In this document: positions 1 through 32,000 of the stretch, in pieces
How positions within the stretch are numbered: position 1 is the first letter of the stretch
How the letters are laid out: each line of letters starts with the position of its first letter
Assembly: GCA_016699935.1 (NCBI GenBank)
Contig: CP064992.1
Span: 120,001 to 152,000 of the forward strand
Reading direction: 5' to 3'
DNA length: 32,000 bases
From: Candidatus Saccharimonadota bacterium
GTDB lineage: Bacteria; Patescibacteriota; Saccharimonadia; Saccharimonadales; UBA4665
Notes under the pieces: model-generated
Seen by the model: the letters and a program-made list of their open reading frames with translations, nothing else
What the model was told of the DNA's origin: nothing
Databases searched by the model: none
Made by a program: the position numbers and the translations under genes

Positions 1-440
1 TGCGGCCATAGGCCGCTAATTATTTATCGCGCGAGCGATTCAGCTAAGACGAGCATGCGGAGTCACCCGGCTACCATGTTGCCCAGGCTTTGCAACTTCC
101 GTCAGGCGGCAAAACTTGTTTGAGTGAAAGGTAGGTTGCCAGTGGCAACCTACCTGGAGCGAGTTGTTTTGTCGGTTGCAAAACTGACAACCTGGTACCG
201 ATTGACGGAGCTCTGCTCTTGATCTTTGCCCAGCTTTGCATCAAGGCAAAGCTGGTCGGCTGGCAGTCCGAGAACTGCCGAGTGAGTAAGGCTAGGTGAG
301 ATTTTCAGGTGTAATGAGCGCATAGTCGCTGGAGCTAGCGTATGGATTCCCGCCTGCGCGGGAATGACAAGCGCAAGGGAAACAAGCTAGCTGTGTTATT
401 CTCAGGTATAATTCAGGTATGACTACTACACTGGAGCTAT
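1..440. repeat. ORF-free region packed with unrelated short hairpins (REP-like hairpin array or structured leader)
   Basis: Stems read directly: 2-16 (6 bp), 26-39 (5 bp, GCGA loop), 129-155 (12 bp perfect), 169-190 (9 bp, GCAA loop), 230-255 (10 bp perfect), 262-279 (6 bp). Also 346-365 (8 bp) nested inside 333-339/386-392 (7 bp), and a long-range 98-104/203-209 (7 bp). No ORF in the track. Confidence 0.6.
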
Positions 441-441
441 T

Positions 442-1194
442 ATGAGACTACTTCTCGTCGAAGATGAACCAAAAATCGCCCGTGCTATCAAAATGGGTCT
501 GGAGCAAGAACGCTCTACGGTAGAGGTTTACCACGACGGTCCGAGCGGTCTTGCCGCAGCACTGGGAGATGACTACGACGCCATTATCCTCGACCGCATG
601 CTGCCCGGCGGCATGGACGGCCTCGAAATATGTGAAAAAATCCGTGAAAATAGCGTGAAAACACCGGTGCTCATGCTGACGGCTAAAGGACAAGTCCGCG
701 ACCGCGTCAATGGACTCAATGCCGGAGCCGATGACTACCTGGTCAAACCATTTTCGTTTGAGGAACTGCTCGCCCGCCTGCGCGCCCTGACTCGCCGACC
801 TCATGAGGTTAAAAGCACCATGCTCACTGCTGGCGACCTTAGCCTCGACCCTGTCACGTACGACGTCCGCCGCGCCGGCAAACCCATCGCCCTTTCCCAG
901 ACCGAATATTCACTGCTCGAGTACCTCCTGCGCAACAAAGACCGGGTCTTAAGCAAAGACAACATCATCAACCACGTCTGGGACTTTGATGCCGATATTT
1001 TGCCCAACACTGTCGAGGCATACATTGGCTATCTGCGTAATAAAATAGACAAACCGTATCCCAAAAGACCACGCATTCACACGGTGAGGGGCTTTGGCTA
1101 CAAACTAGGGAAATTGACCAAAAATGAAGCACTTATTTCACTCGGCCACCTTACGTCTGACGGCATGGTACACACTCATTCTCCTCCTCATTAG
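442..1194 (+). CDS. OmpR/PhoB-family response regulator (receiver + winged-helix)
   Basis: 250-aa ORF. Receiver motifs are LLVEDE, DAIILDRMLPGMDG and LMLTAKG. The winged-helix end is HTVRGFGYKLG. The last ~25 codons overlap the kinase start at 1124 and look like read-through of a lost or shifted stop. Confidence 0.9.
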   Translation: MRLLLVEDEPKIARAIKMGLEQERSTVEVYHDGPSGLAAALGDDYDAIILDRMLPGGMDGLEICEKIRENSVKTPVLMLTAKGQVRDRVNGLNAGADDYLVKPFSFEELLARLRALTRRPHEVKSTMLTAGDLSLDPVTYDVRRAGKPIALSQTEYSLLEYLLRNKDRVLSKDNIINHVWDFDADILPNTVEAYIGYLRNKIDKPYPKRPRIHTVRGFGYKLGKLTKNEALISLGHLTSDGMVHTHSPPH

Positions 1195-2118
1195 CCTACT
1201 TTTTAGTGTGATTGTTTTCAAATCGCAACTACCGAATTTCAGCGAGGTTTTGGCCCGGGCCATCTACAAAAACAGCAACTATTTACCGAGAGTGACTTGC
1301 TAGAAGAATGGCGAGAAGAACGGCTGAACAAAACCAAGTCGAATCTTGTCGGTCAACTGATGCTTTTAACGGAGTAGTTTTGGCATCGGGTGCTGTATGT
1401 AGTTACCTACTAGCCAGACGAACGCTACGACCTGTCGAGGAAGCTATGGAAGCACAGTCGCGGTTCAGTAGTGATGCTGCCCATGAACTGCGTACCCCAC
1501 TGACCATCATGCAGTCTGAAATAGAAGTCGGGTTGCGCGATAAAAAAGCAACCAAACAGTCACATAACGAGCTCCTAGCAAGTAGCCTCGACGAGGTGCA
1601 GCGCATGCGTACGCTAACAGATCGCTTGCTACTGCTGGCCAACAACCATGATATGACCCTCCTGCCGACTAATCTAGAAAATGCTGCTATCGAAGCCGTA
1701 AATCATGCCATACCCTTTGGCTCAGGCAAAAAGATTCGTATCGAGAATAGCGTAGGCACTTTGCAAGTTATCGGGAACGCTGATAGCCTCATTGATGTAC
1801 TAGTTATACTGCTAGACAATGCCGTCAAATACAGCCCGGCGAAGTCTACCATCACTCTTTCGGCTAGCGCTAAAGGGCAAACACGCCGAGATGCGAATAA
1901 CTGATAGCGGCGTGGGAATAGCCCCGTCTGATTTACCACATATTTTCGACCGTTTTTACCGGGCAGATGCTTCACGCAGCGCCCAAAACATCGCCGGGCA
2001 TGGCCTGGGCCTATCTATCGCCAAACAAATAGTCACCGCTCACCATGGCCATATCAGTGCGCGACCAAACCATTCTGGCAAAGGCACCACTTTTACCCTC
2101 ACCCTCCCTCTGGCGTGA
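1124..2118 (+). CDS. Sensor histidine kinase, frame-interrupted (at least 3 frame changes)
   Basis: ATG 1124 gives MKHLFHSATLRLTAWYTLILLLISLLFS (TM) up to TAG 1301. Then come frames with LLEEWREERLNKTKSNLVGQLMLL, the H-box SSDAAHELRTPLT (ORF 1308-1904), and the HATPase_c end RFYRAD...[13 protein letters not shown]...[11 protein letters not shown] (ORF 1819-2118). Confidence 0.85.
1996..2108 (+). repeat. Direct repeat copy 1 (3' end of the histidine kinase gene)
   Basis: 113 nt, 109/113 identical to 3673-3785 by my manual alignment. Confidence 0.9.
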
Positions 2119-2130
2119 TACAATCGACTT

Positions 2131-3522
2131 ATGGATAAACACAAAAAGCGCGTCGACGGCCTATCAGAGCAAGTCAACTCGTTTTACGAGCAAAAAAAGC
2201 CATTCAAAATCTATCATGGCAGTACTAACTCCACGCGAGTCCAAGTCTTCAAACGAAATGAAATGCTCGACACAAGTGGCTTAAATCATGTGCTAAAGAT
2301 TGATCAAGCTAAAATGACCGCCCTAATAGAGCCAAATGTCCCCATGGACAAACTAGTTAAGGCAACACTGAAGTACGGCCTCATCCCACCTGTAGTCATG
2401 GAGTTCCCTGGTATCACTGCGGGAGGCGGGGTTCAGGGGGGGGCGGGTGAAAGCAGCTCTTATAAATGGGGATGTTTTCATCAAATTTGTAATGAATATG
2501 AAATGGTCATCGGTGATGGTACAATCGTGACTTGCAACCCACAGGAAAATAGCGACCTGTTTTACGGAACGGCCGGTTCGTATGGAACACTCGGCGTTAT
2601 GACTGCTGTTGAATTACGTCTCATCCCGGCAAAAAAATATGTACAACTAACCTATTTTCCAGTCAAAAGCTTCGATGCGGCAGTTAACCGTATGCAAAAA
2701 GAAGTGGCCAATAAACCCGATTTTATCGATGGCATCATGTTCGCCCGTGACCGTGGCGTCATCATGGTCGGTAAACTTAGCAATGAAAAGAATGGCCAAC
2801 TGACACGATTTAGTCGAGCTCGTGACGAGTGGTTTTCCCTAGATGCTGATAAAGAATCTCGAGGTGATGTCTTTAACAAAACAATTCCACTCTCCGACTA
2901 CCTTTTCCGCTACGATCGAGGTGCTTTTTGGGTCGGAAAGTATGCCTTCAAAGTATTCAATATTCCTTTTACAAAATTTTGGCGAACATCGCTGAACTGG
3001 TTGCTGCATACACGCAAACTCTATGAAGCTCTTCAAGAAAGTGGTATATCCCAGCATCATGTAGTGCAGGACTTGGCTCTACCCGTAGAGACTGCGGTGG
3101 AATTCATGAGCTTCGTTGACGATAACCTTGGCATATACCCCTATGGCTCTGTCCCCTCAAAACAGATAAGTCGTCGCCCTTCATTTCAAGTAATTTACTT
3201 GCACCGCTTGTTATCAACGTAGGTGTATGGGGTGAGTTTATTCCTGATTATGATGATTTTTTAAGAATAAATCGTTCAATTGAAACAAACTTGACCCGTA
3301 TGGGAGGCAAAAGTGGTTTTATGCTCACGCATACTACCCAGAGGAAGAATTCTGGAAAATATATCCAAAGAACCAGTACAAACTCCTCCGTAAAAATACA
3401 AATCGTTCTACCAGCCATCTATATATGACAAAGTTCGCGTCACGGATCGCTTTACCGTCGATACACACCGCGGATTATGGCGTACCATGCTTCGTACTTC
3501 CCGGCTTAGGATTGAGCCATGA
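2131..3522 (+). CDS. DHCR24/DWF1-like FAD-binding oxidoreductase (PCMH-type), frame-interrupted near the 3' end
   Basis: ORF 2131-3222 contains GESSSYKWGCFHQICNEYEMVIGDGTIVTCNPQENSDLFYG...GTLGVMTAVELRLIPAKKYV and HHVVQDLALPV. These closely parallel delta24-sterol-reductase family motifs. The C-terminus (INVGVWGEF..., EEFWKIYPKNQYKLLRKKY, IYDKVRV...RLRIEP) continues in other frames to TGA 3520-3522. Confidence 0.8.
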
Positions 3523-3795
3523 CCTGGCAAATGTATATTGCCGTTGCCGTGTTGGGGCTTTCGGTGGCGATTCTACGTCAGCGTGTTATATTACATCATC
3601 ACCGGTCGACACTGCCAAACAATCAGCGGAGCAAATGATACCAAAAACAGGCTGTCAAAATGTTTTAGAAACGGGCATGGCCTGGGACTATCCATCGCTA
3701 AACAAATAGTCACCGCTCACCATGGCCATATCAGTGCGCGACCAAACCTTTCTGGCAAAGGCACCACTTTTACCCTCACCCTCCCCTCGCCTAAC
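3519..3795 (+). pseudogene. Histidine-kinase remnant: a short TM-like start fused to a duplicated HATPase_c tail (contains repeat copy 2, 3673-3785)
   Basis: ATG 3519 overlaps the upstream stop (ATGA) and encodes [22 protein letters not shown]. 3673-3785 encodes [38 protein letters not shown], nearly identical to the end of the kinase at 1124-2118. No H-box or the rest of the catalytic domain lies between them. Confidence 0.7.
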
Positions 3796-3847
3796 GCAGT
3801 TTTCCGTACCAGCCCGCATACTAGTTGCAGCATGCTATGATACCCGC

Positions 3848-4663
3848 ATGACAAAACCGGGTAAAAATGGCGCTTTACAGGAATCGAGCAAATCCCAGGC
3901 GGATGGCTGCTCGCTTTCGTCATCAAACTAGGCTGGGCAGCCATATTCGGCGGACTCATGCTGGGGGCAATTATTCTCACCAAGTATGTTGAGCTGCCGT
4001 TGTTCGCTCGTTATGACTGGCTCTTTCTGTTTGCGGTTTTCATACAGCTCGCGCTGGTAGCGACCAAGCTTGAGAAACCGCATGAAGTAGTAACTATCCT
4101 TGTTTTTCACTTTGTGGGCTTAGGTATGGAATTGTTTAAAACATCACCTGGCATTGGCTCGTGGGATTACCCGGAAGTTGCTGTGTTTAAGATTGCTACA
4201 GTGCCCCTGTATTCGGGGTTTATGTATGCCGCTGTCGGTAGTTTTATCGCCCGCGCTTGGCGGGTACTGAACCTTGAGTATCGCCCATACCCAAAACGCC
4301 TTTATACCATCCTGCTGGCGGTGGCAATTTTATCTGAACTTTTTCACGCACCACTACGCCTACGACATTCGCTGGCTGCTGTTCGGCGCAACGGTTATGC
4401 TATATGGTCGCACCTGGACCTACTACACAGTGCACACCGTCGAACGACGCATTCCGTTTATCGTCACCGCCTTTTTGTCGGCGTTTTTTGTGTGGGTGGC
4501 CGAAAATATCGGTACGTTCACTAAAAGCTGGCTGTATCCTAATCAGGCAAATGAATGGCAGCTTGTCTCCATACACAAACTCGGCGCTTGGCTCCTCCTC
4601 ATGCTGATTAGCTTCATCATGATTGACCTCCTCCACTACTGCCGTACCCGCCGCAAAACTTAA
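3848..4663 (+). CDS. DUF817-family integral membrane protein, frame-interrupted
   Basis: Joined from the ATG 3848 start plus ORFs 3958-4524 and 4274-4663. These are hydrophobic multi-TM sequences (GWAAIFGGLMLGAIILTKY..., FVWVAENIGTFTKSWLYPNQ). The first shift maps to the A5 run at 3863-3867. Confidence 0.7.
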
Positions 4664-4751
4664 TTGAACAAACAAAAGAAGTCCATCACCTTCGTAACGA
4701 CTTCCTTTCGCTCGCCTTAAGACTGATTGTCTGATAAAATACGACCACTGC

Positions 4752-4828
4752 GCGCCCTTAGCTCAGCGGATTAGAGCGTCTGTCTTCGGAACAGAAGGTC
4801 GTAGGTTCGAATCCTGCAGGGCGTACCA
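4752..4828 (+). tRNA. tRNA-Arg (anticodon UCG), CCA encoded
   Basis: Manual cloverleaf. Acceptor GCGCCCT/AGGGCGT (G1-U72). D arm GCTC-AGCGGATTA-GAGC. Anticodon arm TCTGT-CTTCGGA-ACAGA (TCG at 34-36). T arm GTAGG-TTCGAAT-CCTGC. Then A-CCA. Confidence 0.95.
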
Positions 4829-4937
4829 TGTAAGATGCTCACCGCAAGGTGGGCATTTTGCATGGTTCGTGCAGTAGATTTAAGCCGGAGACCTGACAGC
4901 GTAAGCTGTTAGAAGTCTTCGAATCCTGCAGGGCGTA
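4823..4937. repeat. Left direct repeat of the island (starts in the tRNA 3' end, ends in a second copy of the tRNA T-loop/acceptor 3' strand)
   Basis: About 115 nt matching 9185-9301, with 3 substitutions and one 2-nt indel. 4918-4941 repeats 4806-4829 (ttcgaatcctgcagggcgtaccat) exactly. It contains hairpins 4835-4856 and 4887-4920 (14 bp with a 2-nt bulge, GTAA loop). Confidence 0.9.
4835..4860 (+). terminator. Rho-independent terminator-like hairpin after tRNA-Arg
   Basis: atgctcacc-GCAA-ggtgggcat (9 bp including one G-U), followed by tttt. Confidence 0.6.
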
Positions 4938-5460
4938 CCATTTCCCAGTTTTTGATAATGCGATGACCGCTTCAAACGGTTCCTTAAGTGTAAATTGCAG
5001 TTTTCACCGTCTAAAGTAGCGCTCGAAAGTATGAAGTCGATAAGGTAGCGTTTTTGCTCTAGTTTCGTACACTCAATGTCAAATAGTTCAACAGCACGGC
5101 TACATACGTCCAGCAAGTAGCTAGCACCAATAACAAATGACTTATCACCCGCACTGTGGTCATGCAAGTCATCAAGTAATTCTTTCTGACGCTTTTCAAT
5201 CTTTTTGACCATACGTTCAAATATTTCATAGCGGGATTTGAATTGCTTGCAGTCTTTGAATAAGTGCTCTAGTTCCTCATATAGCACGTCGAATTTTTCT
5301 GTAGGCGTGTTTTAGTATCAGTATAACGTTCTTGTTCAATGGCACGGTTCTTTTCAATTTCAATTACTAGGCTAGGTATTAGTTTCGTAGGTAGCTGGAT
5401 TGACTTTCATAACTGACGTATCTGGTTAATCAGGGTTTCTTCGTCGAGCCATACGGCACT
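4880..5460 (-). pseudogene. C-terminal fragment of a large serine recombinase-like integrase (decayed)
   Basis: ORF 4880-5287 reads ...SYLLDVCSRAVELFDIECTKLEQKRYLIDFILSSATLDGENCNLHL. The upstream frame reads VWLDEETLINQIRQL-TGA-KSIQLPTKL...IEIEKNRAIEQERYTDTKTRLQK. From memory this resembles the coiled-coil and C-terminal region of large serine recombinases. There is an in-frame TGA at 5407-5409 and a frame change at an A5 run near 5290, and no N-terminal catalytic domain was found. The 3' end abuts the tRNA-derived core repeat. Confidence 0.45.
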
Positions 5461-5948
5461 AAAGATGAGCCCGGCCGCTTACGCTGCCCAGCTCAGACGG
5501 AGCCCAAAGAGAATAGAAAGAGTGTTGCAGAAAGTTAGAGGTTGACGTTAGTGATAGTTGTAAATTTTCGAGAATTTCGAGGTCTACTTACTACAAGTAT
5601 CTAAAGACCGAACCACTGTTCGCAGATAGCATGGTTACCACACAGGACAACGCTAACAAGGTAAGTTTTAATTTTCGTACATATCCCTAGCTCAACTACT
5701 TTCCGTGTACATGATTTCACTAGAAGTGGTGTCAGATAAATGGCGTTAAAGGGTCAAAATCTGGGGAAAATTATATACAACGATGCTCATGACAAGAATT
5801 AGCATTTAGATGAATGGGTTTTATTTGCCTCTAGAAGATCGGAGAGGGGTCTAAATAGCGTTCCACGGCAGGAGTTGATAATGTTCTCATTACCTCTGTT
5901 CAAAGTAAAAGATTAGTCGATATTACTGTAGTATTATATACAATGTAC

Positions 5949-5977
5949 TTTACATAATGTGTGACATTGTGTAATAT
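5949..5977 (+). promoter_or_regulatory. Sigma70-like promoter upstream of the structured RNA and rsr operon
   Basis: TTTACA (5949-5954), 17-nt spacer, TAATAT (5972-5977). Predicted start is near 5984-5986. Confidence 0.5.
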
Positions 5978-5986
5978 AGCGTTGGG

Positions 5987-6047
5987 TAGTGAGAGATTGG
6001 ACTTCTTCGTTCTGAAAGCAAAAGCCGATCTCGCCTTTCTCCCACTA
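5987..6047 (+). other. Structured leader domain A (long-range stem)
   Basis: 5987-5996 (tagtgagaga) pairs with 6038-6047 (tctcccacta): 9 of 10 positions, with one A/C mismatch. Confidence 0.4.
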
Positions 6048-6050
6048 GTT

Positions 6051-6190
6051 CGTTAACAATGTTAGGACACAGTGATGATAGAACTTCCTCGTCTGTTAAA
6101 CGAGTGTTGGCCTTTTGGCCACACTGCTCTTGAGCCATTGCGGCTCAAGGGTTTGTTCTCTCAAGGTTTCTTGTCCTAACATTGTCAACG
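6051..6190 (+). ncRNA. Candidate Y-RNA-like structured RNA (long closing helix plus four-way junction) immediately upstream of rsr
   Basis: Closing helix 6051-6069/6172-6190: 18 Watson-Crick pairs and one A55/C86 mismatch. Internal loop, then stem 6076-6084/6155-6163 (8 of 9). This encloses three hairpins: 6088-6104 (5 bp, 7-nt loop ctgttaa), 6105-6123 (7 bp with a bulge, tttt loop), and 6127-6151 (10 bp including one G-U, 5-nt loop). Strand is uncertain (see findings). Confidence 0.55.
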
Positions 6191-6230
6191 AAAGTGGAGC
6201 TGCCCTCTAATTAATTTACACGGAGGAGTT

Positions 6231-7654
6231 ATGTCTCTTTTCAACAAATCAACTAAATCTAATGTTACTAACTTGGCTGGCGGTAGTGCTTATAAGCAGT
6301 CGCCTGAGAACACCTTAGTATCCATACTTTTAACCAACTTCTTAAAGAATCAGACTTACCGTTCCGGCACTGATGAACTGAAGTCGTTAAAAGATACAAT
6401 AGCGCAGAACGATCCATTGTTTGCAGCTAAAGCAGGTGTGTACGCTCGTAATGAGTTTGGAATGAGGTCCGTAAGTCATGTGCTTGCAGGTGAGCTTGCT
6501 CATATTGTTAAGGGCGAGGCATGGTCTAAGCAGTTCTACGATAAGGTAGTACATCGTCCTGATGACATTACCGAAATTGTTGCTTACTACATGCAAGAGT
6601 ATGGCAAGCCATTACCTAATTCACTTAAAAGGGCTTAGCAAAGTCTTTCGATAAGTTTGATGCCTATCAGCTTGCTAAATATCGAGGCAAGACCAATAAG
6701 ATTTCACTTGTTGACGTTGTCAATTTGGTTCGACCGCGACCAAGCGAGAAAAATAGCGATGCCCTCAAAGCTCTGGTTAATGACGAGTTACGTTCTGAGA
6801 ACACTTGGGAAGCGCGGATTTCTGCTGCTGGTCAAGATACTGAAAAGCGTCGCCTGGTATGGAAAGACCTGCTTGAGACAAACAAATTAGGTTACTTTGC
6901 CTTACTACGCAACCTGCGTAACATCATGACCGATGCACCAGACATGGTAGCTCTAGTGTGCGAGCAGCTGGTAGATGAAAAGCGAATTAAAGGCTCACTC
7001 GTTTTACCTTTCCGCTTTACTTCAGCCATTAAGGAAATCTCTCAGATACCTGAGTCACGCGACGTTATTTCTGCTCTATCTAAGGCTGTCGATATTTCAG
7101 CTCAGAATTGTCCAGAGTTGGACGGCTCAACACTAATTGCTGTAGATACGTCAGGCTCGATGTCTGGTCGTCCATCAGAAATTGCAACTTTGTTTGCAGC
7201 CATGCTGTATAAGAAGAATAGTAAAGCAGACCTGCTACTATTCGACACAGAGTCGCATCCTCTGACACCTAACCCTAACGACTCAGTGATGTCAATTGCA
7301 CAGTCGATGCCATTCCACGGTGGCGGTACAGATTTCAACATCATCTTCGACTACGCACAGAAAGCCTACGATCGAATCATCATACTATCAGACATGCAAG
7401 CATGGTCTGATCAGGGTATGTATGGTTGGTCACAAGGTGGTGGCAATCCTAAGGCTGCATTAGCTGCTTACCGTGACCGTACGGGAGCCGAACCTAAAAT
7501 CTACTCGTTTGATTTACAGGGTTACGGTACGCTTGAGTTTCCTGAGAAGAATGTCTACAGCCTTGCTGGATTTTCTGATAAGGTATTCGACCTCATCAAA
7601 ATTCTCGAAACTGGTAAGAGTATGGTTGACGTTATCAACCAAGTGGAGCTTTAA
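6231..7654 (+). CDS. rsr: Ro60-related protein (TROVE domain plus vWA/MIDAS), single frame interruption
   Basis: ORFs 6231-6638 and 6725-7654 join as ...PLPNSLK / KGLAKSFDKFDAYQLAKYRGKTNKISLVDVVNLVRPRP across the A4/G3 run at 6625-6632. TROVE-like N-terminus: NLAGGSAYK, DPLFAAKAGVYARNEFGMR. vWA MIDAS: LIAVDTSGSMSG. RBS ggagg at 6221-6225. Confidence 0.9.
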
Positions 7655-7657
7655 GTC

Positions 7658-7891
7658 ATGAAGCGAGTGACATTCTATTTAGATGACGATGAATATCGAC
7701 AACTGAAGATCGTACTCGCTATTCATGGCATGAGTGCAAGTGAATGGCTACGTCATGAAATATCACGATATGTTCGTGGTTCAATGCCAAACCTACCCGT
7801 TGATCAACTAGCACGAATGCCACGCATACCCAAAAAACAAAATCGCCCTGTTAAGCCTGATGACTTTGACGAAGACGTTGATTTACAATAG
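7658..7891 (+). CDS. Ribbon-helix-helix (CopG/Arc-like) small DNA-binding protein
   Basis: 77 aa. KRVTFYLDDDEYRQLKIVLAIHGMSASEWLRHEISRYV fits the beta-strand/helix/helix pattern. It starts 3 nt after the rsr stop and ends 19 nt before the rtcB ATG. Confidence 0.7.
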   Translation: MKRVTFYLDDDEYRQLKIVLAIHGMSASEWLRHEISRYVRGSMPNLPVDQLARMPRIPKKQNRPVKPDDFDEDVDLQ

Positions 7892-7910
7892 AACTTGAGG
7901 ATAAATTAAT

Positions 7911-9083
7911 ATGAAGAAAATCACAAAGAAACTATACAACTGGGCTTCTATAATTGACGAAGCCACTAGAGAACAAGCAGAACGAACATCAAAAATGCCG
8001 TTCGTGCTGCCACATCTAGCTTTGATGCCAGACGCACACATGGGAGCTGGTGCAACGGTTGGTTCAGTTATCCCTACAGTCGGTGCGATTATGCCAGCAG
8101 CAGTTGGTGTAGATATTGGCTGTGGAATGATTGCAGTCAAAACACAATTCACTACTAAGGACGTTGGCGATAAAGAATTGTCTGTTTTAAGACACAGTAT
8201 CGAACGCTCTATTCCACTATCGGCCGGTAAGTTTAACGATGCCCTAACGGATTCAGTCAAGCCACGTATTGCTAAGCTAGAAAAAATGGCTGGTAAGCGA
8301 AAAAGCTTCTATGACGGTCTGACCCGTACGAGCTGGACCTTACAATTAGGAACGCTTGGTTCGGGTAATCATTTTATTGAAGTAACAGTGGACGAAGACG
8401 AAACAATATGGCTGTTCTTACACAGTGGTAGTCGTGGTATCGGTAACTCTATTGCCACACACCACATTAAGATAGCTCAAGAATGCATGAAGAAGTGGTA
8501 CATCAATCTTGAAGATGAAGATTTAGCATATTTGGTTGAGGGAACACCAGAGTTTGACCAATACATATTTGACCTTAATTGGGCACAGCACTTCGCACTC
8601 TTGAATCGTGAAGAGATGATGGACAGAGTGGTTAAAGACTTCGAACATTTTATTGGTTCAAAAGTTGTTGAAAAGGAACGTATAAATTGCCATCACAATT
8701 TCACGCAAAAAGAGAATCACATGGGTCGCAAGGTATGGCTGAGTCGAAAAGGTGCTATACAAGCCGATATAGGTCGTAAAGGTTTAATTCCTGGCTCGAT
8801 GGGTACGGCAAGCTATGTTGTTGAGGGTAAGGGCTATGCACCGTCTTATAACTCCGCCCCGCATGGCGCAGGACGTGTTTGGGCTAGACGAGCCGCATCA
8901 AATCACTTTACGATTGAAGACCTAGATAAAGCTATGGTTGGTATCGAATACAATCGATCCGAGGCATTTTTAGATGAAATACCTGCTGCCTATAAGGATA
9001 TTGATGTGGTGATTGAAGACGCTAAAGAGTTAGTTAAGGTCAAGCACACATTCCATCAGATTGTGAATGTTAAAGGCGACTAA
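7911..9083 (+). CDS. rtcB: RNA 3'-phosphate ligase RtcB
   Basis: 390 aa with RtcB hallmark motifs: PDAHMGAGATVGSV, GSGNHFIE, HSGSRGIG, CHHNF, PGSMGTASY, APHGAGR. RBS gagga sits upstream. Confidence 0.95.
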   Translation: MKKITKKLYNWASIIDEATREQAERTSKMPFVLPHLALMPDAHMGAGATVGSVIPTVGAIMPAAVGVDIGCGMIAVKTQFTTKDVGDKELSVLRHSIERSIPLSAGKFNDALTDSVKPRIAKLEKMAGKRKSFYDGLTRTSWTLQLGTLGSGNHFIEVTVDEDETIWLFLHSGSRGIGNSIATHHIKIAQECMKKWYINLEDEDLAYLVEGTPEFDQYIFDLNWAQHFALLNREEMMDRVVKDFEHFIGSKVVEKERINCHHNFTQKENHMGRKVWLSRKGAIQADIGRKGLIPGSMGTASYVVEGKGYAPSYNSAPHGAGRVWARRAASNHFTIEDLDKAMVGIEYNRSEAFLDEIPAAYKDIDVVIEDAKELVKVKHTFHQIVNVKGD

Positions 9084-9184
9084 AAATCATCAAACATTAT
9101 TGGTATACGTGGTGGTTGGCTTTTTAATAGAGCGATTGAACTATTATAAGCGAGAAACAGTGACCTAACCTGCTCTATAATGCT

Positions 9185-9301
9185 GTACCATGTAAGATGC
9201 TCACCGCAAGGTGGGCATTTTGCATGGTTCGTGCAAGGTAGATTTAAGCCGGAGACCTGACAGCGTAAGCTGTTAGCATTCTTCGAATCCTGCCGGGCGT
9301 A
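9185..9301. repeat. Right direct repeat of the island (diverged third copy of the tRNA 3' end at its end)
   Basis: Matches 4823-4937. It ends ...cttcgaatcctgcCgggcgtaGG, compared with ...cctgcagggcgtacca in the tRNA. Confidence 0.9.
9197..9221 (+). terminator. Terminator-like hairpin within the right repeat (likely ends the rsr-RHH-rtcB transcript)
   Basis: Same atgctcacc-GCAA-ggtgggcat hairpin followed by tttt. No other hairpin was seen between the rtcB stop and this point. Confidence 0.55.
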
Positions 9302-9340
9302 GGTATTATCCACAGGTTTTCCACACCATATAATGCTCGT

Positions 9341-9473
9341 GCTTGCAATGGTTTGTGAGCCGGAGTAGACTAGTAAATACCATCGTTGAGGTGGTCACGG
9401 CCGCAAGGCAGTGTGCGGCAACCAGCAATGGGAACCGCATGAAAAAAGTCCGTCGCAAGACGGACTTTTCATT
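9341..9473 (+). ncRNA. Candidate small RNA (promoter-to-terminator unit), unknown family
   Basis: TATAAT at 9329-9334, with a weak -35 ttatcc at 9306-9311. About 130 nt then run to a strong terminator at 9442-9473. Internal stems include gccgca/tgcggc. The only ORF (9343-9525) reads through two terminators. Confidence 0.3.
9442..9473. terminator. Bidirectional rho-independent terminator
   Basis: aaaagtccgtc-GCAA-gacggactttt, with an A-run before and a T-run after. Confidence 0.8.
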
Positions 9474-9482
9474 TATCAATAG

Positions 9483-9514
9483 CAAAAATATAAGCGCCCA
9501 CAAGGAGCGCTTAT
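9483..9514 (-). terminator. hsp20 terminator
   Basis: On the minus strand: ataagcgc(t)cc-ttgt-gggcgcttat followed by attttt, directly after the hsp20 stop. Confidence 0.7.
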
Positions 9515-9532
9515 ATATACTTTAACCAGTTA

Positions 9533-9954
9533 TTACTTTTTCTTGATAGCGATTTTCTTGGGTGCTGGCAACTCTTTAAAAGGCACAATAACCTTTAGCA
9601 CGCCGTCTTTCATATCACCAGTTATCTTGTCGACATCAGCTACCTTGGGTAGCTGCAAGCGGCGGTAAAAACTACTACTGCTTTCACGTACGACGTACTT
9701 TTTGCTCTTGTCTTTCTCTTGTTCGTGTTTTTCGGCAGAAATCACAAGTGCGTTACCATCGACATGGACGTCGACGTCTTTGTCCTCAAAGTTTGGCAAA
9801 TGTGCCTCGACTACTAGTTGCTTATCGTCTTCCGTATAGACATCTGTGGTCGGTAGTTGCATTCGTTTGGTTGGCATCAGCCAATCGTCCCCAAAAAACT
9901 TCGCTGCATGGCTTGTAGCTGGCTAAAGGGGTCGTAGGTTACTAAGTCACTCAT
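9533..9954 (-). CDS. Small heat-shock protein (Hsp20/alpha-crystallin), one frame interruption
   Basis: ORF 9533-9877 carries the alpha-crystallin domain: VVEAHLPNFEDKDVDVHVDGNALVISAEK...FYRRLQLP...GVLKVIVP. The N-terminus MSDLVTYDPFSQLQAMQRSF starts at ATG 9954 after the RBS aggaggg. The shift lies in the T6/G4 run (plus-strand 9889-9898). Confidence 0.9.
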
Positions 9955-10015
9955 AGGTTATCCCTCCTTTTATGATTAATATCCGTTGGAAATTACCACT
10001 GTAATTTCCACTTTT

Positions 10016-10055
10016 AGTATACCTCTTCTGGCACTCTCGTGTCAAAGAGTGCCAA
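10016..10055 (-). promoter_or_regulatory. hsp20 promoter overlapped by a CIRCE-like inverted repeat
   Basis: Minus strand: TTGACA (10045-10040), 18-nt spacer, TATACT (10021-10016). The inverted repeat TTGGCACTC-N10-GAGTGCCAG (10028-10055) resembles the CIRCE consensus TTAGCACTC-N9-GAGTGCTAA. Confidence 0.55.
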
Positions 10056-10058
10056 TTA

Positions 10059-10570
10059 TCACAATCGGCTGTGGGCATACACTTCAAATGTGTAGTTTGG
10101 CTCCCCAGTTTTCGGTTTGCCAGGTTCACTTGATAGTAGTTGAAAATCCTGCAGGCGTTGCATAGGATAGAATTTGTCGCAGTCGTAGTTGGCATGAATC
10201 CGCGTGATGTATATCTCATCTGGCTCAACATCATCGTGAATACTGCCGTTCCATACATTTTTGCCGGCTGCTGCCATATCTGCTAGAAAATCTTTCAGCG
10301 AATGGACGATAGTAACGCCCGCTTCATCTGGTAAATCATGGGATGTCAGCACATACAGGTGCCTCCCAGCTGGAGGCCAAGCACTCTGACCTTCACGTTC
10401 CTGAAGCCCTTTTTCATTGCCTGGTACGTACCCCGGCCAATTAGCAGGTTTCCGCCAAAACGCCTGCTCTGTTCGTGAAAGTACGCTAAATCTTCCGGAA
10501 TAAACCATGGTGTCATGCCGTCCTTCGCCATACCACCCATCTCGTCAACAGCCACGATGTCTCGTATCAT
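10059..10570 (-). CDS. folA: Dihydrofolate reductase-like protein, frame-interrupted
   Basis: ORF 10346-10570 reads MIRDIVAVDEMGGMAKDGMTPWFIPEDLAYF...LLIGRGTY. ORF 10059-10508 reads GRHLYVLTS...DEIYITRIHANYDCDKFYP. Order and motifs fit the DHFR fold. Confidence 0.7.
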
Positions 10571-11836
10571 CGCAATTCCTGGTTCGCTTCCCTTAGTTGG
10601 GCGATCAGGAAAAACGAACCGGTAATAACGCCGACATTCTGAACTTGCTTCATGAAAACTGCATAAGCCTCGTCTTGATTAGCAACTAGGCGACATTTCA
10701 CCCCATTTGCCTTTAGTACGCTGACGATTTCACTTGGATCCATGGAAACGATGGGTAAATCCTGCGTTTTCGAGAATGTAGTCACTATTACTTCATCAGC
10801 ATGCTTTGCAAGCAAGGGTGCGATGTCTGCTATTTCTTTCCCCTGTTTGAGAGCGAATAAAACAACCGGGCGTACACCTTTATGTAGTTCGGCAAAACTT
10901 TGCCAAAAAGCCGTCATTTTCTGGCCATTATGCGCCCCCGTCCATAATGACAGTTTTACCTTCTATCGAGCGTATGTCCATCCGTCCTGGCACGTGCACT
11001 GCTTGCGTTTTTGCAACTGTGTCGCATTTAACACTTTTAAATCATCGCGACGAGCTAGCCATTTGTAAGCAGCGTAAGCTAGCAGCCAGTTGCGTTTCTG
11101 GTAATCAGGCATGCCGGCTGGGAATTCACCGCCGTAGGCTTTGGCCAGTCTATCCTGATCAAACGTTAGCAAGTCGGCTCCTTCTTGTTGGCTAACCCAG
11201 AAACGAACCACCTGCATATTCTCTGAGTCTTGAGAGTACATGAGCGCCGTGTTGCCCTCGTGGATAATACCGGCTTTTGGTAAGCTATTTTGCCCAGCGT
11301 GTCGCCAAGCGCTTCCATATGATCATAGCCAATGTCGGTTATGACGCACAGTTTATCAGCGCGCGCCGCTACATTTGTGCTGTCATCTAGCCCGCCCATG
11401 CCGGTCTCGATGACTGCGTAGTCCACATTTTCTTGCTTGAAGACCCAGTAGGCAAAAGCAATCAGCACTTCGAAGCGGCTGGGGTCTCGGGCGTACCTGC
11501 CAGTAACTGTGTGAACTCTTCAAAATATTTGCAGAACTGTTCTTCTGACAAAGGCACACTGTTTATCTGTATGCGCTCATTCATACTGTCGATGTATGGC
11601 GAAATGGTTGACCCGACCTTGCAGCCAGCTGCCGTGAGTAGTGCCGATATATAGTAGGTTGTCGATGTTTTGCCGCTCGTACCAGCTATGTGTACTACCC
11701 GAAGCGCCTTTTCGGGGTGGCCGATATGCGCCATCAGCCGCTCTGTCCGCCCGAGGGTGATGTGCTTGCCGACAGTATGTTTTGATACTGCATCATAGGG
11801 GCGCAGCGCCTTTTCAACCTCAGCAATAGTAGTCAT
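10567..11836 (-). CDS. folC: Folylpolyglutamate synthase/dihydrofolate synthase (Mur-ligase family), fragmented into 4 ORFs
   Basis: Start MTTIAEVEKAL at 11836. P-loop HIAGTSGKTSTT. VIETGMGGLDDSTNV. ITDIGYDHMEALGDTLGKIA. C-terminal ORF 10567-10917. The pieces are 11462-11836, 11166-11468, 10963-11241 and 10567-10917. Confidence 0.8.
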
Positions 11837-11892
11837 TTTCACCCCACTACCATACCACACCTCTGTTAAACGTGCTATAATCCACCTGGTAA

Positions 11893-11969
11893 GCGCGCGT
11901 AGCTCAGCTGGATAGAGCGTTGGTTTCCGGTACCAAAGGTCGGGGTTCAAATCCCTTCGCGCGTACCAT
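11893..11969 (+). tRNA. tRNA-Arg (anticodon CCG), CCA encoded
   Basis: Acceptor GCGCGCG/CGCGCGT (G1-U72). D arm GCTC-AGCTGGATA-GAGC. Anticodon arm TTGGT-TTCCGGT-ACCAA (CCG). T-loop TTCAAAT. Then A-CCA. Confidence 0.9.
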
Positions 11970-12004
11970 TTTGCGATTTGTTTAATCTGTTCTACTATAG
12001 CTGC

Positions 12005-12762
12005 ATGTCAAATGTTGAGTGGCTGAAGGAGGTGCGCGAAGCGGCCGGGTACCCTAGTGCACCGTTCCCTGAGGAACGGAGCTGGGAGAGCGTGCCATAC
12101 GATTACATTCCAACGAAGTTTGTTTCAGACGAGGTGAGGATAAAACCTTGGTACACGGAAACGCCGGACTTTGCACACTGTTTCCGCAGAATATGCGCCA
12201 TGCAAACTAAAGGTTTCTGGCTGCCGCCCAGTGTTGTCGAAAAACCCCAACGGAATCCATACGGTGCCACGGGTATCACTGGTCATGGGGCGTTCTGGGA
12301 TCTGGGAGCTAACCAAGCACAAGTCTGGTGGTAATACATGACCACGATATAGCATTGGCAAAAACAGTCGATGGGCGTCTTGTATTGCCTGGTGGTATGG
12401 CTGAATACGGCAAGGATCGTGTCGTACCTGAAGAAGCGACAATTACGGCTGCGCGCGAAGCTTGTGAGGAGCTTGGGCTATGTCTTTCACCCAAAACCCT
12501 GCAGCCAATGGCTACAATATCCGGAGAACACCCATGGAATACAGATGATGCTTTTGCTATTGATACACCATTTATACTCGACTTAACGCAATTATGTGAT
12601 ACCAGACCAAGTTTAGTATCTAATGCGCCTGGCGAGATACAAGAAGCCTTTTGGATGCCAATGTCCGATATAGCCTATGCAGTCCCCCTTAGCGACTATC
12701 ATCGCACACTCGTAGATATGGCTACCAGGCACCTCGGAGTCGCAGTCACGGTTATTATATAG
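12005..12762 (+). CDS. NUDT9-like Nudix hydrolase (ADP-ribose pyrophosphatase family), one frame interruption
   Basis: ORF 11978-12334 contains RNPYGATGITGHGAFWDLGANQA (NUDT9-type motif). ORF 12328-12762 contains the Nudix box LPGGMAEYG...TITAAREACEELG. The junction is near 12325. Confidence 0.75.
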
Positions 12763-12765
12763 AAC

Positions 12766-13626
12766 CTACTGAAACGTGTTGCAGCTGGTTAGTTTACCGG
12801 TGGTATAGCCGGTGTTGAACCACTGGGTGCGCTGTGACGAAGAGCCGTGGGTCCAGGTTTCGGGATTGGTTGTGCCTGTCTCTATTTTCTGTATGTGATC
12901 ATCGCCTACAGCTGCGGCGGCACTGAGAGCTTGATGTATTTCACCAGGTTCTAAAATCCCTTCGGCAGAAAGTGAGTGCATCCATATGCCGGCGTAGCAA
13001 TCGGCTTGGAGCTCAAGCGCTTCAGACAGGGTGTTAGCTTGATCTGGATTATCTTGCTGAGCCTGAGTGACTTCATCCATCGTGCCCAGCTGGTTCTGGA
13101 CATGGTGACCAGCTTCGTGAGCTATCACATATGCTTGCGCTACATCACCACTACTACCTCCGTACCTTCGCTGCAACTCATCGAAAAAGGTTTCGTCTAA
13201 ATAAATGGTTTGATCCTCTGGGCAATAGTGCGGCCCAACCGCCGAGCTGGCATAACCGCAGCCAGACTGTGTTGCACTACGGAAAAGAACTAGTTTTGGA
13301 GGCTCATAGCTTCTTCCCTGCACCTGGAAAATAGCACTCCAAATGTCATTGTTTGACCCTAGCACTTTTTTGGTAAATGTTTCGTACTGGTCAGCACCCT
13401 GGAACTCGGCTGGTTGGGTCGTAGGTGTTGATTGCTGATCGGCAACTTGACCTAGAATCTGCTCGAGCACGCTACCATTTTGCCCCGTGCCACCGCCTAG
13501 AAAGGCAAAAGCCAGGAAAAGGATTAGCCCGCCAACTCCAGTCAGGGCTATACCACCCGTCCCCATCCCCCGCCGGTCTTCAACATCCCCGCTACTACCA
13601 ATCTTATCCCACAACGCCATCAGCAT
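12766..13626 (-). CDS. Neutral zinc metallopeptidase (YpfJ-like), N-terminal TM
   Basis: 286 aa with GDVEDRRG, a TM helix, and the HExxH motif AHEAGHHVQ. Confidence 0.85.
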   Translation of the reverse strand: MLMALWDKIGSSGDVEDRRGMGTGGIALTGVGGLILFLAFAFLGGGTGQNGSVLEQILGQVADQQSTPTTQPAEFQGADQYETFTKKVLGSNNDIWSAIFQVQGRSYEPPKLVLFRSATQSGCGYASSAVGPHYCPEDQTIYLDETFFDELQRRYGGSSGDVAQAYVIAHEAGHHVQNQLGTMDEVTQAQQDNPDQANTLSEALELQADCYAGIWMHSLSAEGILEPGEIHQALSAAAAVGDDHIQKIETGTTNPETWTHGSSSQRTQWFNTGYTTGKLTSCNTFQ

Positions 13627-13692
13627 TACTCCTTTGTCCCACCAGTGTACTACGATTTTCTTAATATCTATTATTATTGTATAATAATATCA

Positions 13693-14265
13693 ATGTTATC
13701 CCTTGAAGCCATACGGCTCGACAGTCAGTTACGTTGCGTGCCGAGACGTTCAATTATTATAGTTGGCAGCGTAACGCTAGCATTATTCAAAGAAATGGCG
13801 GGTATAGAGAAAGCTGAAAGATATCTTCGCATCGATGATTTAGATTTATGTGTAGACGAAAAACTGTATGCCAAATTGTATCGTAATTCAAAACCAAAAT
13901 CAGAAATCCTAACTAGCGATAATTGCTGGGCTCAAAACCGATACAGAAACGTACAGACACTCCGTCGTGAGCATACGGTCTCAAAACTAAAGAGGCCGGT
14001 TCAGCTAGACGTTGGCCGTAATGTTTTCACCTGGTCTCATAGTGCGGTGCAATCCGATGCACTTGAGTTTGATGGCTATAGTGTTCTCAACCCATTTCAT
14101 CAGCTCGCTTGGTACGAAGTGCTCGGACGTAAAAAAGACGACGTCAAAATCAAGATGCTACGCGAACTAATCATTCCTATTTTTGCCGATCGCCCAGACC
14201 TTACGCTGCCCGTGCCCTTTGAGCTACAGGACTTGGCTCAAGGGGTGCTGGGTCGAGCGGCGTAA
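13693..14265 (+). CDS. Hypothetical protein, possibly nucleotidyltransferase-fold
   Basis: ORF 13645-14265, with a likelier start at ATG 13693. IIIVGSVTLALF...LRIDDLDLCV loosely resembles the GS...DxD of minimal nucleotidyltransferases. The assignment is weak. Confidence 0.4.
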   Translation: MLSLEAIRLDSQLRCVPRRSIIIVGSVTLALFKEMAGIEKAERYLRIDDLDLCVDEKLYAKLYRNSKPKSEILTSDNCWAQNRYRNVQTLRREHTVSKLKRPVQLDVGRNVFTWSHSAVQSDALEFDGYSVLNPFHQLAWYEVLGRKKDDVKIKMLRELIIPIFADRPDLTLPVPFELQDLAQGVLGRAA

Positions 14266-14839
14266 GATGCAATAACTCCGCCATGCTACTTCCGATTTCA
14301 GCATCTTCAAATCCCCTGACACCACTAACAGGCGGCCCTGCTAGACGATAGCAATCCCGAATGGGCAAACCCCAATCACGCCCCGCTGCGACAAGCAATT
14401 CATAATCTAATCGCGCCCGTGCAGATTGCTCGCCACGACCAATGGTAGGTACCTTGCGGGGATCATCGGCGGCTTGACAGTACCGCCAAACAAGTGATCG
14501 TAATCCTTCAGATAACCCATTTGGCTGACCATCCATATTATCGCGGTGTGTGACAACTGCGTCCAAGACCTTCTGCCCTATGCGTCGATATCCCCCTATT
14601 TCAAGACGCGTTACTTCTTCTGGCTGATCTGTGCCGTTCCAGACGCGCGCGCGGATAACACGCACAAAAGATAGCTCATCAAGATACAATGCTTTACAGA
14701 GTTCATCCCTGACCGATTCCAGCCCTTCTGAATCGATCATGCCTCCAAGCATACCAGCTATTTCTAATTCTCTGGTCGCGATAATTGCTCGCTGAGCAAT
14801 TGAATCAACATTCTGATGTTGAGCGTATATTTCTGACAT
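14201..14839 (-). CDS. Hypothetical protein (212 aa)
   Basis: Long ORF with protein-like composition and its own AT-rich upstream region. No motif recognised. Its 3' end overlaps the convergent gene by 65 nt. Confidence 0.5.
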   Translation of the reverse strand: MSEIYAQHQNVDSIAQRAIIATRELEIAGMLGGMIDSEGLESVRDELCKALYLDELSFVRVIRARVWNGTDQPEEVTRLEIGGYRRIGQKVLDAVVTHRDNMDGQPNGLSEGLRSLVWRYCQAADDPRKVPTIGRGEQSARARLDYELLVAAGRDWGLPIRDCYRLAGPPVSGVRGFEDAEIGSSMAELLHLTPLDPAPLEPSPVAQRARAA

Positions 14840-14926
14840 TTTTGAATTTGTTTATTAGAGTGACGATTTTGACTTTACTATACAAGTATACGCCCAGTAA
14901 CAGATTGTGCAGTAATAATTATCACC

Positions 14927-15427
14927 TTAAGCAGCTTTAGGAATAACCTTTTCCTTGGTGTACTCCAGCCATGCAGCGAATGAAGTATTTTTCGCATTTT
15001 CACCAAAAATAACAGCCGTGCTACCTAATCTTTTGTCATCGGGTATCAGACCATAGGTATGTTCTGCTGCACGTTGTTTAAGCGTTGCGAGAACCTTTGG
15101 AACGAATGAATTATCAAAGTCAGTCTCTGATAATACAACTGTCTTAGTCTTTAATTCTTCACCATCGGCGTAGGTAGCATCAATGATATATCCAACCCAA
15201 AGAGGCGTTGTCTGTTTATTGACTGCGCCGTTTTTTATATCATAGCCCTGCACGACATGTGCGTCCCACCCAACAGCACTTGCCCCTAGGACTCCCATCA
15301 CGTGATCAACCGAATCAAGTACAAATCTTGCGTGGATGGCATTAGGATCGAAGCGCGAAGGATCTACCAAACTTACGTTACCTGCAGCATACCCGGAATC
15401 AACATGCTGAGTTTGCACACACATCAA
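14927..15427 (-). CDS. Hypothetical protein (166 aa)
   Basis: Intact ORF with no recognisable motif. Confidence 0.5.
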   Translation of the reverse strand: MMCVQTQHVDSGYAAGNVSLVDPSRFDPNAIHARFVLDSVDHVMGVLGASAVGWDAHVVQGYDIKNGAVNKQTTPLWVGYIIDATYADGEELKTKTVVLSETDFDNSFVPKVLATLKQRAAEHTYGLIPDDKRLGSTAVIFGENAKNTSFAAWLEYTKEKVIPKAA

Positions 15428-15552
15428 GTGTATTCATAATTAATCTTTTCCTTAAACTGTTGCTTAATTATTTTTATTTGAGAGACGGTGCCTTATATCC
15501 ATAGCCGATTATCTGCTTGTTTATTTGGGTTGTCGGTAATAAATATCACTAT

Positions 15553-16134
15553 TTATTTTATAAGTTGGCGTTGGATGAGGTCGGCTAGGGTGGTGTAGTT
15601 TGTGGCGCATAGCCAGGTTGTAAGGGCTATTAAGCCTGGGAGAATGATGATGTTTTCGACCCATTTGCCAGTTGTGACCCGCCAGCTGCGGATGGGCGGG
15701 AAGCCGAATTTGTAGGGGATTGGCAGTAGCCACGGCACGCCTTCTTTGGTGAGGCTATCCATAATGAGGTGAGAGACAACACCGGTCAAAAAGGCCACCC
15801 AGACGAAATTGATGTCAATATTTGGCATAATAGGTTGCAAAAACTGGAGCAAAAGCATACTCAGCGCGCCAAAAACGGCGACCCCCAAGATGGAATGACA
15901 AAAGAAGCGGTGACCGCCCACCAGTGCGCCAAAAATCCGCCCAAAATAGCGGCCTATCGGGATGTTCCGCCACAGCGGCGCGGTGGGCTGGTCAATATCT
16001 GGTGCAATCCCACCAAGCTGGTTGGCGAGTACCGCAGCGAGACCAGTCGCCAATGTCATTTTGCCCGGTGGCACCACTATTACGTAGCTAATTAGCGCTA
16101 AAAGGGCAGCGGTGTCATGTGTACGTGCAGTCAT
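15553..16134 (-). CDS. Membrane-bound metal-dependent hydrolase (DUF457/YdjM-like)
   Basis: 193 aa, multi-TM, with conserved His/Asp positions (THDT, PDIDQP, HRFFCHS, SHLIMDSLT). Confidence 0.7.
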   Translation of the reverse strand: MTARTHDTAALLALISYVIVVPPGKMTLATGLAAVLANQLGGIAPDIDQPTAPLWRNIPIGRYFGRIFGALVGGHRFFCHSILGVAVFGALSMLLLQFLQPIMPNIDINFVWVAFLTGVVSHLIMDSLTKEGVPWLLPIPYKFGFPPIRSWRVTTGKWVENIIILPGLIALTTWLCATNYTTLADLIQRQLIK

Positions 16135-16304
16135 GATACAAGTGTATAGGTTTTAGGTTATGGGTTCCAGTGAGGATAGTGAGCGGAGCGAACCCGTGCG
16201 TAACGCGAGCGCGAACGAATAGTGAGCGGGGTGGATCGGGCTGACAGCTAGCGTAGCGTTGCTGTCACCCGTGGAGGGGCGAGCCCCCCTCCTAATCAAT
16301 ACAA
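16135..16304. repeat. Intergenic repeat/hairpin cluster
   Basis: 11-mer atagtgagcgg occurs at 16176-16186 and 16219-16229. Hairpins: tgacagc/gctgtca (16242-16267) and ggagggg-cgagcc-cccctcc (16273-16292). Confidence 0.6.
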
Positions 16305-17951
16305 TTAGGGCTTCACCTTATTCCGCAGTGGTCGAAGATATTGGCGCAGAATAACTGCCTTCTTTTCGCCAACCACTTTGGCGAGCTCCCAGTCACGTGC
16401 CTGCATAACACCGCGCATACTGCCGAAAGTTTTGAGCAGTTTTTTGCGTGTAGCTGGGCCGATGGTGGGAATATCGTCTAGCAGGCTAGCTGTTTGCTGT
16501 TTCACCTTCAGTGTCGAATGGTAGCTTACGGCAAAACGATGCGACTCATCGCGGATGCGCTGTAATAGTTTAACAAGATTAGTATTGTGCGGTAGGTTCA
16601 CCAAAATGAAATCATCTGTCTCAGTCGTGTAACCCCCTAGCTTATGCAGCATCTCCGTGTTAAGAGTCACATTTGATCCGGCACTGTCATCTTGAGCGGA
16701 GGGAACCAAAGCCGAAAGATCCTTTCTAGGTACTAAAGAAGATTCTTCGACTTCGCTCAGAATGACCCGATCCGAAATCAGTGATTTCTTTATAACTATC
16801 TGCTCCTCCCTTTTAGCCAGCCCAATCATCCGCAGCTTGCTCAAGGACAGTCCTTGAGCACCAAGTCTGATAGAGATTTCGTTGCGGGCGCGGATGGCGG
16901 CGTCTAGCTGCCCTTTGCCGCCGTCTATCAGTAGAAGATCGGGCATACCCCAAGCCTTAATATTTTTCTCGCTCAAGCGACGAGTTATGGTTTCGTTCAT
17001 ATTGTAGAAGTCATCGTTTTGCTGGCGCGACATTTTGAATTTGCGGTATTGCCCCTTGTCGCTCACTCCATTGGTGAAAACGACCATACTCGCAACTACA
17101 TTAGTACCCTGCATATGTGATATGTCAAAACCCTCTATACGGCGTGGATATTTTTCTAAGCCGAGTAAATCTACCAGTTCGGTGAGTGCGTGATCTTTGG
17201 AAATATCCAGGAACTCTTTGTCGCTGAAAATGACCTGTTTGCCAAGGTTCTGGAGTGCGAGCATTTGGTTTCGCAACTTCTGCTGCGAGCTCAAAATTTT
17301 GCGATTTGCTCGCAATTTTCATTTCTTTTTCCACCTGGCGAATAATCTTATCACGCTTGCCTTCGATGACGGCAATGAGCTTACGCAAATTTGCCCGATA
17401 CTCCGACAGATTCGTCTTGCCCTCCTCTAACCCGGGGTCTAGACCAAGATGATAATACAAGCTAACGCGTTTTTGCCCAGTTGGCTTGGAATAGGCAAAT
17501 GGAAAGATACGCCGCAGGAGCTTCAGTGCTTGACGCACACTAAAGGTGCTAAAGTACGGTCCATAGTAGCGCGCACCATCGTCGAGCGGCCGTCGCGTAG
17601 TACTCACCGTGGGGTATTCGCTGTCATAATCTATGCGTATGTAGTAGCTCATGGCTTTATCGTCGCGAAGCAAGATGTTGTAGCGCGGCATGTAGCGACG
17701 AATCATTTCAGCCTCAAGAAAAAGTGCCTCGAGCTCGCTCTCCACTTCCATCCAGTCGGTGTCTGCTATCTCGGCAACCAGTGCTTCTGTTTTGGGATCG
17801 CGCCCCGGCTCGCCTGAAAATACTGCCGCACCCGATTCCGCAGCACTGCCGCCTTCCCCACATAAATAATCTCTCCCGCCACATCCTTATGAAAATACAC
17901 CCCCGGGGTTTTGGGTAGAGTCTTTAGTTTATTTATGAGTATGGTTTTCAC
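16305..17951 (-). CDS. uvrC: Excinuclease ABC subunit C, frame-interrupted, with in-frame palindromic insertions
   Basis: GIY-YIG N-terminus: [33 protein letters not shown] (ORF 17766-18020). Middle part: ORF 17125-17751. C-terminal nuclease/HhH: [52 protein letters not shown] (ORF 16305-17315). Confidence 0.9.
16686..16766. repeat. 81-nt inverted-repeat-bounded hairpin module inside the uvrC ORF
   Basis: gtcatcttgagcg (16686-16698) pairs with cgctcagaatgac (16754-16766): 11 WC pairs, 1 G-U, 1 mismatch. Inner hairpin gaaag-atc-ctttc (16714-16726). Translated in-frame as ...[31 protein letters not shown]... Confidence 0.6.
16840..16860. repeat. 21-nt perfect palindrome inside the uvrC ORF, sharing its core with the hairpin at 31043-31084
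   Basis: gctcaagga-cag-tccttgagc. The 16-nt string ggacagtccttgagca recurs at 31059-31074. Confidence 0.7.
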
Positions 17952-18038
17952 GCTAATTAATATTGTAGCAATAGTCAGATTAAGATAGATCAGCGCGGCG
18001 AGCAATAATTTCCAGCTCAAGTTTTTCTCTAAACGCTT

Positions 18039-18371
18039 TTAGGCGCGGATTAGGCTTTCGGGCATTGTCGACTTGCGCCAACATGATTTGGGCTCGGCGA
18101 ATACGCGAATAACATCATCTGTGGCTTTGTGTCCATTCTTGGTAGATTGAAGTGCACCCTCCGAGTCAATGACAACCACCCCTTCTTCTTCCAGGATTGC
18201 TCCCACACCGTGCAGTATTCCAGCACGTTCTTTCGGATGAGTGTGTAATTCGTGCGCTATAACACTTGCGGCTAAGTTTGTTACTCCATCTGATCCAATT
18301 TGGTCTGTGGTAGTGATATCGGATTCATGCGACATATATAATATTTTAGCATAAATGGTTATGTCTTGCAA
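18039..18371 (-). CDS. Hypothetical small protein
   Basis: 110-aa ORF (likelier start MSHESD at 18335). No motif recognised. Confidence 0.4.
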   Translation of the reverse strand: MQDITIYAKILYMSHESDITTTDQIGSDGVTNLAASVIAHELHTHPKERAGILHGVGAILEEEGVVVIDSEGALQSTKNGHKATDDVIRVFAEPKSCWRKSTMPESLIRA

Positions 18372-18374
18372 TAT

Positions 18375-19232
18375 TTACTTTGGCAGAGGGAGAAGAAGCC
18401 GAGAATTATTTATATATTGCCGCCAGCCCTCGCGTTTGCGTAAACGGGCTTCTTTGGGGGGGATGCCGGAAATGTAGACTATGAGGTAGGTTATGACAGC
18501 TGCGCCGCCTAGGCCGACCCAGCCGTGGGCTGTACCGAGAGCCATGAGTGCGATGCCCCACCACATTGTCAATTCACCAAAGTAGTTTGGATAGCGAGCG
18601 TACTTCCATAGGCCTTTGGTCATGAGCTTGCCACGGTTTTCAGGACGGGCGAGAAAGTGCCGCAGCTGAGCATCGGCCACCACTTCGCAGACAAACCCCA
18701 CAACCCACACCGCGACGCCTAGTACCATCCATACATTCCACGATACTTCCTGACTAATGCAGATGTGGATGACCGGTATAGACACCAGCAGCGCCAAAAG
18801 CGACTGGACAATATATATGCGCAGATAAGCATTCAGTGCGCGGTTACCACGCCACTTTTTCATTAGCTCCACGTAGCGTTCATCGGTGCTCGTAGAGCGC
18901 AGAAACCGCCGCCCAATGTGCCAGGCCAGGCGAAGCCCCCACGCATACACCATACCCATCACAGCCGTTGCTGGGTTCAACCCAACAGTGTACGGACCTA
19001 TTATAAATGCTGCCGTCGCAATGGCGATGAAGGTCAACCCCCACGCCGTGTCGACCAAATCAAACCTCTTCCACACAAGTGCAACAATATACACTACGGT
19101 AAGCAGTAGTAGCCCAGCCAACCAGCAAAGTGCCATTTTACCCAAGATAGTGCCGAGCATATCATTGCTAGTTAGCGTCATGATAGCCATTGCACTGTAC
19201 CCTATAAAAAAGATTTGAAGCAGACGTTTCAT
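18375..19232 (-). CDS. DUF1295 / steroid 5-alpha-reductase-like membrane protein
   Basis: 285 aa, multi-TM, with the motif LWKYARYPNYFGELTMWWG typical of DUF1295. Confidence 0.75.
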   Translation of the reverse strand: MKRLLQIFFIGYSAMAIMTLTSNDMLGTILGKMALCWLAGLLLLTVVYIVALVWKRFDLVDTAWGLTFIAIATAAFIIGPYTVGLNPATAVMGMVYAWGLRLAWHIGRRFLRSTSTDERYVELMKKWRGNRALNAYLRIYIVQSLLALLVSIPVIHICISQEVSWNVWMVLGVAVWVVGFVCEVVADAQLRHFLARPENRGKLMTKGLWKYARYPNYFGELTMWWGIALMALGTAHGWVGLGGAAVITYLIVYISGIPPKEARLRKREGWRQYINNSRLLLPLPK

Positions 19233-19627
19233 TAGCGGTGCAAAAGCAGATAGGATACGCCTGCAACGGTCGCTGTTAGGAGCGCGCCCCAGACAAGGTC
19301 AACAATCACCACTTTGGTAGTGAAACCCTTTATAGTAGCAAGATTTGTCAGGTCGTAAGTGGCGTAAGCCACAAAGCCAAATAGGGCGCCTCTACCCAGT
19401 GCATAGGCCAACGATCCCTTTTCTAGCGCCGGTGAAATCACAAAAGTTACAACACCGACGACATAAATGGCGTAAAACAACACTGCCGCCGTCATATTCG
19501 GCTTATCGAGTAGGAGCTTGCCAATTTGCGAACGATAAAAAGTCTTCGCTACCGTCCCCAACCATATGAAATCGAGAACACCCATCACCCCACTTGCGAC
19601 TATTAGTTGTGCCCAAATTGATTGCAT
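19232..19627 (-). CDS. DUF2177 membrane protein
   Basis: Start MQSIWAQ at 19627 after the RBS aggggg. 4 TM helices. The stop overlaps the DUF1295 start. Confidence 0.65.
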   Translation of the reverse strand: MQSIWAQLIVASGVMGVLDFIWLGTVAKTFYRSQIGKLLLDKPNMTAAVLFYAIYVVGVVTFVISPALEKGSLAYALGRGALFGFVAYATYDLTNLATIKGFTTKVVIVDLVWGALLTATVAGVSYLLLHR

Positions 19628-19722
19628 AGTTCCCCCTTTGTGCGTCCATTGTAGCACACTCAGCGGCCGATAATCAGTGGTGTTGTATGTAACTTTTTTG
19701 CCGTATAGTTTGTATGTAGGAT

Positions 19723-20249
19723 ATGCAAGATGATACTGAAGCAGAACTAATTACCCGCAGTCGAGATAATGATACCGAGGCGTTTGGTGTCTTAGTAGAC
19801 CGATATAAAACAGCACTGTATCACCATTGTTTCACACTTGTACGTAATGAGGATACGGCCGAAGACATTGCGCAGGAAACATTTATAGCCGCCTACTACG
19901 CTCTTAGTAAATTCAATCCAGAAAAGGAAAGCTGAGTACTTGGCTTTTCAAAATCGCAACCAACAAAGCCCTAAACTGGCTCAAACGCGAAGCGCGTTCG
20001 ATTGCTGCGACAGACGAGCTTATCGCCGGGATAGCATCTACCCAACCCGGACCAGCAGAATCAGCCCTGCAGTGCGAACTACACAACGCTGTAGAACATC
20101 TACAGCCTAAATACCGCGCCGTGATCAGTTTGTACTACTGGCAGGGATTCAATTACCGCGAAATTGCCGATGTCCTCGGCGCACCTTTGGGCAGCGTGAA
20201 AGTATGGATGCAACGTGCAAAGCATAATTTACGAAAGGAGCTCACATGA
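19723..20249 (+). CDS. ECF-type sigma-70 factor, one frame interruption
   Basis: Region 2: FGVLVDRYKTALYHHCFTLVRNEDTAEDIAQETFIAAY (ORF 19723-19935). Region 4 in another frame: YRAVISLYYWQGFNYREIADVLGAPLGSVKVWMQRAKHNLRKEL, ending at TGA 20247-20249. The shift is near 19925-19932. Confidence 0.85.
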
Positions 20250-21566
20250 AATCTAGCAAAGATATTGAAGCATTGCTCTCAAATCAAATGCCACCGGAAC
20301 CGCAGCGCGATCTTGGATTAAATTTTACCCAACGCCTACTAGTAGAGTTAAGGGAAAATCCGAAACTAAAACGCCGCCCATGGTGGCAGCAATATCTACC
20401 GTTTCACACGCCCGCCACTGCCCTTGCTAGTCTAATTGTACTAGTGATATTGAGCAGTACGGCCTATGCCGCTACTGATGGATTCACCAAGCTACCGTCG
20501 TTTCTAAACATACGTCACACCCAAGAACAAACACTTGTCAATGGTGATAGGATTATTTCGATTGGCACTCAGGGTTGCAAAATCCAAGAGTGGGACGAGT
20601 CAGTAAAAACTAGTAGCCGACGACAGAACATACCTTTACCGTGTGAAAGCTGGTGCTTCAATGTCAGTAGAGCAAGTCGCGCAAATGATTCAGGGTAAAT
20701 GTGAATTTGACGCCCAAACCAACAATGGCGTACGTCAGTCAGCGCTTGATGCCTACAACGCATCCCACCCTACCGATAAAGAAACCCTTGTTGGGGGCTA
20801 TGCGAACGAAATTATTACTGCCATTACCCCAAATAGTCTGAGCACCCACGGCGAAATGCAATATAATGGCACCTTGAGAAAATACGATCTGACCTTCCTT
20901 AACATTTCACCAGATGCGATTGTTGGTGAGAAAAGCCAAAATAATGGTTGGAGTAGTCTCCGTGTGGGGGACAGTATAGCGTATGTTTATCGAGCAAAAG
21001 GTAAAGCACTTGCTAACTCTGAGATTACCCCGCCATGGGAGTTAAATACAGACGAAGCAACCATTGTGTATGTTGAAAAAAACCCAACGAACGTGCGTGC
21101 GTACTTTGATTTTACAAACCACTTCGGGATTGATTTTGAAGAAGTCGTCCCCTGCCAACAAGGGCCAGGTGGCTACTGCGCCAAATACGGGCCGACTGCT
21201 CCTCCCCGCACCGAGCTAGACAACACACCTGCCTCCATGGTCATTCAAGATGCATACATGTACCTTAGCAACAGCTATGAGCAGTACATCAACTCAAGCA
21301 GTCCCTCCGCAGTCACAGACCTTCGACATAAATTCATCGAATCTTTTGCGCCTGAATTAGCCAAGAAAATCGCTGAATCACCCGACTATAATGCTGCTCT
21401 ATGTGGGCACTCTATGACCAAATTTTTCACTCCGCAAAATGCCAAGCAATCAGATCAAAACGTCGTAAGAGACATTGTTTTTACCGCCAATGACGGTAGT
21501 GAGTTTACCGTAACCTTGACAGCCAGTATACAAACAAACCGCATCACTAATATCACATGCGAATAA
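20246..21566 (+). CDS. Membrane-anchored anti-sigma-like protein with a large extracytoplasmic domain, one frame interruption
   Basis: ATG overlaps the sigma stop (ATGA). There is a single TM (ALASLIVLVILSSTAYA). ORFs 20246-20698 and 20643-21566 join near 20610-20630. The C-terminal domain is unassigned. Confidence 0.55.
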
Positions 21567-21654
21567 AGAACATGCATGCAACAGGGGCATTTATCAGCTG
21601 TGCTTGAAAAAAGTTGCTTATATTTCCCCTTTTGAGCCAGTTATATAAGATACA

Positions 21655-22524
21655 CTATTTGGTAGTATGTACTTTTGTCGACTTACTATTGGCAGCCGAG
21701 GCTATGATAGTTCCAACTAATATGGCGGCGCACAGTACGGGAAGAAAATTGATCGATAGCGTAAAACCACCATTGCTCAAATCAAACCCAAACAGTTTAA
21801 ACCCTTCCGAACCAAGTGTAAAACGACCCTGGTAGTTCAAAAACGATAGTACCAGAGAAACCAACATCGAGGAGATTACGAGGCCAAAGAAAGTTACAAT
21901 CACCGCATTCGAAAAACGCGGCCACCAACCAGCTGCCTTGTCACGTGCTGCTAACGAATCTGCCAATCGCTTCGGCAAAGTTTGCTCGCCGTAAACTTCA
22001 ATGCTGTTTTTATTGTCGACAAACATCACACCCGGTATTTTCCTAAAGCGCCAAATCTGACGAATCAACCACATGTCGCCTATTGCACCTGCCAGGTTAC
22101 CTACAAAAGCAACAGCGGCATAGGGTGCTGTCGATGGAAATAATGCTGCTACAAAAACTGCCAAAGCACATATTATGAAGAGGGGGGCAAGACTAATATA
22201 AGTCATCTGCCTCCGGCTATAAGGATCTCCTTCAGAAGTTGCATAGGCGTAAGGCAATATGTAGTACATCATGCCAACACCATAACGAGGATTGCCACCG
22301 AACAATTTAAAAAATAGACCATGTACAGCTTCGTGTATCATGATTGTCGAAAAATATACCAAGACACTCACCAGCGGGTTGCCAAAAGAGCCTTTGTCGC
22401 CAACGATAAATGAGAATAACGAGACACCGATAAACATCAAGACGACAGAGTATCCACTAAGCCGAATTGTTTGTGAAAAATTGATTTTTATAGAGTACAA
22501 ATGCTGCTGTAAAACTTCTTTCAT
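21655..22524 (-). CDS. DUF3267-like putative membrane zinc metallopeptidase
   Basis: 289 aa, multi-TM, with HEAVHGLFFKLFGG (HExxH). Confidence 0.65.
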   Translation of the reverse strand: MKEVLQQHLYSIKINFSQTIRLSGYSVVLMFIGVSLFSFIVGDKGSFGNPLVSVLVYFSTIMIHEAVHGLFFKLFGGNPRYGVGMMYYILPYAYATSEGDPYSRRQMTYISLAPLFIICALAVFVAALFPSTAPYAAVAFVGNLAGAIGDMWLIRQIWRFRKIPGVMFVDNKNSIEVYGEQTLPKRLADSLAARDKAAGWWPRFSNAVIVTFFGLVISSMLVSLVLSFLNYQGRFTLGSEGFKLFGFDLSNGGFTLSINFLPVLCAAILVGTIIASAANSKSTKVHTTK

Positions 22525-22569
22525 TGCAACAGTATAGCGTGGGATTTTCCGCTATCAATGATAAACGCA

Positions 22570-23097
22570 CTAGCTGGCTACTAGCTCTGCTAGCTTACGG
22601 GCGGTGTTGACATTGCGAACCGTCATAAACTGGTAAAGTGGTGTGCCGATGACTCTCAGAAGGCTGCTGCGTGATTGATTTTTACGATCTATGCTAAACA
22701 ACAAAGCACCTTTCGTATAGACTGCTGTCTCGATGTCAGAGTTGCAGCCTAGCTTCATGGCGATCGTGGCGTCATCTGCCTCCGGGAAAAGGTAAGCAAC
22801 ATCAGACTTTTGCAAGGTGTCATTTTGCCAGCCCTCTGGGATCGCCTCGGCTATCCGACATATGTGATCAGCATCGAGAATGAGCATGGCAGGGCTAAAC
22901 CCAAAGGTAATCTCGAGCTTTTTATGGAGGACAATTTCGTCAGGTATCTTCGCAGATTCAAACACAACGTTGCCGCTGTTTATATAGGTTGAAACAGCGC
23001 TGAATCCAGCCTGCTCAAAGCACGCCTTAAGCTCTGCCATTGGAACCTTCTTATTCCCACCAACATTGATACCCCGGAGTAAAGCTACATATTTCAT
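22570..23097 (-). CDS. DUF1697 protein
   Basis: MKYVALLRGINVGGNKKVPMAELK is the characteristic N-terminus. Confidence 0.75.
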   Translation of the reverse strand: MKYVALLRGINVGGNKKVPMAELKACFEQAGFSAVSTYINSGNVVFESAKIPDEIVLHKKLEITFGFSPAMLILDADHICRIAEAIPEGWQNDTLQKSDVAYLFPEADDATIAMKLGCNSDIETAVYTKGALLFSIDRKNQSRSSLLRVIGTPLYQFMTVRNVNTARKLAELVAS

Positions 23098-23099
23098 GG

Positions 23100-23798
23100 T
23101 TATACCTCTTTCACTATCTGGTTCAAAACGCGCCGTGCTTTCGGTTTAGGCGGATCTATACGATAGCCCAGCGCGAGCATGACGACTGGCAAATCTTGCT
23201 TTGGAACAATACATTGTCGCGCTTCTAAAAGTTGGCTAACCTTTTCAATTTTGAATCCTTCGATGGCACACGAATCAATACCCCTCATAGCTGCTACGGT
23301 CATCATGTTCCCAAGTGCAATGTAAGCCTGGCGCGCCGCCCATTCATGAAGGAGCTGTGGAGCTTCGAGTCGACCATAATCCTCAGTTAGCCATTTTTTG
23401 TAAAATGCAACGTACTCGCCTGCCTCTGTCTCACTCAAGCCCCGAACTGTTTGGAGCGCGTGCTTAGCGTAAGGCGCATCTGGCAACATAGCGGCAGATG
23501 TCTTGGCGGTAAAAATTACGAAGTGGCTCGCCGTCGGCAGCTGCCCTTGCGCACCCCAGCACCATGGTAGTAGTTCTTTGCGAAAAGAATCATCGTTGAC
23601 GACAATGATGTTCCACGGTTCCAGACCGAACGAGCTTGGCGACAGGCGAGCTACTTCAAGCAGAAGCTCAAACTCACTGTCGGGAATCTTTTTGGTACCG
23701 TCAAATCGCTTGGCCGCGTGCCGAAAATTAAATGCTGTTTGAATATGATCTTTTGATACCATGTCATCATCCATGCACTCATAATACACCTTCGTCAT
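23100..23798 (-). CDS. Nitroreductase-family NAD(P)H oxidoreductase
   Basis: FNFRHAAKRFDGTKKIPDSEFELLLEVARLSPSSFGLEPW is the nitroreductase signature region. Confidence 0.8.
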   Translation of the reverse strand: MTKVYYECMDDDMVSKDHIQTAFNFRHAAKRFDGTKKIPDSEFELLLEVARLSPSSFGLEPWNIIVVNDDSFRKELLPWCWGAQGQLPTASHFVIFTAKTSAAMLPDAPYAKHALQTVRGLSETEAGEYVAFYKKWLTEDYGRLEAPQLLHEWAARQAYIALGNMMTVAAMRGIDSCAIEGFKIEKVSQLLEARQCIVPKQDLPVVMLALGYRIDPPKPKARRVLNQIVKEV

Positions 23799-23959
23799 TT
23801 TTCACTTCCACCACTTTAGTTTTTTTAAAACAGCTGTAACCAAGAATACTTAGAGTGTTTGCAAGTGATGGATCGAAGCCAATAATGATTTTAAGGCCTA
23901 TTGAGCAATATGCACAGTATAACAACGGTAGTATAATGTGACTATAAAAAGGAGGAGAC

Positions 23960-24175
23960 ATGGAAAAATTCGTAGATTTTGCTAGTGGTAAACAAGGTAG
24001 ATCACTTCGAATCGTAGTCGGAGCAGTGCTGGTGTGTGTTGCAGTAGCTGGGAATAAAGGCACTACGGCTTGGGTGATAGGTATCCTGGGAGTCCTTTTG
24101 ATACTTTCGGGCGTCTTGAAAGTATGCTTGCTGAACAAACTCGTTGGCCGCCCTTTCAACGCCTGCCCCAATTAA
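23960..24175 (+). CDS. DUF2892 (YgaP-like) small membrane protein
   Basis: 71 aa. GRSLRIVVGAVLV...GILGVLLILSGVLKVCLL. RBS aggagg upstream. Confidence 0.65.
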   Translation: MEKFVDFASGKQGRSLRIVVGAVLVCVAVAGNKGTTAWVIGILGVLLILSGVLKVCLLNKLVGRPFNACPN

Positions 24176-24176
24176 A

Positions 24177-24533
24177 TTATCCGGCTATTTCTTTGACCCG
24201 ATACTCCACGACTCGTTTGACTAATTCAAGCGGCAACGGCTGTTCATGAGGAAACTGCACCGAGCCTTTACCTTGTTTATAAAGAGCAAATTCTTTCTTG
24301 AATGCTTCGTGGCCGTTCGGTGTGGCATAAAAGCCAATATGATTGGCAAAACCTCCGAAATAGACCAAAGGCTTGCCTCGCAGTTTGTAACCAATCAGCC
24401 CATAGCTAATCTGCTCAACTGCCTCAGGAGTCGTTTCGCGGATCACTGCGCGGATTGCTTGCAGCCGCTGGCGAATTTTCTCGTCATAGCTAGCTATGTA
24501 TCCATCTACCAAAAGTTCTTTTTTGTCCTTCAT
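24177..24533 (-). CDS. DUF1801 (YdhG-like) protein
   Basis: 118 aa. ...ISYGLIGYKLRGKPLVYFGGFANHIGFY... Confidence 0.7.
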   Translation of the reverse strand: MKDKKELLVDGYIASYDEKIRQRLQAIRAVIRETTPEAVEQISYGLIGYKLRGKPLVYFGGFANHIGFYATPNGHEAFKKEFALYKQGKGSVQFPHEQPLPLELVKRVVEYRVKEIAG

Positions 24534-24545
24534 GACGTTAAAGCT

Positions 24546-25012
24546 TTAAGCTGACTCCAGCTGAGCAATATCGATCTTCTTCATCTGCATCATCTCCTGG
24601 ATGGCCAAGGGGTTAGACATGAGTTCGTTCATGTTTTCAGGAATTATTTGCCAACTGACGCCATAGCGATCTTTGCACCAACCACACTGTTCAGCCTCTA
24701 GCACATGCGAAAGCTTCGACCAAAAATAGTCTATTTCGGTTTGGTCTTTGCAGCTGACATGAAAAGACACCGCTTCACTGAAAGTAAATTGTGGACCACC
24801 GTCTAGGCACATAAAACGCTGCCCGGCCAGCTCAAATACGCCAGTAATAACCTTGCCGCTCATCCCCTCGAAATGCTCATTGAGAGATTCGTCTGGATAT
24901 CTTTCTATATGCAAAATTCTTGAATCTGGAAAACACTACAATAGTAGTTCATCGCCGCCTCAGCGTCTCGGTTAAACCACAAAAATGGAGTGATTTTCTG
25001 TATGTCTGTCAT
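24546..25012 (-). CDS. PhnB-like / VOC-superfamily protein (3-demethylubiquinone methyltransferase-like domain), one frame interruption
   Basis: N-terminus MTDIQKITPFLWFNRDAEAAMNYYCSVF from ATG 25012 joins ORF 24546-24914 (GKVITGVFELAGQRFMCLDGGP...CGWCKDRYGVSWQI). The shift lies in a T4/C2 run (plus-strand 24928-24933). Confidence 0.75.
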
Positions 25013-25013
25013 A

Positions 25014-25431
25014 TTACAAAACCGATAATATCCAGGCGGCAACCATAAGACAAGTCAGCGAGCCTCCAGCCATTACAGCTATTTTCTTGGTTACCCATTT
25101 GGGTTTTGTGCCACAAAAACGACTGCTGAAACCTGCGTCGGTAAAACAAAGCCAAACCACATCCAACCAGCTAGCATGTACGCTGAATCATTTGGTTGTG
25201 CCGATATCACATGAGCAAGAACAAAGGCTGTGATGAACGCCATAGCAAGCTGTATGGCTAGCAGTGGTACCATTTGTTTTTGCATTTGAGACTGCGTTTT
25301 TTGTCTAGAGCATCAAAACCATGAATCTTACCCCAAAGTTTACCAAAGAGCGGCATATACCATATTGCCCCGACGGCGAATTGTGCTACCGCCGCGACTA
25401 ACACTGCACTCAATTTAACATCTATGTCCAT
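25014..25431 (-). CDS. DUF1761 membrane protein, frame-interrupted
   Basis: MDIDVKLSAVLVAAVAQFAVGAIWYMPLFGKLWG from ATG 25431, then ORF 25091-25285, then the tail KWVTKKIAVMAGGSLTCLMVAAWILSVL ending at TAA 25014-25016. Confidence 0.65.
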
Positions 25432-25555
25432 TATAAACTCAATTATTCACCCTTCATTTTACACTCAACCCAGCCAAATTCCTGTACAAATTTTTCACAC
25501 CCCAAAAAACCCTCTTCCAAACATCCGATTCCACTTTTATTGCCGTACGGCAGCT

Positions 25556-26172
25556 TTAGTGGAATGTATTAAAACTTGGTTTCGGGATATTTTTTGCGGA
25601 AGCGAGCGATGAGAGGCTTGCTGTTGGCAAGCTTATTTGATTCAAAAATGTCACATACTTGTCCACGCCACATCTTACTGCAATAGATTCAACGTCCTTT
25701 TGGCATGGGAAAGGTGTGATTAGTACACTGCGCTGCAGCTGAAAAAACCATAGCGACGAAGCTCTGACTGAAAAGCTTTGCGCCCAGCAGTTGCTGTATC
25801 TGGAATATCATATAGTACTATCCGCCATATTCGATCCCATACTTTTTGTGGTTGGGCTATCAGCTTTTCGGTATCAGTACGTTCTAGGCGAAGACGTGCT
25901 TTTTCGGTGAGTTGCAAACCATGTTCATAATTTCCCGCCAGGTAGCCCCGTTCTTTCATATAGTAAATAACCCGGCGCGCTTCACGGGCACGATCTTTTT
26001 CGTCCAGATGTGTATATAACTTTTTTAGTGGCTTATCTAGCGCAATAAGAATATTTGGAGCTAGCATCATTGCTCCCACAGTGGCAGTTAGTGATCCAAA
26101 CCGGATAATCTCATCAACTACTTTTCCTGTAACTTCCCGTTTACTCATTCCACTATTGTAGCCGTTCGGCAA
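25556..26172 (-). CDS. PaaX-like / Cas2-fold domain regulator-like protein, one frame interruption
   Basis: WDRIWRIVLYDIPDTATAGRKAFQSELRRYGF followed (after a shift in the A6 run at 25742-25747) by FQLQRSVLITPFPCQKDVESIAV... Confidence 0.5.
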
Positions 26173-26186
26173 GGAAAGTGGAATAT

Positions 26187-26735
26187 TTAGGATTTGTTTT
26201 TTAGGATGTGGTGACGATATTCGTTGGCTAACATATAGGTTTGGGTATCGCGGACACGATCGACAAAAAGTATTCCCTGCAGATGATCGCTTTCGTGCTG
26301 AAAAACATGAGCGACAAAACCCGTTAACTCCTCGTCATGTCGCTGGCAAAATTCGTCGACCCATTGGGCTCGAATGTGCCTATACCGTAATGCTTTGCCA
26401 TACAATGTGTTATTGCCAGTACCAGCACTTTGGCACCCCTCCCACAGACCAGTTCGTCGGCCGACACCTTGATACTGTGGGTTGATGATAACCATTTCGA
26501 TGGGTTTGAATTCTGGGTGATTTGGCGTCGGTTTGATACCGATGACACTTACTGCCACACCTACACCGATTTGTGGCGCCGCTAGACCTACCCCATACTT
26601 TTTCACCTCATTTAAATCGCGCATATCCGTAATCAGACGCTGTATTTCACTTGATTTGATTTCTTCATGCGTCAAGTGTCTTGCCACTTGACGTAAAATG
26701 GGATTACCAAATTGACATAGCTTTATACTTTTCAT
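26187..26735 (-). CDS. def: Peptide deformylase
   Basis: GVGLAAPQIG, EGCQS (an EGCLS variant) and QHESDHLQG motifs, in order. Confidence 0.9.
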   Translation of the reverse strand: MKSIKLCQFGNPILRQVARHLTHEEIKSSEIQRLITDMRDLNEVKKYGVGLAAPQIGVGVAVSVIGIKPTPNHPEFKPIEMVIINPQYQGVGRRTGLWEGCQSAGTGNNTLYGKALRYRHIRAQWVDEFCQRHDEELTGFVAHVFQHESDHLQGILFVDRVRDTQTYMLANEYRHHILKNKS

Positions 26736-28188
26736 CGTTTGTAGCTAATCCTGCGGAAGGCTTATTTAAGGAATACTTGCTAGCTGGAATTTTAGCGAAT
26801 GATGCGTATTGATGTAGCAAAAAGTCATAAATGTTAACTGTGTCTTCCGGGGCTATTTTATCTTCAACAAGTTTACGTAGTTCTAGCATCGTATACCATC
26901 TAAGGTCTTGTGATTCTCCGTGTGCAATTGCTTTCATAGGTATGTCTGAAGCTACAAATCCATAGCATAAGTCTGAATGGAAATGATTGTTACCAACATT
27001 GTGAGTATTTACCAGGAAAGGATTTGGGTGCAAAATGGATTGACCTATGTTTGGAGTTTCTGAAGTATGCTGTAAAACCTTTAGCTGTGATAATTCGTAG
27101 CCGCTTTCGTCAGAAATTTCTTGCGCCATAGACTGCCAGGGTGTTTCATGTAGCTCAATATGGCCGCCTATTTGCATGAGCATATCGATTTTTTTATGCA
27201 TATGTACCAAACATTTCCATTCGCCTGCATCACGACGCACAATAAAAGCACTCGCCACCATATCATGCTGCCCAGGTTGTGTATGAATGTGCGGCATTAT
27301 GCCGACCTCCCCCAAAGCAATATAATAAATGCTCGCAAGTACAATGGCCGAACCGATAAATTTCTCCCAGGTGTAGTTTTCGCCTAGAAATATGACACCG
27401 GCCAGAGATGTTGAAATAACTTGACCATTATTCAAAACAACCGCGTGATTTGCGTTTATAAGATGTACCGAGACAGCAAATGTCTTCATAGTTAGCCAGT
27501 AGAACAAACCTGCCACAAGTGCCCACGGCAGTATTTGCACCATCAAATCGATGTTCCGAATTAAGAAAATACTTGCAACCAATGCCATTCCTCCTGATAA
27601 AACGAGTCGTACATTCGGAACGACAAAAGCGCCTTGCCTGTGCATTACTTCCCGTGCTAACGCATTTCCTAGCCCAAATAACAGTATGGAAGATAGTACT
27701 ATCAAGTCTCCGCTATTCAAATGAACTGTATTAAGCCCGACAATCCCCACATACAACCCAACGAACATGACAAGAAGCCACAAGCGCTGGCGCTTTGAAG
27801 GTGGTTCGCCAAGCAGAAGCCATGAAAAGAACATAGTCGTCACGATTGTCAGCGTACCAAGTAGCGCAACGTTGATGGATGTCGTATAGCGCTGTCCGAT
27901 TACCAGTAACCCCATTGCTAAGAAACTGATTGTTGCGAGCAGCCAAAACTTGCCAAAGTCACGTTTAGCATTTTCATACATTTTCCGATCCATGCGATGC
28001 ATCAAAGAAGCAAACCCAAATAATCCACCACATAGAGCAAATAAGAGAGCGTATTCGACTGCAGATGGATTATAAGCATTGTAGACATGCTTGTTCAAAA
28101 CAAAGTACGAAGTGAGGCACAATGCTGATACAGCTCCAGACACAATACCTTGAGCATGCGCTGACAAACCGAACCACTTATGTTTCAC
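26704..28188 (-). CDS. DMT/EamA-type transporter fused to a C-terminal Nudix domain
   Basis: 494-aa single ORF. About 295 aa form ~10 TM helices. Then comes MPHIHTQPG...GGHIELHETPWQSMAQEISDESGY (Nudix box with QE in place of RE). Confidence 0.6.
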   Translation of the reverse strand: MKHKWFGLSAHAQGIVSGAVSALCLTSYFVLNKHVYNAYNPSAVEYALLFALCGGLFGFASLMHRMDRKMYENAKRDFGKFWLLATISFLAMGLLVIGQRYTTSINVALLGTLTIVTTMFFSWLLLGEPPSKRQRLWLLVMFVGLYVGIVGLNTVHLNSGDLIVLSSILLFGLGNALAREVMHRQGAFVVPNVRLVLSGGMALVASIFLIRNIDLMVQILPWALVAGLFYWLTMKTFAVSVHLINANHAVVLNNGQVISTSLAGVIFLGENYTWEKFIGSAIVLASIYYIALGEVGIMPHIHTQPGQHDMVASAFIVRRDAGEWKCLVHMHKKIDMLMQIGGHIELHETPWQSMAQEISDESGYELSQLKVLQHTSETPNIGQSILHPNPFLVNTHNVGNNHFHSDLCYGFVASDIPMKAIAHGESQDLRWYTMLELRKLVEDKIAPEDTVNIYDFLLHQYASFAKIPASKYSLNKPSAGLATNDEKYKAMSIW

Positions 28189-28673
28189 TTACCAGCCTCA
28201 AGAATAGTGAATGCTTTACGAATTGCGGTTGTCTCAGGGTCAGTTTCACCCTTACTGGAATTATGTGTCTTTTCTAGTTCATCGGCCGCGAACCAGCCGA
28301 AGGTGCTGTGATCTTCTGGATTTGGGTGGATATGTTCGAGCGGGTCGGTGAACTGGGCAAAGTATATTACCTCGATGGAATGAGATTTTTTTACTTCGTT
28401 GATGTAGGTAAATACATCTACCACTTCGCCAATGTTTATTTGCACGCCAAACTCTTCCATGATTTCACGCGCCAATCCGGCTTTAATTTCTTCTCCGTAA
28501 TCGATATGCCCACCGGGGAGTTCCCAGACACCTGGCAAAAACTTTTTACCATCCGCCCGTTTCGCCAAAAACACCTTTTTCACCCCATTTTCTTCACGCC
28601 AAATAAATGCACAGGCAGTTAACACCTGCTGTCCTTCTGCCAACATCTCACTATCATGCTGTGTTTTATGCAT
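28185..28673 (-). CDS. Nudix hydrolase (MutT-like)
   Basis: Canonical Nudix box LPGGHIDYGEEIKAGLAREIMEEFGV. Confidence 0.85.
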   Translation of the reverse strand: MHKTQHDSEMLAEGQQVLTACAFIWREENGVKKVFLAKRADGKKFLPGVWELPGGHIDYGEEIKAGLAREIMEEFGVQINIGEVVDVFTYINEVKKSHSIEVIYFAQFTDPLEHIHPNPEDHSTFGWFAADELEKTHNSSKGETDPETTAIRKAFTILEAGK

Positions 28674-28835
28674 ATATCCAGTCTATCATTCTGTTACAAG
28701 AATATTTTCATAGCTCAACTTTTTAACAAGCATGTGTTTAAGTTGACATTTATGTGCATTTAGCACGGTATAGCGTAGGATTTGCCCGAGTTCGACATAA
28801 CTGTCGACCTCAGAAGTTGAGGGCTCGCCCTCCCC

Positions 28836-28868
28836 ACTTATTGGCTGGAATAAATCCAGCCAATAAGT
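28836..28868. repeat. 14-bp perfect palindrome in an otherwise unassigned 370-nt region
   Basis: acttattggctgga-ataaa-tccagccaataagt, flanked by C-rich tracts. The neighbouring hairpin is gaggg-ctcg-ccctc (28819-28832). Confidence 0.7.
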
Positions 28869-29051
28869 TCCCACCCCTAAAGGCGCTGCTCTCGCATCGC
28901 TGCTAACGACGAGTAGAGCCTTTGTAGAATGCTTATGTCGAATTGAGGTTAGCATTAAGCAATTCGAGTAGTATTCCGGCATCAACTCGCCATTTAGGAA
29001 CTAGCACTGGAGAACAAATCAGCGTTATGTTGAAAATAAAGAAAAACTTTA

Positions 29052-30087
29052 CTACTTTAAAGTGTGCTTTAAACGAACCAAGTAAAATACACCTGGTAAG
29101 GTCGAGATGCCTATCCAGACTATACTATCAGCATTTATAAACGTAGGGTTTCGATACTGAAAGAAGAACAAAGACATAAGGTACACAATCATAATAAAGG
29201 TTTCTTTGGGGAACATTTGATAATTCGAAAATCTTTGGACAGCAATGTCGCGTTGCGATTGGAGTTTTTTTGAACGTCCATAAAACAACCACACACCTAA
29301 CAAAAGCGCAATACTTGCTATGTACATTGTTGCGCTACCAAACAAAAGATATTTCATAAAGTATGTGAAACCGTCTTGGACTGATAAAGTGTCAGGTTGA
29401 TATAGATTTTGTAAATACTTTATATATTTGATTGCAAATATTAACACAACGAAGGCACTCCATAAACTCAAAATTATTCTTAGCCAACGGGGCAATCTAC
29501 GCATAATAAATGAACTGGCTGCAGAAACTATTACAATTACAAGCGAAAAAATCAGCCCGAACCAAGTTAGTGGATTAGCTCGCCCATCTATTATCGACAA
29601 ACTAAGAATGTAGACCACACCCATCGACTGGGCCAGAACCAGACCTTCAGAAACTCGAGTAACAAATGTAGTTGTTTTGGGTGCCAATGAAGCTACTGCT
29701 ATAGTGATAATGAAGACAGAAACAAACAACACTGGCCACCAGCGAAGTAAGTAATCCCGGGAACCCGAACTATCTGCAGATTGCATCAGTGAAAATGCTA
29801 GGCTAAGTGTCATAATAAAAGACAAGCATATAAGCCACTGGGTTAAGGCAAGATTACGGCATTGGCGTAAAAATTCGATCACACTTCCAATAAAAATGGG
29901 CAGAACGACAAATAGTAAAGCTTTTCGATTTGATTCAGTGTCATATATTGCTGTAAGAAAAAGCTACCGAGCAATAACCAAAGTAAACTATTGCGTAATC
30001 GCTGGAAAAATTTGTGTACTTTTTCTGACAAAATATAGCCTTTTGTAAATCACCAATGCCTTTATTTTCAGTTTGTTGCTTATTCAT
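29052..30087 (-). CDS. Multi-pass membrane protein (hypothetical), one frame interruption
   Basis: ORF 29052-29882 (276 aa, about 8 TM) plus the N-terminus MNKQQTENKGIGDLQKAIF from ATG 30087. Confidence 0.55.
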
Positions 30088-30089
30088 GA

Positions 30090-31003
30090 TTATGAGAAAT
30101 CGCTCGAATATTTTTTTTCAGATATATTTTTGAGACACTTGGCTGAGTGATATAACTTGGTGGGATCTTTGAGACAAGTTTCGCATATTAGGACGAGGTC
30201 ATTGCAGGCGGGGTTGGCGCAGTTTTCGTAGTTACTGGTTTTGCCGCCGCAGTGGATACACTCGCCGATGACTTTTGAGTGGTCACTAAAGTTCATGCCC
30301 ATTCGGCCGTCGAAAACATACAGCTGGCCTTCCCAAAGACCGTCATCGCCGTAAGCCTCACCGTATTTCACTATGCCACCGTCTATCTGATAGACGTCTT
30401 TGAAACCGCGCTGTTTCATCATGGCACTGAGCAGTTCGCAGCGGACGCCGCCAGTGCAGTAAGAAATCACCTTTTTGTCCTTTAGCTCGTCGTATTTGCC
30501 ACTTTCCAGTTCACGTTTAAAGTCTCGTGAAGTTCGTGTGTCTGGCACGACGGCGTTTTTGAAACGCCCAATTTTGGCTTCGTACTGGTTGCGGCCATCG
30601 AAAAACACGACGTCATCACCGTATTTTTCGACCATGGCGTTAACCTGCTCTGGTTTCAGGTGAGGTCCTGTACCTACAACTCCTTTTCATCGACTTCTAT
30701 TTCTTCCCATGTTTCAAAAGCTACTAGCTCTTTTTGACCTTGACCTGCATACGCGGAAAATTATCGCTTCCACCATCACTCCATTTCCATAGGATATCTT
30801 TGAATCCCGGATACTCTTTTGTTTTTTTCTACATATATTTTGAGATCCTCGATGTCCCCGCCCACTGTTCCATTGATACCCTGCTTACTCACAAGTATGC
30901 GACCATGCAAATTGAGCGAGTCACACAATGTTTTCTGCCAAAGCTTCAGCAGCTCAGGGTCTTTAACTGGGGTAAACTTGTAGTAGAGTAATATCTTTTC
31001 CAT
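30090..31003 (-). CDS. trhO: Rhodanese-domain tRNA uridine(34) hydroxylase (UPF0176/YceA family), frame-interrupted
   Basis: [17 protein letters not shown]...[14 protein letters not shown] (ORF 30776-31021). Rhodanese active site [11 protein letters not shown] and C-terminal Cys cluster CIHCGG...[16 protein letters not shown] (ORF 30090-30635). Confidence 0.8.
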
Positions 31004-31042
31004 CCACCCCATTATACCCAACCCTGAAGAAATGACAGCATG

Positions 31043-31088
31043 CTCCTATCTATGCTCAGGACAGTCCTTGAGCATAGATAGGAGTTTT
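31043..31088 (+). terminator. Orphan terminator-like long hairpin (19-20 bp) followed by tttt
   Basis: ctcctatctatgctcagga-cag-tccttgagcatagataggag, then tttt. No plus-strand gene lies upstream. Confidence 0.5.
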
Positions 31089-31120
31089 GCTGAATGGTAT
31101 TGCTATCGTACAATATGCTT

Positions 31121-31428
31121 ATGGCACATGACGATGATGCAGACGAGTTTCTCGGAATCACGTTTATTTCCACGGTGATAACCACTCAAAGACTCCTGTT
31201 TCGGAACAGTCTGATGAGACAAAACCTGCAAAAACGAAACAACATACGAAACGAACGCATGATGAGGCTGATGAAATCAAAGCGCTCCAGGAAGAAATTA
31301 TACGGCTAGAAAACACCCTGCAGATATACGAACTGGAAACTGAAGAACGATTAAAGCACCTCGAACGGCTGGCTGGCCATCCTCTTACCGCCGAAGAAAA
31401 GGTCTACCGCATACAGGAAAGTGCTTAG
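31121..31428 (+). CDS. Small charged/coiled-coil hypothetical protein, probable frame interruption
   Basis: MAHDDDADEF... start. A second frame gives ...SEQSDETKPAKTKQHTKRTHDEADEIKALQEEIIRLENTLQIYELETEERLKHLERLAGHPLTAEEKVYRIQESA, ending at TAG 31426-31428. Confidence 0.4.
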
Positions 31429-31746
31429 TTATCCCACCCGGGATCTCATTATTACTGATATACTTTTCGCTTCATTTTGTTATTGCATTCTATGAACAGG
31501 GGTGATATAGTTGTATGAATTACAAACGTAACGGAAAGGGCGCTAAATACATGATAGATACAGTTTTCGGCAGCAAAGAGAGCGCCATTTTCGTTGGCGT
31601 TTGAACTCTCAAGCTAAAAGAGGCACGTGATTAGGGTGGTAGCAAAGCGTAATCGCAAATCATAGTTCGCCGACCAAAGCTTTCGCACGAATGAAGATAG
31701 CTATACACTAGGTATAAGCATGGTCGACCAAAGGAGGGTCGAACCT

Positions 31747-32000
31747 ATGAAAAAAGCAAGAAAAAAACAAGATGACGGCATGAAGGTAGCAATACGCTAC
31801 TATCTTGGATGCGTCCAAAAATACCCACGTTATATATGGGGCGTAGTATTCGTTATGCCTTTAACATCTCTTTTTGGCCGCTACATTCCACCGCTCATTT
31901 TGGCCAATGTAATCAACCAGTTGACATCGAAACAAAAAATTGACGGTCTATGGGCAACTTTTGGAGATGAAGTATTACTTTACATCCTGGTACTGCTTAT
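31747..32000 (+). CDS. ABC transporter (permease/ATPase, MsbA-like) N-terminus, partial at the window edge
   Basis: ATG 31747 after the RBS aaggagg. MKKARKKQDDGMKVAIRYYLGCVQKYPRYIWGVVFVMPLTSLFGRYIPPLILANVI resembles the first TM segment of exporter-type ABC proteins. The ORF is open to the end of the window. Confidence 0.6.
   Translation, partial: MKKARKKQDDGMKVAIRYYLGCVQKYPRYIWGVVFVMPLTSLFGRYIPPLILANVINQLTSKQKIDGLWATFGDEVLLYILVLL

What the first reader, a model, noticed from the sequence alone, without database searches (positions are those of the whole stretch)
4752..9301. tRNA-Arg(UCG)-anchored 4.4-kb island with ~115-nt direct repeats and three copies of the tRNA 3' end
The 24 nt ttcgaatcctgcagggcgtaccat (T-loop to CCA plus 1) occur in the tRNA (4806-4829) and again at 4918-4941. 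A diverged copy ends at 9301. The whole segment 4823-4937 is repeated at 9185-9301 with only 3 substitutions and one 2-nt indel, and all differences cluster in the 3' third. Each repeat carries a terminator-like GCAA hairpin and a 14-bp GTAA hairpin. A recombinase-like gene fragment abuts the left junction. This is the signature of site-specific integration into a tRNA 3' end, possibly two successive events. The cargo is an RNA-repair module.
Basis: partly seen in the sequence, partly recalled or inferred. Interest (0 to 1): 0.75.

Follow-up and report, generated by a model that had tools for sequence, protein, structure and literature searches.

The report
Decayed serine-recombinase island at tRNA-Arg
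A Saccharibacteria (TM7) chromosome carries the worn-out remains of a mobile element that used a large serine recombinase to insert an RNA-repair gene set (Rsr, a Y-RNA-like RNA, RtcB) next to a tRNA-Arg gene, and it landed in a pre-existing array of tRNA-tail copies that turns out to be common, and unexplained, in these bacteria.

Summary
The window holds tRNA-Arg(UCG), an exact second copy of its last 24 nt 112 nt downstream, a degraded third copy, and a 115/117-nt direct repeat that brackets 4.2 kb.

- **Recombinase.** The fragment is the C-terminal ~180 aa of a large serine recombinase (LSR), not a tyrosine integrase. It is frameshifted and lacks its catalytic domain. Its clade habitually sits antisense against tRNA 3' ends.
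- **Crossover core.** The core is only GTACCAT (discriminator base, CCA and T).
- **The 115-nt repeat.** It is not made by integration. The unit of tRNA tail plus ~88-nt two-hairpin spacer already stands, often in tandem, at the empty site in related species. Similar units follow 18 of 88 tRNAs examined. The element entered the second attB-like copy.
- **The same island elsewhere.** An 88%-identical island lies in another TM7 population with the same two element ends but different flanks and no long repeat.

The cargo is rsr, a conserved Y-RNA-like structure, a small ORF and rtcB. The island itself is an ordinary kind of thing: a new member of a known kind. The tRNA-tail/hairpin arrays are the unexplained part. 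Interest is moderate.

The parts
4752..4828 (+). tRNA-Arg(UCG), CCA encoded. Its last 24 nt plus T form copy T1 (4806-4829).
4823..4829 (+). attB-type occurrence of the 7-nt core GTACCAT (tRNA end followed by spacer X)
   Evidence: alignment A2
4825..4866 (+). Hairpin H1. ACCA plus an A-rich run pairs with a U-rich run plus UGGU around a GC stem with a GCAA loop. It looks like the tRNA's terminator.
   Evidence: 19 pairs, 8 with compensatory changes across 8 units
4869..4931 (+). Hairpin H2. A degenerate inverted copy of the T-loop/T-stem pairs with the 5' part of T2, capped by an inner 8+6-bp hairpin with a GTAA loop.
   Evidence: the same fold in 7 of 7 units from 5 species; z = -5.9 here
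4918..4941 (+). T2, an exact second copy of the tRNA 3' end. Its last 7 nt (4935-4941) are the attL-type core, joined to the element's left end TTCCCAG...
4942..5460 (-). Remnant of a large serine recombinase gene: only the post-zinc-ribbon coiled-coil/C-terminal ~180 aa, with at least 2 frameshifts. The reading frame runs on through T2 into X (…KTGKWYALQDSK…).
5461..5927 (.). AT-rich stretch with no ORF and no homologue. 5054-5795 is deleted in the L091 copy of the island.
5949..6200 (+). Promoter-like site (5949-5977), a small conserved hairpin (5988-6050) and a ~150-nt Y-RNA-like structure (6040-6200). The structure has a ~30-bp terminal stem and a three-hairpin distal domain.
   Evidence: (I1); no Rfam match
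6231..7654 (+). rsr (Ro60 orthologue: TROVE + vWA), split by a 1-nt loss in a G run near 6630. Intact 474-aa relatives exist at 96% identity.
7658..7891 (+). 77-aa ORF with a weak ribbon-helix-helix/NikA-like match, conserved between rsr and the ligase gene in L091 and L096
7911..9083 (+). rtcB RNA ligase
   Evidence: (E = 8e-116)
9084..9184 (+). Right end of the element (P-arm side). It is not alignable with the conserved P arm of L086/L091 apart from CTGCTC-TA-AAT. It ends in TATAATGCT.
9185..9191 (+). attR-type core GTACCAT
9192..9301 (+). Right copy of spacer X (H1 + H2) and T3 (9282-9301). T3 keeps the ancestral C (CCTGCCGGGCG) seen in the tRNAs of L005/L007/L008.

Best explanation
The segment 4942-9184 is the fossil of an integrative element that used a large serine recombinase (LSR). 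The element belongs to a clade whose recombinase gene lies antisense against a tRNA gene, with the reading frame running across the attachment site. The conserved Trp codon TGG is the reverse complement of CCA.

How the insertion worked. The crossover core is GTACCAT, made of the discriminator A, CCA and one more T. The element's attP (…TATAATGCT|GTACCAT|TTCCCAG…) recombined with a chromosomal site made of a tRNA-Arg 3'-end sequence followed by the H1 terminator hairpin.

Where it landed. In this genome that site was not the tRNA itself. It was a second, identical copy one 112-nt unit downstream. The chromosome already carried an array tRNA - X - T - X - T3, of the kind seen at empty sites in related species. 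The two X copies had most likely arisen shortly before by unequal exchange or slippage between tail copies. Insertion therefore left tRNA - X - T2 | LSR … rsr - orf77 - rtcB | GTACCAT - X - T3, which explains the 115-nt repeat.

State today. The element carried a promoter, a Y-RNA-like RNA, rsr, a small ORF and rtcB. It has since lost the catalytic half of its recombinase and cannot move on its own.

What is shown: the anatomy, the homologies, the common core, the empty sites, and the same island elsewhere.
What is inferred: the order of events, the crossover position within GTACCAT, and the origin of the duplicated X.
For: 1. LSR identity.
- The window fragment has 61-79% identical relatives, and one carries PF07508.
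- A profile search finds ~500-aa relatives with Resolvase + Recombinase + zinc ribbon.
- 34 of 67 full-length relatives end in W…(D/E)SN, which is an antisense tRNA tail.
- Two intact relatives abut tRNA-Asn genes in antisense.

2. Same junction elsewhere. tRNA-Arg(UCG)…GTACCA|TTTCCCAG + LSR remnant is found in L084, L085 and L086.

3. Common core. GTACCAT is the only sequence shared by T1|X, T2|LSR and right-end|X.

4. Canonical layout in L086: tRNA | LSR … 3.4 kb … P arm | GTACCA - H1 - X - T - X - T.

5. The same island in L091-L095, at 88% DNA identity over 5796-9083.
- It is bounded on the left by T2|TTCCCAG.
- It is bounded ~90 nt after rtcB by a P arm like L086's, then GTACCA + H1.
- Its flanks and spacers differ from the window's.

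6. Empty sites with pre-existing tail-spacer units in L005, L007 and L008.

7. Composition. The island has lower GC, 0.424 against 0.487 and 0.46 in the flanks.

8. Age of the copies. T3 keeps the ancestral C, whereas the tRNA and T2 share the derived A. That A is compensated by U7 in the acceptor stem.

9. Precedent. Serine-integrase elements give 2-21-bp repeats and swap the 3' end of the integrase gene on integration (PMC4701971).
Against: - No intact copy of this exact Arg-specific LSR was found, and no circular or attP junction in IMG/VR.
- The window's right end does not align with the P arm shared by L086 and L091. The attR assignment therefore rests on the repeat boundary and the core alone.
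- No same-species genome with the empty site, or with a two-unit array, was available. The pre-insertion state is inferred from other species.
- In both genomes that carry this island it sits after T1 - X - T2 rather than at the tRNA. The model treats that as coincidence or as free choice between equivalent sites.
- The window has many split ORFs, which look like long-read indel errors. Frameshift-based 'pseudogene' calls are therefore soft, although the 5' truncation of the LSR does not depend on them.
Confidence: 0.72

Rival explanations
1. Classical reading. The element's attP carried the whole ~115-nt segment, and integration itself generated the 115-nt attL/attR repeats, perhaps in two rounds.
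For: The repeats bracket the island exactly and are 97% identical. Long att identities are known for tyrosine-integrase islands (general knowledge).
Against: - The same island in L091 has unrelated sequences at the two corresponding positions.
- LSR copies at real tRNAs join directly at GTACCA|TTTCCCAG with no X.
- The X - T unit exists at empty sites.
- The recombinase is a serine enzyme, and these use short cores.
Confidence: 0.08
2. Acquisition or relocation by homologous recombination rather than by the recombinase. An example is natural transformation, or re-insertion of a circle excised by exchange between tail copies. The 115-nt X - T segment would serve as the homology, and the crossover would fall in the identical first 51 nt.
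For: - All differences between the repeats lie 3' of position 51, and T2 is fully tRNA-like while T3 is ancestral. That is the pattern expected from a single crossover between an incoming X - T and the resident X - T3.
- The island occurs in two different contexts.
Against: - It needs a donor that already had X (this lineage's own spacer) next to the island.
- The clean GTACCAT boundary at the right end, together with the canonical LSR left junction, is explained more simply by site-specific recombination.
Confidence: 0.15
3. The tRNA-tail/spacer units are not passive targets. They would be functional structured RNAs, or miniature non-autonomous elements that recombinases mobilise, and the island would be incidental to them. 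This is not exclusive of the best explanation.
For: - 18 of 88 tRNAs have such a unit downstream, against 0 of 88 in three controls.
- Both hairpins are kept by compensatory changes and carry GNRA loops.
- Spacer families with conserved motifs recur behind different tRNAs and species.
- One array holds mixed tail identities, Ser and Arg.
- The proximal copies match their own tRNA exactly.
Against: - There are no expression data and no Rfam family.
- No copy occurs in viral contigs.
- Hairpin conservation could equally reflect terminator function and DNA-level palindromes.
- Serial integration scars are the known source of partial tRNAs.
Confidence: 0.3
4. Assembly artefact: a collapsed or duplicated repeat in an error-prone long-read assembly.
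For: Many ORFs in the window are split by frameshifts.
Against: - The copies differ at 3 substitutions and a 2-nt indel that is not in a homopolymer.
- Each copy has a different unique flank.
- The layout matches independent assemblies of related loci.
Confidence: 0.03

Closest known systems
Large serine recombinase (serine integrase) integrative elements, e.g. streptococcal ICEs in rumA (PMC4701971) and phage integrases of the phiC31/Bxb1 type
   Same: Relatives have Resolvase + Recombinase + zinc-ribbon + coiled-coil architecture. The common core is short. The recombinase gene sits at the element's edge, and its 3' end is exchanged on integration.
   Different: The target is the extreme 3' end (discriminator-CCA) of tRNA genes or of their copies, whereas serine integrases usually target protein-coding genes. 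The window copy is only a C-terminal fragment. The host is a CPR/Saccharibacteria genome.
Tycheposons and tRNA-anchored islands of Prochlorococcus (bioRxiv 10.1101/2020.12.28.424599)
   Same: A streamlined genome with cargo islands next to tRNAs, several partial tRNA copies, fragmented integrases and variable cargo at one hotspot. A minority of tycheposons (27 of 937) use an LSR.
   Different: No replication or helicase module is present here. The partial tRNAs are regularly spaced (~112 or ~150 nt) with conserved two-hairpin spacers rather than element remnants. The island sits distal to a unit, not proximal as the 'push' model predicts.
Rsr/Y RNA/RtcB RNA-repair operons (Salmonella, Deinococcus; Y RNAs that mimic tRNA; from general knowledge)
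   Same: rsr (TROVE + vWA) is linked to rtcB, and a highly structured RNA with a long terminal stem lies immediately upstream.
   Different: There is no RtcR/sigma-54 regulator. The RNA matches no Rfam Y RNA or YrlA model. A conserved 77-aa ORF lies between rsr and the ligase gene. In L096 rtcB is replaced by a Pnkp-like kinase/phosphatase/ligase. The module rides on a mobile element.
CIME / accretion of elements at duplicated att sites (ICESt1/3 system; from general knowledge)
   Same: There are several att-like copies in tandem, and a recombinase-less element is bounded by att sites that could be mobilised in trans.
   Different: The internal units are ~90-150 nt and structured, not decayed elements. 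The recombinase is a serine enzyme, not a tyrosine one.

Membership tests
tRNA-anchored integrated genomic island | tRNA gene at one boundary and a copy of its 3' end at the other | tested here: met
tRNA-anchored integrated genomic island | Recombinase gene next to an att junction | tested here: met
   Present as a remnant only, at 4942-5460 on the minus strand
tRNA-anchored integrated genomic island | Empty site in relatives | tested here: met
   Met in other species: L005, L007 and L008 have tRNA-Arg(UCG) to hsp20 without the island. No same-species genome was available.
tRNA-anchored integrated genomic island | Excised circular form or attP junction | tested here: not met
   No attP-type junction in IMG/VR. 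Reads cannot be tested here.
Large serine recombinase | N-terminal resolvase catalytic domain with the nucleophilic serine | tested here: not met
   Absent from the window copy. Present in full-length relatives. The window gene is a fragment of a family member, not a functional member.
Large serine recombinase | Recombinase domain (PF07508) and zinc ribbon | tested here: not met
   Homology in the window starts after the zinc ribbon. Homologues P0003 and P0144-P0154 have both domains.
Large serine recombinase | C-terminal coiled-coil region homologous to bona fide LSRs | tested here: met
   profile hits to residues ~240-510 of ~500-aa LSRs, E down to 1e-63
Large serine recombinase att sites | Short common core shared by attB, attL and attR. 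The attP half-site is offset ~5 bp from the attB half-site (the offset rule is recalled from the literature). | tested here: inconclusive
   The core GTACCAT is shared. In L086 the P half-site ATCGGGT+AGGTG+GTACCA resembles a tRNA tail with a 5-nt insertion. In the window the offset is 6 nt and the similarity is weak.
Rsr/Y RNA/RtcB RNA-repair module | Rsr with TROVE and vWA domains | tested here: met
   There is one frameshift near 6630, and an intact relative at 96% identity.
Rsr/Y RNA/RtcB RNA-repair module | RtcB ligase | tested here: met
   388 bits
Rsr/Y RNA/RtcB RNA-repair module | Adjacent Y RNA (long terminal stem that binds Ro, plus a second module) | tested here: inconclusive
   The structure at 6040-6200 has z = -8.3 and 11 compensatory pairs in 3 sequences. 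There is no Rfam match, and Ro binding cannot be tested here.
Tycheposon | Site-specific integrase plus a replication/helicase or PICI-like module, at Prochlorococcus island tRNAs | tested here: not met
   No replication genes lie in 4942-9184. The resemblance is in island dynamics only.

The most novel reading that the evidence does not exclude
The regularly spaced units of tRNA 3' end plus two hairpins are a previously undescribed family. They follow about one tRNA in five in these Saccharibacteria loci. They are kept by compensatory changes, carry GNRA loops, contain an inverted copy of the T arm, and fall into spacer families shared between different tRNAs. They could be structured RNAs that mimic or sequester tRNA tails. 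Alternatively they could be miniature att-bearing cassettes that multiply attB sites and steer a tRNA-tail-specific clade of serine recombinases away from the functional tRNA and its terminator.
Probability: 0.25. Interest if true: 0.7.

Novelty: new member of a known kind. Interest (0 to 1): 0.5.

Why it matters
- Saccharibacteria have tiny genomes and few recognised mobile elements. This locus shows one concrete route of gene gain: serine-recombinase elements aimed at the CCA end of tRNAs, here delivering an Rsr/Y-RNA/RtcB RNA-repair kit.
- It also shows that the tRNA-Arg(UCG)-hsp20 interval is a hotspot that holds different cargo in different species.
- The recombinase clade, with its built-in tRNA-tail read-through, offers ready-made integrase/attB pairs for genetics in organisms that are hard to manipulate.
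- The tail-plus-hairpin arrays are a separate puzzle worth a dedicated survey.

Tried and rejected
- **Pfam, PHROG and phage tblastn on ORF 4880-5287.** These gave nothing. Only the large protein search revealed the LSR relationship.
- **Exact-protein look-ups** of hsp20, rtcB and P0001 found no record.
- **Spacer X in species-representative genomes and IMG/VR.** No match. So X is not a widely dispersed repeat at that stringency, but the window's own species is also not represented.
- **Metagenome scan for the X/T junction.** It only re-found the L005 species.
- **Viral scans.** Scans for LSR relatives, attP junctions and the long-spacer motif were empty. The one hit, L090, was a chance match inside an unrelated ORF.
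- **X + T2 as a tRNA-like gene.** Rejected: there is no 5' T-stem strand and no acceptor partner, and ARAGORN and Rfam do not call it.
- **The island's right end (9120-9184) as a decayed tRNA copy.** Rejected: ~49% identity is not above chance.
- **Viral RtcB loci L079-L083.** They carry rtcB but not rsr, so they say nothing about the island.
- **Shared ancestry of the LSR truncation.** I could not decide whether it predates the split of the window and L091 copies, because L091's 743-bp deletion covers the breakpoint.
Full report
**1.

ARAGORN and Rfam place tRNA-Arg(UCG) at 4752-4828. Its last 24 nt plus one, TTCGAATCCTGCAGGGCGTACCAT, recur exactly at 4918-4941. A 79% copy lies at 9282-9305.

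Segment 4823-4937 is repeated at 9185-9301. The first 51 nt are identical, then comes a 2-nt indel, then 64 nt with three substitutions. A 22-mer from the repeat occurs only at these two places in the window, with none expected by chance.

Each copy folds into two hairpins.
- H1 (4825-4866) pairs the tRNA's ACCA and an A-rich run with a U-rich run plus UGGU, around a GC stem with a GCAA loop.
- H2 (4869-4931) has an inner GTAA-capped stem.

**2. Organism and data quality**

The closest hsp20 relatives are Saccharibacteria (TM7) MAGs, and the best is 96% identical. The 135-aa ORF at the left junction corresponds to NCBI protein IPL68_00765, which lies on a 1.23-Mb Ca. Saccharibacteria contig.

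Many genes in the window are split: DUF817, a histidine kinase, folC-like and uvrC. The rsr break is a single base lost from a G run. Much of this is probably long-read indel error, so I do not lean on frameshifts.

**3. Cargo**

- 6231-7654 is rsr, with TROVE and Ro60-type vWA domains.
- 7658-7891 is a 77-aa ORF with a weak ribbon-helix-helix match.
- 7911-9083 is rtcB.
- Upstream, 6040-6200 folds into a ~30-bp terminal stem with a three-hairpin distal domain (-73 kcal/mol, z = -8.3). The fold is kept in two diverged relatives, with 11 compensatory pairs. This is the Y-RNA layout expected next to rsr, but no Rfam model matches it, so it stays a candidate.
- A promoter-like site lies at 5949-5977.

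**4. The recombinase fragment**

ORF 4880-5287 has no Pfam, PHROG or phage match. A large-database search found 22 relatives at 56-89% identity.
- P0003 carries PF07508 (Recombinase) and weak zinc-ribbon matches.
- A profile of the relatives retrieves ~500-aa proteins with Resolvase + Recombinase + zinc ribbon.

The window therefore retains only the region after the zinc ribbon, about 180 aa. DNA homology to L084 and L085 runs over 4942-5460. The fragment has at least two frameshifts and no catalytic domain.

The relatives' C-termini read …KTGKWYARQDSNLRP…, which is the antisense translation of a tRNA 3' end. In the window the true frame reads …KTGKWYALQDSK… through T2. Of 67 full-length clade members, 34 end in W…(D/E)SN. 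Two intact ones lie antisense against tRNA-Asn genes. This is a clade of serine integrases specialised on tRNA tails.

**5. The attachment sites**

In L084, L085 and L086 the LSR remnant joins a genuine tRNA-Arg(UCG) at …GTACCA|TTTCCCAG…. The same junction follows T2 in the window.

I aligned three kinds of junction: attB-type (T1|X), attL-type (T2|LSR, plus the three tRNA|LSR junctions) and attR-type (right end|X). The only shared sequence is GTACCAT.

L086 shows the canonical layout: tRNA | LSR … 3.4 kb … P arm | GTACCA - H1 - spacer - T - spacer - T. The L086 P half-site (ATCGGGT-AGGTG-GTACCA) looks like a tRNA tail with five extra bases. That recalls the 5-bp attP/attB offset of serine integrases. 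I cite this rule from memory, and the window's own right end fits it poorly.

**6. The same island elsewhere**

Rsr relatives at 96% identity lie on Logan contigs L091-L095. DNA identity to the window is 88% over 5796-9083.
- On the left the island begins T2|TTTCCCAG with only ~110 nt of LSR. A 743-bp deletion relative to the window is flanked by microhomology.
- About 90 nt after rtcB it ends in a P arm like L086's, then GTACCA and an H1 hairpin.

So rsr-orf77-rtcB is bounded by both ends of the LSR element in an independent genome. There the flanks differ (a 2'-5' RNA ligase family gene, EamA and others downstream), and the sequences left and right of the island are unrelated. The long direct repeat is therefore peculiar to the window.

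In L096-L098 a related rsr-orf77 is followed by a Pnkp-like kinase/phosphatase/ligase instead of rtcB, in yet another context.

**7. The repeat unit pre-exists**

The order tRNA-Arg(CCG) … hsp20 … tRNA-Arg(UCG) is conserved in relatives. The hsp20-tRNA gap varies from ~290 bp to 4.7 kb and holds different cargo without integrases:

| Locus | Content of the gap |
|---|---|
| L001, L011 | membrane proteins |
| L003 | phosphatase/HIT |
| L002 | serpin |
| L004 | GIY-YIG |

Units at sites that lack the island:
- L007 reads tRNA - spacer - T - spacer - T at a ~112-nt period.
- L008 is similar.
- L005 has one unit.

Across all fetched loci, 18 of 88 tRNAs have a copy of their last 16 nt (3 or fewer mismatches) within 260 nt downstream. 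The count is 0 of 88 upstream, 0 of 88 for the 5' end and 0 of 88 for the reverse complement. The tRNAs involved are Arg, Lys, Met, Gly, Ser, Asn and Gln.

**8. Anatomy of the unit**

- H1 is kept by compensatory change: 8 of 19 pairs across 8 units.
- The spacer contains a degenerate inverted copy of the T arm (e.g. GATTTGAACCTACGAC). This pairs with the T-loop part of the next tail copy around an inner GNRA-capped hairpin. The same fold appears in 7 of 7 units.
- A longer spacer class (125-170 nt) shares motifs behind Arg, Ser and Gln tRNAs in different species (…AGTGAGCGnAGCGAACG…GCACAGAAGCTTGCTTCGAGCATGG…).
- One array mixes Ser- and Arg-type tails.
- No Rfam family matches the units, and they are absent from IMG/VR.

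I cannot say what these units are. The candidates are integration scars, miniature att cassettes or structured RNAs.

**9. Most likely history (inference)**

- The lineage had tRNA - X - T3, as in L005. T3 keeps the ancestral C, whereas the tRNA and T2 share a derived A that is compensated by U7.
- Unequal exchange between tail copies gave tRNA - X - T - X - T3, with two identical attB-like sites (tail + H1).
- The LSR element inserted at the GTACCAT of the middle copy.
- The recombinase then decayed.

A rival is that the island entered by homologous recombination through X - T. That fits the clustering of differences 3' of position 51 and cannot be excluded.

**10. Comparison with known systems**

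The closest known systems are these.
- Serine-integrase elements, which have short repeats and exchange the 3' end of the integrase gene on integration (PMC4701971).
- The tRNA-anchored, partial-tRNA-littered islands built by tycheposons in Prochlorococcus.
- Rsr/Y RNA/RtcB operons.

Full-text searches found no description of such elements or arrays in Saccharibacteria.

**11. Verdict**

This is a real but ordinary kind of feature: a decayed integrative island. It has an unusual recombinase/target pairing for a CPR genome. The interesting side finding is the structured tRNA-tail arrays.

Noticed in passing
window 9330-9478 (+); L001 9990-10140, L011 2200-2345, L004 2960-3095, L009 10380-10510 (all -): A conserved ~120-150-nt element lies between the tail array and hsp20. 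It has a -10-like ATAAAATGCT box, an invariant ACCATCGTTGAGGTGGTC, several hairpins with GNRA/UUCG loops and a terminator. It is a candidate small RNA with no Rfam match. Its 5' part resembles spacer X.
   Followed up: partly
window 6040-6200 and 5988-6050 (+): A Y-RNA-like structure and a smaller conserved hairpin lie upstream of rsr. Both are conserved in L091 and L096 with compensatory changes, and no Rfam model matches them.
   Followed up: partly
loci L002-L011, L025, L039, L040, L048, L053, L069, L073, L086, L093: About one tRNA in five is followed by one to three units of 'terminator hairpin including CCA - inverted T-arm copy - hairpin - exact copy of the tRNA tail'. There are two size classes, and spacer motifs are shared between different tRNAs. 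L093 has an array that mixes Ser- and Arg-type tails.
   Followed up: partly
proteins P0144-P0286; L099, L100: In a large clade of ~500-aa serine recombinases the C-terminal residues are encoded by the antisense strand of a tRNA 3' end (W = TGG = CCA, then …DSN…). Integration therefore rewrites the enzyme's tail.
   Followed up: partly
window 442-4663, 10059-11950, 16305-17751: Many housekeeping genes are split into adjacent ORFs: OmpR-type regulator/histidine kinase, DUF817, folC-like Mur ligase and uvrC. This pattern looks like indel errors of a long-read assembly rather than true pseudogenes.
   Followed up: no
L096 10806-12860; L098 5355-7109: In a related rsr-orf77 module, rtcB is replaced by a 584-684-aa protein with AAA_33 kinase, metallophosphatase and T4-type RNA ligase domains (Pnkp-like). 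So the repair enzyme has been swapped behind the same Rsr.
   Followed up: no
one search hit list (L016, L024-L027, L031, L034, L044-L047, L050, L054, L059-L066, L074): The Saccharibacteria hsp20 is 55-72% identical to hsp20 of Microbacteriaceae and other Actinomycetota, the usual hosts of these epibionts. This hints at host-epibiont gene exchange, or at mis-binned contigs.
   Followed up: no
L087 (+773 and +1788 downstream of tRNA-Phe): An LSR homologue sits at tRNA-Phe, followed by two similar P-arm|GCACCA|terminator junctions about 1 kb apart. This suggests two elements in tandem.
   Followed up: no

What the first reader, a model, noticed from the sequence alone, without database searches (positions are those of the whole stretch)
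5949..6230. Promoter-driven, highly structured RNA (19-position closing helix plus four-way junction) directly upstream of the Ro60 gene: candidate Y-RNA-like partner
A TTTACA-17-TATAAT-like promoter (5949-5977) would start a ~245-nt leader. It folds on inspection into domain A (5987-5996/6038-6047) and domain B (6051-6190). Domain B has a closing helix of 18 Watson-Crick pairs with one mismatch, then a 6x8 internal loop, a 9-position stem, and three hairpins radiating from a junction. Known Ro60 orthologs bind Y RNAs through a long helix formed by the 5' and 3' ends, and bacterial Y RNAs are typically encoded next to rsr. Some (YrlA class) carry a tRNA-like multi-helix module. The first hairpin (5-bp stem, 7-nt loop CUGUUAA with U at loop position 2 and A at position 6) looks like an anticodon arm. 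Strand evidence conflicts. The A55/C86 mismatch would be a G-U pair on the minus strand, but the G-U pair in hairpin 6127-6151 would become A/C there. The promoter and co-orientation favour plus.
Basis: partly seen in the sequence, partly recalled or inferred. Interest (0 to 1): 0.85.

Follow-up and report, generated by a model that had tools for sequence, protein, structure and literature searches.

The report
Two Y-like RNAs before Ro60 gene
The structured RNA is real and conserved, and it looks like two divergent bacterial Y RNAs (the usual RNA partners of the Ro60 protein) fused into the leader of the Ro60/RNA-repair operon of a Saccharimonadales (candidate phyla radiation, CPR) bacterium; it extends a known system and is not a new kind.

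Summary
Window 5984-6205 (+) folds far better than shuffles (z -6.2). It sits behind a conserved sigma70-like promoter. It recurs directly upstream of every close Ro60 homolog found, in 9 distinct sequences that include Candidatus Saccharimonadales MAGs. In the consensus structure 98% of cells pair, and 11 pairs show compensatory changes against 4.0±1.4 in shuffles. Conserved G-U pairs fix the plus strand.

The Y-RNA reading is supported, but the anatomy needs correcting. Rfam's YrlA model finds nothing here, although it does find YrlA next to other Ro60 genes. Ro60 relatives at about 55% identity, on phage-like contigs, carry tandem Y RNAs that share one terminal module: P1, a bulged pyrimidine, AG/CU, an internal loop, P2, then UUACUUCG, with UUUUCU-CC on the 3' side. 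A descriptor of the module matches exactly twice in the window, at 5983-6044 and 6066-6175.

Domain B lines up with YrlA-like RNAs hairpin for hairpin (V hairpin, T-arm position, acceptor-like hairpin). It lacks the D arm, and only one relative keeps a true T-loop. Ro60 binding, processing and a possible conformational switch are inferred, not shown. My verdict is a new variant of a known kind, of moderate interest.

The parts
5949..5977 (+). Sigma70-like promoter: -35 TTTACA (5949-5954), 17-nt spacer, -10 TAATAT (5972-5977). Predicted transcription start near G5984.
   Evidence: Found by the consensus scan. Conserved in all relatives with sequence upstream of the RNA. The start site is inferred from spacing only.
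5932..5978 (.). Operator-like inverted repeats over the promoter: arms 5932-5946 and 5964-5978, plus the imperfect palindrome TTACATAATGTG-T-GACATTGTGTAA (5950-5974).
   Evidence: Inverted-repeat finder. The palindrome TACATAAnGTG.CACnTTATGTA is conserved in relatives. A role as the binding site of the downstream RHH protein is inference.
5983..6044 (+). P1 is 5984-5986 with 6041-6043, plus U5983-A6044. U5987 is bulged. A5988-G5989 pair with C6039-U6040. P2 is 5993-6000 with 6025-6032. The apical loop contains ACUUCUUCG. The 3' internal loop is GCCUUU (6033-6038).
   Evidence: Best hit in the whole window to CM R1, which was built only from Y RNAs of other Ro60 loci: 22.6 bits, E 4.6e-5. Top nhmmer hit, E 0.022. 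Descriptor match. P2 has 3 pairs with compensatory changes.
6049..6192 (+). Domain B. A 21-position closing stem (6049-6069 with 6172-6192, one conserved mismatch A6055/C6186) encloses module B.
   Evidence: MFE and consensus folds. 100% of cells pair, 3 pairs show compensatory changes and 19 of 23 pairs are invariant. At the DNA level it is more conserved than the rsr coding sequence.
6066..6175 (+). Module B, a degenerate YrlA-like Y module. P1 is GACA 6066-6069 with UGUC 6172-6175. C6070 is bulged. A6071-G6072 pair with C6170-U6171. The internal loop is 6073-6079 opposite 6160-6169. P2 is AGAAC 6080-6084 with GUUCU 6155-6159.
   Evidence: Second of exactly two descriptor matches in the window. 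Second-best nhmmer and CM hits start here. Collinear with YrlA-like RNAs of L139, L140 and L141.
6088..6104 (+). Hairpin 1 (CUCGU-CUGUUAA-ACGAG). It corresponds to the YrlA variable (V) arm, not an anticodon arm.
   Evidence: Alignment A4. The loop is 5-9 nt in relatives. The CUUCC...ACGAG motif is shared with the Rfam-detected YrlA of Gordonia phage Neville.
6105..6125 (+). Hairpin 2, at the position of the YrlA T arm. In the window it has a plain UUUU loop.
   Evidence: In relative L010 the same position is a perfect T arm, GCUGGUUCGAAUCCAGU.
6126..6152 (+). Hairpin 3, acceptor-stem-like (AS): 11 bp followed by UUUGUUCU.
   Evidence: Compensatory changes in the consensus fold. Flagged as terminator-like by the scan. 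Aligns with the AS hairpins of YrlA-like RNAs.
6042..6046 (+). 5' strand of helix PJ (CCACU), which pairs with 6193-6197 (AGUGG). It overlaps the 3' strand of module A's P1, so the two helices are mutually exclusive.
   Evidence: 3 of 5 pairs show compensatory changes and 91% of cells pair.
6193..6205 (+). 3' strands of PJ (6193-6197) and of the long-range closing helix P1L (GCUGCCC 6199-6205, which pairs with GGGUAGU 5984-5990).
   Evidence: Consensus fold. P1L pairs in 98% of cells, with C-G, U-G and U-A at one position. Predicted pair probability is 0.86. The covariation for P1L alone is weak.
6222..6228 (+). Shine-Dalgarno sequence GGAGGAG of rsr, 16 nt downstream of P1L. There is no terminator between the RNA and the gene.
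   Evidence: Read directly from the sequence. Conserved in relatives. No terminator-like site after 6152.
6231..7654 (+). rsr, the Ro60-like gene (TROVE plus vWA domains). It is split by a 1-nt deletion in the A-run 6627-6630 (A4 here, A5 in L003).
   Evidence: Pfam TROVE and vWA_Ro60. The repaired protein is 96% identical to the intact 474-aa P0001. Homopolymer comparison.
7658..7891 (+). 77-aa ORF conserved between rsr and the RNA ligase. It is probably a ribbon-helix-helix protein.
   Evidence: Present in most loci that extend past rsr. Weak Pfam NikA-like/RHH match, E 0.002. L139 has an RHH_1 ORF in the same place.
7911..9083 (+). RtcB RNA ligase.
   Evidence: Pfam RtcB, E 8e-116. NCBIfam RtcB family.

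Best explanation
The leader of the rsr-RHH-rtcB operon encodes two tandem Y-RNA-like modules. They are homologous to the Ro60-binding stems of bacterial and phage Y RNAs (YrlA/YrlB type).

Module A (5983-6044) is a small hairpin Y RNA. Module B (core 6066-6175) is a YrlA derivative. It keeps the V, T-position and acceptor-like hairpins, has lost the D arm and, in this genome, the T-loop, and has gained a 20-bp, sequence-conserved extension of its terminal stem (6049-6069 with 6172-6192).

Proposed mechanism:
1. The conserved promoter starts transcription at about G5984.
2. The 222-nt RNA folds co-transcriptionally.
3. The divergent Ro60 encoded just downstream binds the bulged-pyrimidine helix of each module (P1-[Y]-AG/CU plus the adjoining internal loop).
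4. The RNAs either stay part of the mRNA leader or are cut out of it, as YrlA and YrlB are cut from a single precursor upstream of rsr in Mycobacterium smegmatis.
5. They act as the Ro60 partner RNAs of an RNA-repair or RNA-quality-control cassette.

Shown here, computationally: the promoter, the structure, the covariation, the strand, the two module matches, the collinearity with YrlA, and invariable linkage to rsr.

Inferred: Ro60 binding, processing, and any effector tethering by the apical hairpins.
For: - Real, conserved structure: z -6.2; 98% of cells paired and 11 compensatory pairs against 4.0±1.4 in shuffles.
- The RNA cores are more conserved at DNA level than rsr itself (74-98% and 86-98% against 69-93%), while the apical hairpins drift (54-57% in the more distant relatives, 71-99% in the closer ones).
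- The RNA is always 25-35 nt upstream of rsr on the same strand, in different genomic neighbourhoods.
- Ro60 relatives at about 55% identity have 2-4 tandem Y RNAs upstream, all with one module signature. Two of these get weak matches, below the gathering score, to Rfam YrlA; one aligns over the full model, P1 and P2 included.
- CM R1 was built from 12 of those modules and none from the window clade. Its best hit in the 32-kb window is 5983-6044 (+), 22.6 bits, E 4.6e-5. Its second hit begins at 6066.
- The same model hits module A in all relatives that retain it, at 22.6-36.9 bits.
- In 730 kb of unrelated genomes its only hits above 17 bits are two further Saccharimonadales copies of this locus.
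- A 5'-half HMM ranks 5985-6009 first and 6070-6091 second.
- A structural descriptor matches exactly twice in the window, at 5983-6044 and 6066-6175. Expectation is 0.39 per window in shuffles and 13 hits in 1.76 Mb of background.
- Domain B aligns hairpin for hairpin with YrlA-like RNAs, and L010 carries a perfect T arm at hairpin 2.
- Published precedent: Y RNAs lie within 4 kb of rsr on the same strand. [quoted passage not shown] Each studied species has at least 2 Y RNAs, one of them a simple hairpin (PMC4201824).
Against: - Rfam YrlA (RF02553) gives no hit in the window at E<=5-10, or in any close relative.
- The published GNCGAAN0-1G motif is absent from the 5' end.
- The window copy has no T-loop and no D arm.
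- No terminator or obvious processing site separates the RNA from the rsr Shine-Dalgarno sequence, so a purely cis-acting leader is possible.
- In the minimum-energy fold, module A's terminal helix is replaced by the long-range helices P1L and PJ.
- In L008 module A is degenerate while domain B is intact.
- I wrote the descriptor after seeing the window, so its count is not fully independent.
- R1 E-values are rough.
- The rsr gene is frameshifted in this assembly.
- No binding or expression data exist.
Confidence: 0.68

Rival explanations
1. The element is a purely cis-acting regulatory leader, such as a protein-binding or conformational switch that controls rsr-rtcB expression. It would not be a source of trans-acting Y RNAs. 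Ro60 or another factor would bind the leader and change translation or stability of its own mRNA.
For: - Only about 16 nt and no terminator lie between the closing helix and the Shine-Dalgarno sequence.
- There are two mutually exclusive pairings: module A's terminal helix, or P1L plus PJ. They differ by 4.7 kcal/mol.
- Both partners of A/G6044 covary with it.
- The CCCUCU that follows P1L can pair with GGAGG of the Shine-Dalgarno sequence once P1L opens.
Against: - The same module occurs in free-standing tandem Y RNAs, several hundred nt from any start codon, in related loci.
- The anti-Shine-Dalgarno complementarity is not conserved in L010 and L012.
- Known Y RNAs are also co-transcribed with rsr and then processed (PMC4201824).
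- This reading does not exclude the best explanation. Both roles could coexist.
Confidence: 0.17
2. The element is a transcription attenuator. Hairpin 3 (6126-6152) plus the U-rich tract would act as an intrinsic terminator inside the leader, and the rest of the structure would decide between read-through and termination.
For: The terminator scan flags 6126-6152 followed by TTTGTTCT. A GC-rich hairpin followed by UUGUUCU recurs in relatives.
Against: - The U tract is interrupted. It coincides with the conserved 3' strand of P2 and the internal loop of module B, which explains its conservation.
- The sequence downstream of the hairpin covaries with upstream partners. That requires full-length transcripts.
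- One such site is close to the chance expectation of 0.7 in shuffles.
Confidence: 0.05
3. The element is a tRNA-like RNA with a functional anticodon-arm mimic.
For: In the window, hairpin 1 has a 5-bp stem and a 7-nt loop CUGUUAA, with U at position 2 and A at position 6.
Against: - Loop length is 5-9 nt and the sequence varies among relatives.
- The hairpin aligns with the variable arm of YrlA-like RNAs.
- Neither ARAGORN nor Rfam finds a tRNA or tRNA-like hit here.
Confidence: 0.03
4. There is no functional RNA. The signal would come from a chance fold, a DNA-level inverted repeat, a minus-strand transcript, or the 62-aa minus-strand ORF 5950-6138.
For: The minus strand folds about as well in isolation, z -6.5. 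An ORF is listed at 5950-6138 on the minus strand.
Against: - Conserved G-U pairs exist only on the plus strand (32 of 444 cells) and there are compensatory changes.
- The conserved promoter faces the plus direction.
- Relatives differ by 1-nt and other non-triplet indels inside the putative ORF.
- The family model hits the plus strand only.
Confidence: 0.02

Closest known systems
YrlA (Rfam RF02553), the tRNA-like bacterial and phage Y RNA (Chen et al. 2014, PMC4201824; Wang et al. 2018, bioRxiv 10.1101/312249)
   Same: - It is encoded next to rsr on the same strand.
- Its terminal stem is formed by the 5' and 3' ends, with P1, an internal loop, P2 and then a YUAY-type motif. Relatives L006 and L010 have CUAC here, and the 55% clade has UUAC.
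- The order V hairpin, T position, acceptor-like hairpin is the same.
- A long acceptor-like stem has been reported for some cyanobacterial YrlAs.
- A CUUCC...ACGAG motif before the T position is shared with the Rfam-detected YrlA of Gordonia phage Neville.
   Different: - There is no Rfam hit at all.
- There is no GNCGAAN0-1G motif. The 5' strand reads GG[Y]AGUGA instead.
- There is no D arm.
- The T-loop is replaced by a plain loop in the window.
- The terminal stem is extended by about 20 conserved bp.
- The RNA is embedded in the mRNA leader and fused to a second module.
YrlB / Yrn2-type Y RNAs (simple hairpin Y RNAs of Salmonella, M. smegmatis and D. radiodurans)
   Same: Module A is a short hairpin Y-like RNA (about 62 nt) without a tRNA-like domain. 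It is encoded in tandem with a larger Y RNA upstream of rsr, as in M. smegmatis, where YrlA and YrlB come from one precursor.
   Different: No sequence relationship was tested, because no YrlB model was available. Module A comes first, not second. Its terminal helix competes with a long-range helix.
D. radiodurans Yrn1
   Same: It is a Y RNA encoded upstream of rsr that has a T arm but no full D arm, so it is only partly tRNA-like.
   Different: Yrn1 retains a pseudouridylated T-loop and the Ro-binding sequence shared with animal Y RNAs. The window RNA has neither.
Tandem Y RNAs of the ~55%-identity Ro60 clade on phage-like contigs (L139-L142, L002, L001)
   Same: The terminal module signature is identical: P1, bulged Y, AG/CU, UGAGA-type loop, P2, and UUUUCU on the 3' side. 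They are arranged in tandem directly upstream of Ro60.
   Different: Those RNAs are separate units with spacers between them. Most carry genuine T and D arms, either in YrlA order or as a near-complete tRNA body. None has the 20-bp stem extension or the enclosing long-range helix.

Membership tests
YrlA (Rfam RF02553) | Match to the Rfam covariance model (gathering score 69 bits) | tested here: not met
   No YrlA hit in window 5600-6400 at E<=10 or 1500-12500 at E<=5, and none in the close relatives. Positive controls work: Gordonia phage Neville 44 bits, L141 32 bits and L140 34 bits.
YrlA (Chen et al. 2014 definition) | Encoded within 4 kb of the Ro60 ortholog on the same strand | tested here: met
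   The RNA ends 25 nt before the rsr start codon on the plus strand, in the window and in all relatives.
YrlA (Chen et al. 2014 definition) | GNCGAAN0-1G motif near the 5' end | tested here: not met
   The 5' ends read GGGUAGUGAGAG (module A) and GACACAGUGAUG (module B). Only AACGAAAG occurs, and it is on the 3' strand of the long stem. The Rfam alignment places the clade's G[Y]AGUGA where YrlA has CGAAUGC.
YrlA (Chen et al. 2014 definition) | Conserved T arm with a tRNA-type T-loop | tested here: not met
   Hairpin 2 in the window has a UUUU loop. A perfect GCUGGUUCGAAUCCAGU occurs at that position only in L010.
YrlA (Chen et al. 2014 definition) | Conserved D arm after the acceptor-like hairpin | tested here: not met
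   Alignment A4 has a gap where L139, L140 and L141 have the D arm.
YrlA (Chen et al. 2014 definition) | Order V arm, T arm, closed acceptor-like stem inside a stem formed by the 5' and 3' ends | tested here: met
   Domain B is collinear with YrlA-like RNAs in A4. The structure is supported by covariation.
Bacterial Y RNA in the broad sense (Ro60-bound ncRNA) | Terminal module shared with the Y RNAs of related Ro60 loci | tested here: met
   CM R1, trained without the window clade, gives 5983-6044 at 22.6 bits, E 4.6e-5, top hit. The descriptor matches twice. Specificity was checked on 730 kb.
Bacterial Y RNA in the broad sense (Ro60-bound ncRNA) | Physical binding by Ro60/Rsr and Ro60-dependent accumulation | not testable with these tools
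   Needs RIP/CLIP, EMSA or northern blots in an rsr mutant.
tRNA | Cloverleaf recognised by ARAGORN or Rfam RF00005 | tested here: not met
   The only tRNAs in the window are tRNA-Arg at 4752-4828 and 11893-11968.
Ro60/Rsr protein (partner gene) | TROVE ring domain plus vWA domain | tested here: met
   Pfam TROVE at 50.8 and 22.5 bits on the two halves, vWA_Ro60 at 29.1 bits. It is far from the NCBIfam Rsr equivalog, 17 bits against a cutoff of 900, so it belongs to a divergent subfamily.

The most novel reading that the evidence does not exclude
The fused double-Y leader is a Ro60-sensing switch. The 5' strand GGG[U]AG (5984-5989) has two alternative partners. One is the proximal 3' half of module A (6039-6043), which forms the Ro60-binding bulged helix. 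The other is the distal GCUGCCC (6199-6205), which together with PJ closes the whole 222-nt RNA. Ro60 occupancy of module A would then decide one of two things: whether the segment next to the Shine-Dalgarno sequence is free, giving autoregulation of rsr-RHH-rtcB; or whether the long stem is presented for cleavage that releases the Y RNAs. That would be a Y RNA acting in cis on its own operon, which has not been described.
Probability: 0.2. Interest if true: 0.65.

Novelty: new variant of a known kind. Interest (0 to 1): 0.45.

Why it matters
Bacterial Y RNAs have been characterised in three species and are catalogued by one Rfam model built around a tRNA-like core. This locus shows that a divergent Ro60 subfamily uses Y RNAs with a different terminal motif. 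The subfamily occurs in Candidatus Saccharimonadales (CPR bacteria with very small genomes) and on related phage-like contigs. Current models miss its RNAs completely.

Within one lineage the tRNA-like domain is being lost: the D arm is gone and the T-loop survives in one relative only. This gives a natural series for asking what the tRNA mimicry is for. It also supplies a compact, testable Ro60-binding motif: a bulged pyrimidine followed by AG/CU.

The cassette (promoter, Y RNAs, rsr, RHH, then RtcB or a Pnkp-like enzyme) sits in different genomic neighbourhoods. That fits a mobile RNA-repair module. The finding would mostly interest Ro60/Y-RNA and RNA-repair specialists.

Tried and rejected
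Searches that gave little or nothing:
- blastn of 5600-7700 against the phage records found no match.
- The pattern ATTGTCAACGAANNNGGRGC was too loose for genome contigs. Nearly all 119 hits were chance, for example the Tex coding sequence in Leptolyngbya. Only L041 and L104, both Saccharimonadales, were real. The same pattern found nothing in viral contigs.
- The single metagenome-contig scan was lost to a tool error, so no broad survey of Ro60 loci was possible.
- The HMM of the module's 3' half is low-complexity and uninformative; the site scored E 96.
- CM R1 cannot bridge the roughly 70-nt apical insert of module B. It therefore pairs the 5' half of module B with a nearby decoy. I used the descriptor for module B instead.
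- PADLOC found no known defence-system membership for Ro60, the RHH ORF or RtcB.

Ideas considered and dropped:
- Cyanobacterial origin. There is no HIP1 site, and UvrC is closest to Saccharimonadales.
- ACAATGT as a shared operator and RNA motif. It is enriched in the window but its promoter copies are not conserved in relatives.
- Kink-turn or C/D-box reading of GUGAUGA, prompted by a weak snoR14 hit (E 1.2). There is no matching GA on the 3' strand.
- Anti-Shine-Dalgarno pairing by CUUUCUCC or CCCUCU. It is not conserved in L010 and L012.
Relatives do not support it.
Full report
**1. The observation**

A TTTACA-17-TAATAT promoter lies at 5949-5977. RNA 5980-6230 (+) folds to -94.4 kcal/mol against -66.3±4.5 for 200 dinucleotide shuffles, z -6.2, with none as good. 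The fold has these parts:
- a small 5' hairpin domain;
- an asymmetric internal loop;
- a second stem;
- three hairpins at 6088-6104, about 6105-6125, and 6126-6152.

The minus strand folds equally well in isolation (z -6.5). A single sequence therefore cannot decide the strand.

**2. The neighbourhood**

Downstream lies a TROVE plus vWA (Ro60-like) gene at 6231-7654. Next come a 77-aa ORF at 7658-7891 with a weak ribbon-helix-helix match, and RtcB at 7911-9083.

The Ro60 gene is split by a frameshift. The cause is an A-run of four at 6627-6630 where relative L003 has five. The repaired protein is 96% identical to an intact 474-aa protein. Other genes in the window are also split, including UvrC, a histidine kinase and DUF817. 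Assembly indels are therefore as likely as a true pseudogene.

The window is chromosomal, not phage. Its UvrC is closest (70-76%) to Candidatus Saccharimonadales/Saccharibacteria proteins. Two contigs that carry the same RNA and rsr are titled Candidatus Saccharimonadales MAGs. There is no HIP1 site, which was one of the two grounds, with the UvrC matches, on which I dropped my first guess of a cyanobacterium.

**3. Conservation and covariation**

Nine Ro60 proteins at 77-96% identity were traced to contigs. Every contig with enough upstream sequence carries the same promoter and RNA, ending 25-35 nt before the start codon. The neighbouring genes differ from contig to contig: terminase and recombinase, ABC transporter, RHS, CofD and others. 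Downstream, the RNA ligase is either RtcB or a Pnkp-like kinase-phosphatase-ligase.

On alignment A1 (9 distinct sequences) the consensus fold has 63 pairs, 18 of them with compensatory changes. I restricted the count to the well-aligned core (51 pairs). There 98.0% of cells pair, and 11 pairs change on both sides. Shuffles give 4.0±1.4 (0 of 500 reach 11), and slid partners give 0-1.

Thirty-two of 444 cells are G-U, including pairs conserved in 8/8 and 8/9 sequences. These would be A-C on the minus strand. The A/C mismatch column reads A, U or C opposite C. The RNA is therefore on the plus strand, and the minus-strand ORF is spurious, because relatives differ by non-triplet indels.

At the DNA level the RNA cores are more conserved than rsr: 74-98% and 86-98% against 69-93%. 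The apical hairpins drift to 54-57% in the more distant relatives.

**4. Is it a known RNA?**

Rfam 15 gives nothing here at gathering score. It also gives no YrlA or Y_RNA match at E<=10 (5600-6400), at E<=5 (1500-12500), or in the relatives.

The control works. RF02553 YrlA is found just upstream of the Ro gene of Gordonia phage Neville at 44 bits, E 3.6e-7. It is found more weakly in two loci of the next Ro60 clade. The window RNA is therefore not a recognisable YrlA.

**5. The link to Y RNAs**

Ro60 proteins at about 55% identity sit on phage-like contigs (L139-L142). Ro60 proteins at 49-52% identity sit on a 635-kb uncultured phage (L001) and an IMG/VR contig (L002). Upstream of each of L139-L142 lie two to four tandem small RNAs; L001 and L002 each show one. 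All of them share one terminal module:
- a 4-5 bp helix P1;
- one bulged pyrimidine;
- A-G paired to C-U;
- an internal loop, 5' UGAGA-like and 3' ...UUUU;
- helix P2;
- then UUAC(U/A)UCG.

Their apical parts differ. Some are plain hairpins. Some carry T, acceptor-like and D arms in YrlA order. Some carry an almost complete tRNA body.

Rfam's YrlA model aligns over its full length to one of these RNAs, L141 2583-2714. In that alignment YrlA's P1, internal loop, P2 and CUAc fall on this signature. The signature is therefore this Ro60 clade's version of the YrlA Ro60-binding stem.

**6. The window carries that module twice**

All the tests below used models built from RNAs outside the window clade.
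- An HMM of the 5' half, from 12 RNAs, ranks 5985-6009 (+) first (E 0.022) and 6070-6091 (+) second (E 1.4) in the whole window on both strands.
- Covariance model R1, from the same 12 modules, has its best window hit at 5983-6044 (+): 22.6 bits, E 4.6e-5. Its second hit starts at 6066.
- R1 also hits module A of all relatives that retain it, at 22.6-36.9 bits.
- In 730 kb of unrelated genomes R1's only hits above 17 bits are two more Saccharimonadales copies of this locus.
- A structural descriptor (P1, Y, AGURA, P2, [AU]U[UC]CU, P1') matches exactly twice in the window, at 5983-6044 and 6066-6175, both on the plus strand. Shuffles give 0.39 per window. Background gives 13 hits in 1.76 Mb. 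The descriptor finds two modules upstream of rsr in every complete relative. I wrote it after seeing the window, so it is supporting evidence, not independent evidence.

**7. Anatomy, corrected**

It is a complete small Y-like hairpin.

Domain B is a second Y module (core 6066-6175). Its terminal helix is extended by about 20 conserved base pairs.

Alignment A4 shows domain B collinear with YrlA-like RNAs:
- hairpin 1 is the variable arm;
- hairpin 2 sits at the T-arm position, and L010 has a perfect GCUGGUUCGAAUCCAGU there;
- hairpin 3 is the closed acceptor-like stem;
- the D arm is missing.

The CUUCC...ACGAG motif before the T position also occurs in the Rfam-detected YrlA of phage Neville. 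The "anticodon arm" resemblance is confined to the window and its closest relatives, because the loop is 5-9 nt across the family.

**8. An unexplained extra**

In the minimum-energy and consensus folds the 5' strand GGGUAGU (5984-5990) pairs with GCUGCCC (6199-6205). CCACU (6042-6046) pairs with AGUGG (6193-6197). Together these enclose both modules. These helices exclude module A's own terminal helix.

The two conformations differ by 4.7 kcal/mol: -95.3 against -90.6. PJ has three compensatory pairs. P1L has only C-G, U-G and U-A variation at one position, which is weak.

A/G6044 covaries with both of its alternative partners. This could reflect a Ro60-dependent switch or a processing intermediate. 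I rate that at 0.2.

Anti-Shine-Dalgarno pairing of the released segment is possible in the window, but it is not conserved in L010 and L012.

**9. Comparison with what is known**

Chen et al. 2014 (PMC4201824) report the following:
- Y RNAs lie within 4 kb of rsr on the same strand.
- Each studied species has at least two of them, one tRNA-like and one a hairpin.
- M. smegmatis YrlA and YrlB lie upstream of rsr in one precursor.
- D. radiodurans Yrn1 lacks a full D arm.
- Some cyanobacterial YrlAs have long acceptor-like stems.

The window fits that pattern functionally. It fails the membership tests for YrlA: the Rfam model, the GNCGAA motif, the T-loop and the D arm.

The protein is likewise a divergent Ro60, scoring 17 bits against the NCBIfam Rsr cutoff of 900. 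I found no paper on Ro60 or Y RNAs in Saccharibacteria.

**10. Verdict**

This is a real, conserved, plus-strand structured RNA. It is best explained as two fused, divergent Y-RNA-like partners of the adjacent Ro60 (confidence about 0.68).

The main rival is a purely cis-acting leader (about 0.17). That reading could also coexist with the first.

It is a new variant of a known kind. The divergent motif, the decay of tRNA mimicry, the CPR host and the possible switch are the points worth following.

Noticed in passing
window 6620-6640: The Ro60 gene is frameshifted. The A-run 6627-6630 has 4 A's where L003 has 5, giving a TAG stop at 6636-6638. All close homologs are intact at 474-476 aa.
   Followed up: yes
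window 16305-17751; 1308-2284; 3958-4663: Several other genes look split by frameshifts. UvrC appears as two overlapping ORFs, while homologs are 510-560 aa. A histidine kinase and DUF817 are also affected. This suggests homopolymer indel errors in the assembly, or widespread pseudogenisation.
   Followed up: partly
window 7658-7891: A conserved 77-aa ORF (weak RHH/NikA-like match) lies between rsr and the RNA ligase in most relatives whose contigs extend past rsr. L139 has a 50-aa RHH_1 ORF in the same place. It is a candidate repressor of the operon.
   Followed up: partly
window 5932-5978: Inverted repeats overlap the promoter: 5932-5946 with 5964-5978, and the palindrome at 5950-5974. The palindrome TACATAAnGTG.CACnTTATGTA between -35 and -10 is conserved in relatives. 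This is operator-like.
   Followed up: partly
L010 3860-3880 (GCA_017884145.1 contig): One relative has a perfect tRNA T arm (GCUGGUUCGAAUCCAGU) at hairpin 2 of domain B. All other members have unrelated hairpins there.
   Followed up: yes
L142 2677-2803; L139 2858-2987: In the ~55% Ro60 clade some Y modules enclose an almost complete tRNA body in normal order (D arm, anticodon-like arm, T arm). Rfam tRNA scores 55 and 47 bits over model positions 4-67 and 6-65. This is not the permuted T/acceptor/D order of YrlA. L142's loop reads CUCAUAA.
   Followed up: partly
L140 1-2204; L139 74-1667: The phage-like contigs carry large tRNA gene arrays (about 25 in L140) directly upstream of the tandem Y RNAs and Ro60.
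   Followed up: no
L003 3809-4435; L009/L010/L012 downstream of rsr: The cassette varies. RtcB is followed by a LigT-like 2',5' RNA ligase/2H phosphoesterase in L003. RtcB is replaced by a Pnkp-like AAA_33 + Metallophos + RNA_lig_T4_1 protein in L009, L010 and L012 and, judging from a truncated AAA_33 ORF, L017. The flanking genes differ in every locus, which suggests a mobile RNA-repair module.
   Followed up: partly
L008 3875-3937: In this relative module A is degenerate: UUUUCUCCC has become CUUACAGCC and P2 is weakened. Domain B and the long-range helix are intact and Ro60 is intact.
   Followed up: partly
window 4752-4828 and 11893-11968: Two tRNA-Arg genes (anticodons UCG and CCG) flank the rsr-rtcB cassette on the same strand, about 1.2 kb upstream and 2.8 kb downstream.
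   Followed up: no
window 5940-6185: The heptamer ACAATGT/ACATTGT occurs four times within 250 nt, twice at the promoter and twice in the long stem. There are 11 in the window against 5.3 expected. The promoter copies are not conserved in relatives, so this is probably coincidence.
   Followed up: yes

What the first reader, a model, noticed from the sequence alone, without database searches (positions are those of the whole stretch)
6231..9083. Compact rsr - ribbon-helix-helix - rtcB operon lacking RtcR, RtcA and archease
The three genes are separated by 3 and 19 nt and sit between their own promoter and a terminator inside the right repeat. In the enterobacterial rsr-yrlBA-rtcBA operon, the sigma54 activator RtcR controls expression and the Y RNAs sit between rsr and rtcB. 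Here a 77-aa RHH protein occupies that position and the structured RNA lies upstream. No rtcR, rtcA or archease is present in the window. This suggests a differently wired, horizontally mobile Ro/RtcB RNA-repair module. The RHH protein could be an autoregulator or the antitoxin-like half of a conflict system.
Basis: partly seen in the sequence, partly recalled or inferred. Interest (0 to 1): 0.8.

Follow-up and report, generated by a model that had tools for sequence, protein, structure and literature searches.

The report
Ro60–RHH–RtcB RNA-repair cassette in Saccharibacteria
A candidate-phylum bacterium (Saccharibacteria) carries a compact RNA-repair gene cassette in which a small DNA-binding protein always follows the Ro60-like gene, while the RNA-joining enzyme after it is swapped between relatives. 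This is an interesting variant of a known system, not a new kind of system.

Summary
The three genes are real and spaced as described (gaps of 3 and 19 nt), but rsr is split in this assembly by a 1-nt deletion at an A-run (6627-6630). The split is probably an assembly error. Relatives encode an intact 474-aa Rsr, and at least five housekeeping genes in the window are split in the same way.

The window comes from a Candidatus Saccharibacteria genome. About 15 distinct Saccharimonadales loci keep the same unit:
- a conserved sigma-70-type promoter;
- a roughly 220-nt structured leader with Y-RNA features (21 covarying pairs, a CGAA motif);
- rsr (TROVE + vWA);
- a 77-aa ribbon-helix-helix (RHH) gene (dN/dS 0.03-0.08).

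The gene after the RHH varies: RtcB, a Pnkp-like kinase-phosphatase-ligase, RlaP plus an Rnl1-like ligase, or no ligase. The constant core is therefore Y RNA-Rsr-RHH, and the ligase is exchangeable.

The RHH family was found only in Saccharimonadales. Alphaproteobacterial rsr genes are followed by an analogous small Cro-like HTH protein.

Most likely the RHH is an RtcR-independent autoregulator whose conserved acidic tail contacts a partner, probably Rsr. This is inferred, not tested.

A Y RNA upstream of rsr and the absence of RtcR, RtcA and archease are ordinary outside enterobacteria. Verdict: a new variant of a known kind, of moderate interest.

The parts
4752..4828 (+). tRNA-Arg (anticodon tcg). 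Its 3' end is copied in both flanking repeats.
   Evidence: ARAGORN and Rfam. L004 and L008 also have a tRNA-Arg about 440 nt upstream of their cassette.
4823..4941 (+). Left copy of a roughly 115-nt direct repeat. It holds the tRNA terminator-like hairpin and a second copy of the tRNA-Arg 3' end.
   Evidence: the repeat finder families D1-D3, 95-100% identical to 9185-9305. Alignment A7.
5927..5977 (+). Conserved promoter block and candidate RHH operator. The -35 TTTACA is at 5949-5954 and the -10 TAATAT at 5972-5977. The -35 sits inside the near-palindrome ACTTTAcaTAA(A/T)GT (5947-5960).
   Evidence: Promoter scan. CTTTACATAA is invariant in 8 divergent loci whose synonymous sites are saturated. 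Nucleotide homology with all relatives begins here. Operator function is inferred, not tested.
5985..6204 (+). Structured 5' leader RNA. It has a 5' hairpin (about 5993-6036) and a Y-RNA-like module (about 6042-6200). The module has a long 5'-3' stem (6049-6069 with 6172-6192), an invariant GUCAACGAA (CGAA motif) and variable internal hairpins.
   Evidence: MFE -73 kcal/mol, z = -8.3. RNAalifold gives 67 pairs, 21 with compensatory changes. The covariance model also hits just upstream of rsr in Hymenobacter, Clostridia and Coriobacteriales loci. No Rfam match.
6231..7654 (+). rsr (Ro60 homologue: TROVE ring + vWA with MIDAS DTSGS...T...D). In this assembly it is split into ORFs 6231-6638 and 6725-7654 by a 1-nt deletion at the A-run 6627-6630.
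   Evidence: ORF list. Repair and translation. Pfam TROVE 4.6e-24 and vWA_Ro60. Single gap against L015 and L004. Intact 474-481 aa in relatives. Closest solved structure is Thermus phage phiLo Ro60.
7658..7891 (+). 77-aa ribbon-helix-helix protein. The N-terminal beta-alpha-alpha core (residues 1-42) is nearly invariant. The Pro-rich linker is variable. The C-terminal motif F-[DN]-E-[DN]-[IV]-D-L is conserved.
   Evidence: Homologues at 61-100% identity. Alignment A3. dN/dS 0.03-0.08. AF2 model has mean pLDDT 78 and helices at 10-23 and 27-42. Foldseek hits are almost all RHH proteins: ParG, CopG, Arc, VapB, AtaR, with rmsd 1.1-1.5 A over about 42 residues for ParG, CopG and Arc. Pfam NikA-like and DUF6290 hits are below threshold.
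7911..9083 (+). rtcB, a 3'-phosphate/5'-OH RNA ligase of 390 aa, with all catalytic and metal-binding residues aligned to P. horikoshii RtcB.
   Evidence: Pfam RtcB 8.2e-116, profile positions 1-426 of 426. The alignment to 1UC2 conserves D95/C98, N202/H203, H234, H329 and H404 (residue roles from my own knowledge).
9185..9305 (+). Right copy of the roughly 115-nt direct repeat. It includes a weak terminator-like hairpin (9199-9216 followed by AUUUUG) and a degenerate copy of the tRNA-Arg 3' end (9282-9305).
   Evidence: the repeat finder and direct reading of the sequence. The terminator scan did not call the hairpin.
9448..9469 (.). Bidirectional intrinsic-terminator hairpin (GUCCGUC-GCAA-GACGGAC, flanked by A6 and U4) between the cassette and the convergent hsp20 gene (9533-9877, - strand).
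   Evidence: Direct reading of the sequence. Weak MicX/asX2 Rfam matches align to this hairpin. hsp20 by Pfam.

Best explanation
This is an RtcR-independent Ro60/Y-RNA RNA-repair cassette typical of Saccharimonadales. One sigma-70-type promoter drives a transcript whose 5' leader folds into a Y-like RNA, followed by rsr, a small RHH gene and rtcB.

By analogy with characterised Ro60 systems, Rsr binds the Y-like RNA stem to form an RNP that handles damaged or misfolded RNAs. RtcB then reseals 2',3'-cyclic-phosphate/5'-OH breaks.

The RHH protein is the dedicated regulator of the cassette. Its dimeric beta-alpha-alpha domain binds an operator overlapping the conserved promoter, as CopG and Arc do. 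Its disordered tail, with the conserved FDEDxDL end, contacts a protein partner. That partner is most likely Rsr, the only protein constant in all versions. Expression could thereby be coupled to the state of the RNP.

Shown: gene identities, conservation, purifying selection, RNA structure with covariation, promoter conservation and ligase swapping.
Inferred: co-transcription, DNA binding by the RHH, the tail-Rsr contact and any damage-responsive derepression.

The rsr frameshift in this window is most likely an assembly error.
For: Gene identities:
- TROVE+vWA and RtcB domains.
- RtcB catalytic residues conserved.
- Rsr is closest to phage phiLo Ro60, which binds upstream Y-like RNAs carrying CGAA motifs (PMC12135203).

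Conserved unit:
- Rsr-RHH adjacency (gaps of 3-19 nt) holds in every one of about 15 distinct Saccharimonadales loci, whatever gene follows: RtcB, Pnkp-type, RlaP+Rnl1-type or none.
- Nucleotide homology with relatives starts at the promoter and ends at the rtcB or RHH stop.

The RHH gene is real: dN/dS 0.03-0.08 with saturated dS.

RHH fold.

Promoter block: the invariant CTTTACATAA lies inside a near-palindrome.

Leader RNA: 21 compensatory pairs. The covariance model finds related RNAs directly upstream of rsr in other phyla.

Analogy: seven alphaproteobacterial rsr loci carry a conserved Cro-like HTH protein overlapping or abutting the rsr stop, ahead of Pnkp.

Frameshift as artefact: one gap at an A-run. 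DUF817, HisK, DHFR and UvrC are also split, and a FolC-like Mur-ligase gene appears fragmented too.
Against: - There is no experimental or structural evidence that the RHH binds DNA, and no clear repeated operator motif conserved in all loci. The palindrome is imperfect in the window, L009, L012 and L014.
- Pfam and NCBIfam hits for the RHH are below threshold, and no PDB sequence match was found.
- The tail-Rsr contact is pure inference.
- Rsr-RtcB pairs in Christensenellales-type genomes work without any small protein (L030-L032), so the RHH is not intrinsically needed.
- The rsr frameshift could be genuine, in which case this copy is decaying.
- The key comparative paper (Burroughs & Aravind 2016) could not be read, so the RHH association may already be described.
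Confidence: 0.55

Rival explanations
1. The RHH is a non-transcriptional subunit or adaptor of the Rsr RNP. It dimerises through the RHH fold and uses its tail to tether Rsr, for example at the vWA MIDAS site, to another factor such as a nuclease, the ligase or the ribosome. It may also modulate Y-RNA binding. It would not act on DNA.
For: - Tight translational-coupling-like spacing with rsr in all loci.
- A conserved C-terminal short linear motif separated from the core by a variable Pro-rich linker.
- The Rsr MIDAS residues are invariant, and the MIDAS ligand of Ro60 is unknown (PMC12135203).
- The top Foldseek hit, ParG, uses a flexible tail to regulate a partner protein (ParG function from my own knowledge).
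Against: - Almost all characterised RHH domains bind DNA.
- The promoter block is conserved well beyond what sigma-70 recognition needs.
- The analogous proteins after rsr in Alphaproteobacteria are HTH DNA binders.
- The two roles are not mutually exclusive.
Confidence: 0.2
2. The RHH is the antitoxin-like half of a conflict (toxin-antitoxin or abortive-infection-type) module, neutralising a toxic activity encoded next to it.
For: An RHH N-terminus with a disordered C-terminus is the classic type II antitoxin architecture. Many Foldseek hits are antitoxins: VapB, AtaR, TacA, ParD, DinJ. The cassette sits in variable genomic contexts.
Against: - No toxin-family gene is adjacent. The neighbours are Rsr and RNA-repair ligases in all variants.
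- PADLOC finds nothing for the RHH or Rsr, and only one weak sub-threshold hit (LeoB, E 0.002) for RtcB.
- The downstream gene changes between unrelated enzyme families while the RHH tail motif stays constant. This argues against the downstream gene being the neutralised partner.
Confidence: 0.1
3. In this particular genome the cassette is decaying. The rsr frameshift is real, Rsr is not made, and RHH and rtcB persist as remnants.
For: rsr is split into two frames with a premature stop at 6636-6638. A 740-nt insertion (5054-5795) relative to L015 and repeat-flanked architecture suggest local rearrangement.
Against: - The lesion is a single missing base at a homopolymer, with no other disabling change. 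The rest of rsr is 96% identical in protein to intact L015 Rsr.
- Core genes (UvrC, DHFR, HisK, DUF817, and apparently a FolC-like Mur-ligase gene) are split in the same way in this window. This points to systematic indel errors in the assembly.
Confidence: 0.12

Closest known systems
Salmonella enterica rsr-yrlBA-rtcBA operon (RtcR/sigma-54 regulated)
   Same: Combines a Ro60 homologue, Y RNA and the RtcB ligase in one operon, implying an RNP-assisted RNA-repair function (PMC7790460, PMC4201824).
   Different: - No RtcR, no RtcA and no sigma-54 wiring.
- The Y-like RNA is in the 5' leader, not between rsr and rtcB.
- A dedicated RHH gene lies between rsr and rtcB.
- Rsr is only distantly related (NCBIfam Rsr equivalog score 17 against a cut-off of 900).
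Y RNA-Rsr loci of Deinococcus radiodurans, Mycobacterium smegmatis and Thermus phage phiLo
   Same: - Y RNAs are encoded upstream of rsr on the same strand and, in M. smegmatis, are processed from a single precursor.
- They have a 5'-3' stem with a CGAA motif (PMC4201824, PMC12135203).
- phiLo Ro60 is the closest solved structure (E 6e-28).
   Different: Those descriptions mention no RHH and no adjacent ligase. The RNA here is not detected by any Rfam model. It has an extra 5' hairpin, and the whole leader closes on itself.
CopG/Arc/ParG-type RHH repressors and RHH type II antitoxins
   Same: Predicted beta-alpha-alpha fold superposes at 1.1-1.5 A over about 42 residues on CopG, Arc and ParG. 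Like CopG, its candidate site overlaps the -35 box. Like antitoxins, it has a disordered C-terminal partner-binding tail.
   Different: No significant sequence match to any curated RHH family. It is not next to a toxin or plasmid replication gene. It is a narrow family: three 50%-identity clusters in 1.84 billion representatives.
Bacterial Pnkp(/Hen1) and RlaP-associated RNA-ligase repair systems
   Same: In sister loci the slot after the RHH is filled by a kinase-phosphatase-Rnl1-type ligase, or by RlaP plus an Rnl1-type ligase. These are the 5'-P/3'-OH counterparts of RtcB.
   Different: This window carries RtcB instead. No Hen1 was seen next to the Saccharimonadales Pnkp-type genes.
Alphaproteobacterial rsr - small HTH - (207 aa) - Pnkp loci (found here, e.g. 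Caulobacter sp. Root655, L078)
   Same: A small DNA-binding protein of about 80 aa with an acidic tail immediately follows rsr (-3 to +8 nt), ahead of an RNA-repair ligase.
   Different: Cro-like HTH fold instead of RHH, with no sequence homology. Rsr is only about 30% identical.

Membership tests
Ro60/Rsr (TROVE + vWA) | TROVE (HEAT-repeat ring) domain | tested here: met
   Pfam TROVE 4.6e-24, above the cut-off, on the frame-repaired protein. Full-length profile match to phage phiLo Ro60, and partial (C-terminal) matches to Xenopus Ro60 and D. radiodurans Rsr.
Ro60/Rsr (TROVE + vWA) | C-terminal vWA domain with MIDAS motif (DxSxS...T...D) | tested here: met
   Pfam vWA_Ro60 scores 28.0 against a cut-off of 27.7. 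D306, S308, S310, T367 and D388 are invariant in 37 homologues.
Ro60/Rsr (TROVE + vWA) | Intact open reading frame in this window | tested here: not met
   Split at 6627-6638 by a 1-nt deletion. Probably an assembly artefact.
Ro60/Rsr (TROVE + vWA) | Binds a Y RNA | not testable with these tools
   Needs RNP purification or EMSA.
RtcB RNA ligase | Full-length RtcB domain | tested here: met
   Pfam PF01139, 8.2e-116, profile positions 1-426 of 426.
RtcB RNA ligase | Metal-binding Asp/Cys/His residues and the guanylylated His | tested here: met
   Alignment to P. horikoshii RtcB (1UC2): D95, C98, N202, H203, H234, H329 and H404 are all conserved. Residue roles are from my own knowledge.
Ribbon-helix-helix (CopG/Arc/MetJ) superfamily | N-terminal beta-strand followed by two helices, superposable on known RHH domains | tested here: met
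   The AF2 model has an extended segment at residues 1-9 and helices at 10-23 and 27-42. Foldseek hits are almost all RHH proteins, with rmsd 1.1-1.5 A over about 42 residues for ParG, CopG and Arc. E-values are weak because the domain is short.
Ribbon-helix-helix (CopG/Arc/MetJ) superfamily | Significant match to a curated RHH sequence family | tested here: inconclusive
   NikA-like E 0.002 and DUF6290 E 0.04, both below the gathering score. Profile search finds generic 44-66-aa CopG-like proteins at E 1e-7 to 1e-3.
Ribbon-helix-helix (CopG/Arc/MetJ) superfamily | Sequence-specific DNA binding as a dimer | not testable with these tools
   Candidate site 5927-5977 is proposed from conservation only.
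Bacterial Y RNA (YrlA/Yrl-like) | Encoded next to rsr on the same strand | tested here: met
   The RNA ends 27 nt before the rsr ATG in all loci with upstream sequence. Related covariance-model hits lie upstream of rsr in other phyla.
Bacterial Y RNA (YrlA/Yrl-like) | Long stem formed by the 5' and 3' ends enclosing a large internal loop or module, with a CGAA motif | tested here: met
   Stem 6049-6069 with 6172-6192, and invariant GUCAACGAA. 21 pairs show compensatory changes. Criteria as used in PMC12135203 and PMC4201824.
Bacterial Y RNA (YrlA/Yrl-like) | tRNA-like domain (T-arm and D-arm mimic) | tested here: inconclusive
   The internal hairpin reads GGTTCGAAYCC-like in L012 and L001. The window copy has other loops (GCCUUUUGGC, GAGCCAUUGCGGCUC).
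Bacterial Y RNA (YrlA/Yrl-like) | Match to an Rfam Y-RNA covariance model | tested here: not met
   No Y_RNA or YrlA hit, even at E <= 10.
Enterobacterial RtcR-regulated rsr-yrlBA-rtcBA operon | Divergent rtcR (sigma-54 enhancer-binding protein), plus rtcA, plus Y RNAs between rsr and rtcB | tested here: not met
   No Sigma54_activat, RTC or archease domain in the ORFs scanned across the window. The RNA lies upstream of rsr. So it works like that operon but is not a member of that architecture.
Type II toxin-antitoxin module | Adjacent toxin gene neutralised by the RHH protein | tested here: not met
   The neighbours are Rsr and RNA-repair enzymes in every variant. PADLOC finds nothing for the RHH or Rsr, and only a weak sub-threshold RtcB hit (LeoB, E 0.002).
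tRNA-inserted genomic island | Flanking direct repeats that include the tRNA 3' end | tested here: met
   4823-4941 against 9185-9305, each with a copy of the tRNA-Arg 3' end.
tRNA-inserted genomic island | Integrase or recombinase gene inside the element | tested here: not met
   The only extra ORF (4880-5287, - strand) has no family hit. No phage or viral relatives were found.

The most novel reading that the evidence does not exclude
Rsr and the RHH form a sensor-regulator pair that replaces RtcR. The RHH tail (FDEDxDL) docks on Rsr, possibly on the vWA MIDAS site whose ligand has never been identified. When Rsr or the Y RNP becomes occupied by damaged or misfolded RNA, the RHH is released from the operator or sequestered away from it, and the cassette is induced. 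Small HTH (and possibly AbrB-like) proteins in the same position in other phyla would be analogous solutions. That would reveal a general but unrecognised 'Ro60 + small DNA-binding partner' regulatory principle and the first physiological MIDAS ligand of a Ro60 protein.
Probability: 0.15. Interest if true: 0.7.

Novelty: new variant of a known kind. Interest (0 to 1): 0.45.

Why it matters
Ro60/Y-RNA systems are medically famous, because Ro60 is a lupus autoantigen, but they remain mechanistically obscure. How bacteria outside the enterobacteria control them is unknown, and so is the role of the Ro60 vWA/MIDAS site.

This cassette offers three things:
- A minimal version in ultra-small CPR genomes, with the parts in one roughly 3.2-kb unit.
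- A natural experiment showing that the Ro60 module is independent of the chemistry of the ligase (3'-P against 5'-P pathways). This supports the view of Ro60 as a generic RNA-repair platform.
- A small, tightly linked RHH partner that could be tested directly as regulator and as Rsr ligand.

It also flags an unannotated Y-like RNA family for Patescibacteria.

Tried and rejected
- **Rfam.** Gathering-threshold and E<=10 scans gave no Y RNA or YrlA match.
- **Programmed frameshift in rsr.** Rejected. The site (CUU AAA AGG) is not a slippery heptamer for -1. A +1 shift runs into a stop. Relatives are in frame with a longer A-run.
- **PDB sequence search with the RHH profile.** Nothing significant.
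- **PADLOC defence models.** Nothing for the RHH or Rsr. RtcB gave only one weak sub-threshold hit (LeoB, E 0.002).
- **Phage origin.** The RHH has no hit in 50,697 phage genomes. It has only one weak partial hit in IMG/VR.
- **Metagenome scan with the RHH.** Only 2 extra loci.
- **Burroughs & Aravind 2016 (NAR 44:8525).** This is the paper most likely to have catalogued Ro-linked genes. It is not held in the library, so prior description of the RHH link could not be checked.
- **Full-text searches** for Saccharibacteria+RtcB and for TROVE+Pnkp+RtcB+operon found nothing relevant.
- **L019 53-aa ORF after rsr.** It looks AbrB/SpoVT-like by eye, but Pfam gave no hit, so it stays a lead only.
- **Shared operator repeat across all loci.** Not found. 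Only the CTTTACATAA near-palindrome and an upstream GTAGTATTA block are conserved.


Full report
**Observation**

ORF listing and direct reading confirm a 77-aa ORF at 7658-7891 and a 390-aa ORF at 7911-9083 on the + strand. An rsr-like reading frame ends at 7654, so the gaps are 3 and 19 nt as reported. Pfam identifies RtcB (8e-116, full profile) and, weakly, RHH families (NikA-like, DUF6290) for the small ORF.

The rsr gene is not intact. It is split into 6231-6638 and 6725-7654 in different frames. Translation across the junction and alignment with the 93%-identical locus L015 and with L004 show a single missing base at the A-run 6627-6630. Re-reading one A gives a 474-aa TROVE + vWA_Ro60 protein, the same length as in relatives.

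The site is not a plausible programmed-frameshift signal. DUF817, a histidine kinase, DHFR and UvrC in the same window are also split into adjacent overlapping ORFs that hit consecutive parts of one Pfam family. A FolC-like Mur-ligase gene appears fragmented too. I therefore read the rsr frameshift as an assembly indel error (about 85%) rather than a real pseudogene.

**Source and conservation**

The RHH protein is 100% identical to a hypothetical protein of a Candidatus Saccharibacteria MAG on a 1.23-Mb contig. It has 21 further homologue clusters at 61-95% identity.

I looked up the contigs that encode these homologues. I also scanned GTDB genomes and metagenomes. Together these gave about 15 distinct Saccharimonadales loci. 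In every one the RHH gene follows an intact rsr (469-481 aa where complete) with a gap of 3-19 nt.

The RHH ORF is under strong purifying selection (dN/dS 0.03-0.08, synonymous sites saturated). Its first 42 residues are almost invariant. It has a variable Pro-rich linker and a conserved C-terminal F-[DN]-E-[DN]-[IV]-D-L motif.

An AF2 model (mean pLDDT 78) has an extended N-terminus and helices at 10-23 and 27-42. Foldseek returns almost only RHH proteins: ParG, CopG, Arc, AmrZ and the antitoxins VapB, AtaR, TacA and ParD. For ParG, CopG and Arc the rmsd is 1.1-1.5 A over about 42 residues.

**The ligase is exchangeable and the Rsr-RHH pair is not**

The gene after the RHH varies among loci:
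- RtcB in the window, L001, L004/8/18, L015-17 and L090.
- A 684-753-aa kinase + metallophosphatase + Rnl1-type ligase (Pnkp-like) in L009-12, L014, L029, L092, L094 and L095.
- RlaP + an Rnl1-type ligase in L096.
- An unrelated gene after a 570-nt gap in L093.

In a rough NJ tree of Rsr, the RtcB-type loci are not monophyletic: L001 groups with Pnkp-type L009. RtcB itself co-diverges with Rsr (87-93% identity). More than one replacement is therefore likely. L015 and L016 add a LigT/2H phosphoesterase downstream.

**Upstream RNA and promoter**

A sigma-70-like promoter (TTTACA-17-TAATAT, 5949-5977) is conserved in all loci. The 10-mer CTTTACATAA is invariant and forms the near-palindrome ACTTTAcaTAAAGT. 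A further conserved block, GTAGTATTA, lies at about -55. Nucleotide homology between the window and every relative begins at about 5908-5950, except in the closest relative L015-17, where it extends upstream to 5796. It ends at the rtcB or RHH stop. This defines the cassette.

The roughly 220-nt leader (5985-6204) folds with z = -8.3. Across 8 divergent loci it has 67 consensus pairs, 21 of them with compensatory changes. Its architecture is a long 5'-3' stem with invariant GUCAACGAA (a CGAA motif) enclosing variable hairpins. Some of these read GGUUCGAAYCC in relatives. This matches the criteria used for bacterial and phage Y-like RNAs (PMC4201824, PMC12135203), although no Rfam model matches.

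A covariance model built from these sequences also hits directly upstream of rsr in Hymenobacter, Clostridia and Coriobacteriales loci.

Y RNAs upstream of rsr are the rule in Deinococcus, Mycobacterium and phage phiLo, so that part of the finding is ordinary. phiLo Ro60 is the closest solved structure.

**Distribution of the RHH**

An HMM of the RHH hits only Saccharimonadales among 71 Rsr loci from many phyla. An exhaustive profile search finds just three 50%-identity clusters of the full-length family, plus generic short CopG-like proteins and low-complexity Pro-rich-repeat proteins. The two divergent clusters again lie in Rsr-RHH-ligase contexts.

The nearest non-Saccharibacterial Rsr proteins (about 50% identity) lack both the RHH and an adjacent ligase. 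Christensenellales-type genomes have rsr directly abutting rtcB.

Seven alphaproteobacterial loci, however, carry a conserved Cro-like HTH protein of about 80 aa with an acidic tail. It overlaps or abuts the rsr stop and lies ahead of a 1033-aa Pnkp. This is an analogous arrangement built on a different DNA-binding fold.

**Mechanism**

Best explanation (0.55): an RtcR-independent Y RNA-Rsr-RHH-ligase cassette in which the RHH is the autoregulator. It would bind the promoter-overlapping site as CopG does, and its tail would contact Rsr.

Rivals:
- RHH as a non-DNA-binding RNP adaptor (0.2).
- Antitoxin-like conflict component (0.1). No toxin is present, and PADLOC finds nothing for the RHH or Rsr.
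- A genuinely decaying copy (0.12).

None of the functional steps could be tested.

**Mobility**

In the window the cassette is bracketed by roughly 115-nt direct repeats, each ending in a copy of the tRNA-Arg 3' end. Flanking genes differ among loci. GC content is lower than in the flanks.

Against mobility: there is no integrase, and there are no phage or viral relatives. A tRNA-Arg is also adjacent in L004 and L008, and two tRNA-3'-end-like copies lie upstream of the cassette in L016. Site-specific insertion and vertical inheritance therefore cannot be separated.

**Novelty**

The system is a new variant of a known kind (Ro60/Y RNA/RNA-ligase repair operons). The points I could not find described are the Saccharimonadales-specific RHH partner, the invariant Rsr-RHH core with swappable ligases, and the Y-like leader RNA.

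The most relevant comparative paper (Burroughs & Aravind 2016) could not be read. A later review cites that paper for Ro60 serving as a platform for RNA repair with a tRNA-like partner (PMC7824862). Interest: 0.45.

Noticed in passing
window 4823-4941 and 9185-9305 (tRNA-Arg 4752-4828): Roughly 115-nt direct repeats (95-100% identical) bracket the cassette. Each contains a terminator-like hairpin and ends in a copy of the tRNA-Arg 3' end, giving three copies of the T-arm/acceptor 3' half in all. No integrase lies between them. L004 and L008 have a tRNA-Arg(gcg) about 440 nt upstream of their cassette, and L016 has two tRNA-3'-end-like copies upstream.
   Followed up: partly
window 1308-2118, 3958-4663, 10059-10570, 10567-11950, 16305-17751: At least five housekeeping genes are each split into overlapping ORFs covering consecutive parts of one Pfam family: histidine kinase, DUF817, DHFR, a FolC-like Mur ligase and UvrC. 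This indicates frequent indel errors in the assembly, or less likely widespread pseudogenisation.
   Followed up: partly
window 5054-5795 and ORF 4880-5287 (- strand): A roughly 740-nt stretch is absent from the otherwise collinear relative L015-17. It is mostly non-coding. The 135-aa ORF on the minus strand that overlaps the left repeat has no family match.
   Followed up: partly
L066, L069, L075, L077, L078, L080, L087 (alphaproteobacterial Rsr loci), about 8311-8600 in most: A conserved Cro-like HTH protein of about 80 aa with an acidic tail starts -3 to +8 nt from the rsr stop. In L078 it is followed by a 207-aa protein of unknown family and a 1033-aa Pnkp (kinase-phosphatase-ligase). Some tails contain [FY]D[EQ]L, reminiscent of the FDEDxDL end of the Saccharibacterial RHH.
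   Followed up: partly
L019:2990-3151: In a MAG labelled Nanoarchaeia, a 53-aa ORF that starts 1 nt after rsr looks like an AbrB/SpoVT/MazE-type swapped-hairpin domain (KVSQYGDSKVIRIPQ...). Pfam gave no hit.
   Followed up: partly
L096:2754-6840 and L093:1-2719: Two further cassette variants: Rsr-RHH-RlaP (PF10127)-Rnl1-like ligase-?, and Rsr-RHH followed after 570 nt by a 334-aa protein with only weak PADLOC PDC-S32 similarity and no ligase.
   Followed up: partly
window 5993-6036: A conserved 5' hairpin (GAGAUUGG...CCGAUCUC, with covariation) is followed by an invariant CUUUUCUCCC. It precedes the Y-like module, and the first six leader bases pair with 6199-6204, closing the whole leader. 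It could be a second Y-like module, a processing signal or an attenuator.
   Followed up: no
window 9533-9877 (- strand) and 9448-9469: A convergent hsp20 (alpha-crystallin) gene shares a bidirectional terminator hairpin with the cassette's downstream region.
   Followed up: no
L015:3809-4435, L016:4043-4612: In the closest relatives, a LigT/2H (2',5' RNA ligase / cyclic phosphodiesterase) gene follows rtcB. In the window this position is taken by the right repeat.
   Followed up: no

Follow-up and report, generated by a model that had tools for sequence, protein, structure and literature searches.

Two families of non-autonomous palindromic repeats have probably inserted in permissive loops of UvrC in this Saccharimonadales genome and survived there by keeping the reading frame. 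The window, that is, the whole stretch of 32,000 nucleotides that was analysed, holds a 23-nt palindrome (site 1) and an 81-nt unit (site 2), both inside the 336-aa C-terminal ORF of uvrC (Table 1). An earlier note on this DNA had described two palindromic units within this ORF and interpreted them as MITE- or REP-like elements colonising a coding linker while preserving the frame. Both units are present, and the interpretation agrees with the dispersed families to which they can be assigned and with their status as insertions relative to orthologues.

Table 1. Coordinates of uvrC and the palindromic repeats in the window.
Feature	Position	Strand	Basis and remarks
uvrC	16305..18020	-	Three ORF pieces; Pfam matches, sequence at the frameshifts, tblastn against the syntenic relative L071
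GIY-YIG piece of uvrC	17766-18020	-	Pfam
UVR piece of uvrC	17125-17751	-	Pfam
RNase H-like endonuclease and HhH piece of uvrC	16305-17315	-	Pfam; 336-aa ORF
REP-type palindrome TGCTCAAGGAC-A-GTCCTTGAGCA	16838..16860	.	Perfect 11+1+11 palindrome, 23 nt; site 1 of uvrC
Decayed ~80-nt palindromic element, GTCATTCYGAGCGAAG...GAATGAC family	16686..16766	-	nhmmer profile, hairpin folds; 27 residues encoded
Whole site-2 insertion, 34 codons (residues 178-211)	16683..16784	-	102 nt relative to insert-free orthologues; holds the 81-nt element
Second copy of the REP-type palindrome	31043..31084	.	One A fewer; extended 16-bp stem; intergenic, upstream of the UPF0176/rhodanese gene

The closest protein matches of the window uvrC are Saccharimonadales UvrC proteins, at no more than 76% identity. 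Two frameshifts, one of them in an A-run, split the gene, and tblastn against the syntenic relative L071 placed its pieces in frames -1/-3/-1. The ORF had been called uninterrupted, which is true of the C-terminal 336 aa and not of uvrC as a whole. Frameshifts are also present in the neighbouring genes (two in folC and one in the DHFR gene), those examined lie at A-runs, and the UPF0176 gene is likewise in two ORFs. The one uvrC frameshift at an A-run and those examined in folC and the DHFR gene look like assembly indels, which is the most likely explanation for them. Because the window assembly contains such indels, the "in frame" status of the inserts rests on the orthologues as much as on the window.

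The 23-nt palindrome, also written as the pattern TGCTCA(A)GGACNGTCCTTGAGCA, encodes A153-S159 (AQGLSLS) and lies inside an insertion of 9 aa before the IGLAKREEQ motif. It had been reported as a perfect palindrome of 21 nt; it is indeed perfect, and its length is 23 nt. It had also been placed, together with the 81-nt unit, between IGLAKREEQ and a conserved block of 12 residues, a position that is correct for the 81-nt unit only, since the 23-mer precedes IGLAKREEQ, with a 14-residue block on its other side. The palindrome folds at -15.2 kcal/mol (z=-2.8) and conforms to the description of a REP as a short (20-40 nt) hairpin-forming unit. Two of its three frames are open on either strand, and the remaining one has a TGA. 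Its 16-nt core, GGACAGTCCTTGAGCA, was found again exactly at 31059-31074, in agreement with the earlier observation that the core is identical to the centre of the 31043-31084 hairpin; none of 100 shuffles contained any match to this core. If one indel is allowed, 22 of the 23 nt are alike between the uvrC palindrome and the hairpin copy, and the 32-kb window shows no copy of the 23-mer besides these two. The intergenic hairpin folds with a z of -8.8, and its 16-bp stem resembles the 19-bp extended stems of the transposase-flanking copies in L084 described below. The idea that the 31043 hairpin acts as an operator or a terminator was considered and rejected. Furthermore, the identical 23-mer occupies the same uvrC site in L006. 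The two uvrC genes share 70.7% DNA identity (44% at third codon positions), and the 23-mer is the longest identical run between them.

Scanning metagenome contigs for the 23-mer palindrome gave 10 loci, five of which are contigs of one metagenome, and dispersed copies were found in L061-L069. On the contigs of one metagenome, the exact 23-mer occurs at no fewer than eight distinct places, most of them in short-ORF or intergenic DNA, which is the distribution of many dispersed, mostly intergenic copies expected of a REP. A TRAM/U5 RNA methyltransferase gene contains one of the metagenome copies in frame, where it encodes the same AQGLSLSK peptide. The 5' flank of the oriented copies is C/T-rich (..CCCT), and the GT(A/G)G head, the classical REP cleavage motif, was not found at these copies. 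The taxonomy of the contigs was taken from named transposase homologues and from transposase synteny; tblastx of the same contigs against the uvrC loci gave only matches of ~42% identity and did not settle the taxonomy. The 23-nt palindrome is a REP-type repeat.

In L062, a 206-aa ORF with a copy of the 23-mer on each side matches the Pfam family Y1_Tnp (IS200-like) at 33.4 bits, with a cut-off of 23. A transposase gene with the repeat on both sides was found in L062/L076, L078, L084, L082 and L083, i.e. in related genomes only. The palindrome lies 12-35 nt before the start codon and 9-40 nt past the stop codon. REP-RAYT units are defined by such a placement of the repeat on both sides of the transposase gene (PMC2817692). 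The 23-mer that flanks the RAYT-like gene of L062, L076, L078 and L084 is identical to the uvrC unit, and in five species, whose transposases share 59-99% identity with the query, the gene has the 23-mer or a variant of 1-2 bases on both sides. The hairpin is unchanged while the transposase diverges to ~75% identity and is slightly altered at ~60%. In a sixth species (L080, with a 54%-identical transposase), a different palindrome with an equal architecture is found. The central base of the flanking copies is opposite (A upstream, T downstream) in four of the five species and equal on both sides in L082; it is the sole clue to orientation, the unit being a perfect palindrome. Some of the transposase-flanking copies have extended stems of 19 bp.

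The HUH (NHIH) and tyrosine (RYIHxNP) motifs are invariant among the Saccharibacterial Y1 transposases, and the sources of the homologues call them "transposase [Candidatus Saccharibacteria]" or "REP element-mobilizing transposase RayT". The sole NCBIfam match of the transposase is "REP-associated tyrosine transposase" (REP_Tyr_transpos), at 38-39 bits, which is below the cut-off of 80, and a sequence search against solved structures gave nothing meaningful. Among the six species for which the gene neighbourhood was fetched, five have the gene antisense between ruvA and ruvC or beside ruvB; in L083 it adjoins ATP synthase genes. Competence and type IV pilus genes are encoded near the Saccharibacterial transposase locus. 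An HMM of the transposase detected no copy in the 32-kb window or in the uvrC loci. Literature searches returned no relevant paper on RAYTs or REPs in Saccharibacteria or Patescibacteria, and the pairing of a REP with a transposase in Saccharibacteria appears to be undescribed.

Over its whole length, the 81-nt unit forms a single long, imperfect hairpin, with a z of -2.4 for the sense RNA and of -2.05 for the DNA, and the sense RNA folds better than the antisense RNA. Its terminal inverted repeat matches at only 11 of 13 positions and is weak when taken alone, as 6 of 100 shuffles had as many 13-mer matches. When Saccharimonadales loci totalling 874 kb were searched for paired 13-mer ends with no more than 2 mismatches, no further pair appeared, and the 28 single matches were close to the roughly 20 expected by a hand estimate. 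The family to which the unit can be assigned becomes visible only with a longer 5' arm pattern and a profile, not with the terminal 13-mer. Its arms read GTCATTCYGAGCGAAG(Y)CGARGAATC at the 5' side and ...CTCRGAATGAC in the inverted partner. The 5' arm pattern is exact in 7+47 contigs of a viral collection, often with the inverted partner 25-60 nt further on, and the elements are 52-117 nt long. The nhmmer profile was built from 17 full elements, all from contigs of the viral collection unrelated to the window. Positions 1-79 of this profile align to 16766-16686 of the window with an E-value of 3.3e-7 in 1.24 Mb, so that the match covers the full length of the element.

The profile also detects intergenic copies in L050 and in L071 (3149-3244), the latter being the window's closest, syntenic relative; the window is without a spacer at that place. 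Canonical copies of the foldback family are hairpins of ~30 bp (z=-11.9), relative to which the window copy is decayed. DNA-level homologues of the site-2 insert with both arms kept were found in L055, L071/72, L073, L074 and L075. The 81-nt element has no second copy in the 32-kb window, a plasmid collection gave no blastn match to the L074 element, and neither a target-site duplication nor a parent insertion sequence of the family was identified here. The profile match and the retained arms mark the 81-nt unit as an old, mutated member of a widespread ~80-nt palindromic element.

To delimit the insertions, 60 Saccharimonadales uvrC loci were fetched and two spacings were measured, with frequencies taken from the 120 closest homologues. 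At site 1 (DGGKGQ to LAKREE), the basal spacing of 26 aa is seen in 61 of the 120 homologues, and the window has 35 aa (+9 aa; 27 nt). At site 2 (LAKREE to LLQRIRDE), 48 of the 120 have the basal 50 aa, compared with 84 aa in the window (+34 aa). Since the basal spacings are common in homologues, both units are lineage-restricted additions to loops and insertions relative to orthologues. The alignment with UvrC orthologues that the earlier note had proposed thus delimits the inserts, although their extent is not the 7 and 27 codons given there but 9 and 34 aa relative to insert-free orthologues. About half of the Saccharimonadales UvrC orthologues are without the insertions. The note had also held that homologous peptides in unrelated lineages would speak for ancestral protein sequence; homologous segments were found in a subset of Saccharimonadales only.

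Comparison of the loci shows the following pattern. Site 1 holds one unit in the window and L006, two tandem related units with perfect 25-27-bp stems in L001-3 and L050, and no insert in L005, L055 and L071/72. Other lineages have CAAGG...CCTTG palindromes of their own, which stand at site 1 in L057 and L017 and at a third site in L055/L005/L071 and in L050, and the L017 variant is present both in uvrC and elsewhere in its locus. When the hairpins of L001 and L050 were compared with all loci by blastn-short, they matched only in uvrC. The length at site 2 is hypervariable, ranging from +2 to +55 aa across Saccharimonadales, and many of the inserts are without a recognisable repeat. The site-2 insert falls in three places of a rough NJ tree, which is compatible with one insertion and several losses, with repeated insertion, or with allele exchange. 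Within subclades, the insertions are old and vertically inherited.

The tolerance of the linker, which was to be judged by modelling, was addressed with an AlphaFold model of the 336-aa ORF (mean pLDDT 66.8), in which the inserts are in loops. Residues 181-210 of the site-2 insert have a pLDDT below 50 and no secondary structure, and lie between a strand (172-176) and a helix (220-225); the larger insert is thus predicted to be a disordered loop. The site-1 peptide is in a loop past the helix 134-152.

Perfect hairpins whose stem has 10 bp or more numbered 12 in 94.5 kb of uvrC ORFs and 8 in 527 kb of the remaining ORFs of these loci with 300 aa or more, i.e. they are about 8 times denser in uvrC. 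The uvrC hairpin events are not phylogenetically independent (4-7 separate origins were counted), and the enrichment is therefore only suggestive of a real bias. It parallels the published bias of intragenic REPs to UvrABCD, RecBCD and PolA (PMC3733652).

We propose that both units inserted in structurally permissive loops of the C-terminal endonuclease half of UvrC. The 23-mer would be a REP that belongs, as cognate hairpin, to a RAYT-like HUH/tyrosine (IS200-type) transposase. By analogy with the known working of this family in Proteobacteria, the enzyme may spread the 23-mer by acting on the single-stranded hairpin. The 81-nt unit would be an old mutated copy of the ~80-nt foldback element. 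Both insertions are multiples of three bases and the 23-mer is open in two of three frames, which may account for their tolerance. The encoded peptides would be carried as a loop past helix 134-152 and as a disordered loop of about 30 residues. We infer both the mobility of the repeats and the translation of the inserts, which would be neutral or nearly so; no function of the inserts is required.

A more far-reaching reading is that the partnership of REP and transposase is deeply conserved in Saccharibacteria and that hairpins are kept in uvrC loops beyond chance, by functional coupling rather than neutral hitch-hiking. Such a coupling might modulate UvrC or the mutation rate, or the transposase might act on single strands generated by repair. 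We consider this reading unlikely. The same doubt applies to the possibility that the hairpins are functional cis-elements of uvrC, kept by selection as mRNA or DNA structures that tune translation, mRNA stability, or local replication and repair. The 23-mer is identical in the window and L006 despite the 70.7% identity of the genes, site 1 hosts hairpins of differing sequence in several lineages, and uvrC ORFs are about 8 times denser in hairpins, all of which would fit a cis-element, as would the better fold of the sense RNA of the 81-nt unit and the repair-gene bias in other phyla (PMC3733652). However, about half of the orthologues do without the hairpins (at site 1, this applies also to the closest relatives of the window), the 81-nt copy is decaying, and the enrichment counts are phylogenetically non-independent. 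In addition, the identical 23-mer occurs in unrelated intergenic places and around the transposase gene. Given these copies outside uvrC, its conservation is a property of the repeat family and not of uvrC. On this evidence, selection for a role in uvrC is an improbable explanation.

Insertion of mobile repeats was also weighed against three explanations that involve no such event at the uvrC sites or no repeat of this kind. The segments could be an ordinary lineage-specific UvrC linker, expanded for example by slippage or template switching, with incidental palindromy. The hypervariable length at site 2, the many inserts there without a recognisable repeat and the mere 11/13 match of the terminal inverted repeat of the 81-nt unit agree with this, but a full-length profile match to elements of unrelated contigs, exact 23-mer copies in other contexts and around the transposase gene, and a 16-mer repeat that arose in none of the 100 window shuffles do not; this explanation is largely refuted and retains very little probability. 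Even less probable is a nature as paired sequences of the DNA-uptake type, with an enrichment in genome-maintenance genes like that in Neisseria, where uptake sequences are biased toward repair genes. Competence and type IV pilus genes lie close to the transposase locus, which would suit such sequences. Their density would be far too low, since the 32-kb window has 2 copies and most of the 60 uvrC loci have none; moreover, the units arrive as whole insertions rather than as motifs built by point mutation, and they flank a Y1 transposase gene. Finally, chimeric foldback reads formed during assembly or amplification could have produced the hairpins, and the homopolymer indel errors of the window assembly might invite this suspicion. 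The same hairpins recur at the same sites in independent assemblies of different studies (L006; L001/L002/L003; L055/L071/L072), which refutes an artefact and leaves it with hardly any credibility.

The tiny, gene-dense Saccharibacterial genomes too host REP-type and foldback repeats, and, if mobile repeats did insert in these loops, such repeats can become part of essential proteins in the form of additional loops. The 23-nt hairpin and the HUH transposase of about 205 residues would be a candidate pair for studying repeat movement outside Proteobacteria. The uvrC inserts add an independent data point for the unexplained preference of intragenic REPs for excision-repair and recombination genes; should functional coupling be true, they would be an independent replication of the repair-gene bias known in other phyla. 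In addition, the inserts explain length variation in UvrC annotations and mark spots in assemblies that are prone to fold back.

Nunvar et al. (2010) found RAYT homologues only in Gammaproteobacteria (PMC2817692). Later surveys also reported RAYTs in Proteobacteria, Cyanobacteria, Chloroflexi and PVC; the phylum of Saccharibacteria was not among them. The Saccharibacterial system resembles the REP-RAYT systems (REPtron/REPIN) of Proteobacteria (PMC2817692; Bertels and Rainey 2011, PMC3116915) in its short hairpin repeat, which is dispersed and mostly extragenic, in the single HUH/tyrosine transposase gene with its own repeat on both flanks, and in a gene neighbourhood that is kept across species. 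Furthermore, the repeat variants follow the divergence of the transposase, as seen in L080, where the 54%-identical protein is accompanied by the other palindrome. In contrast to the proteobacterial systems, the Saccharibacterial unit is a perfect 11+1+11 palindrome without a GT(A/G)G head, its transposase falls under the NCBIfam RAYT cut-off, its copy number seems low, and its host is a Saccharibacterium (Patescibacteria).

Di Nocera, De Gregorio and Rocco (2013) described UvrABCD, RecBCD and PolA genes that contain REPs in frame, either singly or, as is often the case, in the form of dimers that encode 20-30 aa (PMC3733652). Repair genes were over-represented among the REP-tagged genes in that study, which concerned other phyla and the GTAG- and CGTC-tagged families. 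The uvrC inserts are similar to these intragenic REPs in being in frame and in adding ~7-30 extra residues that are thought to sit in linkers or loops, whereas the uvrC 23-mer has neither a GTAG nor a CGTC tag. The 81-nt unit has a loose likeness to CGTC-type REPs in that its tag is of the form xGTC and its stem begins with AT. CGTC-tagged REPs are characterised by a CGTC/TGTC tag, an AT-starting stem of 8-9 bp, a loop of 4-5 nt and a CCA tail, but in the 81-nt unit the tag is GGTC, the stem (ATTCT/AGAAT) has 5 bp, the loop is 12 nt long and the tail reads CTT, so that it does not belong to this type. A clear CGTC-type pair (CGTC-ATTCCCG..GGGAAT-CCA) makes up the site-2 insert of uvrC in L017.

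The ~80-nt element, GTCATTC...GAATGAC, resembles the MITE-like foldbacks (Correia/NEMIS, RUP; PMC3184786): its terminal inverted repeats are long, its centre varies, and it has many dispersed copies. The Rickettsia palindromic elements (RPEs; Ogata et al. 2000, cited in PMC3184786) are alike in that they are ~100 nt long, lie in frame in housekeeping genes, and are translated and tolerated at the protein surface; they are different sequence families of a different host lineage, and the likeness drawn here is to their mode of insertion only. The presence of in-frame palindromic repeats in housekeeping and repair genes has thus already been established through RPEs and the intragenic GTAG and CGTC REPs, and the uvrC case is a further example, in a new phylum, of this described phenomenon.

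Perfect hairpins are also read in frame in the uvrC genes of related species. In four comparison loci (L001, L002, L003 and L050), they have perfect stems of 20-27 bp and a length of 53-56 nt. Each consists of a pair of palindromic units arranged in tandem and akin to the 23-mer, the 11+1+11 REP palindrome of the window's uvrC. Perfect stems of this length within coding DNA are striking and should be unstable. At site 2, the second uvrC loop with insertions, the small palindrome TTGGGAGGTCCGTCCTCCCAA, which encodes the peptide LGGPSSQ, recurs in loci L004, L007, L009, L012 and L013; it was present in 9 of the 120 closest UvrC homologues. The site-2 insert of locus L017 includes a CGTC-type REP pair of textbook form, CGTCATTCCCGTGAAAATGGGAATCCA ... 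GGATCCCCGGTCAGGCCGGGGATGACA. A variant palindrome specific to L017, TTTCAAGGCTNAGCCTTGAAA, occurs both in its uvrC and elsewhere in the locus (8980-9000; 103-127).

In-frame use of the 23-mer extends beyond uvrC: a methyltransferase-like gene of locus L064 carries a copy of this REP and reads it in the frame that uvrC uses, with the peptide AQGLSLSK. In locus L065, two copies (1845-1867 and 3181-3203) enclose a PIN-toxin/antitoxin pair and a small ORF. Three further perfect hairpins of the window showed no kinship to the 23-mer family or the ~80-nt foldback element family, and at least the one with the 11-bp stem looks like an ordinary terminator.

Comparison with the syntenic relative L071 indicated that several window genes, including uvrC, are split by single-base frameshifts. 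At least three of these frameshifts lie in A-runs short by one base (cccaaaacag, ccaaaagcc and gaaaaagg). The splits look like assembly errors, with indels at homopolymers, and not like decay of the genes.

Features by location
Feature	Location	Context
Perfect hairpin	L001:10405-10458	uvrC, in frame
Perfect hairpin	L002	uvrC, in frame
Perfect hairpin	L003:4959-5014	uvrC, in frame
Perfect hairpins	L050:7603-7655 and 7450-7492	uvrC, in frame
23-nt REP	L064:11169-11191	in frame, 461-aa TRAM/tRNA-U5 methyltransferase-like gene
Hairpin, 13-bp stem	window 129-155	non-coding
Hairpin, 11-bp stem, AAAAGTCCGTC..GACGGACTTTT	window 9444-9469	non-coding
Hairpin, 14-bp stem	window 28836-28868	non-coding
uvrC frameshifts	window 17790 and ~17270	
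folC-like gene	window 10570-11836	frameshift-split
DHFR gene	window 10068-10570	frameshift-split
UPF0176/rhodanese gene	window 30090-31021	frameshift-split
RAYT-like Y1 transposase gene	L076:10001-10621; also L078, L082, L084	between ruvA and ruvC, antisense
Palindrome (C)TGCGCCGGGCC-A-GGCCCGGCGCA	L080:9899-9923 and 9968-9988	adjoins more distant RAYT-like gene

The RAYT-like Y1 transposase gene, whose proteins are 61-99% identical among Saccharibacteria species, keeps a constant position antisense between ruvA and ruvC; one contig bearing it is 939 kb in size. This constancy across species is consistent with a domesticated, vertically inherited gene. The RAYT-like gene of locus L080 adjoins ruvB. 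The palindrome beside it is nearly equal to the published Smal2 REP stem of Stenotrophomonas maltophilia (GCGCCGGGCCATGCCCGGCG), a likeness of stems that may be a coincidence or may hint at common ancestry or transfer.
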